Assembly (NCBI GenBank): GCA_016840855.1 | Contig: JAEORO010000068.1 | Coordinates: 1 to 19,861, forward strand | Length of the DNA stretch: 19,861 nt | Reading direction: 5' to 3' | Origin: Candidatus Thorarchaeota archaeon | GTDB lineage: Archaea > Asgardarchaeota > Thorarchaeia > Thorarchaeales > Thorarchaeaceae | Shown: in pieces, positions 1 through 19,861 of the stretch | Layout of the letters: each line of letters opens with the position of its first letter | Position numbering within the stretch: the stretch's first letter is position 1 | Position numbers and translations under genes: made by a program | Notes under the pieces: generated by a model | Told to the model about the DNA's origin: nothing | The model's database searches: none | What the model saw: only the letters and a program-made list of their open reading frames with translations

Positions 1-128
1 AGATTCAGAATCTGGTGTAACATACAGGAAGCAATGTATCATCACCTTTTATTAGTGATGCAATAATTGCGCCAGAAGCCCTCTTTTTATTGCCAATTTC
101 AATTGAAGTACTAGGAAACTGGTGAGCA

Positions 129-1607
129 ATGATTAGAACAAAAAAACGGACTGGTATTCTGCTTTGCATATTGCTCATAGTGTTAGTTTCAACATTGAAT
201 ACAAATGTAGCATCTTCAGCTTTTGAACAATACTGGCTTGAAGCGTCGCCTCGTTCAGTGACAACAATCAGTTCCACAATAAATTATACAGATTACCAAG
301 GTCAAGCGTGTAGTTCAGTTATTGTAACAGGAAATGCCACGAAAGATGGTCGTGCAATTCTAATGAAGAACAGGGACTGGATTGAAGAACTAATGAACAC
401 ACCTGTCTATGTTCCTGCAACTACCAATACCTATGCATATGTTGGAGTTAATACAAATACGATGGGGATTAATGAGAAAGGCTTAGCTGTAATGAACACA
501 TATTTACCAGCACTAGCAGGGTCGGAGCCAATATATGGAAATCTTCTATTAAACCAGAAAATCTTAGAGTTGTTCGAGTCAGTATCAGACGTGGCTTACG
601 CATTAAATAATAGTTACTCCATTATCGGTCCCGTATATCGAGCAAATCTTGGTAATGTGGCTACCTGTATCGGTGTAATAGACAGGTTCGGAGCAGGTGC
701 TTTCTTTGAAGTTAGCAACACAAAAGCGTACGTACAATACATCGTAGATGGGTATGATGCTCGTGCGAATCACCCGCGTATTTTCCCAGGAGCCGCAAGC
801 GGACCTAGCGGCAGAGATCAATACCTCTTGGATGCCCTTGATGAAGTATACAGCAAGACTGGCTACATCTCACCAGAGCACGTGATGCAGAATATATCAC
901 GATATGTGCATCACAAAGAGCTCGGCTCTGCAAACTTTTCAATTGATGGAGAAGCATGTAATCCAAACACAGTAGCTACAATGGTTGCTGTGAGTGGGGA
1001 TGAACGATATAATGGTATATTGAACTGCATGTGGACTGCATGCGGACCAAACCCTATTGTTGGAGTATTTGTTCCCTCAATGGTGTGCGCTGAATCCATA
1101 CCTGAGAGTATTGAAAATCTTTGGCGGCACACCTTAGACAAGTATCGTTCTGCTAGAGCACTATCCTCTGACTCAAGTGAATTGTTGTTCTATCCTAAAC
1201 GTGTAAGAGAAGTGCAGCGATTTTCATTCTTTACTGAAGTTTTTACTGTCAACGCGTATGAGCAGCTGATGTCCTCTGTGCCTGAAGGGCTCTCATATGT
1301 TCAAATTAAAGATACAGTCGGCGCCTTCATTGAAGATATGGATGATTTTACAATGGATACCTTCATTCAGGAAAGGATTGATGTTCAAACTCCGGATCAA
1401 ATATATTTTCCACTTCCACTTACATCAACCACAACTAATCCACCAACGTCAACAACTCCAAACAGCATTACTGATAATCAAACAAGCACAACTTCTCGAC
1501 TTTTTGACTCACCAACTGATAGCTATATTCTGTCATTGACGGTAGGGGTTGTTTCAGGTTTCATTCTAGTAATGCTAATTGTAATTATCAGACGTAGAAT
1601 CACCTAG
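129..1607 (+). CDS. Secreted, membrane-anchored Ntn-hydrolase (peptidase C45/C69-like, acyltransferase family)
   Basis: N-terminal signal peptide; nucleophile motif A-CSSVIVTGNATKDGRAILMKNRDW; GINEKGLAVMN motif; Thr/Ser/Pro-rich linker; C-terminal TM helix followed by RRR. Confidence 0.8.
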   Translation: MIRTKKRTGILLCILLIVLVSTLNTNVASSAFEQYWLEASPRSVTTISSTINYTDYQGQACSSVIVTGNATKDGRAILMKNRDWIEELMNTPVYVPATTNTYAYVGVNTNTMGINEKGLAVMNTYLPALAGSEPIYGNLLLNQKILELFESVSDVAYALNNSYSIIGPVYRANLGNVATCIGVIDRFGAGAFFEVSNTKAYVQYIVDGYDARANHPRIFPGAASGPSGRDQYLLDALDEVYSKTGYISPEHVMQNISRYVHHKELGSANFSIDGEACNPNTVATMVAVSGDERYNGILNCMWTACGPNPIVGVFVPSMVCAESIPESIENLWRHTLDKYRSARALSSDSSELLFYPKRVREVQRFSFFTEVFTVNAYEQLMSSVPEGLSYVQIKDTVGAFIEDMDDFTMDTFIQERIDVQTPDQIYFPLPLTSTTTNPPTSTTPNSITDNQTSTTSRLFDSPTDSYILSLTVGVVSGFILVMLIVIIRRRIT

Positions 1608-1645
1608 ATTGATTAAATTCTGCAATCTGTTCCCGACTAGTCCAC

Positions 1646-2086
1646 CTAGCTGGATTCAACATCGACTAGATTATCTAAAACTCTATGGAGATATTGCTCA
1701 AACTGGTCTATTTCTTCAGACACAAATCCCTTGTAGAATAGATTCGTCATTTCTACTGAAACTTCAATGTAGACTCTCTCAAGACTTCTAGAGGCTTCAG
1801 TCAACTGAATCAAGGTTTTCCTTTTGTCCTCCTCTGACTGAACACGTTTGATATATCCTGCAGCTTCAAGATTATCAAGCAACTCGCTCAAGGTTGATTT
1901 TCGAAGAAGTGTTCGTTTGGCAAGTAGATTGATCGGCACTCCATCCTTTTGCCATAGAGCAAATAGAACTCGACCTTGTCCAGGACCTATCTCGATATCC
2001 CGTTTTTTCAATATCTCTGCGAATACTCTTCTACCCAGATGATGAATCTGGGTGATTAGAAATCCTCCTTGGCTCTGAGACATCAC
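1646..2086 (-). CDS. MarR-family transcriptional regulator
   Basis: QGRVLFALW...LAKRTLLRKSTLSELLDNLEAAGYIKRVQSEEDKR is a MarR wHTH with the DxR wing; overlaps the upstream gene by 4 nt (operon). Confidence 0.92.
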   Translation of the reverse strand: MMSQSQGGFLITQIHHLGRRVFAEILKKRDIEIGPGQGRVLFALWQKDGVPINLLAKRTLLRKSTLSELLDNLEAAGYIKRVQSEEDKRKTLIQLTEASRSLERVYIEVSVEMTNLFYKGFVSEEIDQFEQYLHRVLDNLVDVESS

Positions 2087-2571
2087 TTTACATCACCCAA
2101 ATCCAACTTAAAGGTCATACTTCCTGTCCAACCTTTTGCAACCAATGGTGTGAATCTGAGAACTGTGTGATCAGGATCATCGTACCCAGTTGGGTAGTAT
2201 CTCTCCCATCCATCATGCCAGATTTCTTTCTTCAAGTCTAAATCTTCAACAATCTCAAATTCTCCGCCAAACATCACTCCCTGAGTAACTTCGGGCTTGC
2301 AGTAGTAGACGGAGGCTGCAGGTTTTGCTTGAATTTCTGCAACTTTCGTGGAAGAGGTATTAGTGGAAAACAGCATCATAAAGTCATCATGATGCTTGGT
2401 AAAAAGTGAAATTAACTTCGGATATCGCTCCTTGTTTCGAAGATTGAACATCGCTCTTGTCTGTGGAAATCCCTTTTCATCAACTGTTGATACATATGCT
2501 GGCCATCCGGTATCTAACAATTTCAGACACATCTCTCTGATCTCTTGTTCGTTCAATGTTGAGAACCCCAT
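2083..2571 (-). CDS. Pyridoxamine 5'-phosphate oxidase-like FMN-binding protein (general stress protein 26-like)
   Basis: STVDEKGFPQTRAM, FSTNTSSTKVAEI, IWHDGWERYYPTGYDDPD motifs. Confidence 0.85.
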   Translation of the reverse strand: MGFSTLNEQEIREMCLKLLDTGWPAYVSTVDEKGFPQTRAMFNLRNKERYPKLISLFTKHHDDFMMLFSTNTSSTKVAEIQAKPAASVYYCKPEVTQGVMFGGEFEIVEDLDLKKEIWHDGWERYYPTGYDDPDHTVLRFTPLVAKGWTGSMTFKLDLGDVK

Positions 2572-2609
2572 TAGTTCGGGACCTAATCAACTAGTTCGGT
2601 ACCTAACTA
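2572..2609. promoter_or_regulatory. Tandem palindromic operator, probable MarR binding sites
   Basis: TAGTTCGGGACCTAA (2572-2586) and TAGTTCGGTACCTAA (2592-2606) repeat with a 20-bp period; 2592-2609 is a 16/18 palindrome; abuts the start codon of the PNPOx-MarR operon. Confidence 0.7.
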
Positions 2610-2646
2610 ATTAACCTTTTGGTTCGAGCCATTAGAAATCTGCCGC

Positions 2647-2697
2647 CTTATATACAAAATCTGCTCCCGAATTTTTGACGCATCTTATATACAAAAT
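2647..2697 (+). promoter_or_regulatory. Duplicated TATA-box promoter element
   Basis: Exact 14-bp direct repeat CTTATATACAAAAT at 2647-2660 and 2684-2697; the second copy is positioned for a leaderless start at ATG 2714. Confidence 0.6.
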
Positions 2698-2713
2698 GAG
2701 CGAGATTTTATCC

Positions 2714-3052
2714 ATGACCGAATATAATTATGAAAAAACAAGAAAACTGGCAAGACAAGTTCTCGCTGAACTAAACCTTCCTGAACAAACATGCAAAAGA
2801 TGTCTGGCTCTTCTTGATGATAACAGAGCAAAGAATTTTCTGAACGCCCGAACTGTAACCGGGATCATTGGCGGGTCTGTCTACATTGCCGCCATTCTAA
2901 CCGAGAACCGACTTCCTCAGCACTCGATCGCTCAGGTTATGGAAATCTCCGAAGCAACTATCCGTAAGTACTACGTGATGTTAGTCAGAGCGCTTGATTT
3001 GAAACAAAATAGTAAAAAAAGGGGAGAGGAGGTAGCGGCTTACCTCCTCTAG
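2714..3052 (+). CDS. Stand-alone TFIIB/TFB C-terminal cyclin-repeat protein
   Basis: GIIGGSVYIAAIL...QHSIAQVMEISEATIRKYYVML resembles the second cyclin repeat/HTH of TFB; no Zn ribbon; ORF is open from 2675, and ATG 2714 is preferred by TATA spacing. Confidence 0.75.
   Translation: MTEYNYEKTRKLARQVLAELNLPEQTCKRCLALLDDNRAKNFLNARTVTGIIGGSVYIAAILTENRLPQHSIAQVMEISEATIRKYYVMLVRALDLKQNSKKRGEEVAAYLL
3014..3050 (-). terminator. Hairpin plus T-tract terminator for the 3065-4012 gene
   Basis: Perfect 10-bp stem AGAGGAGGTA (3025-3034)/TACCTCCTCT (3041-3050), followed on the minus strand by CCCC-T7. Confidence 0.65.
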
Positions 3053-3064
3053 TTGGTGTACTAC

Positions 3065-4012
3065 TTACCTTCTCTTGACGACTAAAACTACCAAGATTAT
3101 GATGACTGCAGCAGCAGCCACAATCCCGATAGTCATCGGATCAAGAACAAAGCCTGGTTCGGAGGGCAGAACTCCTAGTATGGGGTCATACTCAAGAGTC
3201 TCATTACCAAAGTTCTCAAAAGCAAGATAGATGGCATTTCCAGAGTAGCTTCCTGAAGCCTCACCGTAGCTGGCTCTAACCTGTAAGGTATTGTTGGCTG
3301 CAAGAGCTGTCTCATTGTATTGGAAATAACCGTTTTCAAACTGGAACATTGTTCCTGTTTTGTGAAATCCTGAGGGGTCAGTATCACCGTGAGTCTGTCC
3401 ATGAGAACTCTGAGTCACTGTGTACATGAGAACGAGGAGTGAATCTTCATAAGTCCAAGTCCAACCATCAACTCTAATATCAAATTTGAACTCACCTGGA
3501 TTCTCAAGGTACATGTGCACATTGACTTCAATCTCCACATCGAAGGATGGCAAACTAGGTAAGTGACCGTAGTCTACGCCTGTACCTTCTGGACGGGGAT
3601 CAAAGGTTGCATCTGTTGTGAAGTTGAAATGCACTTCAGTAGTGTTTCCATTATCTTCAACAGTTTCAAACCCACTGAAGTCCCAACCTGTTGTAGGAAG
3701 TACAAATGGAGCACCGATAATATCGTCTGTGCCATTCTCGAAGACACCGTCTGAGTTTGTATCGTTGGCTTCAAACATCCTTACAAACATGACATGATAG
3801 TCGACTGTTGGATTATTAGGATCCCACCAATGAAAGTGTGGTGCTTGATCATTTCCTGTGACTTTGATGGCAATGTCATCAGTTTCAAGTGATGCAATGC
3901 CAGCAGAATATTGGTATAGAATTCCCGTGCTCTGCGCGGCAACAAGCGGCACTCCTATCCCTATCAACATCAGGGCAAAGAGTGCAAGTGATGTTTTCTT
4001 GTAGATGTTCAC
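3065..4012 (-). CDS. Secreted beta-rich cell-surface protein with C-terminal TM anchor
   Basis: Signal peptide, acidic aromatic-rich beta-type body, several NxT/S sequons, YDP motif before the TM helix, KRR tail. Confidence 0.75.
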   Translation of the reverse strand: MNIYKKTSLALFALMLIGIGVPLVAAQSTGILYQYSAGIASLETDDIAIKVTGNDQAPHFHWWDPNNPTVDYHVMFVRMFEANDTNSDGVFENGTDDIIGAPFVLPTTGWDFSGFETVEDNGNTTEVHFNFTTDATFDPRPEGTGVDYGHLPSLPSFDVEIEVNVHMYLENPGEFKFDIRVDGWTWTYEDSLLVLMYTVTQSSHGQTHGDTDPSGFHKTGTMFQFENGYFQYNETALAANNTLQVRASYGEASGSYSGNAIYLAFENFGNETLEYDPILGVLPSEPGFVLDPMTIGIVAAAAVIIILVVLVVKRR

Positions 4013-4155
4013 TAAATCACCAAGATAATGCTTGCAGAACTATTATTAAAGGAGTGTTGAACAGTAAACCGATTATGACTTACTAAGAAGGGTTTTGCCA
4101 TCTAATTATCATGTTTAAAGGTTTATGAAAACTTAATATCCTTTGAAAGACTCAA

Positions 4156-6159
4156 TCAAGTTTTAAGCAATTCCTTTGCCTTTTCGAGTACATTCTCTAC
4201 AGTGAACCCATATGCCTCAAAAATCACCTTTGATGGTGCAGATTTTCCAAATTTTTCAACTGAGATTACGCTCCCATTATCTCCAATCCATTTACTCCAA
4301 CCCTGTGCAACTCCCGCTTCTATAGCGAGACGATTTTTCACACTGGGCTGAAGTACTGAATCACGATACTCTTGACTCTGGCTTTCAAACAACTCCCAGC
4401 TTGGGAAAGAAACAAGCCGTACATTGACTCCTTCAGCATGAAGTTTCTCTCCAGCTTCCACCATCAGTGGAACCTCAGATCCTGTAGCCATGAGAATGAT
4501 ATCTGGATTCTCTCCCAGATCTCCGAGAACATATGCACCTCTGTTCAAGCCAGCTGCTGGAGCATATCTACTTCGGTCTAGAATGGAAATATTTTGCCGA
4601 GTTAAGGCCAAGAGAGTTGGTCCTTGACTTCTCTCAATAGCAATCCTCCACGCCTCAACCACTTCATTTGCATCTCCTGGACGAATCACAACGAGTCCTG
4701 GAATCGCTCTCAATGATGCCAGGTGTTCTACTGGCTGATGAGTAGGTCCATCCTCTCCAACCCCAATACTGTCATGTGTAAAGACCCAGATGCTTCTATG
4801 TTTGGATAGTGCAGAAAGACGAATTGCTGGGCGCATATAATCAGAGAACATGAGAAATGTCCCACTAAACGGAATAATCCCACCATGTGCTGCCAATCCA
4901 TTTACTACAGCACCCATAGTATGCTCACGCACACCATAGTGAATATTACGTCCGTGCGGTGAATCTGCTTGGAATGAAGGGTTATCATTTATCCATGTCT
5001 TGTTCGATGGAGTCAAATCTGCTGAACCCCCAATCATCTCTGGCAGCTTTTGGGCTAGTGCATTAATGACTTTACCAGATGCACTTCTTGTTGCTATAGG
5101 ACCATCCTTAACTTCAAATTTTGGTAGGTTCTTATCCCACCCATCAACGAGCTGTCTTCTCATTCTTCTCTCCAATTCAGCAGCTAGTTTCGGGTATGCT
5201 TTACTATAATTCTCAAAATGTTTTATCCACTCACTTTCGTATTCTATACCGTTTTCGCCAATCTTACGATAATATTGTAAGACATCATCTGGCACATAGA
5301 ACATTGGTTCTAAGGGCCAACCAAGCTTCTTTTTCGCACCTGCAAGTTCTTCCTCGCCTGCAGGTTCCCCATGCGCTTTTTCTGTGTCCTGTTTATTTGG
5401 TAATCCAAACCCAATGTGCGTCTTGCAGAGTATCAATGAAGGACGCATGTCACTCTTGGCTCTCTGAATCGCTCTGTCAACTTCATCAACATCATTCCCA
5501 TCTTTTACATGTTGAATATGCCATCCAAGAGCTTCGAATCGTGCACCTCTATCTTCAGTAAAAGTCAAGTCTGTACTTCCATCAATTGAGATTCGATTGT
5601 CATCATAGAGAAGTATCAGTTTTCCCAAGCGAAGATGCCCTGCAAGAGATGCTGCTTCAGAAGAAAGCCCTTCCATCAAATCTCCATCAGTCACAATAGC
5701 ATAGGTATTGTGATCTATTATTTTGTGGTCTGGTTTATTGAAAACTGCTGCTAAGTGAGCTTCAGCAATTGCCATTCCCACTGAATTTGCTAGTCCTTGC
5801 CCAAGCGGTCCAGTAGTCACTTCAACTCCTGGTGTACAGAAATTCTCAGGATGTCCTGGAGTTTTGCATCCCAACTGCCTGAAGTCCATAATGTCTTCTA
5901 TACTGATATCGTAGCCAGTCAAGTAAAGTAATGAATAGAGCAGCATTGAACCATGTCCACCAGAAAGGATGAACCTATCACGGTCCCACCAGTCTGGGTT
6001 TTGAGGGTTAAAGCGAAGATGGCGAGTCCAAAGCGAATAAGTCATTGCAGCAGCGCCCATAGGCAATCCTGGATGTCCAGAATTTGCCCTTTGAACAGCG
6101 TCAGCCGACAAAAAACGGATTGTATTGATTGAGCGATCCTGAAGGGTTGATATAGGCAT
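4156..6159 (-). CDS. tkt: Transketolase (single-chain, bacterial type)
   Basis: [41 protein letters not shown] (ThDP motif), GEDGPTHQP; 667 aa. Confidence 0.98.
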
Positions 6160-6249
6160 TGGGGTGTCTCCTTACAAAATCTTGGAGATGATTAGGCCGC
6201 TTGACGTCTCCCCCTCTTTTTGATTGTTTTGTTTCAGATATTCAATAGC

Positions 6250-6819
6250 TCAAGATCTGCCAACTTCAGTGCCAGGAGGATATTCCATAAGAAATTCTTC
6301 CTTCAATATGTCCATAATAATGAAGTCTTGAAATACTCCTTTGACGAATGCTCCTTTCCTGTACACTCCTGCGCGTTTGAACCCAGCTTTCTCATATGCC
6401 TTCTGCGCACGTTCATTACTCCCAAGAGTATGGAGAAAGATACTGTTAAGACCAAGAATGTGAAAAGCTACCCAGAGCATTACCCGAGTTGCGTCTGTGC
6501 CATAGCCTTTTCCAAGGTTCTCAGGATTATGAATAGCAATACCAAACTCAGCCCGCTTGTGTTGTTTGGAGATGTCGAATATACTAACAGTACCTAGAAA
6601 CTTCCCTGTTTTCTTGTTCTCAATGGCAAGTATCATCTTACCATCTCTCCAAGGGTCTAAGGTAGTGGACTTTTCTAGCCACTGTCGTTCAGCCTGTCTT
6701 GACATGGGCGTCTGACTGTTCAGATATTGACGAATCTCTAAATTATTCCAGTGCCTCATGATATCATCAAGGTCTTCAACTTCAAGCGCCCTAAGGCAGA
6801 CCATCTCGCCATAATACAT
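6250..6819 (-). CDS. GNAT N-acetyltransferase (RimJ/RimL-like)
   Basis: RAEFGIAI...GKGYGTDA acetyl-CoA motif A; NERAQKAYEKAGF motif B. Confidence 0.9.
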   Translation of the reverse strand: MYYGEMVCLRALEVEDLDDIMRHWNNLEIRQYLNSQTPMSRQAERQWLEKSTTLDPWRDGKMILAIENKKTGKFLGTVSIFDISKQHKRAEFGIAIHNPENLGKGYGTDATRVMLWVAFHILGLNSIFLHTLGSNERAQKAYEKAGFKRAGVYRKGAFVKGVFQDFIIMDILKEEFLMEYPPGTEVGRS

Positions 6820-6909
6820 AAACTACGATTAACGGAACTCGAAAATAAATATGTCCCCGAAACAGCCCTGTTCGATAAACTCTTTACTTATTTTCCTGTG
6901 AGCTAGAAA

Positions 6910-7527
6910 ATGGAGACCTCGATAGTGAGCCCTCGAAAAGTATACTTTGAACATCCACTTATCAAAGTTGATTTTCAGAAGGTTCGCTTTCCAAAAACTT
7001 GTCCAGTCTGCGGTGCTCCAGCCACCAGAGTTTTACGTATGAAGATAACAAAAACTGGTAAACAATATCTAAGGCGATCATGGCAATATGCTTACAGTCC
7101 ATATATGAGATTCAAACAAAGACCAGACATTTCTGATGTAAAAGTCCTGACTATCCAAGTCTGTGATGACCATGCAAATCCGGATGATGGTACTGAAAGA
7201 TACCAAACTCTTTGCATTATTGTGGATGGTTTGCTTATAGCTTTCGTTATTTTCAGTCTACTAATTGTTGGAGATCGGCTCGCAAGAGCTCGTCCAATTG
7301 ACTTCTGGCCTGCACTATACATAGGTCTCTTTGGAGTAGCCATATTACTCACCGTAATGGCATTCAGACCAAATGCGATTGAAAAAGCTGTAACCATTAT
7401 CGGATTCGATCCTGGAATGCAAAATATCCTTCTTTCCTTCAAGCGCTCAGATTATCGAGAACAATTCATAGATGCAAATCAAATGACATCTGAGTTAGTC
7501 AGTTGGATTGTCCGGGCTGATGACTAG
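6910..7527 (+). CDS. Hypothetical membrane protein with putative Zn-binding motif
   Basis: FPKTCPVCG...VCDDH (CxxC/CxxH) followed by two TM helices. Confidence 0.7.
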   Translation: METSIVSPRKVYFEHPLIKVDFQKVRFPKTCPVCGAPATRVLRMKITKTGKQYLRRSWQYAYSPYMRFKQRPDISDVKVLTIQVCDDHANPDDGTERYQTLCIIVDGLLIAFVIFSLLIVGDRLARARPIDFWPALYIGLFGVAILLTVMAFRPNAIEKAVTIIGFDPGMQNILLSFKRSDYREQFIDANQMTSELVSWIVRADD

Positions 7528-7672
7528 GAATAATTTAATTACGAGAGAATCTGCTTGAATTTTACAATCTTGCCTCCATCATAGGCACATCATTTTGAGT
7601 GTGGAACCGATACTTTGAGGTTTCGTTGAGCGACTTGAAGAAATTCTCTGAGTTTGTCCTCAGTCACCCCTT

Positions 7673-7759
7673 CTATCTGTAGAGATATGAATGAATAAGA
7701 GCATCTGTTGAGATTCGTTTCCCATAGATCCTCTTGTTCTGTTTCTTTACAAATGCCAT
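7673..7759 (-). CDS. Micropeptide B, 28 aa (MAFVKKQNKRIYGKRISTDALIHSYLYR)
   Basis: Hand translation; ATG preceded by GGAGGT; paralogous to micropeptide A. Confidence 0.55.
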   Translation of the reverse strand: MAFVKKQNKRIYGKRISTDALIHSYLYR

Positions 7760-7766
7760 TTCGAGC

Positions 7767-7868
7767 TTACCTCCGATAGGTGTATACATGAGTCAGGGCA
7801 TCAGTGGAAACTGTTGCCTTGTTGTTCTTCAGCACAAATGTGTTCCGTGAGTTAGTTGTCAGAGCCAT
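7767..7868 (-). CDS. Micropeptide A, 33 aa (MALTTNSRNTFVLKNNKATVSTDALTHVYTYRR)
   Basis: Hand translation; TATATATA about 33 nt upstream; shares FVxKxNK and STDALxHxYxYR with micropeptide B. Confidence 0.55.
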   Translation of the reverse strand: MALTTNSRNTFVLKNNKATVSTDALTHVYTYRR

Positions 7869-7888
7869 GATGTTTCACAAGAATTAAC

Positions 7889-7908
7889 ACTCAAATTGAG
7901 TATATATA
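7889..7908 (-). promoter_or_regulatory. TATA box with adjacent palindrome upstream of the micropeptides
   Basis: TATATATA at 7901-7908; ACTCAA-A-TTGAGT inverted repeat at 7889-7901. Confidence 0.5.
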
Positions 7909-7978
7909 ACGAAGCCACCTCTTAGGGACACAGAATGAAGTCACAAGATGTGACCACTATGATGAGGGATGAATACGC

Positions 7979-8215
7979 GTGAATGAGCAGATGAAAGAAG
8001 TATCAGTCATAGGGATTGTTTCACAAATATTGGACCAATATGTCATTACAACTGACAATGGAACAGAATACAAATTATCAGCAATCATGCCTTGGGAGGC
8101 TGTTCCAGCTGATTTTGGGTTCGGGGATTTTACTATTCACCTAGGGAAGAGAATGACTGCAACTGGAATTACTGATGGAAACACAATTTGGAGAGCTAAG
8201 CTCTCTGAAAGCTAA
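7979..8215 (+). CDS. Small hypothetical protein, possible OB-fold-like beta barrel
   Basis: VIGIV...YVITTDNGTEYKL...LGKRMTATG pattern; plausible size and placement; GAGGG upstream of the start. Confidence 0.6.
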   Translation: MNEQMKEVSVIGIVSQILDQYVITTDNGTEYKLSAIMPWEAVPADFGFGDFTIHLGKRMTATGITDGNTIWRAKLSES

Positions 8216-8312
8216 GATAATATCAACTTACCCAAAATACTGTGTTTTGAAAAGAAATGGTTGATGGACACTACATATGTAGGTCCCTTTCAACCTGCAT
8301 CTTCTGAGTGTC

Positions 8313-8693
8313 TTAGAGTGAGAGCTCAGCTTCGCTCTTCCATAGACCATGAATGTTGCAGTTTGCTGTAGCCATCAAGGTGCCTGATTTGTCAGTTTTG
8401 AAGACAAACTTGGCAACGGGTTCGCTGTAGATTCCACTCGTATCAGCACCCTTAGCAGACTCACCATGGTGATCAAATGTCGCATAACCGATTTCGACCG
8501 GAAACTTCTCTCCTTCAGGCCAAAAGAAAAGGTCTATCCACTTAATGTGGTGAGCTGTTGTGTTTGGATGTGCAATCTCCTTGCCAACCGTTACTTTGAC
8601 GAACGCTTTTCCATCCTCAACCTTCATGATTTCAATAACAGGTACATGTTTCTCAGTTTTCCAATCATCACTCTGTATCCATTTCTTGGACAT
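8313..8693 (-). CDS. sor: Superoxide reductase (neelaredoxin/desulfoferrodoxin Fe-binding domain)
   Basis: EKHVP, HPNTTAHHIKWI and CNIHGLW supply the His4-Cys iron ligands. Confidence 0.92.
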   Translation of the reverse strand: MSKKWIQSDDWKTEKHVPVIEIMKVEDGKAFVKVTVGKEIAHPNTTAHHIKWIDLFFWPEGEKFPVEIGYATFDHHGESAKGADTSGIYSEPVAKFVFKTDKSGTLMATANCNIHGLWKSEAELSL

Positions 8694-8791
8694 TGTTCCC
8701 TACCTCTATTTAGAAACTGTGTCGTCTGATATTCAGATGACTCACTCTAAGCTCATATGTGAAGTCAGTTAAAATACTTCTCTTATGCCTG

Positions 8792-10282
8792 TTAAGCGAG
8801 TTTCGTAAGTTGTTTTGTTATCAATCGACCTCGCTCAGTTAATCCATAATAGGCTCTTTTTCTATTATCAAATGTGGTTTCAATTCTGGTCTGACTAACA
8901 AGACCTGTACTCCTAAGCTCTGAGAGATGTTGGTATACGCTAGGTATCTTTATTGAAATCCCAAAATCATCAACCAGAGTCTTCCAAATCCCGTATCCAT
9001 ATGACTCACTATCCACTAGAATTTGTAGAATTTGCCGCTTTGTCCTCCCTATCTGAGTCGTAAATTTTCTATCTTCTACTCTGCTAAGCAGATATTCAAG
9101 CTTTGACTGTCCCTTAATCAAAATGCGAGCAATTTCTGGATATTTCAAACCCATACCCGTTGCAACACAAACAATCGTGTCTGAAGGCTGAATCCTATCA
9201 GACCGCAACAACTGGCGCAAGGCTGCAATAGGCGTCGCAGATGCTGGCTCTACAAAAACTCCCTCCCGCCTAGCAATAGAGCTGACTGCATCTAAAGTAT
9301 CCTTGTCAGAAACTGAGATTGCAAACCCGTTTGACTCTCTTATAGCTCTTAGGGCTGTATGACCGCATGATGGATTCCCCATGCCTATATCAAGTGCAAT
9401 AGTGGCACCATCTGCAATTGGAATGATCGCATCTGATCCTTTCATGAAAGCATCAACAATCGGAGCACAGCTCGTTGATTGCACTCCCACCAATCTTGTT
9501 TCTATTTCATCAAGAACACCAATTTCCTGTAGTTCTCTCAATCCTTTCCAAATCATTGATAGATGTCCCCCATTTCCCATCGGAACAATCAACCAATCGG
9601 GTGCGTGCCAATTGAGCTGCTCACAAATTTCGAAGATGGTTGTCTTTACACCCTCTAGAAAAATTGAGCTATAGGCTTTGACAAAATAGCTCTGGCGACT
9701 TGCAATCTGTGCTCTCTCCATAGCCCTCTCGTGGTTCTTAACTACCTCAACATTCGCTCCATATGCTAGGATCTGGTAGAACTTTCCTGTATCAATATTC
9801 CCGGTTTGCGCTATGAATACGTTACTCTCCATTCCAGCCCTAGCAGCATAAGCAACAAGAGAAGCTGCAAGATTTCCAGTTGACCCACAGCACAATGATT
9901 GAAATCCCCTCTCCTTCGCGACTGTTACTTCTACAGCAGTGCCACGATCAATGAATGAACCTGTTGGGTTTGTTGTTTCATCTTTGATATACAATGTATT
10001 TAGTCCAAGGTGTCTAGAGAGTCTGTCGCATTTATGAAGATAAGTTCCACCCTCTCCAAGAGAGATTGCCTTTGATGGAACAGATACAGGTAGAAGTTCG
10101 GAGTACTTCCAGATACCTTGTTTTCTTGAAGAGATTGCTTTTCGATTGACCGTTTTCCCTACAGCAGCTAGGTCATATTTTATTTCAAGATAACTTCCGC
10201 AGTCTGAGCATACTCTTTCGCGAAGATCATCCTGATGCTCCTTTCCACATGTTGTACACTCAAATGATGATATGAATGACAT
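8792..10282 (-). CDS. Threonine-synthase-like fold-type II PLP domain lacking the catalytic Lys, fused to a C-terminal PadR-like wHTH
   Basis: N-terminal Zn ribbon, LGEGGT, NPTGSF-I-DRG (canonical SFKDRG), STGNLAAS, PMGNGG, TGMGLK; C-terminal YGYGIW...SVYQHLSEL...RAYYGLTERG. Confidence 0.85.
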   Translation of the reverse strand: MSFISSFECTTCGKEHQDDLRERVCSDCGSYLEIKYDLAAVGKTVNRKAISSRKQGIWKYSELLPVSVPSKAISLGEGGTYLHKCDRLSRHLGLNTLYIKDETTNPTGSFIDRGTAVEVTVAKERGFQSLCCGSTGNLAASLVAYAARAGMESNVFIAQTGNIDTGKFYQILAYGANVEVVKNHERAMERAQIASRQSYFVKAYSSIFLEGVKTTIFEICEQLNWHAPDWLIVPMGNGGHLSMIWKGLRELQEIGVLDEIETRLVGVQSTSCAPIVDAFMKGSDAIIPIADGATIALDIGMGNPSCGHTALRAIRESNGFAISVSDKDTLDAVSSIARREGVFVEPASATPIAALRQLLRSDRIQPSDTIVCVATGMGLKYPEIARILIKGQSKLEYLLSRVEDRKFTTQIGRTKRQILQILVDSESYGYGIWKTLVDDFGISIKIPSVYQHLSELRSTGLVSQTRIETTFDNRKRAYYGLTERGRLITKQLTKLA

Positions 10283-10292
10283 AAGCTATCAT

Positions 10293-10306
10293 GCCTATAT
10301 ATAGGC
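10293..10306. promoter_or_regulatory. Perfect palindrome overlapping the TATA element of a divergent promoter
   Basis: GCCTATATATAGGC in the 63-bp gap between the fusion gene and the ECF S-component gene. Confidence 0.55.
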
Positions 10307-10345
10307 TCAAAGTTATATATCCTATTCATTCTCGGCCATCCACGC

Positions 10346-10909
10346 GTGAATACCATGGAAATGGAGTATTTTCGACCTACACATCGGAGTTCAGCTGTTG
10401 ATATAGCGTTACTTGCTATTATGACCGCACTCTCAACAATTATGACTCTCGCAATTCAGATTCCTTATCCTGGGACAAGCGGCTATTTCAACTTTGGAGA
10501 TACAATGGTCATGCTAGGTGGACTACTACTAGGACCGATAGGTGGATTCATTGCGGGTGGATTTGGTTCCGCACTAGCAGATGTTATCAGCGGCTACACT
10601 TTCTACGCACCAATCACGCTCGTTGTCAAGGGGTTAGAAGGAATGGCAATAGGTTTCTTTAGCTTCAAAACCAAGAAAGTTAGCCGATTAAACAGATGGG
10701 ACATTGTTGGTGTTTTAGTCGCAGCCATTATAATGTTGATAGGGTATTTCTTGGCTCAGGTCATTCTCTTTGACATAGTAGTTGCAATCGGCGAACTCGT
10801 TACAGTCAACCTAGCACAGGTCACAATAGGTGGTGCTGTAGCGCTACTGATAGGCCCAACTATCAGAACATATCTTCGATCCCTAAGTTCAAATCAAATT
10901 GAGCCCTAA
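10346..10909 (+). CDS. ECF transporter S-component (vitamin uptake; HmpT/PdxU-like)
   Basis: GYFNFGD...LLGPIGGFIAGGFGSALADVISGY...APITLVVKGLEG; about 5-6 TM helices. Confidence 0.85.
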   Translation: MNTMEMEYFRPTHRSSAVDIALLAIMTALSTIMTLAIQIPYPGTSGYFNFGDTMVMLGGLLLGPIGGFIAGGFGSALADVISGYTFYAPITLVVKGLEGMAIGFFSFKTKKVSRLNRWDIVGVLVAAIIMLIGYFLAQVILFDIVVAIGELVTVNLAQVTIGGAVALLIGPTIRTYLRSLSSNQIEP

Positions 10910-11016
10910 GAAAACTCTTCGGAAGCGTGTATGACTAAGTAGAAGAACCTGTGGTGCGAAATCATTTTTTAGGATGACTCGTTATCCAAACGCGTGGTCA
11001 CTTAGACCATATTTAG

Positions 11017-12324
11017 TTGTTTAAACGAAAAGGGATGCCTCTGATGACTGACCGGCAGAAACTGAAAATCGATACCTCTCGTTTGAAAGAGATAAACGAG
11101 TTTCTTCTTCGTGAAGATAATCCACTTGTTAATGACCTTCTCAAGGTGATTGAGAGATACGGTGGCGTTGATGAGATAAACAAGCAAGCACGTGAAGCAA
11201 GGAAACTTGAGAATCTTATTGCTATGCTTGAAGCGAAAGACTCTGATTTCGTAAAAGATCTAAATTGGCTGCAAGATCAAAGAGATAATGAAGCTTTCAT
11301 ATCAATACCTGAATATCGTCACAAAGTGCTTGGTGACAAGGCTGACAGTACGAAATTTGATGATAGCTTTGCTGTTACTTTAGAAATTAGCGCGTGCCAA
11401 TATTTCCCATGGCTCATTGAAGAAGCGAAGCAGTCAATCAAGAAACAAGATCTCATGCCTGGTAGATTTATTCGTGTTCGAAATATGGCGGAGCAAACTG
11501 CCGACAATCAGGTCATCGCATTTGCTGCCGGAATGCAGATTGTTGGTGCATCATATGTTGAAACGCTCGACTCAAAGGGAACTTTTCCTGGTCCAGACGG
11601 CGCGCCTGTGAACGTTCACCTTGGTGGACCAGACACAATCACCGGGTATTTTGGAGGTGTAGGGATGCCTAATGATTTCCCACTTAGATGGGCTGATGAA
11701 TATCTGAAGTACTATACAAAGTACGGTGTGAAACAGGTACTCAACATCAACCCTGGAAGTATTTTAGTTGGTTATATGATGCACAAGCTCGGCATAGATA
11801 TGGAATTCAAGATATCTGTCTTTGTGGGAAATGACAATCCCTATGCATGTCTATGGACTTTGATGACGGCCAAACTTTTCAGTAGAGGTGATGGAACAAG
11901 TCCTCTTATTGGATTCAACCTTTCAAACAGTGTAGACAATCGAACACTAGAACTTGCAGCATATATTCGAAAGGACTTTGGATTCGAAGATGTTGTTAGA
12001 CTTGAACACCACATTACTGAAACCTACAAGAGTATTGTTCGACAACCATACGACCGTCTTCCAGAGCTTCTTGATATTGCAGATCATGTGAAAAACATCA
12101 GTGCAAAGCATGAAGGAGGAGTTCCTGAGCTTGATGCGCAACGCAAACATCCCAGCGACATTCTCGACTATTTCCGACGAAAGAGTGAGATTGAGGAACA
12201 GGGAGAGATGCCTCTCCTAACCCAAAACTATCTTGACAAACATCATGCATTGAATCGTACAGCTGAAGAACTGACCAGACGTGGTCTTACATTCATAGCT
12301 GCACAAAAGCTACATCGGAAATGA
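11017..12324 (+). CDS. Soluble hypothetical protein, enzyme-like
   Basis: 435-aa ORF with conserved-looking motifs (LEISACQYFPW, NVHLGGPDTITGYFGG, RLEHHITE, KHEGG); true start may be ATG 11035 or 11044. Confidence 0.7.
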   Translation: MFKRKGMPLMTDRQKLKIDTSRLKEINEFLLREDNPLVNDLLKVIERYGGVDEINKQAREARKLENLIAMLEAKDSDFVKDLNWLQDQRDNEAFISIPEYRHKVLGDKADSTKFDDSFAVTLEISACQYFPWLIEEAKQSIKKQDLMPGRFIRVRNMAEQTADNQVIAFAAGMQIVGASYVETLDSKGTFPGPDGAPVNVHLGGPDTITGYFGGVGMPNDFPLRWADEYLKYYTKYGVKQVLNINPGSILVGYMMHKLGIDMEFKISVFVGNDNPYACLWTLMTAKLFSRGDGTSPLIGFNLSNSVDNRTLELAAYIRKDFGFEDVVRLEHHITETYKSIVRQPYDRLPELLDIADHVKNISAKHEGGVPELDAQRKHPSDILDYFRRKSEIEEQGEMPLLTQNYLDKHHALNRTAEELTRRGLTFIAAQKLHRK

Positions 12325-12343
12325 TATCTACATAATCTTGAGA

Positions 12344-12362
12344 AGGGCTTTTGAAAAGCCCT
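12344..12362. terminator. Inverted repeat between convergent genes
   Basis: AGGGCTTTT-G-AAAAGCCCT. Confidence 0.5.
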
Positions 12363-12363
12363 C

Positions 12364-12834
12364 TCACATATCTGGTTGGAATATATCATCATACATGTCC
12401 TGTAGTCTAGTCTTGTGGACATCTTCTTCTTTTGCTAAGGTTTCAAAAACCGACCTATGATTTGCATTGCTTGTTACTTCAGAGAGCGCCTTGTAGAAGC
12501 TGTTTGCAGCACTCTCTCTCTTTATTGCTATGACCAAAATCTCTTGAGGTGACGAAGAAGGTCGAAGTGGAATATCGACGAGATATTGATCCAAATCCAA
12601 CTTCTCAACTTCTGCAACAGAACGACACGTGAAAGTTTCACATACTCCTTTTTTGAGTGCCTCCTGCAGCTTTTTCTTGTGGATGACCTCTTGATTCGCT
12701 AAATCTTTGAGTAGTTTTTCAGATGCTTTCAGCTCCGAGTTTTTCGCAGCCTTCACATAGAACTCATGTGCTTCCTCCTCCCTCTGAATGGCAAGGGAGA
12801 CTAGTTGCTCAAATGTCTGTTGTACTGTGGTCAA
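12364..12834 (-). CDS. Ferritin-like/rubrerythrin-family di-iron protein
   Basis: Duplicated AIxREE...FY...LAxxExxH helix pairs. Confidence 0.85.
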   Translation of the reverse strand: MTTVQQTFEQLVSLAIQREEEAHEFYVKAAKNSELKASEKLLKDLANQEVIHKKKLQEALKKGVCETFTCRSVAEVEKLDLDQYLVDIPLRPSSSPQEILVIAIKRESAANSFYKALSEVTSNANHRSVFETLAKEEDVHKTRLQDMYDDIFQPDM

Positions 12835-12894
12835 TGGTGTTCCCCATCCTTGGCATCAAGAATGTCCGTTTTAAGCTTGCTGTGCGCTAGAGTT

Positions 12895-14190
12895 TCATTT
12901 CTTCTGAGGTAGTATCTCCCTCATCTCAGATGGAAGGTACTTGTGTAGTGCTTTAGGAATTTCCACGCTGCCATCTTCTCTCTGATAATTTTCTATTATT
13001 GCGACCATTGTCCGCGGGTTTGCCATCATTGTGCTGTTCAATGTGTGAAGGAACCCTTTCTCAGTCCCTCCTTTCTTTAGGCGGTACTTGATATTGAGTC
13101 TAGTTGCTTGGTAGGCTGTGCAATTACTACAGGAACCACCCTCTCTGTATGTTTGTTGTCCAGGAAACCAGAACTCAAGGTCATATTTCTTTGCAGCTAC
13201 TATGCCAATGTCTCCTGTACAAACATTCACAACTCGGTATGGTAATTTCAATGCTTGAACAAAAGCCTCTTCGTTCTTGATAAGTTCCTCATGGATGTTC
13301 CACGAATCTTCAGGTAAGCTGAATACGAATTGTTCAATCTTGTTGAACTGATGCACTCTGAATATTCCCTTTGTGTCCTTTCCATGAGAACCAGCCTCCT
13401 TCCTGAAACAAGCACTCACACCAGCCATCTTGAGAGGAAGATCTATTGGTTCAAATATCTCACCCATGTACATTGCTGCCATTGGGTGTTCGGATGTGGC
13501 AATTAGGTAAAGGTCCTCTCCTTCAATCTTGTACATTACATTTTCAAAATCAGCAAGGTCTGTCACTCCTTCGTATGGTTCTCGTCTCATCATGAATGGA
13601 GGATAGACTGGAGTGAAGTCACGTTTAATTAGCATTTCAAGAGCCATTTGCTGCATTGCAATATCAAGCAAGACCAGTTCATTCTTCAAATAGTAAAACC
13701 TTGAACCTGCAAGTCTTGCAGCTCTAGGTATATCTCCTATATCTAAGGAGTCAAGTAGATCAACATGACTATGTGACTCGAACGTAAACTCTGGTTTTCC
13801 TCCCCATTCTTTCACAACCTCATTATCTTCTTCGTCTACGCCATAAGGTACACTCTCATGCAGTAGATTAGGGATACTCATCTGAATTCTTTTGAGCTGC
13901 AACTCACATTCAGTTGTTTCTTCTTCAACCGCACTGATTTTCTTATTTATAGCGTTCACCTTTTTGACAAGACTTGAATCATCCTTACCCGATTTCTTTA
14001 ATTCACCAATCTCTCTTGAGATCTTATTTCGCTGTGTTCTGAGGTCTTGTATATCCCTCTTCAATGTCCTTACTCTTTCATCAAGTTCTAGGAGATGGTC
14101 AAACTCTTTCAGTTTTTCATCATCTCGGCGACGTTTCAAGTTATCTCGAATAAGGTCAACATTGTCACGAATGAATCGGATGTCTAACAT
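12895..14190 (-). CDS. serS: Seryl-tRNA synthetase (standard type)
   Basis: MLDIRFIR start, N-terminal coiled coil, LIATSEHP, FRKEAGSHGKDTKGIFRVHQFNKIEQF, SCSNCT, HTLNST. Confidence 0.98.
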   Translation of the reverse strand: MLDIRFIRDNVDLIRDNLKRRRDDEKLKEFDHLLELDERVRTLKRDIQDLRTQRNKISREIGELKKSGKDDSSLVKKVNAINKKISAVEEETTECELQLKRIQMSIPNLLHESVPYGVDEEDNEVVKEWGGKPEFTFESHSHVDLLDSLDIGDIPRAARLAGSRFYYLKNELVLLDIAMQQMALEMLIKRDFTPVYPPFMMRREPYEGVTDLADFENVMYKIEGEDLYLIATSEHPMAAMYMGEIFEPIDLPLKMAGVSACFRKEAGSHGKDTKGIFRVHQFNKIEQFVFSLPEDSWNIHEELIKNEEAFVQALKLPYRVVNVCTGDIGIVAAKKYDLEFWFPGQQTYREGGSCSNCTAYQATRLNIKYRLKKGGTEKGFLHTLNSTMMANPRTMVAIIENYQREDGSVEIPKALHKYLPSEMREILPQKK

Positions 14191-14275
14191 TGGATGACTT
14201 CCCCATCAAAGTATAGTTGTCCTGAATGAATTCGGAGACTAGATAAGTTGTTTCCTTGGTCTAATTAAGATTCCA

Positions 14276-14929
14276 TCACTCACCAAATGCAGCAGATGGA
14301 CAAAGACTGTTGAGGGTGCAATTAATGCAATTTGGCTTTCGCGACTTACAAGTTAACCTTCCATGAGCACCTATTAATCGTGCATAGTCCCTCCACAATT
14401 CTTTTGGTAGAATCTCCATTAGGTCCTTCTCGATCTTCTCAGGTTTCATATCATGCTCGCTCAGACCTAATCGAATAGTTACACGCATGACATGGGTATC
14501 CACTACAATACCCTCGCTAATTCCAAAGACCACTGAGAGTACCACATTTGCTGTTTTTCTACTCACACCTGGAAATGAGATGAGTTCCTCCATTGTGTTT
14601 GGAACCTTACTATCGAATCTCTCGACCAGTAGATGAGAAGTTTCTATGATGTATCCAGCCTTTTTATTGAAAGCCCCAAGTGGTCGTATGATTTGACCAA
14701 TGGTGTTAAGATTGGCTTTAGCCAACTTCTCGGGAGTGGGATATTTTTTGAAAAGAGTTGGAGATGTCTTGTTTACGCCAGCATCTGTTGCACGCGCAGA
14801 TAGAATTGTTACAATTAACATTTCAAAAGGACTATGATAGTTCAGATATGTGACAGGAGCTTCGGGGTATGTTTTCTCTAAGATCTTGACAATTTGAACT
14901 GCAGTCTTACTTAGACTCATCATTTTCAC
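14276..14929 (-). CDS. nth: Endonuclease III (HhH-GPD, 4Fe-4S)
   Basis: PFEMLIVTILSA, FPGVSRKTANVVL HhH motif, VVDTHV, C-x6-C-x2-C-x5-C cluster motif. Confidence 0.95.
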   Translation of the reverse strand: MKMMSLSKTAVQIVKILEKTYPEAPVTYLNYHSPFEMLIVTILSARATDAGVNKTSPTLFKKYPTPEKLAKANLNTIGQIIRPLGAFNKKAGYIIETSHLLVERFDSKVPNTMEELISFPGVSRKTANVVLSVVFGISEGIVVDTHVMRVTIRLGLSEHDMKPEKIEKDLMEILPKELWRDYARLIGAHGRLTCKSRKPNCINCTLNSLCPSAAFGE

Positions 14930-14970
14930 CGTCTTCCATTTCAGGCATAATAACTCTTACAAGGAATACC

Positions 14971-16563
14971 TTATTCATTTTGATAACTCTCGGCTTTTTC
15001 TACTGGTTTAACAAGACCTTGTCGAGCAATCCATCCAAGGATTATAATATTGAGCAACAATACGATAACGAATAGATCACCTTGATAGAAATACTGGAAT
15101 ACAAGTCCTCCAAATGACGGACCGACAGAAGAAAGGAGATACACGAAAAACCAAAACACACTAAGAATTTTCGATGTGTCGTGTCTTGGAAGGTTCTTCT
15201 GGATAATGGTTAGTAATAACAAATACCATACAGCATCGTTAACTGATTTCAATATTAATGCAAGGAATGGGGTGGAAAAAATAGCTCCAAGTCCTGCAAA
15301 TAACAGATTAGCTTGATTGATCAATGCCATTGGTGCCCAATATGGAAAACTTGGTGATATGAGAAGAAGTATCACACAAATTGGCATGATGCTATAAACG
15401 ATCAACGCTGTCAACCGCTCACCACGTCTATCAGAAAATCTTCCAGTCCCAAGCAACACTGGCACTGATATTATGATGGTGAGAATGGTCATGAGGATTA
15501 ACCCTGGTATTTCGATGCCTACTTGTTCATAGATATAGATATACGCGCCGAATCTGAACAGTGCATCACTTATGGCGTCCAATGCTACAATTGCCAACAT
15601 TCCTGGAACCGTCTTGACGAGCAAGCCCACAGCTCTCTTATTATCTTGAATGAAGGATTGAATAAGTGATAGTCCTTCTCGTTTCATCTCTGGTGCTTTA
15701 CCCTCTAGAAGAGCAGCTCTCGCAAGTGCTCCAAAAACAAGAAACAATCCTCCAATAAGGAACATTCGGCGAAGACCTGGTCCAAAACCATCTACTGTAT
15801 TCAGAATGACAAACGCACCAAGAGTAACTACACCAAATATCCTTCCTGCGCTAAAAAGTGAAATCCCTAGTCCACCATGCTTCTTAGGTATATTATCCAT
15901 AATGAACGCAGTTGAACCACCCTTGAAAATATCCATAGTTGAAAAAAGCAATAGAGCTATGATAATCCATGTGAACTCAATAAAGATGCCCATTATCAAA
16001 TTGTATCCTGCCATCATAAGCATAGCAATTACGGAGAGGTGCTTTCTATTACTTACATCACCAACATAACCCCCAACCAAACGTGACACTGCAGAAACTG
16101 CAGCTGTGATGGATAAGATGGCTCCAATTAACCAATACTCCCAGTTTAGTACTTCAAGCAGATAGAGATTGAAGAATGCTCCCATGTAGCTAAATGCTGT
16201 GAATACCCAAGAAGTCGTAAGATATACTGAGTAATTACGCCATGAAAAAATTGTGCGAAGGGAATCTAACAGACTGGGACTCTCTTCCCTGACTTCATAA
16301 AGCCTCTCCTCGAACTTGTCGAGCTTCTCTCTGATTTCGTGAAGTTTCTTTTTCTCATCTTCAATTCTTGCTAATCTTTCTCTCTCTTCTTTCTCTTGCA
16401 ATGATTCCGGTAGGTCTTCCCAAGTGAGAAGATCCAGTTCAATTTTAGAGGGTTCATCATCCAATTCACGTTTGCTCCTATCATCAGAATGCTGGATGAG
16501 TTTCACTATTCTCTTGTCTCCAAACTGGTTGAAATGTGTACTGCCGTTCCAATTGCAACTCAT
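14971..16563 (-). CDS. MFS transporter with charged N-terminal extension
   Basis: About 12 TM helices; motif A variants GYVGDVSNRK and GRFSDRRGER; start uncertain and probably downstream of 16563. Confidence 0.85.
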   Translation of the reverse strand: MSCNWNGSTHFNQFGDKRIVKLIQHSDDRSKRELDDEPSKIELDLLTWEDLPESLQEKEERERLARIEDEKKKLHEIREKLDKFEERLYEVREESPSLLDSLRTIFSWRNYSVYLTTSWVFTAFSYMGAFFNLYLLEVLNWEYWLIGAILSITAAVSAVSRLVGGYVGDVSNRKHLSVIAMLMMAGYNLIMGIFIEFTWIIIALLLFSTMDIFKGGSTAFIMDNIPKKHGGLGISLFSAGRIFGVVTLGAFVILNTVDGFGPGLRRMFLIGGLFLVFGALARAALLEGKAPEMKREGLSLIQSFIQDNKRAVGLLVKTVPGMLAIVALDAISDALFRFGAYIYIYEQVGIEIPGLILMTILTIIISVPVLLGTGRFSDRRGERLTALIVYSIMPICVILLLISPSFPYWAPMALINQANLLFAGLGAIFSTPFLALILKSVNDAVWYLLLLTIIQKNLPRHDTSKILSVFWFFVYLLSSVGPSFGGLVFQYFYQGDLFVIVLLLNIIILGWIARQGLVKPVEKAESYQNE

Positions 16564-16668
16564 CCGAAACTAGCTTCGGATACATCATGAACGGCGTAAG
16601 AACAAGTGGAAGTACTAGCTGAGGCTATATAGAGGCCTCACTTTTCATACATACTTTACTGACTGTAC

Positions 16669-16701
16669 TATTCCGGGGTCACTACTGTCACCCCGGTAAT
16701 A
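16669..16701. other. GC-rich hairpin downstream of the 83-aa gene (terminator or 3' stabiliser)
   Basis: CCGGGGT (16673-16679)/ACCCCGG (16690-16696), extended by TATT/AATA. Confidence 0.5.
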
Positions 16702-16730
16702 CGCCGGGTCCATTGCATTCACCGTGGCTA

Positions 16731-16982
16731 CTACTCGAACAATAGCACCTTAATGTCGCCGTCCGCTGTGGGGATGGCCATGATTTTTTGTGTGCCGATG
16801 TCCGCTGTAACCACGAGACTTTCTGGTGGAGCCTTTGCATTAATAAGATTCCTTACTGCTAACTCGAGGTTTATTGCAACGAGTCTTACAGTTTCTGAAT
16901 CTGTGAAGGGATCCACCTCACGTCCGTTCTCGGGCGTGGTGATATCTCCGAATAATGGTTCGATTCTATGTGTTCGTATCAT
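16731..16982 (-). CDS. Small hypothetical protein, 83 aa
   Basis: GGAGG upstream of the ATG; globular alpha/beta-like composition; downstream hairpin. Confidence 0.65.
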   Translation of the reverse strand: MIRTHRIEPLFGDITTPENGREVDPFTDSETVRLVAINLELAVRNLINAKAPPESLVVTADIGTQKIMAIPTADGDIKVLLFE

Positions 16983-17213
16983 TTTTCATTTTTCCTCCAT
17001 TGCGGGTATACCGCTTTTTTTCTTTATATTACCAGGGTTCAGGAACTTGATCGCCTACTCTTGGGTCCATTTTTTATTTCTCTCCTCGAATACTTCATTG
17101 TTCTCTTATCTATCTCAAAGGTCGGTATTGGATTCACTCCCGGACCAGTTTTTCTTGGGGGGCTGGTTTCGGGTTCCAATTCTCCTTCGTTGTAGATTCT
17201 CTTTGTTTGACTC

Positions 17214-17641
17214 TCACACTGCAGAGAATGACAAGAATCCATACCAACCGTGCCAGCAACGATTCATTTCCACTGACATGCTTGCCCGCATACTCCTATG
17301 TCCCAGTCAGCATAACTGATGCTAACTAGAACGGGCTAGGATCTTCGCATGGCGGCTGCACTACAGTAGAAATGCCGCGCACAACACCGATTGATAGCAA
17401 CTCTAATGCTGCGCGACTCTTAGTCATACTCTCGTAAAGAGTCCTCATCCGGTCAGTGCTAATCGTCTTCACCTCCTTCGTCGCTGGTTGTTGATATGGC
17501 GGATCCACTTGCTACTCTTTGGCTACTACGGCCTATGTTTTTCTGTTTCATATTTGGCCGCCTACCTTAGACTAACTAGGAAGATAGATACAGCTGACAA
17601 AATCAGCATAACCTAGCTTCTGAGCTCAGTCTGCAGTGTGA
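17214..17641 (-). ncRNA. Candidate large structured RNA of unknown family (core domain; may extend to about 17025-17675)
   Basis: Perfect 12-bp closing helix plus about 12 nested helices found by eye; many are completed by G-U pairs only on the minus strand; no convincing CDS. Confidence 0.65.
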
Positions 17642-17830
17642 ATCCAAGATAGAGAGTAGGAAACCGGTATAATAAGGGAGCGTCTGACAGAGAACCACTT
17701 CTAGTAAGCCTCTTAGCGCTATTTAGAGCCTTATTTGAGAAACGCCTTCAAAAAAACAACTGAAATTGAATGCAAATCGTGAAAAATTGGACTTGCGACA
17801 CATTCATTACTAAACAATTGGCCATAATAC

Positions 17831-18940
17831 GTGGGTATTCTCTTGACAATACCGAAGCCACTTGGTCGCAGTGATCTACGTTTATTGAATCGACTAGCAA
17901 TAGCTCCCTCGATGAGGCAAGCAGCTCTTGCTCGTGAACTGGGTGTGACACGATCGGCTATAAACCAATTGTGGGCAAAACTAACAAACGAATATGGATT
18001 GACTATTCGTGGCAATCTTGACTATGGTCAAATTGGTCTCCGCTCTCTATTTGGTTGGGCACATGCGCCAGGAATGTCAGATGTTATAACGAAATTTTCA
18101 CGATGGCTTGAATCTAATAACTTGGTAACAAGAGTTACTAAATCGAGGATGTCTTCGAGTTTGGGAGAGATAGTGTATTTTGAAGCAATTACTCCAATCG
18201 ATAGCAGGTATTCTTGGTTTCAAAAACAGATTGATCGATTTAGAAAGAGACCCTATAGCCTTAGCATCGAGCTAGATGAAACTCAAAATATTTCGCATCA
18301 TCTGAACTTAGCTCTGTTCGATGGCAGCATGTGGTCATTCAGTGATGACTTTCGCCTTCTGGCAACTATTGATGCTGCTAAGGGATATGTTGATGTTCTA
18401 CCGTCTGTTGGTGCCGTAAAACAGAGTAATGGAACTACTCTTCTATTGGAAGATTTGATTGTGGCTTCTGCAATAGAGTCGAACTATTATACGACATCAA
18501 TTGAGGTATCCAAGAGATTTTCTAAGCTGGGTCTAAAGCCTCGCGCAGGAAGAACACTTCGTAGAAAGATTTCCAATTTACGAAAAAATCTTGCTCTCCC
18601 TTATGTTGACCTCCAAAATATCGGGCTTCCTCAGAAACTCATAGTTTGTGTCAAGACAGAATCCCTGGCATCTCCATTTTCTCGAGTGCTTCAAGTACAA
18701 TCGAGCACTTTTCCCAAAGCACGAGTCATATCTGGTCAATCACTAACAATACTTGACCTAGAAACTCCCAGAAAAGTTGATTGGTTAAATTTAACACAGA
18801 TTCTCACTAATCTTGCAGGTAACACTTCAGAGATATGCACATTTATAGCGGACCGTAACGAGGTTGAAAAACGACTTGAGAGTGTGGTGCCAGCAATAGC
18901 ATCACGCATGCCCTCTGGAGAACATGACCCTTGGCGTTGA
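17831..18940 (+). CDS. Lrp/AsnC-like regulator with tandem wHTH modules
   Basis: DLRLLNRL...QAALARELGVTRSAINQLWAKL...LDYGQIGL; second HTH-like segment RTLRRKISNL...VDLQNIGL. Confidence 0.8.
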   Translation: MGILLTIPKPLGRSDLRLLNRLAIAPSMRQAALARELGVTRSAINQLWAKLTNEYGLTIRGNLDYGQIGLRSLFGWAHAPGMSDVITKFSRWLESNNLVTRVTKSRMSSSLGEIVYFEAITPIDSRYSWFQKQIDRFRKRPYSLSIELDETQNISHHLNLALFDGSMWSFSDDFRLLATIDAAKGYVDVLPSVGAVKQSNGTTLLLEDLIVASAIESNYYTTSIEVSKRFSKLGLKPRAGRTLRRKISNLRKNLALPYVDLQNIGLPQKLIVCVKTESLASPFSRVLQVQSSTFPKARVISGQSLTILDLETPRKVDWLNLTQILTNLAGNTSEICTFIADRNEVEKRLESVVPAIASRMPSGEHDPWR

Positions 18941-18946
18941 AAGGAA

Positions 18947-19861
18947 TTGGATAACACTCGAATAGGAATAGATGAATTATCTCAAGATGCACCTTCACGC
19001 AAGATTATGCCTGTTGATATTGAAACGCCTTATGATGATCTATTCCCTGAGGTTGCTGAACCTGCTGTGTTATTCTATCTAGATGCGATGCGAATCTATC
19101 TTGGCATGTGTGCAGGCACAGTCACCATGGAGGAGGCTTTGAAAGCTGTTGAAAATTTAAAAGCTAATCCGGAATTTGTTGCTTATCCTACAAACCCAAC
19201 ACTAGTACCAATTAATGAAACTTTCAAGAATAAAATATTGGAGAACTTGAAGACACTAAGTAAGTTTAACCTATTGACAAAGGACTCTGTTAGGTCTGCA
19301 TATACCTTTGCCTTTCTCATGGAAGAAACTCCAATCACAAAAACTGATTTTGATGTTCTAAAGATTCTAGCAATCAATCCCACAATATCTTTAGTCAAAG
19401 GAGCCGAAGCATTACAGATGGCCCCCCGAACTGTTGCAAGAGCTTTGGAACGCCTCCGTGACCGACACTTTGTAAGATTCAGTGCTATACTCGATTATTC
19501 AGCTTTCAACATTCAGTCTGCTATGCTCTTTTTCACACTTAAAGAGGGCATTGATTGGGCTGAGGTGGAACAAGGATTTGCTGAATATAGGTTCACGAAG
19601 ACTCTTCTCAAGACCACAATGACTGAACTTGGATATGTAAGTTTCATGATCCCCAATCTGAAACGAAATCTGTCTGCCTTTCATGATTCAATAAGATCGG
19701 TATCAAAGACCTACTTTGACTATTCTAGTCTTCATTATCAGACAGGGTCCGGTGCAAGATTAAATCTCTCTCTTTTCGAAGATGGTCAGTGGACTCTAGC
19801 TAGAGTCATCGAGTCTCCCTTTGAAGAAGAGATGCAGGATATTGAGAAACTGCCAGTATTA
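18947..19861 (+). CDS. Second Lrp/AsnC-like wHTH regulator, partial (runs off the window; absent from the ORF track)
   Basis: Hand translation from TTG 18947 is open for 305 codons: DFDVLKILAINPTISLVKGAEALQMAPRTVARALERL...LDYSAFNI...NLSLFEDGQW, paralogous to the upstream gene (NLALFDGSMW). Confidence 0.8.
   Translation, partial: MDNTRIGIDELSQDAPSRKIMPVDIETPYDDLFPEVAEPAVLFYLDAMRIYLGMCAGTVTMEEALKAVENLKANPEFVAYPTNPTLVPINETFKNKILENLKTLSKFNLLTKDSVRSAYTFAFLMEETPITKTDFDVLKILAINPTISLVKGAEALQMAPRTVARALERLRDRHFVRFSAILDYSAFNIQSAMLFFTLKEGIDWAEVEQGFAEYRFTKTLLKTTMTELGYVSFMIPNLKRNLSAFHDSIRSVSKTYFDYSSLHYQTGSGARLNLSLFEDGQWTLARVIESPFEEEMQDIEKLPVL

Follow-up and report, generated by a model that had tools for sequence, protein, structure and literature searches.

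Comparative sequence evidence for an undescribed micro-protein operon family within one family of Thorarchaeota

SpeFL and TnaC are short bacterial leader peptides that arrest the ribosome, the exit tunnel of which accommodates about 30 amino acids. RiPP precursors usually combine a conserved leader with a hypervariable core, and they are encoded beside, or co-occur with, a maturase (such as radical SAM/SPASM, YcaO or LanM), usually together with a protease or an exporter. The PIP box follows the pattern Qxx[LIM]xx[FY][FY]. The HbYX tail is defined as a hydrophobic residue, a tyrosine and any residue at the extreme C-terminus (PMC11475706). The locus described here resembles bacterial and archaeal sORF operons in that its genes are unannotated, shorter than 50 codons and detectable by comparative genomics only. 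Unlike sORF operons in general, the family to which it belongs has three micro-cistrons that appear to be coupled, of which two are basic paralogues and the third is acidic, as well as a clade-specific operator and fixed chromosomal places.

The window, i.e., the whole stretch of 19,861 nucleotides analysed, carries two consecutive open reading frames, cistrons A and B, on the minus strand (Table 1). A sequence-only reading of this DNA had described them as two ORFs 7 nt apart, which share the C-terminal motif STDALxHxYxYR encoded with differing synonymous codons, have a TATA box with an adjacent palindrome and a GGAGGT site ahead of B, and code for basic, non-membrane peptides. All of this was reproduced when the DNA was read again. 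The spacer between the stop of A and the ATG of B is gctcgaa, the GGAGGT overlaps the final codons and the stop of A, and both peptides are hydrophilic, with a net charge of about +5 and no hydrophobic stretch. The palindrome lies just beyond position 7908, at which that reading had ended the locus. The frame of B also opens from an earlier ATG, giving an ORF at 7673–7789. When the entire genome (3.36 Mb) was translated in all six frames, exactly two matches to the strict motif appeared, namely A and B, and only 7 of the 241,610 neighbouring same-strand ORF pairs in the genome have at least 9 of 13 C-terminal residues in common, the A–B pair included. Four of the other six pairs belong to a single run with a 63-nt period on contig C239, and two lie on C112 and C222. 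The stretch is present in 20 DNA sequencing runs of 8 studies, and none of the RNA runs was found to carry it.

Table 1. Positions of the features at the A–B locus in the window.
Feature	Position	Strand	Description
Operator-like palindrome	7940-7954	minus	GTCACA-N3-TGTGAC (GTCACATCTTGTGAC); upstream of the promoter; most columns at least 90% across 16 type-1 loci
Second TGTG box	7925-7933	minus	CTGTGTCCC in the window, consensus CTGTGACCC
Core promoter (putative)	7901-7920	minus	GTGGCTTCG block (BRE position), then TATA box TATATATA at 7908-7901
TTCTTGTGAA box	7874-7883	minus	Conserved, between TATA box and start codon
Cistron A	7767-7868	minus	ATG (7868) to TAA, 33 aa, basic micro-protein
Shine-Dalgarno-like site for B	7769-7774	minus	GGAGGT; last Arg codons of A and first base of its stop
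Cistron B	7673-7759	minus	ATG (7759) to TAG, 28 aa, basic micro-protein, C-terminus LYR
Expected place of cistron C	7562-7663	minus	From DNA alignment with L009 and L019; startless frame ending DVPMMEARL

The source genome holds 11 family copies at five loci, where they stand in tandem in every case. An HMM built from nine of its own copies retrieved 10 of the 105,737 small ORFs in the genome at E ≤ 0.0021, each within one of the five loci, and the best remaining match had an E-value of 0.66. The profile E-values of the window copies were 1.4e-14 for cistron A and 1.3e-10 for cistron B. Across genomes, the family profile matched 24 of 24 from the same genus and 0 of 16 others; on a wider scale, one Thorarchaeota family had matches that keep the frame and the motif in 78 of its 85 genomes and in every one of its 16 genera, against none in 314 other genomes of the phylum, although related genomes are non-independent samples and such counts overstate the support. 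Profile matches number 1–13 per genome where present and lie at fixed chromosomal places. Among the listed matches, which come from about 80 genomes, every frame is open, of the right length and free of internal stops.

The surroundings of the cassettes were also conserved. The window-type locus, which occurs in two other genera as well (L052 and L056), has the order GNAT gene, a 200-aa protein without a Pfam match, cassette and an ORF of roughly 80 aa. The neighbourhoods of the PolX/URO-D-type and MFS/3HCDH-type cassette loci are likewise conserved, and no neighbour gene common to different locus types was found. A mobile-element reading was rejected because orthologous cassettes have the same neighbours across genera. 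Database searches returned little for the peptides themselves: there were no matches for A/B in NCBIfam or among PDB sequences, none for 36 A/B entries in PADLOC, and no usable match in the ESM Atlas. The sole Pfam row for A/B was the sub-threshold PF11629 (one of 11 members, E 0.037), and for C only matches with E ≥ 0.12 were obtained, each in one of 16 members. The tail motifs of C and of A/B were not found at the ends of large proteins in the source genome. No description of the family was found in the accessible text of the literature on small proteins, small ORFs and microproteins of Thorarchaeota and Asgard archaea, on HbYX and on triceptides, and the supplements of one paper might still contain such ORFs.

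Codon-position entropy, summed over 30 columns, was 31.5, 27.7 and 45.2 bits for positions 1, 2 and 3, respectively. In the codons of the motif the variation was almost confined to the third position, as illustrated by T20 (0.25/0.25/1.55) and A22 (0.25/0/1.62). Calculation of dN/dS, a check proposed with the sequence-only reading, gave ranges of 0.23–0.39 for A and 0.11–0.28 for B, i.e., purifying selection at 0.11–0.39 across the two, and 0.40–0.62 for C; the orthologue groups of the window copies had values of 0.39 (A) and 0.16 (B). Conservation might instead stem from an RNA or DNA element in which the ORFs are incidental, given the slightly better folding of the mRNA region compared with shuffled sequences (z −2.7) and the relatively low synonymous divergence of A. 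This non-coding origin is already contradicted by the codon-position pattern, and the dN/dS values well below 1, the open frames in all listed matches from about 80 genomes and an Rfam search of the window without a match leave it a negligible probability. With conserved frames, third-position variation and dN/dS below 0.4 for both A and B, the earlier suggestion of an undescribed small-peptide family under protein-level selection was borne out. The comparisons indicate that A and B are real genes and members of an undescribed two- or three-gene micro-protein operon family that is confined to one Thorarchaeota family. Cistron C, the multi-locus distribution across the clade, the layout for translational coupling and the placement of the palindrome within a conserved operator module are additions to what had been proposed before.

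A phylogenetic tree of the copies contained one branch that separates A from B (support 94/90), and none of 500 label shuffles was as good. The window A is placed in the A group and the window B in the B group, on a long branch (0.63). Together, the tree and the dN/dS values mark A and B as ancient paralogues, with purifying selection acting on the protein. The dS of A (0.39–0.75) is below that of B (0.62–1.96), which points to an extra nucleotide-level constraint or to gene conversion in A. Since the terminal Arg codons are constrained as DNA by the Shine-Dalgarno (SD)-like site, part of the "conserved motif" may be no protein feature.

In the A and B peptides, which are about 30 aa long, a Lys/Asn-rich N-terminal half leads into the C-terminal stretch S-T-D-A-(I/L)-x-(H/Y)-A-Y-x-Y, which is followed by an Arg tail; the consensus of the motif is [ST]T[DEQ]A[IL]x[HY]AYx[YF]. 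Conservation covers the last 12 residues and, at the N-terminus, MAL(A/T)(K/T), with a variable middle between them. Net charge averages +4.8 in A, +5.8 in B and −2.7 in C. An AlphaFold2 model of a B–C fusion protein contained helical blocks at EDVLMWEAT and, in B, from STDA to the last residue, with a pLDDT of 70–76 in these blocks, in a model of mean pLDDT 61 and pTM 0.24 built on three alignment rows. The model suggests that the C-terminal motif of A/B is a capped helix and that the EVLxxEAT end of C is a helix. A prediction of the A/B–C complex (alignments A3, A4 and A5, partner C) scored 0.02 against a mark of 0.32, a run without controls that is evidence neither for nor against an interaction.

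The C-termini raise the question of a docking tail. B could mimic the HbYX tail of proteasomal ATPases, which binds in pockets between the alpha subunits of the 20S particle and affects gating, and dock into the alpha ring, or A/B could carry a degenerate PIP-like box for PCNA. The window B, ending LYR, has the HbYX form, like the tails of PAN, Cdc48/VAT and small HbYX proteins, and so do four others of the 20 aligned B copies; PAN and two Cdc48 homologues of the genome also have a penultimate Tyr (MYC, GYV and MYG), and synteny with DNA polymerase X is seen for one type of cassette. However, the tail is not family-wide: [LMI]-Y-X ends only 5 of 20 B copies, with T-Y-R in three more, and a penultimate Tyr occurs in 0 of 21 A copies. 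Unlike the HbYX proteins, the family conserves a helix, STDA(I/L)xHAY, that lies upstream of the tail and has a putative binding role. The A/B consensus does not follow the PIP-box pattern either, as it usually has Asp/Glu in place of Gln, an aliphatic residue at position 3 and aromatics at positions 7 and 9. Hub binding of either kind is therefore regarded as very unlikely.

The aromatic C-termini also bear on the proposal of RiPP-like precursors, which the sequence-only reading had named beside regulatory and nucleic-acid-binding peptides. A, B and perhaps C would then be precursors with a Tyr/His-rich C-terminus that an enzyme from elsewhere in the genome cross-links or modifies in another way, in an arrangement analogous to that of the dispersed prochlorosin precursors, which are served by one enzyme. 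Like the precursors of triceptides and other radical-SAM RiPPs, the peptides are short (28–38 aa) and have many dispersed paralogues, as well as conserved C-termini rich in aromatics and histidine with triads such as HAY, YxY and YRR; furthermore, two radical SAM/SPASM enzymes are encoded in the genome. Unlike those systems, the cassettes are stand-alone transcription units, and the neighbours scanned at 17 loci included no maturase, RRE protein, protease or exporter. Specifically, neither the 36 larger ORFs scanned around the five own loci nor the 28 scanned on the flanks of 12 loci in other genera included a maturase, protease or transporter, and the SPASM genes adjoin no cassette, the nearer one being about 58 kb off on contig C257. 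For the window, this agrees with the earlier remark that no modifying enzyme is adjacent: Pfam assignments among nine of its larger ORFs (between 3065 and 12324) comprised transketolase, GNAT, superoxide reductase, a PALP–PadR fusion and an ECF S-component, without a peptide maturase. The conservation of both ends around a variable middle is the reverse of the usual leader and core, and the basic Arg tail also serves as an SD site. The RiPP option is weakened by the lack of a maturase among the scanned neighbours and by this reversed pattern, and we consider it unlikely.

Upstream of A, the 100 nt have a mean identity of 77% across 16 type-1 loci and contain near-invariant blocks. The conserved promoter region of about 90 nt comprises the palindrome, the TGTG boxes and the TATA box, and its core-promoter columns are nearly invariant in the 16 loci. 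The BRE and TATA elements are what we take 7901–7920 to be from general knowledge of archaeal promoters, not from a mapped transcript start. Judged by distance from the TATA box alone, the TTCTTGTGAA box would be near the expected transcript start. The palindrome GTCACA-N3-TGTGAC has five sites in the genome, three before cassettes and two before other genes. The fused operator module has 11 sites, spread over 8 of the 28 genus genomes, against 0 for a reversed control pattern; seven of these sites precede bactofilin-domain orthologues, three precede membrane-protein orthologues and one precedes another gene. Among the cassettes, the module is confined to type-1, and the upstream regions of type-2 and type-3 differ from it and are also conserved. 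Type-1 cassettes, the window copy among them, seem to be under the control of a switching regulator with GTCACA-N3-TGTGAC as its recognition site. One candidate among the winged-helix proteins of the genome is an HTH_45 protein (L031:4677-5003), the gene of which lies upstream of the gene for the 413-aa bactofilin-domain protein and on the same strand.

The full unit consists of three cistrons, the basic A and B being followed by the acidic C of about 37 aa. C has a variable polar N-terminal part and an invariant C-terminal EVLxxEAT, with EAT as the C-terminus in 16 of 16. It is present in 16 of the 24 loci examined and missing or without an intact frame in the other eight, the window included. 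At its place in the window, a TGA precedes the frame and, on translation, the start codon is absent; BLASTP could not align this startless frame with the C peptide of L009, so that a "decayed C" would rest on position alone and our claim is limited to the absence of an intact C. Because eight of 24 loci have no intact C, an obligatory complex of A/B with C from the same locus is excluded, and C would need to act in trans.

The charges of the three peptides could also suggest a toxin and antidote, in which the basic A/B are harmful, being active on nucleic acids or membranes, and are neutralised by the acidic C. The inferred co-transcription in a coupled three-cistron layout fits such a system, as does the occurrence of at least one C in every genus genome searched (27 of 27; the C profile matched 62 of the 85 family genomes). 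On the other hand, the cassettes are positionally stable and vertically inherited rather than mobile, A/B persist at the eight loci without C, and PADLOC had no match. A and B are hydrophilic and show no membrane helix, whereas type I and other small membrane toxins have a hydrophobic transmembrane helix. A toxin function appears highly improbable.

Each later cistron start is preceded by an SD-like sequence inside the last codons of the prior cistron; at the first junction of most loci this is CGGAGG followed by the stop, and the next start lies only 6–7 nt past the stop. The stops are themselves biased, A ending in TAA in 17 of 24 first-listed cistrons (30% genome-wide) and B ending in TAG in 17 of 22 (33% genome-wide). 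As the 16S rRNA, and with it the anti-SD, is absent from the assembly, the use of SD sites is shown indirectly, by pentamer enrichment: among 1,867 long ORFs, 25% have SD-like pentamers between −18 and −3, compared with 5% for a control region, and these pentamers are 5- to 9-fold enriched ahead of the long ORFs of the source genome. T-runs follow C at the loci read, where no enzyme or transporter gene was seen after the cassettes; in the window, the gene beyond B is convergent (6910–7527, plus strand).

This layout invites a comparison with arrest peptides, since nascent A and B could act in cis within the ribosome tunnel at their stops and set the output of the next cistron, ultimately C. 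The conserved C-terminal 13 residues with a preferred stop codon, a following start 6–7 nt on that the terminating ribosome would cover, and a length of about 30 aa, which allows the whole peptide to fit the exit tunnel, would agree with such a role. A and B thus resemble SpeFL and TnaC in size, basic character, conserved aromatic C-terminal stretch, preferred stop and the closeness of the next start. They differ in being archaeal and multi-copy, in having no regulated enzyme gene downstream and in being kept where nothing follows. A leader peptide has a structural gene downstream in the same transcript, whereas here only micro-cistrons follow, with no enzyme or transporter gene after them and T-runs past C. 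The N-terminal MAL(A/T)(K/T) is conserved too, and A/B are under purifying selection in loci without C, such as the window, which implies a role beyond the control of C. Arrest in cis is accordingly a doubtful explanation, about as unlikely as that of RiPP precursors.

The best explanation of the data, in which we place moderate confidence, is an A-B-C cassette with coupled translation and an operator-based switch, encoding trans-acting binding micro-proteins. The cassette is an innovation of one Thorarchaeota family, with A and B as the first two cistrons. From the TATA promoter, an mRNA with a short leader would be made, on which translation begins with A; B and, at loci that have it, C would start from the SD-like sequences in the Arg codons and stop of the prior cistron (CGG AGG TAA; AGG TAG). 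Through these starts within preceding cistrons, the three cistrons would be coupled and made together. A, B and C may then act as free, trans-acting binding modules that dock by their C-terminal helices on a conserved cellular partner, either a protein or a nucleic acid, and the basic A/B may also bind the acidic C. The term "binding module" is our best guess, argued by exclusion and from peptide anatomy alone. A regulator of the type-1 operator would switch the type-1 cassettes, the same operator standing ahead of a bactofilin-domain cytoskeletal gene and a membrane-protein gene. The window copy has retained A and B without an intact C. A more tentative extension, which we hold to be possible but rather improbable, is a Thorarchaeota-specific trio that assembles via the C-terminal helices as a switchable regulator of a conserved machine and has its operator in common with a bactofilin-like and a membrane protein.

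Research on Asgard archaea is driven by their standing as the closest prokaryotic relatives of eukaryotes, and genes of about 30 codons are missing from the gene sets annotated for them. The multi-copy micro-protein operon defines a whole family of Thorarchaeota and has an operator in common with a bactofilin-domain gene. If the trio exists as proposed, it would form a lineage-specific small-protein layer that controls the cytoskeleton or the envelope of an Asgard cell, and if the peptides regulate a conserved machine, they would represent lineage-specific control of a new kind. Even otherwise, the genes merit annotation, and they illustrate how much of the small-gene content of such genomes goes unseen. 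The outcome is a concrete group of unannotated genes that can be tested, together with a candidate regulon and a defined, putative binding motif.

A tRNA scan of the window found none. In the source genome, which is 92% complete, PylS was not found, PylD was not above the cut-off and tRNA-CUA was absent among the 24 tRNAs found; these results leave a pyrrolysine reading of the TAG of B unsupported. Between B and C, this TAG is followed by 6 nt in frame in 14 of the 16 C-bearing loci; in L018 the stop is TGA and the arrangement is out of frame. As a bolder side possibility, the conserved in-frame TAG-NNN-NNN-start junction might let some ribosomes read through and produce a B–C fusion. Three database proteins read Q at the B–C junction, where two named relatives have TAG.

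Reading of the two ORFs confirmed what the sequence-only reading had described, namely a shared C-terminus, S-T-D-A-L-x-H-x-Y-x-Y-R, encoded in A and B by differing synonymous codons. The ORFs are separated by 7 nt, and their positions are listed in the table with those of the other features. When all six frames of the 3.36-Mb genome were translated, the strict motif turned up only twice, as A and B themselves. At least 9 of the 13 C-terminal residues were shared by just 7 of 241,610 neighbouring same-strand ORF pairs; besides A-B, these were four pairs in one repeat run on contig C239 and two on contigs C112 and C222. The tandem A/B observation is confirmed as far beyond chance.

Coordinates and properties of the features, in the window unless a locus (L), contig (C) or the genome of the window (G000) is named
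Feature	Position	Strand	Remarks
ORF A	7868-7767	minus	33 aa, stop TAA
ORF B	7759-7673	minus	28 aa, stop TAG
GGAGGT	7774-7769	minus	overlaps last two Arg codons and stop of A
TATATATA	7908-7901	minus	upstream of A
Palindrome GTCACATCTTGTGAC	7954-7940	minus	15 nt, upstream of A
Startless frame at C position	7663-7562	minus	TGA before; end DVPMMEARL
Divergent ORF	7979-8215	plus	78 aa; no Pfam match; promoter region in common with cassette
CxxC-pair protein	6910-7527	plus	205 aa; hydrophobic stretches; no Pfam match; convergent with cassette
Superoxide reductase	8313-8693	minus	desulfoferrodoxin domain
PALP-PadR fusion	8792-10282	minus	496 aa; Cys-rich N-terminus
Interposed frame	L004:9561-9695	minus	C257; 45 codons; ISTD... 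and ...EIAYLVTNL pieces
Divergent first cistron	L003:9260-9364	minus	third cassette type; C-terminal end LDSLYYDYARIK, stop TGA
Divergent first cistron	L007:1372-1476	plus	as for L003
AhpC/TSA peroxiredoxin	L003:9534-10034	plus	near C107 cassette
Winged-helix protein (HTH_45)	L031:4677-5003	minus	108 aa
63-nt-period repeats	G000, C239: about 48622-48955		near-identical 21-aa ORF tails
tRNA-Sec	G000: 35074-35164		anticodon TCA

An HMM built from nine copies, used alongside looser motif patterns, retrieved 10 ORFs at E <= 0.0021 among 105,737 small ORFs of the genome, the next match having an E-value of 0.66, and a profile search gave 11 family matches. Contig C256 carries the window's locus, and four further loci lie on C10, C86, C107 and C257. 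In all five the members stand in tandem pairs or triples without exception; a profilin gene lies near one of these loci. The interposed frame on C257, between family members 1 and 2, possibly represents a disrupted additional copy. When built from the 11 copies, a profile matched 24/24 genomes of the same genus and 69 of the 85 genomes of the taxonomic family, and none of 16 genomes from other families. A broader 36-row profile extended this to 78/85 family genomes and all 16 genera, with 1–13 matches per genome, and found nothing in 314 genomes covering all other families of the phylum. The listed matches are all open frames of 29–77 codons without internal stops, and the proposed small-peptide family, with homologues keeping frame and motif, therefore held. 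Only 20 entries of a representative-protein library with 1.84 billion members matched at E <= 0.001 (18 being the same micro-ORFs and two unrelated repeat proteins), so gene callers almost never predict the A and B genes.

Codon analysis was performed on 47 copies from 24 loci, leaving out L005 as a repeat of L002. Across 30 aligned codon columns, the summed entropy at codon positions 1, 2 and 3 was 31.5, 27.7 and 45.2 bits, and the variation within invariant motif columns was almost confined to position 3 (T20, 0.25/0.25/1.55; A22, 0.25/0/1.62). Within orthologue groups, dN/dS (Nei-Gojobori) was 0.23–0.39 for A, 0.11–0.28 for B and 0.40–0.62 for C. The suggested selection at the protein level is thus upheld by the third-position variation and by dN/dS values below 0.4 for A and B; the codon-position pattern contradicts a non-coding element, a reading we consider exceedingly improbable. 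In a maximum-likelihood tree of 21 first and 20 second cistrons, a single branch parted the two sets (support 94/90); one change sufficed in 96% of bootstrap trees, and 0/500 label shuffles did as well. Therefore, A and B had already arisen by duplication before the cassette came to occupy several loci, the finer detail of this 34-column tree being unreliable.

A third ORF, C, was located downstream of B in 16 of the 24 loci examined. Cistrons A (32–35 aa; mean net charge +4.8; mean pI 10.3) and B (27–32 aa; +5.8; 10.6) encode basic peptides, and C (35–38 aa; −2.7; 5.2) an acidic one with a variable, polar, Ser- and Thr-rich N-part and an invariant C-terminus, E-V-L-x-x-E-A-T, of which the last tripeptide, EAT, is present in 16/16. 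The C profile matched 27/27 genus genomes and 62/85 family genomes, with 1–4 matches per genome. Two intact C ORFs are present in the genome of the window, on C10 and C86; translation revealed no intact C at the corresponding place in the window. The startless frame there aligns with C from two orthologous loci, L009 and L019, at the DNA level only; because BLASTP finds no protein similarity between the frame and C, we state only that an intact frame is lacking.

The first listed cistron ends with TAA in 17/24 loci, mostly as TAY-CGG-AGG-TAA, and the second with TAG in 17/22; genome-wide, the stops of 1,913 ORFs of at least 200 codons are TAA (30%), TAG (33%) and TGA (37%). Binomial P values exaggerate this stop-codon bias, as the loci share descent. 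B starts 6–7 nt past the stop of A, and C exactly 6 nt past the TAG of B, in frame, in 14 of 16 C-bearing loci (ATG in 12, TTG in 2), the exceptions being L018 (TGA plus 5 nt, out of frame) and L011 (C farther off). Of 1,867 long ORFs, 25% carry an SD-like pentamer in the −18 to −3 region, compared with 5% for the control region, and the organism therefore uses SD-type initiation; 16S rRNA is absent from the assembly. GGAGGT and AGGT, inside the last codons of the preceding cistron, are plausible ribosome-binding sites, the three cistrons appear to be translationally coupled, and conservation of the terminal Arg may partly reflect a nucleotide-level constraint. A and B could also be cis-acting arrest peptides, which we consider unlikely, as no target gene lies downstream and both are kept in loci without C.

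Three library proteins (P0004, P0006 and P0018; 69–72 aa) are B-C fusions with Q exactly at the TAG stop of B, and two named relatives carry TAG at the same junction. In the genome of the window, PylS was not found, PylD gave nothing above the cut-off and no tRNA-CUA was present among 24 tRNAs. The Q probably stems from a gene caller's alternative code (TAG=Q), and low-level TAG read-through from B into C is possible. ARAGORN, with no intron-aware mode, placed a tRNA-Sec among the 24.

The 100 nt before the ATG of A showed 77% mean identity across 16 type-1 loci of the genus, the window included, with near-invariant blocks: TAGTCACA-N3-TGTGACTTC, CTGTGACCCT, AAGTGGCTTCGC-TATATATAC and TTCTTGTGAA, followed by ATG about 7 nt later. 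From the TATA-to-ATG distance and general archaeal promoter geometry, the leader would be roughly 10 nt long. Two further cassette types have different, likewise conserved upstream regions; that of the third type (L003, L007) holds another palindrome, TGTAATA-N-TATTACA. The type-1 palindrome occurs at five genome sites: three precede cassettes, and the others stand in front of the genes for a bactofilin-domain protein of 439 aa and for a membrane protein of 385 aa that lacks a Pfam match. A fused module, GTCACA-N3-TGTGACCC-N3-7-TGTGGC, had 11 occurrences, spread over 8 of the 28 genomes of the genus (reversed control, 0): seven before bactofilin-domain orthologues, three before membrane-protein orthologues and one before another gene. 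The HTH_45 protein, whose gene shares its strand with an operator-bearing bactofilin-domain gene and lies upstream of it, is a candidate regulator of the shared operator.

Taken jointly, a real coding family, its operon layout, clade restriction and conserved promoter are very probable. S-T-D-A and S/T-x-x-E resemble helix N-caps. In an AlphaFold2 model of a 70-aa library B-C fusion, the part of B starting at STDA is modelled as helical up to its last residue, as is EDVLMWEAT, with block pLDDT of 70–76 in a model of mean pLDDT only 61, pTM 0.24 and 3 alignment rows. We give an even chance to the reading that the peptides would act in trans, binding through their conserved C-terminal helices, with type-1 cassettes under joint control with the bactofilin-domain and membrane-protein genes. 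HbYX or PIP-like hub binding is suggested by the LYR end of the window's B, the genome's PAN and Cdc48 homologues ending in MYC, GYV and MYG; however, the HbYX motif occurs in only 5/20 B copies and 0/21 A copies, making this quite improbable. No usable match for the peptides was obtained in Pfam, NCBIfam, PADLOC or PDB sequences, and none in the ESM Atlas; these genes are described by no curated family or solved structure, nor by any paper found in full-text literature searches. We rated the cassette a categorically new gene family and operon type.

No conserved neighbour common to the different locus types was found among the genome's own loci, and each type retains its own neighbours across genera. 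The window-type locus, with a GNAT (Acetyltransf_3) gene and a roughly 200-aa protein without Pfam match on one side of the cassette and a divergent ORF of about 80–97 aa on the other, is seen again in two other genera (L052 and L056). A second type lies beside PolX, URO-D and HDAC genes, and a third, by neighbours, beside an MFS transporter and 3-hydroxyacyl-CoA dehydrogenase. This marks the cassettes as long-established paralogues passed on vertically, and the retained type-specific neighbours rule out a mobile element. A toxin/antidote trio is quite improbable, given stable loci, hydrophilic peptides and a C that is often missing. RiPP precursors also appear unlikely: as had been noted for the window, no modifying enzyme is adjacent, no maturase being seen among the scanned neighbours of 17 loci, and both SPASM enzymes of the genome are sited elsewhere.

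Counterparts of the window's divergent ORF, 54–59% identical to it, occupy the equivalent position in L052 and L056, where roughly 200-aa ORFs without Pfam match correspond to the CxxC-pair protein by position. The superoxide reductase and the peroxiredoxin put oxidative-stress genes near two of the five loci, which may be coincidence. The PALP-PadR protein is an enzyme-regulator fusion, in which the PLP-dependent PALP domain is threonine-synthase-like and the winged-helix PadR domain forms the C-terminal part.

Follow-up and report, generated by a model that had tools for sequence, protein, structure and literature searches.

The question raised by this locus is what becomes of a threonine synthase (ThrC) that has lost its catalytic lysine and gained a DNA-binding domain. 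The window, that is, the whole stretch of DNA that was analysed (19,861 nucleotides from a Candidatus Thorarchaeota archaeon), contains such a gene opposite a gene for a vitamin transporter of the ECF type. A preliminary description of this DNA took the fusion to be an archaeal analogue, built on a fold-type II PLP domain, of the bacterial MocR/PdxR regulators, and the parts of that proposal that can be checked computationally (the lysine loss, the PadR fusion and the linkage to a B6-type transporter among them) have all held. As discussed below, the product is quite likely not a threonine synthase but a one-component transcription regulator that senses a B6 vitamer and controls vitamin B6 homeostasis.

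Domain architecture and annotation

The gene and the domains of its product are arranged as follows:

8792..10282, minus strand: candidate regulator gene for a 496-aa fusion protein, from the list of open reading frames, stop codon included
10199..10258, minus strand: N-terminal four-Cys putative zinc ribbon (C9, C12, C25, C28), from motif reading
9155..10066, minus strand: ThrC-like fold-type II PLP domain, residues 73-376 (PF00291), the proposed sensor module
8825..9031, minus strand: PadR-type winged helix-turn-helix (wHTH), residues 418-486 (PF03551), followed by a C-terminal helix

Thus, the protein would begin with a zinc ribbon, continue with a ThrC-like domain and end with a PadR wHTH. 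The motif suggests the ribbon; its four cysteines are invariant in an alignment of 27 sequences, and a lysine-bearing ThrC paralogue from the same genome (L002) has a similar CxxC N-terminus. The central domain matches Pfam PALP over residues 73-376 with an E-value of 1.5e-66, and its best Foldseek match is the threonine synthase 2zsj_A (TM-score 0.86, target-normalised), with ThrC structures as the top matches. At the C-terminus, the PadR-like wHTH of the preliminary description is confirmed by Pfam PadR (E 4.3e-10, 39.9 bits against a cut-off of 27), and this domain was detected in 8 of 10 diverse relatives scanned. In the AF2 model of the protein (mean pLDDT 83.2), the PadR part comprises helices at 410-424, 429-440 and 446-458, strands at 462-469 and 475-481, and a helix at 483-495, with a pLDDT of mostly 75-89; this is the PadR topology of three helices, a beta-wing and a C-terminal helix. 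Residues 387-496 also show weak sequence matches to PadR-family chains in the PDB (3l7w, 1.2e-3, then 1xma, 4ejo and 9qbc).

The regulator is also predicted to form a homodimer, with a score of 0.77 against 0.00 for the best control, which may reflect likeness to known structures, solved ThrC dimers being among these. Of 30 proteins with solved structures that are pairs of one chain, 20 reach this mark, as does 1 of the 23 with single-chain structures. The runs share at least 48% of their contacts, the partner pLDDT is at least 81, and the confident part of the predicted interface lies wholly inside the ThrC-like domain.

Databases call the family "threonine synthase" because its members pass the curated thrC cut-offs; the regulator scores 315 bits against a cut-off of 303 for NCBIfam PRK08197, and 209.1 against 167.1 for TIGR00260. 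The misannotation that had been suspected is indeed found, as the named source records of the family mostly read "threonine synthase". Of the curated models, PRK05638 alone covers the full fusion (query 8-491 to profile 3-440 of 442 positions); it appears to be built from fused proteins, and its name, again "threonine synthase", assigns an enzymatic function. The regulator scores 295.8 bits against its cut-off of 421 and is thus a non-member by the NCBI rule. None of 14 control genomes has a PRK05638 member over the cut-off, so the model archaea among them lack the family. As a consequence of these names and cut-offs, threonine synthases would be over-counted in metabolic reconstructions of Asgard and other uncultured archaea.

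Loss of the Schiff-base lysine in a retained pocket

The site of the lost lysine was placed by alignments to solved ThrC:

9950..9952, minus strand: codon ATT of Ile111, at the position of the Schiff-base lysine of SFKDRG

Here, NPTGSFIDRG of the regulator aligns with NPTGSFKDRG of the solved ThrC structures 2zsj, 6cgq and 2d1f. The codon is two substitutions away from AAA or AAG, and among the query and its 120 best homologues (121 rows) the column holds isoleucine in 107, leucine in 14 and lysine in none. Since isoleucine or leucine occupies the column in every row, Ile111 is not a read error, which agrees with what the codon had suggested at the outset.

The rest of the pocket has been kept. 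The motifs first noticed in the letters, namely, STGN, the PLP phosphate loop and TGxGLK, are present in the translation as GSTGN (133-137), VPMGNGGH (233-240) and TGMGLK (375-380), and the 27-sequence alignment shows no variation at G136, N137, G236, G238, T375, G378, L379 or K380. In general, almost all positions that are at least 80% conserved in canonical ThrC are still conserved in the lysine-less clade. Residues conserved in both include N105, P106, T107, F110, D112, R113, G136, N137, K167, Q170, E210, G211, K213, E218, G236, G238, T375, G376, G378 and K380, and the clear exceptions, weakened in the lysine-less clade, are K111, S134, T294 and P262. As for a possible compensation, any lysine of the lysine-less ThrC domain that reaches 60% conservation is conserved to the same degree in canonical ThrC. 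The retained residues and the lack of a compensating lysine indicate selection on a binding pocket without catalysis.

The same evidence bears on two other explanations. The protein could be a trigger enzyme with a DNA-binding tail, one that handles PLP with another lysine or with no internal aldimine and that moonlights as a regulator. Its scores above both thrC cut-offs and the 16 fused relatives that keep the lysine (see below) would be consistent with this. Nevertheless, a Schiff-base lysine is generally needed for fold-type II catalysis, and the lysine-less domain has no clade-specific lysine that is at least 60% conserved. The genome also has the separate intact thrC that the preliminary description had left to be looked for, in fact as two lysine-bearing paralogues, one scoring 496 bits to PRK08197, which could supply threonine synthase activity. 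A trigger enzyme is thus highly improbable. The other explanation is that the dead domain serves PadR as a dimerisation scaffold with no small-molecule ligand, and that regulation proceeds through protein level or partners. While the missing lysine and a predicted interface wholly within the ThrC-like domain fit such a role, a scaffold has no need of the PTG(S/A)F-DRG loop, the GN of STGN, the G-x-G phosphate loop and TGxGLK, all of which are invariant across phyla, and the tight linkage to genes of one cofactor favours a cofactor-responsive sensor. We consider a scaffold without ligand very unlikely.

Distribution of the fusions

Among 64 PadR-bearing rows (63 representatives at 50% identity plus the query), the residue at the lysine site is non-basic in 57, arginine in 5 and lysine in 2, while the lysine is kept in 80 of the 80 representatives at the same identity that lack PadR and have a complete domain. 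The best 150 matches in the 50%-identity library include at least 62 PadR-bearing representatives without the lysine. In a FastTree phylogeny of the ThrC domain alone (105 rows), the lysine-less PadR fusions form one clade, separated by a branch with an SH-like support of 97. A second fused clade carries arginine (28 loci) or lysine (16 loci), and its S-component gene is placed differently.

A survey of 121 deduplicated loci, gathered partly with the pattern NPTG[SA]F[IL]DR and therefore enriched in isoleucine and leucine, with related genomes that are not independent samples, gave 36 lysine-less fusions, 28 arginine fusions, 16 lysine fusions and 39 unfused ThrC genes. A fusion was called where the alignment covered query residue 470 or beyond. 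The lysine count includes L134, with the motif FTNSFKDR; L096 and L099 were left out as duplicates of L010 and L011, and the 5′-truncated L069 and L079 stand outside the counts. Lysine-bearing matches of 610-627 aa proved to be ThrC+LeuA_dimer fusions and not PadR fusions, and were removed from the fusion counts.

Across archaeal phyla, lysine loss goes together with the PadR fusion and with ECF linkage, as the preliminary description had anticipated. Lysine loss is not universal among the fusions, however: the 28 arginine and 16 lysine loci imply that neither the fusion nor the linkage to an S-component depends on it.

Linkage to vitamin B6 genes

At the 36 lysine-less fusions, an S-component gene lies divergently upstream in 24, pdxS-pdxT divergently upstream in 4 and pdxS-pdxT downstream in 1; the five loci with pdxS-pdxT were read directly (L094, L095, L014, L016 and L037). 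The remaining 7 have neither partner, that is, no B6 gene within 1.1 kb; 3 of them are without upstream sequence, and flanks are ample in L022, L025, L109 and L111. Neither the S-component nor pdxS-pdxT was found beside any of the 39 unfused ThrC genes. Most of the 121 loci were screened with the S-component, pdxS, pdxT, a 435-aa open reading frame (ORF) and a desulfoferrodoxin-like protein as queries, the last two also being products of the window.

In the Asgard sample, the partner gene and the presence of PdxS complement each other. PdxS was found in 24 of 151 sampled Asgard genomes; both lysine-less fusions from PdxS-positive Asgard genomes (2 of 2) adjoin pdxS, and no PdxS was found in 13 Asgard genomes where the fusion lies beside an S-component. 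As pdxS-pdxT is the partner at 5 of the 36 loci, the regulon is fixed on vitamin B6 and not on a phospho-amino acid, and judging by gene context it most likely consists of genes for B6 synthesis and uptake (pdxST and pdxU-type).

These data also weigh on the possibility that the ThrC-like domain senses O-phosphohomoserine, threonine or a relative, and couples amino-acid status to its target genes. Such a ligand would suit a domain of ThrC origin in which most ThrC-conserved residues persist, beyond the presumed PLP contacts, and a B6 vitamer is only the presumed substrate of the S-component. By contrast, the alternative pdxS-pdxT targets, a transporter from the PdxU/HmpT family and the lack of any threonine-pathway gene adjoining the approximately 10 loci whose ORFs were read all argue against it, which makes amino-acid sensing quite unlikely. 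If the ligand were a PLP-amino acid adduct, the two kinds of sensing would be hard to tell apart.

The S-component and B6 supply in the genome

The gene that faces the regulator is:

10346..10909, plus strand: ECF-type S-component of the HmpT/PdxU family, 187 aa from GTG (PF07155)

Its product matches PF07155 (ECF-ribofla_trS), a family that includes riboflavin transporters too, with an E-value of 1.5e-36 (126.5 bits against a cut-off of 26.7), and its sole PDB sequence match is 4hzu_S (E 4.2e-13). The divergent HmpT/PdxU-like neighbour across 63 bp is therefore as first described. According to the relevant passages of PMC4860826, 4hzu_S is HmpT/PdxU2 of L. brevis, with pyridoxamine as the substrate, and its pocket residues are E41, H84, Q87, Y120, N140 and Q143. 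Membership of PF07155 (COG4720) is common to HmpT/PdxU2, PdxU and the archaeal protein, the placement of PdxU and PdxU2 being that given in the corresponding part of PMC9997740. In 55 regulator-linked archaeal homologues, a signature of D/E52, Y/F87, K95, E98, Y134, N155 and Q158 is nearly invariant. Three HmpT residues are identical in it (Y120, N140 and Q143 as Y134, N155 and Q158), and E41 is conservatively D or E (D52 here). In contrast, H84 is replaced by lysine (K95) and Q87 by glutamate (E98). We propose that the linked S-component is a candidate B6-vitamer importer and the regulated target.

The genome, which is 92% complete, yielded no PdxS, PdxJ or Phos_pyr_kin family (PdxK-type) kinase, so B6 uptake would be needed; SNO gave a sub-threshold match only. 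The general ECF module (EcfAA'T) was not found in this 92%-complete genome either, and the only EcfT/CbiQ match belongs to a CbiM-CbiQ fusion that has a CbiO-type ATPase next to it.

Two other ORFs were considered and rejected. The neighbouring 435-aa ORF, a candidate for the missing B6 kinase, has no Pfam, NCBIfam or PDB sequence match; its best Atlas score is 0.88, to hypothetical proteins, and its AF2 pLDDT of 46.6 is too low for a search by fold. As its synteny is limited to the Thor family, it was left out of the system. A PNPOx-like ORF at 2083..2571 was rejected as PdxH, with 22 bits against the pdxH cut-off of 180.

A conserved candidate operator

Between the two start codons lie the following elements:

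10283..10345, no strand: divergent intergenic control region of 63 bp, read from the sequence
10293..10306, no strand: perfect palindrome GCCTATATATAGGC, candidate operator of the PadR domain, 10 nt from the regulator ATG
10313..10320, no strand: TATA-box-like TTATATAT (ATATATAA on the minus strand), read from the sequence

The palindrome reported for the spacer is thus present and perfect. Its 12-nt core, CCTATATATAGG, has one exact copy in the 3.36-Mb genome, where base composition would predict 0.33. With at most one mismatch, it has 25 copies in the 1.19 Mb of the 121 loci, and 22 of these lie 15-40 nt upstream of lysine-less fused genes. The 22 sites span Asgard, Bathyarchaeia and Nitrososphaerota records, plus one record titled "bacterium" (L054), while Thermoplasmata and Methanobacteriota (L014 and L016) have looser, often doubled upstream copies beyond one mismatch. 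The motif is present upstream of the regulator also where the partner is pdxST or absent, and is doubled at some pdxST promoters; it is absent from the arginine- and lysine-bearing fused loci (28 and 16, respectively). This distribution marks the palindrome as a conserved cis-element that belongs specifically to lysine-less fusion genes, with a putative role as operator. The genome itself has two further sites, each with one mismatch: C32:10319 falls within an ORF, and C168:8666 lies upstream of a nitroreductase-like ORF. They were rejected as members of the regulon, their number not being above chance.

The neighbouring element is conserved as well. ATATATAA is kept beside the palindrome in related loci, and the layout ATATATAA-N6-7-CCTATATATAGG-N8-20-start recurs across phyla. 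TTATATAT has its centre upstream of both start codons, by approximately 29 nt for the S-component GTG and approximately 35 nt for the regulator ATG, and typical archaeal promoter geometry suggests a promoter role for it.

It may be asked whether the palindrome is itself a TATA box, shared by or overlapping between two divergent archaeal promoters, and not a regulator site. Its core contains the TATA-like TATATATA, another such element is found at a distance of 6 nt, and both stand at distances from the two start codons that are plausible under the same promoter geometry. Nevertheless, the CC...GG flanks persist in records from Asgard to Nitrososphaerota, Thermoplasmata and Methanobacteriota have looser copies (L014 and L016), and the element follows the regulator even where the partner is pdxST or absent. 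Besides, generic TATA boxes should be everywhere, whereas 22 of 25 copies in 1.19 Mb occur at one position. A TATA box alone is thus an unlikely explanation. Repression in archaea commonly works through binding on a TATA box, and the promoter and operator roles of the palindrome may coexist.

Proposed mechanism and significance

From these observations we infer the ligand, the DNA binding and the sign of regulation as follows. The ThrC-derived fold-type II domain, without its Schiff-base lysine and with its pocket kept save for the four weakened positions, would be the sensor. Most likely, it senses a B6 vitamer, PLP or a relative, through reversible and non-covalent binding. The regulator would dimerise through this domain, and its two C-terminal PadR wHTH domains would bind the palindrome CCTATATATAGG, which lies between the TATA-like element and the regulator start codon, immediately upstream of the presumed divergent S-component promoter. 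Ligand occupancy would then set the transcription of the B6 importer and, probably by autorepression, that of the regulator. Where relatives are B6 prototrophs, this regulator-operator pair would act on pdxS-pdxT instead.

A more specific version, to which we give a modest chance at best, is that the lysine-less fold reversibly gauges free PLP, that the S-component, whose pocket departs from that of the pyridoxamine transporter HmpT by the nearly invariant His-to-Lys and Gln-to-Glu pair, imports a phosphorylated vitamer and that Asgard and other archaea in which no PdxS, PdxJ or PdxK-type kinase was found live on scavenged PLP. If so, one regulator-operator pair would switch between control of uptake in auxotrophs and control of pdxST in prototrophs, and this would be the first vitamin B6 regulon described in Archaea as well as the first transcription-factor sensor derived from a fold-type II PLP pseudoenzyme.

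The niche for such a regulator is open, since the relevant passages of the comparative-genomics study PMC5320631 report MocR regulators, PdxR included, as not present in Archaea; the lysine-less family would fill this gap. It would do so as an independent invention, in which a PLP-enzyme fold was turned into a sensor and fused to a wHTH, starting from different folds. A full-text search of the main text of papers found no description of a ThrC-like/PadR fusion or of an archaeal B6 regulator. In addition, the lysine-less family marks a candidate B6 importer, which, together with the presence of PdxS in only the 24 sampled Asgard genomes mentioned above, points to a widespread dependence on the community for B6.

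Comparison with known systems

With ThrC (TIGR00260/PRK08197), the regulator has its fold in common and is 36-38% identical to solved ThrC chains in structural alignments. It also has the N-terminal zinc-ribbon form of archaeal ThrC, most family-conserved residues and a predicted dimer through the same domain. ThrC, however, has a Schiff-base lysine where the regulator has isoleucine, and the regulator adds a PadR domain and a context of B6 genes rather than threonine genes. The first serine of STGN and the T294/A296 motif are relaxed in the lysine-less clade, and a clade-specific Tyr169 appears.

The PadR family (PadR and LmrR; PF03551) has the wHTH and the C-terminal helix in common with the regulator, which likewise has a palindromic candidate operator beside its own gene. 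Known PadR proteins are approximately 100-190 aa long (98-192 for the PDB matches), whereas here a 390-aa enzyme-derived domain precedes the wHTH. Known PadR proteins generally sense ligands at their own dimer interface; in contrast, the confident interface predicted for the regulator is in the ThrC-like domain.

The closest parallel is with bacterial PdxR/MocR, in which a PLP-enzyme fold is also re-used as a sensor and joined to a wHTH. As far as the relevant passages of PMC5320631 go, PdxR regulons comprise pdxST, pdxK and pdxU, and the gene is often divergent from its target; the archaeal context, with pdxST and a PdxU-type transporter, is alike. There is nevertheless no homology in either part. 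MocR/PdxR have a fold-type I, aminotransferase-like domain with a PLP-binding lysine and an N-terminal GntR wHTH, while the regulator has a fold-type II domain without the lysine and, as its sole DNA-binding match, a C-terminal PadR domain. By this analogy, the best reading of the regulator is as a non-homologous archaeal analogue of bacterial PdxR.

Architecture of the ThrC-PadR fusion

The putative regulator is a fusion of a ThrC-like domain and a PadR winged helix-turn-helix (wHTH), with the following features.

8792..10282 (-): 496-aa fusion gene (ORF list)
within 8792..10282 (-): C9, C12, C25 and C28, an N-terminal ribbon-like motif; all four invariant among relatives
within 8792..10282 (-): PALP domain, residues 73-376 (Pfam, E 1.5e-66)
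9952-9950 (-): codon ATT, Ile111 at the Schiff-base lysine position (alignment to 2zsj, 6cgq and 2d1f)
within 8792..10282 (-): PadR wHTH, residues 418-486 (Pfam, 39.9 bits; gathering score 27)

In HMMER alignments, NPTGSFIDRG of this protein corresponds to NPTGSFKDRG of the solved threonine synthases 2zsj, 6cgq and 2d1f. The protein exceeds the NCBIfam cut-offs for thrC (PRK08197, 315 versus 303 bits; TIGR00260, 209.1 versus 167.1 bits) although the defining catalytic feature of ThrC, the Schiff-base lysine, is absent, and this is why databases name the family "threonine synthase". One NCBIfam model, PRK05638, spans the entire protein including its C-terminal part, with 295.8 bits against a cut-off of 421. 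An AlphaFold2 model built from a 27-row alignment has a mean pLDDT of 83.2; at its C-terminus, a low-confidence linker (residues 404-411) is followed by three helices, a wing of two strands and a last helix. In Foldseek, ThrC structures match the body of the model (2zsj_A, target-normalised TM 0.86, 38% identity). By themselves, residues 387-496 match structures of the PadR family weakly at the sequence level, with 3l7w first (E 1.2e-3) and then 1xma, 4ejo and 9qbc.

A complex predictor gave the homodimer a score of 0.77, against 0.00 for the best control; among proteins solved as pairs of one chain, 20 of 30 attained this score, as against 1 of 23 among those solved as single chains. At least 48% of contacts agreed between runs, the partner pLDDT was at least 81, and the confident contacts (residues 55-175, 333-343 and 378) fall in the ThrC-like domain. 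The prediction supports a homodimer formed through this domain, although the pass may stem from likeness to ThrC dimers that are already solved, and the arrangement of the two wHTH domains lies outside its reach.

The preliminary description had suggested looking for a separate, intact thrC. The genome that carries the fusion (3.36 Mb in 259 contigs, 92% complete) indeed has two further ThrC-like genes, both with the lysine: one of 417 aa on contig C5 (NPSGSFKDRP, PRK08197 313 bits) and one of 400 aa on contig C32 (NPTASFKDRG, PRK08197 496 bits).

Loss of the Schiff-base lysine among relatives

In a word-indexed search, 5762 of the 8000 candidates scored had E <= 0.001, and the best 120, with 49-92% identity, were analysed. 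Both PF00291 and PF03551 are found in 117 of these 120, the remaining three being of 324-433 aa and two of them labelled partial. The source records bear the name "threonine synthase" and are metagenome-assembled genomes (MAGs) of Thor-, Loki-, Hod-, Odin- and Sif-archaeal origin. When these proteins and the window protein were aligned with MAFFT, the lysine column held I in 107, L in 14 and K in none of the 121 rows, and its flanks, P-T-G-(S/A)-F and D-R-G, were invariant or nearly so.

An exhaustive search of 50%-identity representatives returned 12250 matches at E <= 0.001. Among the best 150 of these, the residue at the lysine position in rows that cover the PadR columns is L in 20, I in 18, V in 7, M in 5, R in 5, T in 3 and N, F, A or S in one each; K is kept in just two true PadR fusions, P0185 and P0225. 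Ten further K rows, of 610-627 aa, were considered as PadR fusions and ruled out, as they are of a ThrC+LeuA_dimer type, which was confirmed on the two that were scanned. In these representatives (P0169, P0195 and eight similar ones), a Lys-bearing ThrC domain is followed by the LeuA allosteric/dimerisation domain PF08502. A Patescibacteria record, L087 (632-aa open frame, 610 aa from the alignment start aligned), may be of the same type.

Of the representatives, 146 rows had a complete ThrC domain, and a FastTree tree of this domain alone was computed from 105 of them, taking every PadR row and alternate unfused rows. A branch with SH-like support 97 separates the Lys-less PadR proteins from the rest (56 rows, of which one lacks the HTH and appears truncated). 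The PadR proteins with Arg, Lys or Ser group in a clade of their own (8 rows, support 100). Being unrooted, the tree does not fix the order of lysine loss and fusion. The co-occurrence of both, anticipated in the preliminary description, is borne out by the two surveys, and, as judged from these alignments, loss of the lysine is a trait of the family.

The presumed ligand pocket

In a comparison of 57 Lys-less fusion rows (window protein included) with 80 unfused Lys-bearing representatives, almost all positions that are at least 80% conserved in the unfused set are also conserved in the fusions: N105, P106, T107, F110, D112, R113, G136, N137, K167, Q170, E210, G211, K213 and E218 in the first half, and P234, G236, G238, Q268, E340, G341, E345, P346, T375, G376, G378, L379 and K380 in the second. 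Some of these presumably touch PLP. The departures are at K111 (100% K in the unfused set versus L/I/V/M), at S134 (94% S versus S/T/A/V) and, also clearly, at T294, A296 and P262. No compensating lysine was seen: those conserved in the ThrC domain of the Lys-less clade are conserved to the same degree in canonical ThrC. The sole clade-specific conserved residue is Tyr169, present in 89% of the clade versus Ala/Thr/Val in canonical ThrC, and it is a candidate for replacing a function of the lost lysine or for reshaping the pocket. This pattern can be read as selection for ligand binding without catalysis.

Gene neighbourhood and vitamin B6

Species-representative genomes yielded 80 loci through two patterns, one general for ThrC and the other NPTG[SA]F[IL]DR, the latter of which skews the proportion of I and L among these loci; 42 more came from a sample of 151 Asgard genomes. 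After removal of two duplicates and addition of the window, 121 loci were classified by tblastn, with neighbours taken within 1.1 kb; two 5'-truncated loci were left unclassified and their neighbours uncounted.

Table. Neighbours of fused and unfused ThrC-like genes
Lys-less fusions (n = 36; I 19, L 10, M 4, V 1, N 2): S-component divergent upstream 24; pdxS-pdxT divergent upstream 4, downstream 1; neither 7 (3 of these with <31 nt of upstream sequence)
Arg fusions (n = 28): S-component downstream on the same strand 17, convergent 2; pdxS-pdxT 0; neither 9
Lys fusions (n = 16; 15 plus L134, read by eye): S-component convergent 12, same strand 2; pdxS-pdxT 0; neither 2
Unfused ThrC genes (n = 39; all Lys): S-component 0; pdxS-pdxT 0; neither 39

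The proposed linkage to an ECF transporter thus holds for 24 of the 36 Lys-less fusions and none of the 39 unfused genes; it does not extend to the five fusions that adjoin pdxS-pdxT or to the seven with neither. Direct reading places pdxS and then pdxT after the regulator in L094 (NPTGSFLDRG) and a divergent pdxS-pdxT in L095 (NPTGSFIDRG). In L014, L016 and L037, from records titled as Methanobacteriota, Thermoplasmata and Nitrososphaerales MAGs, respectively, pdxS-pdxT is divergent upstream, with 72-73% identity to the PdxS of L095.

PdxS (PF01680) is present in 24 of the 151 sampled Asgard genomes (9 of the 72 of high quality) and was found in none of the 26 sampled from the window's family, and this sparseness suggests widespread B6 auxotrophy in the phylum. 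All 13 sampled genomes with a Lys-less fusion facing an S-component are PdxS-negative by this search, and both Lys-less fusions in PdxS-positive genomes of the sample adjoin pdxS, these counts being of related genomes rather than independent samples. In the window's own genome (92% complete), PdxS, PdxJ and a Phos_pyr_kin kinase were not found, and SNO has a sub-threshold match only. In all, the gene context points to vitamin B6.

The second fused clade (L110, L113-L135, L024-L072) has the motif PTNSF[R/K]DR, with Arg or Lys at the Schiff-base position, an S-component downstream, on the same strand or convergent, and no CCTATATATAGG motif. Several Arg-type loci without an S-component neighbour are in PdxS-positive genomes (G006, G017, G048, G056 and G076). 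Within the window's genus, the fused gene occurs in the window's genome and in G108 alone (split over two contigs in the latter) and the remaining 7 genomes have ThrC-level matches only; its distribution is thus patchy at short evolutionary range. Another genome, G134, has two fused copies (L010/L096 and L097), each facing an S-component. At L050, an unfused Lys-bearing ThrC, separate PadR-like and S-component-like tblastn matches lie about 2.3 kb upstream and may be parts of an adjacent fused gene that the contig layout interrupts.

The divergent transporter gene

10346..10909 (+): S-component, 63 bp upstream of the regulator (PF07155, E 1.5e-36)

The sole PDB sequence match of the S-component is 4hzu_S (E 4.2e-13), the Lactobacillus brevis HmpT/PdxU2, whose substrate is identified as pyridoxamine in PMC4860826; PMC9997740 places both PdxU and PdxU2/HmpT in PF07155/COG4720. 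PMC4860826 names residues of the HmpT pocket, and when the S-component is aligned to 4hzu_S their counterparts are D52 (E41), K95 (H84), E98 (Q87), Y134 (Y120), N155 (N140), Q158 (Q143) and Y87 (W76). Across the 55 S-components found with regulators of one or other of the three classes, K95, E98, Y134, N155 and Q158 vary little or not at all, and these S-components are therefore taken as one orthologous group. The pocket of this group is related to that of HmpT, yet consistently different.

The genome has a single match to CbiQ/EcfT, a 605-aa fusion of CbiM with CbiQ, which precedes a CbiO-like ATPase (contig C47; L089, 427..2999); a gene of the NikR-like ribbon-helix-helix kind is adjacent. 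Such a system is of the Co/Ni ECF type, not a general ECF module for vitamins.

The intergenic region

Direct reading of the sequence between the regulator and the S-component gives two elements.

10293-10306: palindrome GCCTATATATAGGC
10313-10320: second TATA-like element TTATATAT

Upstream of Lys-less fusions, a common arrangement recurs, ATATATAA-N6-7-(G)CCTATATATAGG-N8-20-start; it is present in records of the Thor, Bathy and Nitrososphaerota types as well as in Ca. Terraquivivens and Ca. Pelearchaeum. With at most one mismatch, CCTATATATAGG occurs 25 times in the 1.19 Mb of all 121 loci; in 22 cases it precedes a Lys-less fusion by 15-40 nt, so that 22 of the 35 loci of this class have it there, and 3 copies lie elsewhere. 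At this distance, none was found upstream of Arg fusions, Lys fusions or unfused genes in the 121 loci. Several pdxST-facing promoters have two copies (e.g., L014, L016, L095 and L106), as in CCTTATGTATAGG-N8-CCTATACATAAG of L014. The motif core is found once in the window's genome, versus 0.33 expected. A 1-mismatch copy, CCTATATATCGG, a variant found in Nitrososphaerota loci, lies beside a TATA-like run at position 8666 of contig C168, just upstream of a nitroreductase-like ORF (8693..9301), and is possibly a chance occurrence.

The archaeal TATA element is centred about 26-27 nt upstream of the transcription start site (TSS). By this rule, TTATATAT could drive a near-leaderless S-component mRNA; in the opposite orientation it could also serve the regulator, whose leader would be about 8 nt long. 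In that arrangement the palindrome would fall between the TATA element and the TSS of the regulator, which would suit autorepression. It would also border the S-component promoter on its BRE side, and its occupation there could repress or activate.

Other genes of the window

1646..2571 (-): MarR-family gene and PNPOx-like split-barrel gene (PF16242/PF01243)
8313..8693 (-), 12364..12834 (-) and 6910..7527 (+): oxidative-stress-type flanking genes
11017..12324 (+): 426-aa protein, directly downstream of the S-component; likely true start Met10 at 11044

The 426-aa protein has no match in Pfam, NCBIfam or PDB. All 8000 scored candidates are homologous at E <= 0.001, and the best 120 of them, 79-100% identical, are every one named "hypothetical protein". 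Its synteny with the S-component is confined to the Thor family, and its AlphaFold2 model (pLDDT 46.6) is too poor for a fold search. The MarR-family and PNPOx-like genes appear to form one operon; as pdxH, the latter was rejected, being far below the cut-off (22 versus 180 bits), and it is probably a generic flavoprotein. The oxidative-stress-type genes encode a desulfoferrodoxin-like protein, a rubrerythrin and a protein with a weak rubredoxin-like motif, and the desulfoferrodoxin gene is kept downstream of the regulator in Thor loci.

Comparison with known systems

That the Lys-less ThrC-PadR family regulates B6 genes is likely, and the chance that its ligand is PLP, bound non-covalently, may be put at about even. 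The functionally closest system is bacterial PdxR, of the MocR subfamily, which combines a PLP-fold sensor with a wHTH and controls pdxST, pdxK and pdxU, and which PMC5320631 reports as not present in Archaea. The HTH of MocR regulators is of the GntR type and their sensor of fold-type I, whereas here the HTH is PadR, the sensor is of fold-type II and, unlike in MocR, the lysine is missing. Since the family departs from MocR in every structural feature that defines membership, it is an analogue and not a member. Full-text literature searches found no description of it. In this reading, the Lys-less ThrC-PadR family is a further case of a cofactor-enzyme fold recruited as the sensor of a transcription factor.

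Follow-up and report, generated by a model that had tools for sequence, protein, structure and literature searches.

Gene order and distribution of the locus

The window analysed here is a stretch of 19,861 nt from the genome of a Thorarchaeota (Asgard) archaeon, and the segment with the inverted repeats discussed below, located on its minus strand, is part of a folded polycistronic mRNA. In the direction of the mRNA, a TATA box is followed by a leader of ~170 nt, a 45-codon open reading frame (ORF1), a 13-codon micro-ORF, a gene for an 83-aa protein (ORF3), and the gene of an MFS transporter (Table 1). This layout is kept across one family. A blastn search with positions 17000-17660 gave matches in 25 of the 27 other genomes of the genus, within which the locus is syntenic, and a profile of the ORF1 peptide matched 63 of the 76 genomes of the family; outside it, 2 of 224 other genomes of the phylum were matched, both marginally (E = 0.004 and 0.006). 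In the 3.36-Mb assembly (92% complete) the sole match of the segment 17000-17700 is the segment itself, and a mobile element or a miniature inverted-repeat transposable element was rejected on the grounds of this single copy. Two winged-helix genes are divergently encoded upstream.

Table 1. Features of the locus in mRNA order, with their positions in the window
Feature	Positions	Strand	Remarks
Predicted archaeal TATA box, TTATTATA	17668..17675	-	inside an invariant block
8-bp pair, 5' arm	17653..17660	-	variable promoter spacer between TATA box and predicted start; judged to be chance
Predicted transcription start zone	17643..17648	-	20-25 nt past the TATA box; sequence conservation sets in at ~17648
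10-bp pair (pair A, P1a), 5' arm	17638..17647	-	5'-terminal nucleotides of the predicted transcript; exact 10-nt complement of 17128-17137
Closing helix (P1b), 5' arm	17630..17641	-	12-nt inverted repeat, covariation
9-bp pair, 5' arm	17582..17590	-	judged to be chance
Structured 5' leader	17477..17629	-	hairpins with compensatory changes; consensus helices 2-4
ORF-enclosing long-range helix, 5' strand	17477..17508	-	ends 0-4 nt before the ribosome-binding site
Shine-Dalgarno-like GGAGGTG of ORF1	17470..17476	-	invariant in the genus
ORF1, 45 codons and stop	17326..17463	-	ATT start; frame kept, purifying selection
ORF-enclosing helix, 3' strand	17220..17264	-	+62 to +106 past the ORF1 stop in the window; consensus helices 5-7
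Closing helix (P1b), 3' arm	17214..17225	-	12-nt inverted repeat, covariation
Variable domain separating the 3' partners of the 5' end	17138..17213	-	with hairpin D (17127-17180); partner offsets vary
10-bp pair (pair A, P1a), 3' arm	17128..17137	-	overlaps 3' strand of the basal stem of hairpin D
9-bp pair, 3' arm	17107..17115	-	judged to be chance
8-bp pair, 3' arm	17054..17061		inside the micro-ORF
Micro-ORF, 13 codons and stop	17029..17070	-	proline-rich end ...PEPW; ribosome-binding site 17080-17087
Small G+C hairpin	17002..17014	-	micro-ORF/ORF3 gap; MFE folding
ORF3 (83-aa gene)	16731..16982	-	GGAGG at 16994-16998; conserved in 24/24 family loci examined
MFS transporter gene	14971..16563	-	Pfam MFS_1, E = 1.6e-23; last conserved gene of the unit

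The TATA box is invariant in all 15 aligned sequences and has variable flanks; in other genera a box of the same kind lies 290-360 nt upstream of the ORF1 stop. It probably acts as the promoter, and its spacing together with the onset of conservation predicts the start zone given in Table 1. Parts of the stretch occur in 20 RNA-library runs from 12 studies. Contigs from four of these runs span 17103-17624 and continue into the 83-aa gene; they end by 17624, and contigs cannot show a start. One metatranscriptome contig (X1, record 1) covers 17103-17392 with one mismatch, and another (X2, record 8) matches 17442 down to 17070 and then 16946-17005. The 3' arm of the closing helix is thus bridged, in agreement with the read-through beyond the core that the first-pass annotation had considered; the contigs, which carry no strand information, come from RNA libraries and are a hint of read-through, not a proof.

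Neither ORF1 nor ORF3 has a match in Pfam or NCBIfam, a PDB sequence match better than E = 1.2, or a usable match in the Atlas search, and ORF3 occurs in only nine clusters among 1.84 billion representatives. In structure comparisons of the ORF3 fold the best Foldseek rows were Roadblock/LC7 and LAMTOR-type chains, with E of at least 0.13, and the best VIA-align Z, 5.4, fell among PAS, roadblock, and longin-like chains; this may be taken as a weak lead only. In other genera an open frame with the same conserved N-terminal motif as the MFS gene is found 3' of ORF3. The small hairpin preceding ORF3 is present in the MFE structures of 9 of 19 folded sequences, absent from the rest, and leaves the ribosome-binding site uncovered. 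A full-text literature search with narrow terms found no description of this RNA or its peptides.

Coding capacity and fold of the conserved core

The earlier proposal of a ~430-nt core RNA released from a precursor had to be abandoned, as the core contains a 45-codon frame under purifying selection behind GGAGGTG. The frame is intact in 15 of 15 aligned sequences. Fifteen genera retain the frame, its stop, and the ribosome-binding site, and in most members of the family 151 nt separate the GGAGGTG motif from the end of the ORF1 stop codon. Substitutions are codon-periodic. The dN/dS ratio is 0.24 for codons -45 to -34 and 0.087 for codons -33 to -1, compared with 1.28 for the three codons upstream; out of frame the values are above 1, vs. 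0.09-0.24 in frame. Judged by this substitution pattern, 17326-17463 is a protein-coding gene of 45 codons under purifying selection. A reading in which an independent non-coding RNA of ~430 nt is cut from a longer transcript and the frame is incidental could draw on the strong fold (z = -6.5 for 17205-17650), the column identity of 92-95% over 17440-17381, and the many RNA libraries in which the sequence occurs. The codon periodicity, the conservation of frame, stop, and ribosome-binding site, and the contigs that bridge the proposed 3' processing site stand against it and leave it highly improbable.

The predicted initiation site of ORF1, located 6-7 nt past GGAGGUG, is a conserved non-AUG codon, AUU, AUC, or AUA. 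Among 52 unique sequences the first codon is ATT in 22, ATC in 11, and ATA in 10 (43 in total); in the other nine, indels displace the start from the fixed position -45, and several of these keep an Ile-Ser start one codon later. Eight sequences have an in-frame stop at most two codons upstream of ORF1 and no canonical start before codon -33. The AlphaFold2 model of the peptide (pLDDT 74) consists of one long helix, residues 3-34, which carries charged residues, and a proline-rich tail ending in ...QPPCEDP.PF-stop; so modelled, the product would be an amphipathic helix with a proline-rich tail, and not an evident membrane toxin. The micro-ORF ends similarly in ...P[ED]P[WF]-stop. Of the 47 unique full-length family sequences examined, 44 have such a frame, 11-14 codons long, that ends in P-[WF]-stop and follows GGAG(G)AGAGAA.

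The core is also well folded as RNA. Of the 18 genus sequences, 16 form all 12 pairs of the closing helix and two form 10 of them; one column of the helix is C-G in 15, U-G in two, and U-A in one sequence. In the core consensus of the 18 sequences, which was derived from the same alignment used for counting, 97.1% of cells are paired vs. 95.4% in shuffles, and 10 pairs show changes on both sides vs. 4.0 in shuffles (0 of 500 shuffles reach either value); slid controls are 30-46% paired. Consensus helices 2-4 hold 7 of these 10 pairs. A second long-range helix encloses ORF1: for 38 of the 47 unique sequences of the family no more than 5 of 200 shuffles were as good, and the mean energy with own partners is -26.9 kcal/mol vs. 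-18.0 kcal/mol with partners from other genera. RNAduplex applied to the whole flanks was uninformative because everything pairs. For the longer segment 17095-17647 the fold z is -7.3.

Large structured non-coding RNAs in Rfam, e.g., OLE, GOLLD, ROOL, HEARO, RNase P, and SRP RNA, are a natural comparison, and the core resembles them in its length of ~430 nt, its strong fold, and its terminal closing helix. It differs from them in encoding protein, and no match at the gathering threshold was found in the whole window among 4227 models; at E of at most 10 the window gave just two chance-level matches, of 14.5 and 11.2 bits. On this basis an identity with RNase P RNA, SRP RNA, or any other known RNA was rejected; the archaeal RNase P RNA of the genome is located on another contig.

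Outer inverted repeats in the window and its relatives

A repeat search and direct reading confirmed the exact inverted repeats of 12, 10, 9, and 8 nt listed in Table 1 (the closing helix, pair A, and the 9-bp and 8-bp pairs), as well as the pieces of a local stem-loop, hairpin D: on the forward strand ATTGGA 17127-32/TCCAAT 17175-80, CCCG 17139-42/CGGG 17170-73, and ACCAG 17144-48/CTGGT 17163-67. All repeats named in the first-pass annotation, which gave no strand, are thus present. In 500 dinucleotide-preserving shuffles of 17025-17675, repeats of at least 8 nt numbered 2.15 on average against 4 observed (83 shuffles reach 4), those of at least 9 nt 0.51 against 3 (3 shuffles), those of at least 10 nt 0.13 against 2 (4 shuffles), and those of at least 12 nt 0.01 against 1 (4 shuffles). 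As a set the long repeats are above chance; the lone 8-nt repeat is at chance level and the lone 9-nt repeat weakly above it.

The three outer pairings fared differently in the relatives: the 10-bp one is accompanied by matched lineage variants, and full pairing of the other two is confined to the window. The 8-bp pair is complete (8/8) in the window and has 1-5 of 8 pairs elsewhere among the 15 aligned sequences; the 9-bp pair has 9/9 in the window and 7/9 in the closest relative, with 1-5 of 9 in each of the remaining 13 sequences. For both, every covariation or pairing measure on MAFFT columns lies within the shuffle range, and they are judged to be chance complementarities. The upstream arm of the 8-bp pair is probably not even transcribed, because it is located in the variable stretch that separates the TATA box from the onset of conservation.

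For the 10-bp pair the evidence comes from an alignment-free search of the ~135 nt between the closing helix and the micro-ORF, in which the 3' partner has a variable distance (+24, +77, +103); the choice of this search was made after seeing the data. Of 18 unique genus sequences, 10 contain, 3' of the closing helix, a stretch of 8-10 nt that is exactly complementary to part of the 5'-terminal 11-mer, and only 0-5 of ~400 other 11-nt windows per RNA are equally good. Three lineages carry different 5' variants, each with its own matching complement: UUGGUUUCA with UGAAACCAA in L016/L019, UUGGUUCAC with GUGAACCAA in L024, and (C)UUGGAUUC(AC) with its complement in the window clade. A fourth genome, L085, repeats the L016 pattern with 8/9. 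The partner is located +77 nt past the closing helix in the window, +24/+26 nt in L016/L019, and +103 nt in L024. Additionally or instead, GUUC[AG]A stands right after the closing helix in 10 of 18 sequences, where G-U pairing with UUGGAU is possible. The 10-bp arms proposed in the first-pass annotation can therefore be considered a conserved long-range complementarity with lineage-specific matched changes, and on these comparisons the pair looks real. A start at 17645 would cost it two or three base pairs.

Several observations speak against the 10-bp pair, and some of them suit a different reading, in which no outer pair matters, the closing and ORF-enclosing helices alone are functional, and the 10-bp pair is drift in a region rich in GAATC/GATTC. 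Counted by column, none of the outer pairs shows covariation; pair A has zero both-side changes and just 66.7% of its cells paired in fixed MAFFT columns. For the 5' end, the exact complements of eight of 18 genus sequences do not exceed 7 nt, and the outermost base is uncompensated in two 5' variants (7/8 in G021, pieces L010 and L083; 8/9 in L085). Words of the GAGAATC type occur repeatedly 3' of the closing helix, so that matches become likelier. In single-sequence folding of 17095-17647 pair A is absent from both the MFE and the centroid structure; the 5' end pairs with 17500-17508 in the MFE, and both structures keep hairpin D. On the other side, three 5' variants each have a perfect 9-10-nt complement within ~135 nt, an exact 9-mer is expected by arithmetic ~5 times in 10,000 per sequence, and in 7 of 10 sequences none of the ~400 other windows does as well. 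That no outer pair matters is on balance rather improbable.

The same repeats could be a feature of the DNA and not RNA helices, namely remnants of an ancestral continuous 18-bp inverted repeat, with GTGA at both edges, that was split by an insertion, or binding sites of the divergently encoded winged-helix regulators. The reverse complement of the 18-nt 5' end indeed equals the closing arm plus the distal arm, with GTGA at both junctions; the 5' arm lies across the predicted start, where operators are typically found, and the divergent winged-helix genes upstream would offer regulators. The stretch is, however, single-copy and thus not an active repeat element, the sequence directly 3' of the closing helix is homologous across clades and not inserted, half-sites 400-500 bp apart are unusual for an operator, and substitutions compatible with G-U pairs (C to U in L016/L019, A to G in L004) are in keeping with helices in RNA and not with symmetry of the DNA. 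Such a DNA-level reading appears very unlikely.

Outside the genus a comparable 5'-3' complement was found in one of 15 sequences, L056 of genus g17, and at a different place; apart from it, MFE folding and the search for exact complements gave no 5'-3' closure in other genera. Since L056 alone is comparable, closure is a feature of the genus level.

Proposed closure of the 5' end and comparable systems

The preferred reading, to which a probability of about 55% is assigned, is a folded polycistronic mRNA with its 5' end paired by the closing helix and the 10-bp pair. Transcription would begin ~20-25 nt past the TATA box, and the first ~18 nt would be fully paired with two downstream segments, 17630-41 with 17214-25 and, just outside, 17638-47 with 17128-37, so that the 5' end would be sequestered around a variable inserted hairpin domain. 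Because the variable domain that separates the 3' partners folds into its own hairpin, the arrangement would be a three-way junction, between whose two helices the 2-4 shared nucleotides could migrate. Inside this closure the second, family-wide long-range helix would bracket ORF1. Sequestration of the 5' end may stabilise the mRNA and, together with the weak start codon, keep ORF1 translation low or conditional.

According to the first-pass annotation, the 10-bp pair and the closing helix share UCAC and partly exclude each other. The shared UCAC is real in the window; in relatives the overlap shrinks to 2-4 nt, which fits a three-way junction as well as a switch. The rival local partner proposed there for the 17128-17137 arm does exist in hairpin D, which is found in the local MFE structures of window-clade sequences; other clades of the genus have a hairpin with a different apical stem. 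In an RNA switch, the 17128-17137 arm would toggle between the 5' end and hairpin D (ATTGGA of the mRNA, 17175-17180), and the 5' end would in turn have three partners to choose from, namely that arm, the closing helix, and the proximal site of the GUUCAA type, the state setting the expression of the micro-ORF, the 83-aa protein, and the transporter. The 5' strand of hairpin D repeats the 5'-terminal word of the transcript, TTGGA[TA], and because this word is shared the two compete for one 3' arm in the window clade. In 5 of 8 window-clade sequences the arm is followed by a G, by which the pairing of the 5' end is extended (C-G) and that of hairpin D is not (A-G). L006 and L007 offer the 5' end two partners, one proximal and one distal and exact; L004 offers a proximal one and a distal one requiring G-U. 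Single-sequence folds prefer hairpin D where comparative data prefer pair A. Opposed to this, no ligand-binding or sensor element was identified, the overlap with the closing helix is small, the basal stem of hairpin D is not kept outside the window clade, and other genera are devoid of the whole domain yet keep the micro-ORF and ORF3. Moreover, in folds of 19 family sequences neither alternative occludes the micro-ORF or ORF3 ribosome-binding site: these sites show no consistent pairing, no conserved mutually exclusive helices tied to them were found, and attenuator-like hairpins before ORF3 were rejected as none was consistent. On balance a switch appears rather unlikely.

Among known systems, the proposed 5'-end closure resembles the tac/fbi fold-back of hok mRNA (type I toxin-antitoxin hok/Sok, plasmid R1), a long-distance 5'-3' closure of an mRNA (PMC9841398). 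Here ~18 nt of the 5' end would pair, through the closing helix and pair A, with segments 400-500 nt downstream, enclosing a 45-codon ORF. Unlike hok/Sok, the locus is single-copy, syntenic, and family-wide (63/76 genomes), not mobile, patchy, or multi-copy; the antisense RNA has no known counterpart here, three further genes follow on the mRNA, the host belongs to the archaea, and the modelled ORF1 peptide, with its amphipathic helix and proline-rich tail, would not be an evident membrane toxin.

The two small ORFs recall another system. The upstream ORF of mammalian AZIN1 is AUU-initiated, carries a C-terminal PPW motif, and is under polyamine and eIF5A control, acting by queuing of scanning ribosomes, a eukaryotic mechanism. 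A conserved small ORF with a near-cognate start and a proline-rich, aromatic end before the stop lies in both cases upstream of a regulated gene (PMC9082881). The motifs at the ends of ORF1 and the micro-ORF are related to Pro-Pro-Trp, not identical, and unlike AZIN1 the mRNA has Shine-Dalgarno-type sites; the likeness would be a resemblance of logic only. By that analogy, one might picture an Asgard translational sensor in which the weak AUH start, a ribosome-binding site able to pair with the Pro-Pro codons of the ORF (helix 8), and two proline-rich stop-proximal tails would make translation dependent on aIF5A, polyamine, or proline status, and pair A vs. hairpin D would relay the state to the 83-aa protein and the MFS transporter; this is speculative and quite improbable.

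The mgtA and mgtCBR leaders of Salmonella likewise contain short proline-rich ORFs (MgtL, MgtP) in a long structured leader before a transporter gene, as does the present locus, and they act through mutually exclusive attenuator hairpins. Unlike there, no conserved alternative hairpins were found at downstream ribosome-binding sites in the 19 folded sequences, and one of the "leader" ORFs has 45 codons and is conserved along its whole length.

Two points concern annotation: exact long inverted repeats recognized in one sequence need testing in relatives, as only one of the three outer pairs survived here, and a well-folded, highly conserved "non-coding" core may hide a protein gene. Post-transcriptional control in Asgard archaea is, to our knowledge, almost uncharted. 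If the preferred reading is true, the locus would provide a specific mRNA on which the locking of a 5' end into a long helix can be tested, and the family would possess a small gene that is always without a canonical start codon, together with two small ORFs sharing a common proline-rich tail.

Distribution and genomic setting

The element lies on the minus strand, in one copy, in an archaeal assembly of 3.36 Mb in 259 contigs, which carries an archaeal RNase P RNA of the normal type on a different contig. No Rfam family matches the window, even at E <= 10. Matches to the stretch were found by blastn in 25 of the 27 other genomes of the genus, with synteny reaching through the 83-aa gene, and a shorter query gave no match in any of 16 genomes of other families. 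A profile built on the peptide of ORF1, a 45-codon frame within the element, matches 63 of the 76 family genomes and, outside the family, gives two marginal matches among 224 other genomes of the phylum; database relatives of the peptide are labelled 'Candidatus Thorarchaeota archaeon'. In the genus genomes G006, G010, G012, G016, G019, G021, and G022 the contigs break off within the element, likely because the ORF part, near-identical between species, tangles metagenome assemblies.

Coordinates of the element and its neighbours
Feature	Position	Strand	Remarks
496-aa protein	8792-10282	minus	PALP PLP-dependent enzyme domain (E = 1.5e-66) and C-terminal PadR-type DNA-binding domain (E = 4.3e-10)
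83-aa gene (ORF3)	16731-16982	minus	
Micro-ORF	17029-17070	minus	
ORF1	17326-17463	minus	stop TAG at 17326-17328
GGAGGTG (GGAGGU)	17470-17476	minus	pairs with Gln-Pro-Pro codons in consensus fold
Gln-Pro-Pro codons of ORF1	17353-17359	minus	
TTATTATA block	17668-17675	minus	putative TATA box
12-nt repeat (closing helix)	17214-17225/17630-17641		
10-nt repeat	17128-17137/17638-17647		
9-nt repeat	17107-17115/17582-17590		
8-nt repeat	17054-17061/17653-17660		
Hairpin D	17127-17180		local stem-loop
Variable hairpin domain	17138-17213		
Two tandem genes	17831-18940, 18947-19861	plus	weak winged-helix matches (MarR_2, HTH_24), both below Pfam cut-offs

The two tandem winged-helix-like genes are divergent and lie upstream of the operon.

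Predicted promoter and ORF1

In the alignment of 15 genus sequences the TTATTATA block is invariant and precedes a variable stretch of about 20 bases, after which conservation begins abruptly at about 17648; the block is a predicted archaeal TATA box, with a predicted transcription start near 17643-17648. About 170 nt downstream of this start stands an invariant GGAGGTG, and the frame after it is open in all 15 sequences. Substitutions in ORF1 are codon-periodic, with dN/dS of 0.087 over the final 33 codons and 0.24 over the 12 before them; the other two reading frames give 1.6 and 3.2, and the three codons just ahead of codon -45 give 1.28. Of 52 unique family sequences, 22 have ATT at codon -45, 11 have ATC, and 10 have ATA, 6-7 nt past GGAGGTG. 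Eight sequences carry an in-frame stop no more than two codons before it, with no canonical start until codon -33 or -32. A 45-codon gene with a near-cognate AUH start is the most economical reading. The core, previously supposed to be a non-coding RNA of about 430 nt released from a precursor, is with such a frame (dN/dS 0.087-0.24) a messenger.

The ORF1 peptide has one invariant Cys. The consensus fold pairs the ribosome-binding site with the Gln-Pro-Pro codons of ORF1; these pairs are all invariant and thus carry no covariation evidence. The first Pro codon of this pairing reads CCT in 2 of 45 sequences versus 25 of 100 at the two other conserved Pro codons, which, the sequences being related, may be taken as only a hint.

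Inverted repeats and helices

All inverted repeats listed in the first-pass annotation were recovered as exact repeats, at the positions given there, by a repeat search, and the pieces of its local stem-loop, hairpin D, can be read directly from the sequence. Compared with 500 dinucleotide-preserving shuffles of 17025-17675, four repeats of at least 8 nt were observed versus 2.15 expected (83 of 500 shuffles reach four), three of at least 9 nt versus 0.51 (3 of 500), two of at least 10 nt versus 0.13 (4 of 500), and one of at least 12 nt versus 0.01 (4 of 500); the set is therefore above chance, the lone 8-mer not.

The core consensus obtained with RNAalifold from 18 unique genus sequences comprises 76 pairs. 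In this structure, derived from the same alignment on which the pairs were counted, 97.1% of cells are paired versus 95.4% in shuffles and 10 pairs show changes on both sides versus 4.0, neither value being reached in 500 shuffles; slid controls give 30-46% paired. Sixteen of the 18 sequences keep the closing helix whole and the other two retain 10 of its 12 pairs, one pair being C-G in 15, U-G in 2, and U-A in 1. Family-wide, an ORF-enclosing helix joins a segment 36-130 nt past the ORF1 stop to the 32 nt that immediately precede the ribosome-binding site. At most 5 of 200 shuffles are as good in 38 of 47 unique sequences, and at most 5% of foreign partners in 32 of 47; mean energies are -26.9 kcal/mol with own partners versus -18.0 with other-genus partners. 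Since the paired words differ between genera, this helix covaries. A different 5'-3' closure is seen in L056, a family member of genus g17, where a 10-nt word close to the predicted 5' end is matched by an exact complement lying 5 nt past the ORF1 stop; both words are also visible in L057 of the same genus.

The three outer pairs fare differently. In fixed alignment columns none of them stands out: overall, 56.1% of their cells are paired versus 54.5% in shuffles, and 69 of 500 shuffles reach the observed value. The 8-bp pair, complete in the window, retains 1-5 of 8 pairs in the other 14 sequences; its upstream arm falls within the variable bases that separate the TATA box from the predicted start, and its downstream arm within variable codons of the micro-ORF. 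The 9-bp pair is likewise complete in the window; the closest relative retains 7 of its 9 pairs and the other 13 sequences 1-5. Both are regarded as chance on these comparisons, full pairing being confined to the window among 15 aligned sequences.

The 10-bp pair was followed without an alignment, by a search, devised after the data had been seen, for the longest exact complement of each sequence's own 5'-terminal 11-mer in the segment bounded by the closing helix and the micro-ORF. A complement of 8-10 nt exists in 10 of 18 sequences (10 in the window, 9 in five relatives, 8 in one, and 9 each in L016, L019, and L024). Of the roughly 400 other 11-nt windows in the same RNA, just 0-5 have a complement as long. 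In L016 and L019 an A to U change in the 5' word is matched in the complement, in L024 a base lost from the word is matched by a lost base, and a fourth genome, sharing the L016 pattern, has 8 of 9. The 3' partner lies +77, +24/+26, and +103 nt past the closing helix in the lineages of the window, of L016/L019, and of L024, respectively, which is why column-based counts miss it. In the other 8 sequences at most 7 exact bases are complementary; however, GUUC[AG]A, two bases past the closing helix in 10 of 18, could pair with UUGGAU via G-U pairs. Against the pair, two outermost 5' changes are uncompensated, and it is absent from both the MFE and the centroid structure in single-sequence folding. 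The 10-bp pair is probably a genuine RNA helix extending the closing helix.

A structured operon messenger

The first approximately 18 nt of the transcript would be fully paired, the inner 12 with the 3' partner of the closing helix and the outer 6-10 with that of the 10-bp pair, the variable hairpin domain branching off between the two. The partial exclusion proposed earlier for these helices would concern the 2-4 nt claimed by both, which could migrate at the junction, so that the helices are otherwise largely compatible. A true RNA switch, in which hairpin D and the 5' end of the transcript compete for one arm, is possible: in the window clade the 5' strand of hairpin D repeats the 5' word and is a rival for the same arm. 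However, no conserved alternative covering a downstream ribosome-binding site was found in folds of 19 family sequences, and other genera keep the micro-ORF and ORF3 without the variable domain; as it stands, the switch lacks support.

Downstream of ORF1 comes a micro-ORF of 11-14 codons that follows GGAG(G)AGAGAA and ends in P-[WF]-stop; among 47 unique full-length family sequences, 44 have it. After it come an 82-85-aa gene and an MFS transporter. In L053, L068, L069, and L072, from other genera of the family, the micro-ORF is duplicated, the copies lying 94-186 nt apart and encoding identical or nearly identical peptides. The 83-aa protein, whose family amounts to just 9 clusters in a set of 1.84 billion representatives, has a predicted fold that is confident from residue 20 (mean pLDDT 81), a helix packed against a small sheet; the nearest solved folds, Roadblock/LC7, LAMTOR, and PAS-like, are all weak matches. 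Its Cys at position 55 is nearly invariant.

The upstream ORF of AZIN1 is AUU-initiated and has a PPW motif (PMC9082881); its mechanism requires scanning ribosomes. The near-cognate start and the proline-rich, aromatic stop-proximal tail seen here resemble it, but because of that requirement the comparison goes no further than analogy. Another analogy is with mgtA-type proline-codon leader ORFs. A paired 5' end is a known route to mRNA stabilisation and closure, the classic case being the tac/fbi interaction of hok mRNA (PMC9841398). The proposed long-distance closure of the Thorarchaeota messenger resembles hok in architecture, whereas the distribution of the unit is not that of a toxin-antitoxin system.

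Parts of the stretch occur in 20 RNA-library runs from 12 studies, and contigs span the 3' arm of the closing helix and continue into the 83-aa gene; this fits a stable read-through messenger, contigs revealing neither ends nor levels. The 'RNA' is the structured messenger of a small-protein operon belonging to a single Thorarchaeota family, in which closure and a weak start codon would hold ORF1 translation low or conditional.

Follow-up and report, generated by a model that had tools for sequence, protein, structure and literature searches.

Hok-type mRNAs carry a small open reading frame (ORF) within a structured message of about 400 nt, the 5′ end of which pairs with the 3′ region. RNAIII of S. 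aureus is a dual-function structured RNA that also encodes a small peptide, and infC is autoregulated through an AUU start codon. To our knowledge, post-transcriptional control in Asgard archaea has hardly been described, and the same is true of leader peptides and near-cognate initiation across the archaea. We know of no archaeal arrest peptide, and a literature search for such peptides returned none among the matches listed. Arrest at the end of short ORFs is described elsewhere: in the available part of one report, AZIN1 joins an AUU start to a C-terminal PPW stall ~30 codons downstream (PMC9082881), and in the excerpted account of E. coli PepNL, arrest occurs at the stop codon and is tuned by Trp-tRNA readthrough (PMC11890864).

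The locus described here lies in a window of 19,861 nt, the whole stretch of Candidatus Thorarchaeota DNA that was analyzed. Its minus strand carries a 45-codon ORF, pep45, within a strongly folded element (17214–17641), followed by a 13-codon micro-ORF, the gene of an 83-aa protein (p83) and a transporter gene (Table 1). Like hok mRNA, the element is a highly structured message of ~400 nt that is closed by end pairing and contains a small ORF. Unlike in hok, pep45 is no membrane toxin of the hydrophobic kind; the locus occurs once, on the chromosome, with synteny kept across the family, and we know of no antisense RNA for it. It has in common with RNAIII several hundred nucleotides of structured RNA, long-range end pairing and an embedded small ORF; unlike RNAIII, the pep45 RNA gives no indication of action in trans, and its structure outside the ORF varies between genera, save for the cistron-closing helix. 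As in infC, a conserved, probable AUU-class start stands behind a good Shine-Dalgarno (SD) sequence, with output that would be sensitive to an initiation fidelity factor (aIF1 in archaea, from the available text of PMC6237735), although pep45 is not an initiation factor and all three Ile codons are used. The likeness to upstream ORFs of the AZIN1/ODC family, as far as these are covered in the excerpted report (PMC9082881), consists in a conserved ORF, a few dozen codons long, that precedes the main genes, a probable AUU-type start and a proline/aromatic C-terminus before the stop. Unlike in AZIN1, initiation is SD-led rather than scanning, so ribosome queuing cannot raise it in the same way; there is no sequence homology, the ORF is enclosed by a 5′-3′ long-range helix, the downstream genes encode an 83-aa protein of no known family and an MFS transporter, and stalling is here a proposal. 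The micro-ORF resembles PepNL-type leaders, in the part of the account at hand (PMC11890864), in its very small size, its strong ribosome-binding site and its place just ahead of a putative regulated gene, and in having its conservation concentrated at the C-terminal residues and stop; unlike PepNL, it belongs to another domain of life, lacks sequence similarity and mostly ends in UAA, and its arrest is hypothetical.

We regard the locus as a clean and comparatively well-supported case of a family-wide long-range helix closing a small cistron. It also combines a perfect SD with an Ile-codon start that is hard to avoid in eight lineages on comparative data, two small ORFs with a common proline/aromatic C-terminal motif, and a fixed neighbourhood of two Lrp-like proteins, the 83-aa protein and the transporter. 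As a whole, the element is best explained, with good confidence, as a 5′-proximal, self-contained folded mRNA domain around pep45 and not as a non-coding RNA (ncRNA).

Table 1. Features of the pep45 locus, in coordinates of the window
Feature	Coordinates	Strand	Observations
MFS transporter, 530 aa	14971–16563	-	Pfam MFS_1, E 1.6e-23; conserved downstream neighbour
Conserved 83-aa protein p83	16731–16982	-	syntenic in all loci reaching it
Micro-ORF MDPRVGDQVPEPW-stop, with SD GAGGAGAGAA upstream	17029–17070	-	found in 49/49 loci; stop codon at 17031–17029
Structured 3′UTR of pep45	17214–17325	-	hairpin with the stop codon; stalk 3′ strands 17262–17225; closing-helix 3′ strand 17225–17214
45-codon ORF pep45 (ISTDRMRTLYESMTKSRAALELLSIGVVRGISTVVQPPCEDPSPF, codon 1 AUU, stop UAG)	17326–17463	-	period-3 conservation, pN/pS 0.23; codon 1 at 17463–17461, stop codon at 17328–17326
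Shine-Dalgarno GGAGGUG	17470–17476	-	found in 46/49 loci
Stalk 5′ strands AGAGUaGCAAG, CCAUAUCAAC, CCAGCGACGA	17478–17518	-	pair with 17262–17225
Two 5′UTR hairpins	17529–17617 (17617–17575; 17560–17529)	-	both in the MFE structure
Closing helix, 5′ strand UCACACUGCAGA	17630–17641	-	pairs 12/12 with 17225–17214
TATA-box-like element CTTATTATA	17668–17676	-	invariant in 19/19 same-genus loci
Two tandem divergent Lrp/AsnC-like proteins (369 aa; and 305 aa, truncated at the contig end)	17831–19861	+	weak Pfam HTH matches; syntenic across the family

The first-pass annotation, which had missed the ORF, proposed a possibly undescribed large ncRNA. This is not supported, as the core of the element (17463–17326, minus strand) evolves as protein-coding sequence. 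Across 39 distinct sequences, the entropies of the three codon positions are 0.56/0.33/1.30 and pN/pS is 0.23, and the frame is open in 49/49 loci with both other frames closed by stops. At E ≤ 0.001, a profile of the peptide matched 16 proteins in a set of 1.84 billion representatives; 13 of these are small proteins (39–82 aa) matched through to their own C-terminus, and most of the 12 sequences examined among the 13 end in ...PPCEDPxPF or a close variant. The C-terminus is PPCEDPSPF-stop in the window and ...PPCEDPxPF-stop in a set of 22 sequences, with close variants in more distant genera, and a conserved peptide motif occupies the putative stall site. Pfam and NCBIfam gave no match to pep45, and its nearest clusters in the ESM Atlas are unnamed hypothetical proteins (scores 0.91–0.93). 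The peptide is largely polar, with an arginine within its sole apolar stretch, and by reading of the sequences no signal peptide was seen in it or in the micro-ORF product. It is conserved along all 45 residues, as would be expected of a functional protein more than of a peptide that does nothing but arrest ribosomes. The peptide is present, in conserved synteny, in 68 of 85 genomes from a single Thorarchaeota-type family and in none of the 314 genomes from elsewhere in the phylum. A literature search for this RNA or peptide, with supplementary lists of candidate RNAs and small ORFs outside its scope, found no description. A large fold without an Rfam match in a gene-poor gap can thus conceal an unannotated or mis-started small gene.

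The fold itself is strong. On the minus strand, the minimum free energy (MFE) from RNAfold is -172.2 kcal/mol, as compared with -128.9 ± 5.8 kcal/mol in 100 dinucleotide shuffles (z -7.53, 0/100 as good), which lies far beyond the shuffles; the plus strand gave z -2.49, with 2/100 shuffles as good. These values bear out the strand asymmetry that had been read from G-U pairs, and the helices listed in the first-pass annotation sit where it placed them, with the closing helix, both 5′ hairpins and the interrupted stalk all recovered by RNAfold. A further part of that description, a multibranch head, is not confirmed: its helices at 17443–17352 fall within the coding sequence (CDS), and most of their pairs never vary or break. 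For GACUCUU/AAGAGUC, 63.9% of cells are paired within the genus and 53.8% across the family, and RNAalifold found no consensus structure in the 39 distinct CDS sequences. Over the whole structure, 78.4% of cells pair in 19 same-genus sequences, versus 33–41% with the partners slid, and the covariation score within the genus is 0.138 versus 0.108 ± 0.003 in shuffles. Within the same genus, 28 pairs changed on both sides, amounting to 79 such cells versus 42.6 ± 5.3 in shuffles. With a fold that beats shuffles and with compensatory changes, the element has the properties of a structured RNA under selection on pairing.

Known RNA families are absent, as the first-pass annotation had held. At their gathering scores, the Rfam 15 covariance models, riboswitches among them, gave 0 matches in the window and 0 in 20 homologous loci, and a search limited to 16900–17900 returned only three chance-level matches (E 6–9.6). 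An RNase P or SRP RNA in disguise was rejected, as both lie on other contigs of the genome, RNase P RNA at 163.9 bits and SRP RNA at 87.7 bits, the latter below the 96.5 cut-off but full length. ARAGORN found no tRNA or tmRNA, and a tmRNA-like reading was dropped.

The long-range helices H1, H3 and H4 have >92% of cells paired within the genus, with compensatory changes. In the 19 same-genus sequences, the closing helix is paired in 97.7% of cells, with one C-G to U-A double change and three U-G pairs; CCAUAUCA/UGGUAUGG is paired in 94.7%, with an A-U to C-G change in four sequences, and CCAGCGAC/GUUGCUGG in 92.3%. The 5′UTR hairpins are paired in 77–84% (first) and 80–81% (second) of cells within the genus, and the second has five pairs with both-sided changes (four in helix 5 and one in helix 6). 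Since the 12-bp closing helix was not found as such in other genera, it appears from the sequences to be a genus-level elaboration. The innermost stalk helix, formed by the segment before the SD and the 3′UTR, is family-wide, with sequences that differ by lineage. It reaches p ≤ 0.05 in both shuffle controls in 15 of 21 lineage representatives, and its 3′UTR partner lies 52–92 nt after the stop in 19 of the 21. The stalk 5′ strands end 1–2 nt before the SD. Because the pre-SD segment pairs with the 3′UTR, the whole pep45 cistron is closed into a loop, and in this genus the stalk is lengthened by additional helices, the 12-bp outer one among them, up to the predicted very 5′ end of the transcript. 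Outside the ORF, the structure differs between genera except for the cistron-closing helix.

Shuffling the 3′UTR alone costs ~31 kcal/mol in the window (z -8.2). The corresponding z-scores are -3.5 to -6.6 in 11 of 17 other lineage representatives, and the contribution of the 3′UTR is weak (z above -3) in 6 of 18 representatives. Counts of long-range pairs in MFE structures versus shuffled 3′UTRs were too noisy, and only the energy z-scores were kept; full-length duplexfold runs of the 5′UTR against the 3′UTR gave interrupted, uninterpretable duplexes. Masking of the SD or start was set aside, as the accessibilities predicted for the pep45 SD disagree from one lineage to another, ranging from 0.0 to 0.93.

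The SD lies within 30 nt upstream of codon 1 in 46/49 loci, at a spacing of 6 nt in 40 of these loci and of 7 nt in the other 6, and is kept intact even at loci where its frame differs from that of the ORF. According to the available text of PMC6237735, a P. abyssi model mRNA has GGAGGUGA, with the start codon 5 nt on, as its natural strong SD arrangement, and archaeal aIF1 is described as promoting discrimination against starts that are non-canonical. Ribosome profiling of Haloferax, as excerpted from PMC7261190, placed ~30% of putative alternative initiation sites at near-cognate codons. In the genome of the window, 37 of 350 GGAGGTG sequences are followed 5–8 nt on by an ATG with an ORF of at least 40 codons, and an ATG exactly 6 nt past the motif is rare (one case, versus 14 at 5 nt and 15 at 7 nt). 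A search for the 16S rRNA, the 3′ end of which would hold the anti-SD, found none in this genome and three relatives (two of them single-contig), where it may be unassembled.

Codon 1 of pep45 is ATT in 29, ATA in 10 and ATC in 7 of the 49 loci. The three Ile codons are interchangeable at this position. Eight of the 49 loci have an in-frame stop between the SD and codon 1, without an in-frame ATG, GTG or TTG upstream, and their next canonical start is at codon 6 or 13. In lineages without a canonical start, pN/pS over the first 12 codons is 0–0.32, which indicates purifying selection there too, so that these eight loci present a conserved CDS behind a ribosome-binding site with no canonical start, as near-cognate initiation predicts. 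The GUG within GGAGGUG could be the start of pep45 in most lineages, because it is in frame, three codons upstream, in 38/49 loci and more distant homologues begin M-E-V-K with ATG. As for the eight exceptions, miscounted bases in an A-run during assembly could conceivably account for them. From the sequence comparison, initiation at AUU, AUA or AUC is highly probable in the eight lineages that have no alternative; for all lineages, we favour a start at these codons 6–7 nt past the SD with distinctly less assurance.

The micro-ORF begins with ATG in 48 of 49 loci and with GTG in one. It has 13 codons in the window, where it ends in EPW-stop, and 11–15 codons in 47 of the 48 ATG-start copies, the other having 19. 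All 48 end in P[WFY]-stop, with W as the last residue in 34, F in 12 and Y in 2; the stop is TAA in 41/48, and the ORF lies 30–60 nt before the 83-aa gene in 44/48. Conservation is confined to an M-x-P start and a (P)EP[WF]-stop end, with the middle free to vary. Among 2470 small ORFs with an SD and ATG in the genome, it alone ends in [DE]P[FW], and this C-terminal motif is common to pep45 and the micro-ORF (DPxP[FW]-stop and PEPW-stop). Thermodynamic modelling lent no support to a structural switch: the SDs of the micro-ORF and p83 are accessible (mean unpaired probability ~0.6–0.67) whether pep45 is free, translated or bears a stalled ribosome. Structural attenuation was rejected, as forcing the pep45 region single-stranded left downstream SD accessibility unchanged in 18 lineage representatives.

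The TATA-like promoter that had been proposed near the 5′ end of the closing helix stands, given the invariance of CTTATTATA within the genus, and CTTATTATA lies ~26 nt upstream of a conserved TTGGATTCACAC and of the closing helix. CTAGA-type repeats, candidate sites for the two Lrp/AsnC-like proteins, lie upstream of the TATA box. From the usual archaeal TATA-to-start distance, transcription is predicted to start at ~17645–17642, just before the closing helix. RNA-library contigs from three studies lie on the element, although such contigs carry no strand and could include DNA. One of them (1 mismatch) spans 17392 to 17103, beyond the 3′ closing strand, and a contig from a relative links 17442–17070 to the start of p83. 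In the four RNA runs examined, 17628–17900 and 16500–16734 are uncovered, which does not count as a sign of transcript ends. By reading of the minus-strand sequence (17214–17000 and the last stretch ahead of the p83 start), no run of five or more T occurs between the element and p83. The alternative offered by the first-pass annotation, a very large regulatory leader, comes nearer: the element is the 5′ part of an mRNA under a conserved promoter, and RNA contigs reach beyond the strand that closes the helix on the 3′ side, in the direction of the genes that follow. It also encloses a coding ORF.

The element amounts to a structured small-ORF mRNA, for which we infer a mechanism. Behind the promoter, the message carries a structured leader of ~165 nt, GGAGGUG, the 45-codon ORF under purifying selection and the structured 3′UTR. 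Its base-paired 5′ end and closed loop would make it a stable, slowly and controllably translated small-protein message, expression of which the two divergent Lrp/AsnC-like proteins may govern at the promoter. The transcript would continue into the micro-ORF and the 83-aa gene, with the MFS transporter next; the transporter gene may, judging from the DNA, have its own promoter. In the last and most speculative step, which is tentative, the shared C-terminal motif would pause ribosomes at or near termination, and through it the peptides would affect downstream expression in cis. With about the same probability, the products of pep45 and the micro-ORF are instead free peptides or small proteins recognized in trans.

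Two other readings of the element bear on its RNA. A stand-alone structured ncRNA with the ORF as a by-product would account for the very strong strand-specific fold, the conserved closing helix and the absence of an Rfam match; it is contradicted by the codon-level evidence (period-3 substitution, pN/pS 0.23, a frame open in 49/49 loci with the others closed), by a CDS without consensus structure and by an RNA contig that runs past the 3′ strand, and we find it hardly credible. The 5′-3′ end pairing of a small-ORF mRNA, a hallmark of hok, and the 12-bp inverted repeat at the two ends of the element would also suit a hok-like type I toxin mRNA or a miniature inverted-repeat transposable element (MITE) with terminal inverted repeats. 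Against this reading, which is extremely improbable, the element is single-copy in the 3.36 Mb genome, with other matches of at most 25 nt (best E 0.008), its synteny is fixed across the 14 family genera with a match, and its fold is strand-specific, unlike a DNA palindrome. As a repeat or MITE it was rejected on having one full copy, where several at unrelated sites are expected, and as a type I toxin-antitoxin system on the largely polar peptide, which lacks a long hydrophobic stretch, together with the single copy and fixed synteny.

The remaining readings concern what the peptides do. An arrest-peptide leader is a sharper version of the speculative last step above: pep45 and the micro-ORF, whose nascent chains end in DPxP[FW]-stop and PEPW-stop, respectively, would hold up ribosomes at or near termination when a metabolite or the aIF5A/polyamine status calls for it, and would thereby control how much p83 and transporter is translated. 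This is possible, though less likely than not. The micro-ORF, unique in the genome, conserved at its ends alone, of narrow length range, mostly ended by TAA, near p83 and behind a strong SD, fits it, as do the motif common to both ORFs, the probable near-cognate start of pep45, the AZIN1 and PepNL precedents cited above and adjoining regulators with an amino-acid-binding Lrp/AsnC fold. However, pep45 is conserved along its whole length, the final residue is aromatic and not proline, downstream SD accessibility in modelling is unchanged when the pep45 region is forced open, and the queuing logic of AZIN1 is not directly transferable, since archaeal SD-led initiation proceeds without scanning. 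It is likewise possible, and no less doubtful, that the products of the small ORFs work on their own as free peptides or small proteins, for instance as a small subunit or partner of p83, or as exported peptides that the MFS transporter would handle and the adjacent regulators would sense, with the fold only stabilizing or tuning the mRNA. Full-length conservation of pep45 (pN/pS 0.23), a motif common to both peptides as for one recognition partner, a p83 that is confidently predicted to fold and the conserved six-gene neighbourhood with a transporter and two regulators speak for such peptides; the freely varying middle of the micro-ORF, the lack of a signal peptide in either sequence, the absence of a modifying enzyme family among the 20 proteins scanned in the window, and regulators that are Lrp/AsnC-like and not the HTH+TPR receptors of known peptide-signalling systems speak against them. 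A rather unlikely elaboration of the cis-acting reading is an Asgard counterpart of eukaryotic uCC-type translational control, with the AUH-start ORF and the 13-codon ORF as ribosome-pause sensors. These would read aIF5A/polyamine status or an aromatic amino acid, the cistron-closing helix would hold the stop codon near the weak start, and the outcome would be the expression level of the lineage-specific 83-aa protein and the transporter.

The neighbourhood of six genes around pep45, including the transporter and two regulators, is conserved in the family. The 53 homologues of p83 that carry a source name are Thorarchaeota hypothetical proteins, with one from Hodarchaeota. No Pfam domain was found in p83, and its AF2 model (pLDDT 82.8) has one helix and three strands. 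A fold search gave only weak Roadblock/LAMTOR/MglB-like matches (E 0.23–0.85, TM 0.3–0.44), which were not used as evidence, and an ESM Atlas search gave no usable match. Prediction of a pep45-p83 complex scored 0.01, which counts neither for nor against binding. Among the 20 window proteins scanned with Pfam, p83 and two others have no family, and none belongs to a peptide-modifying enzyme family (radical SAM, YcaO, lanthionine synthetase etc.); a RiPP precursor was rejected, as no such family is adjacent.

The Lrp/AsnC-like pair are distant paralogues (E 1e-4), with Pfam sequence matches below the cut-offs, and a PDB sequence-profile search with the 369-aa protein gave 0 matches. Its AF2 model (pLDDT 84.4) consists of two HTH+RAM modules, and the best PDB match is the siroheme decarboxylase NirDL (4ch7, E 3.7e-7), along with many Lrp/AsnC regulators; the wHTH + RAM fold of Lrp/AsnC is matched with Foldseek probability 1.00 to many Lrp/AsnC structures and NirDL. 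NirDL is a fusion of two Lrp/AsnC-type modules. RRNPP-type signalling was rejected, as the adjacent 369-aa protein has these modules and not an HTH with a TPR receptor. A DPW near the C-terminus of the same protein was considered as a third copy of the motif and rejected, as it is not conserved and relatives stop a few codons earlier. On the other side of the element, the 167-nt spacer before the MFS gene contains hairpins and a TATATA.

The minus strand of 17214-17641 folds with a minimum free energy (MFE) of -172.2 kcal/mol, compared with -128.9 +/- 5.8 kcal/mol for 100 dinucleotide-preserving shuffles, none of which was as good (0/100; z = -7.53). Under the same control, the plus strand reached a z of only -2.49. 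The strand-specific fold described in the first-pass annotation is upheld by this RNAfold comparison: the MFE structure recovers its closing helix of 12 bp, its interrupted stalk and the two hairpins at the 5' side. The element, a single-copy locus in the 3.36-Mb assembly, matches no known RNA family: the whole window had no Rfam match at gathering thresholds, and a permissive scan of 16900-17900 returned three matches, all at chance level (E 6-9.6). RNase P, SRP and tRNA hallmarks had been judged absent, and this agrees with the placement of the genome's RNase P RNA (full length, 163.9 bits) and SRP RNA (87.7 bits) on other contigs, and with the lack of any tRNA or tmRNA found by ARAGORN at the locus.

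The core of the element is a gene, and the earlier non-coding RNA reading is not supported. In an alignment of 22 full-length copies, the invariant columns of the central 150 nt fall two by two, with a variable third base between the pairs. This open reading frame, pep45, encodes a 45-aa peptide with the C-terminus PPCEDPSPF. Its 135-nt length is kept in 42 of the 49 loci having both flanking genes, and across the 39 distinct sequences analysed the three codon positions have entropies of 0.56/0.33/1.30 and mean pN is 0.16 against a mean pS of 0.69 (ratio 0.23), with stops in the other two frames of every sequence. What had been drawn as a "multibranch head" is coding sequence rather than a conserved RNA head, since RNAalifold found no consensus structure in these 39 sequences and the three helices proposed there (54%, 80% and 76% of cells paired family-wide) owe most of their pairing to codon positions 1 and 2, which do not vary. 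Pfam and NCBIfam hold no family matching pep45. Its profile gave 16 matches at E <= 0.001 among 1.84 billion representative proteins, 13 of them small proteins (39-82 aa) aligned to their own C-terminus. The peptide has one nearly invariant Cys, within PPCEDP.

In 46 of 49 loci GGAGGTG precedes codon 1 by no more than 30 nt (40 loci with a 6-nt spacing, 6 with 7 nt); in one further locus it stands 11 nt ahead of an ATG at codon 1. Because the motif is intact both in frame and out of frame, it behaves as a Shine-Dalgarno (SD) sequence rather than as codons. Codon 1 is ATT in 29 of the 49 loci, ATA in 10 and ATC in 7. An extra base brings the TGA of GGAGGTGA into frame in six loci, and TAA or TAG lies between the motif and codon 1 in two more; the next ATG, GTG or TTG in these eight comes only at codon 6 or 13. 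The first 12 codons of the same lineages give pN/pS values of 0, 0.17, 0.29 and 0.32 in four pairwise comparisons and are therefore translated in spite of lacking a canonical start. On this sequence evidence, a near-cognate AUU, AUA or AUC start is very probably used in at least the eight lineages that have no canonical alternative. An in-frame GUG inside the SD motif counts against such a start in 38 of the 49 loci. Further caveats are that some distant pep45 homologues start M-E-V-K from ATG, and that ATG at exactly 6 nt from GGAGGTG is rare in this genome. On the supporting side, 37 of the genome's 350 GGAGGTG motifs have, 5-8 nt further on, an ATG that opens a frame of 40 codons or more. 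Near-cognate initiation sites are among the observations of a ribosome profiling study in Haloferax (PMC7261190). No archaeal SSU rRNA was found in G000, G001, G357 or G375, including two single-contig genomes, and rRNA operons appear to be missing from these records or withheld from them.

Selection on RNA structure, as claimed for the element at large, holds for the helices flanking the coding sequence, which carry compensatory changes, and is not confirmed for those inside it. Within the genus (19 sequences), the MFE structure of the window has 78.4% of cells paired, compared with 33-41% when partners were slid by 1-3 columns, and double-change cells number 79, against 42.6 +/- 5.3 in shuffles. 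Every well-supported helix lies outside the coding sequence. For the family as a whole, 21 lineage representatives were used to fold the 20 nt directly upstream of the SD with the initial 120 nt of the 3'UTR. This duplex beats 95% of both shuffle kinds in 15 of them; in 19 of 21 the partner lies 52-92 nt past the stop and 0-4 nt separate the end of the 5' strand from the SD, and the helix sequences vary from lineage to lineage. This family-wide helix closes the whole pep45 cistron into a loop; the 12-bp outer helix, and a further 130 nt past it, are additions of the window's genus. Shuffling the 3'UTR alone costs the window's element ~31 kcal/mol (z -8.2), and in the other 17 representatives z is -3.5 to -6.6 in 11 and weaker in 6.

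Features of the pep45 locus, with pairing and base changes among same-genus sequences
Feature	Positions	Strand	Cells paired	Changes or other property
Closing helix	17641-17630 / 17225-17214	-	97.7%	one C-G to U-A, three U-G
Helix CCAUAUCA/UGGUAUGG			94.7%	A-U to C-G in 4 sequences
Helix CCAGCGAC/GUUGCUGG			92.3%	one double-change pair (3 sequences)
Second 5' hairpin			80-81%	five double-change pairs
pep45	17326-17463	-		45 codons
Micro-ORF MDPRVGDQVPEPW-stop	17070-17029	-		13 codons, strong SD
CTAGA/TCTAG-type repeats	~17680-17745	-		e.g. GCTAAGAGGCTTACTAGAAGTGG
Genus-specific spacer	17080-17200	-		SD-like GAAGGAG
Spacer hairpin	17130-17190	-		compensatory changes
Hairpin GCGGUAUACCCGC	~16994-17008	-		compensatory changes
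83-aa protein gene	16731-16982	-		invariant GREVD block
Spacer, 83-aa gene to MFS transporter	16575-16730	-		167 nt, two hairpins
First Lrp-like neighbour	17831-18940	+		tandem HTH+RAM
Second Lrp-like neighbour	18947-19861	+		tandem HTH+RAM

A TATA-like element had been said to place the start near the closing helix, and the TATA box CTTATTATA is indeed invariant in 19/19 same-genus loci, ~26 nt upstream of a conserved TTGGATTCACAC; by the usual archaeal TATA geometry, transcription is predicted to start where the closing helix begins. Contigs of four metatranscriptome runs from three studies match the element. One, with a single mismatch, covers 17392-17103, beyond the 3' closing strand; one from a relative covers 17624-17257, and another, also from a relative, joins 17442-17070 to 17005-16946, within the 83-aa gene. 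These contigs are supportive of transcription but not decisive, because they are unstranded and DNA can be present in RNA libraries. From the element to the 83-aa gene, reading of the minus strand revealed no stretch of T as long as five. The CTAGA/TCTAG-type repeats lie upstream of the TATA box in all same-genus loci, where the divergent Lrp/AsnC-like proteins might use them as an operator.

The element was found by blastn in 30 of 36 other genomes of its Thorarchaeota-type family and in 0/24 from other families, and when 400 genomes of the phylum were searched in six frames with the peptide profile, pep45 was found in 68/85 genomes of the family versus 0/314 outside. Proteins homologous to the locus genes bear the name Candidatus Thorarchaeota. 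Gene order is constant in all loci long enough to display it: two divergent HTH proteins and, on the opposite strand, the element, the 83-aa gene and an MFS transporter. A contig edge interrupts the element or comes as close as 40 nt to it in eight of the 30 matching genomes (G006, G010, G012, G016, G019, G021, G022 and G028), far above the expectation from contig density, and may reflect strain-level flank variation around an identical core. Two matches each in G020, G012, G029, G390, G395 and G366 could be a second copy or bin contamination.

All 49 loci have a micro-ORF between pep45 and the 83-aa gene (ATG in 48, GTG in 1), nearly always behind a purine-rich GGAG/GAGG-type SD. The 48 ATG-start copies are 11-15 codons long in 47 cases, end in W (34), F (12) or Y (2), stop with TAA in 41, and lie 30-60 nt ahead of the next gene in 44. 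In many lineages the C-terminus is PDPxP[WF], which is the terminal motif of pep45, and the window's micro-ORF has the sole [DE]P[FW] ending among the genome's 2470 SD+ATG small ORFs. The common motif suggests one recognition partner for both peptides, which would be either a protein or the ribosome, pausing at or near termination. The ribosomal alternative is drawn by analogy with the AZIN1 uORF, described as AUU-initiated with a PPW motif (PMC9082881), and with termination-arrest leaders such as PepNL (PMC11890864). In the genus-specific spacer, GAAGGAG leads a frame with NPIPTF, NPRPTF or PDPLPW, depending on species, which resembles an additional proline/aromatic motif that has decayed and lost its stop. 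The stretch from the micro-ORF stop to the SD of the 83-aa gene contains a small hairpin, GCGGUAUACCCGC.

The pep45 message is a cistron that lies close to the promoter, is closed and strongly folded, and has a perfect SD. Its paired 5' end and closed loop would keep the message stable and its translation low and sensitive to initiation fidelity, and the Lrp-like proteins would act at the conserved CTAGA-type repeats. A structural switch found no support in thermodynamic modelling, in which the downstream SDs were ~60-67% unpaired under every state forced on the pep45 region. Messages that combine RNA structure with small upstream ORFs are a kind already known. The combination at this locus, and its occurrence in Asgard archaea, was not known before, given that there is no Rfam family, no protein family and, in a title-level search of the literature, no prior description of the RNA or peptide.

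The 83-aa protein is well conserved and without family. Its model (pLDDT 82.8) has a helix and three strands, with weak, Roadblock-like fold matches. It also has a conserved C-x(8)-C-x-H, PPECLVLTADICTH in most genera, and a common metal or redox site formed with the pep45 Cys is conceivable from these patterns. The model of the 369-aa neighbour (pLDDT 84.4) contains two HTH+RAM modules and best matches the siroheme decarboxylase NirDL, a fused protein (E 3.7e-7), and numerous Lrp/AsnC regulators; the second Lrp-like neighbour is its distant paralogue. The first neighbour is as close to NirDL as to regulators, and the pair may be either regulators or enzymes. One of the two hairpins ahead of the MFS transporter contains TATATA, and the transporter may have its own promoter.
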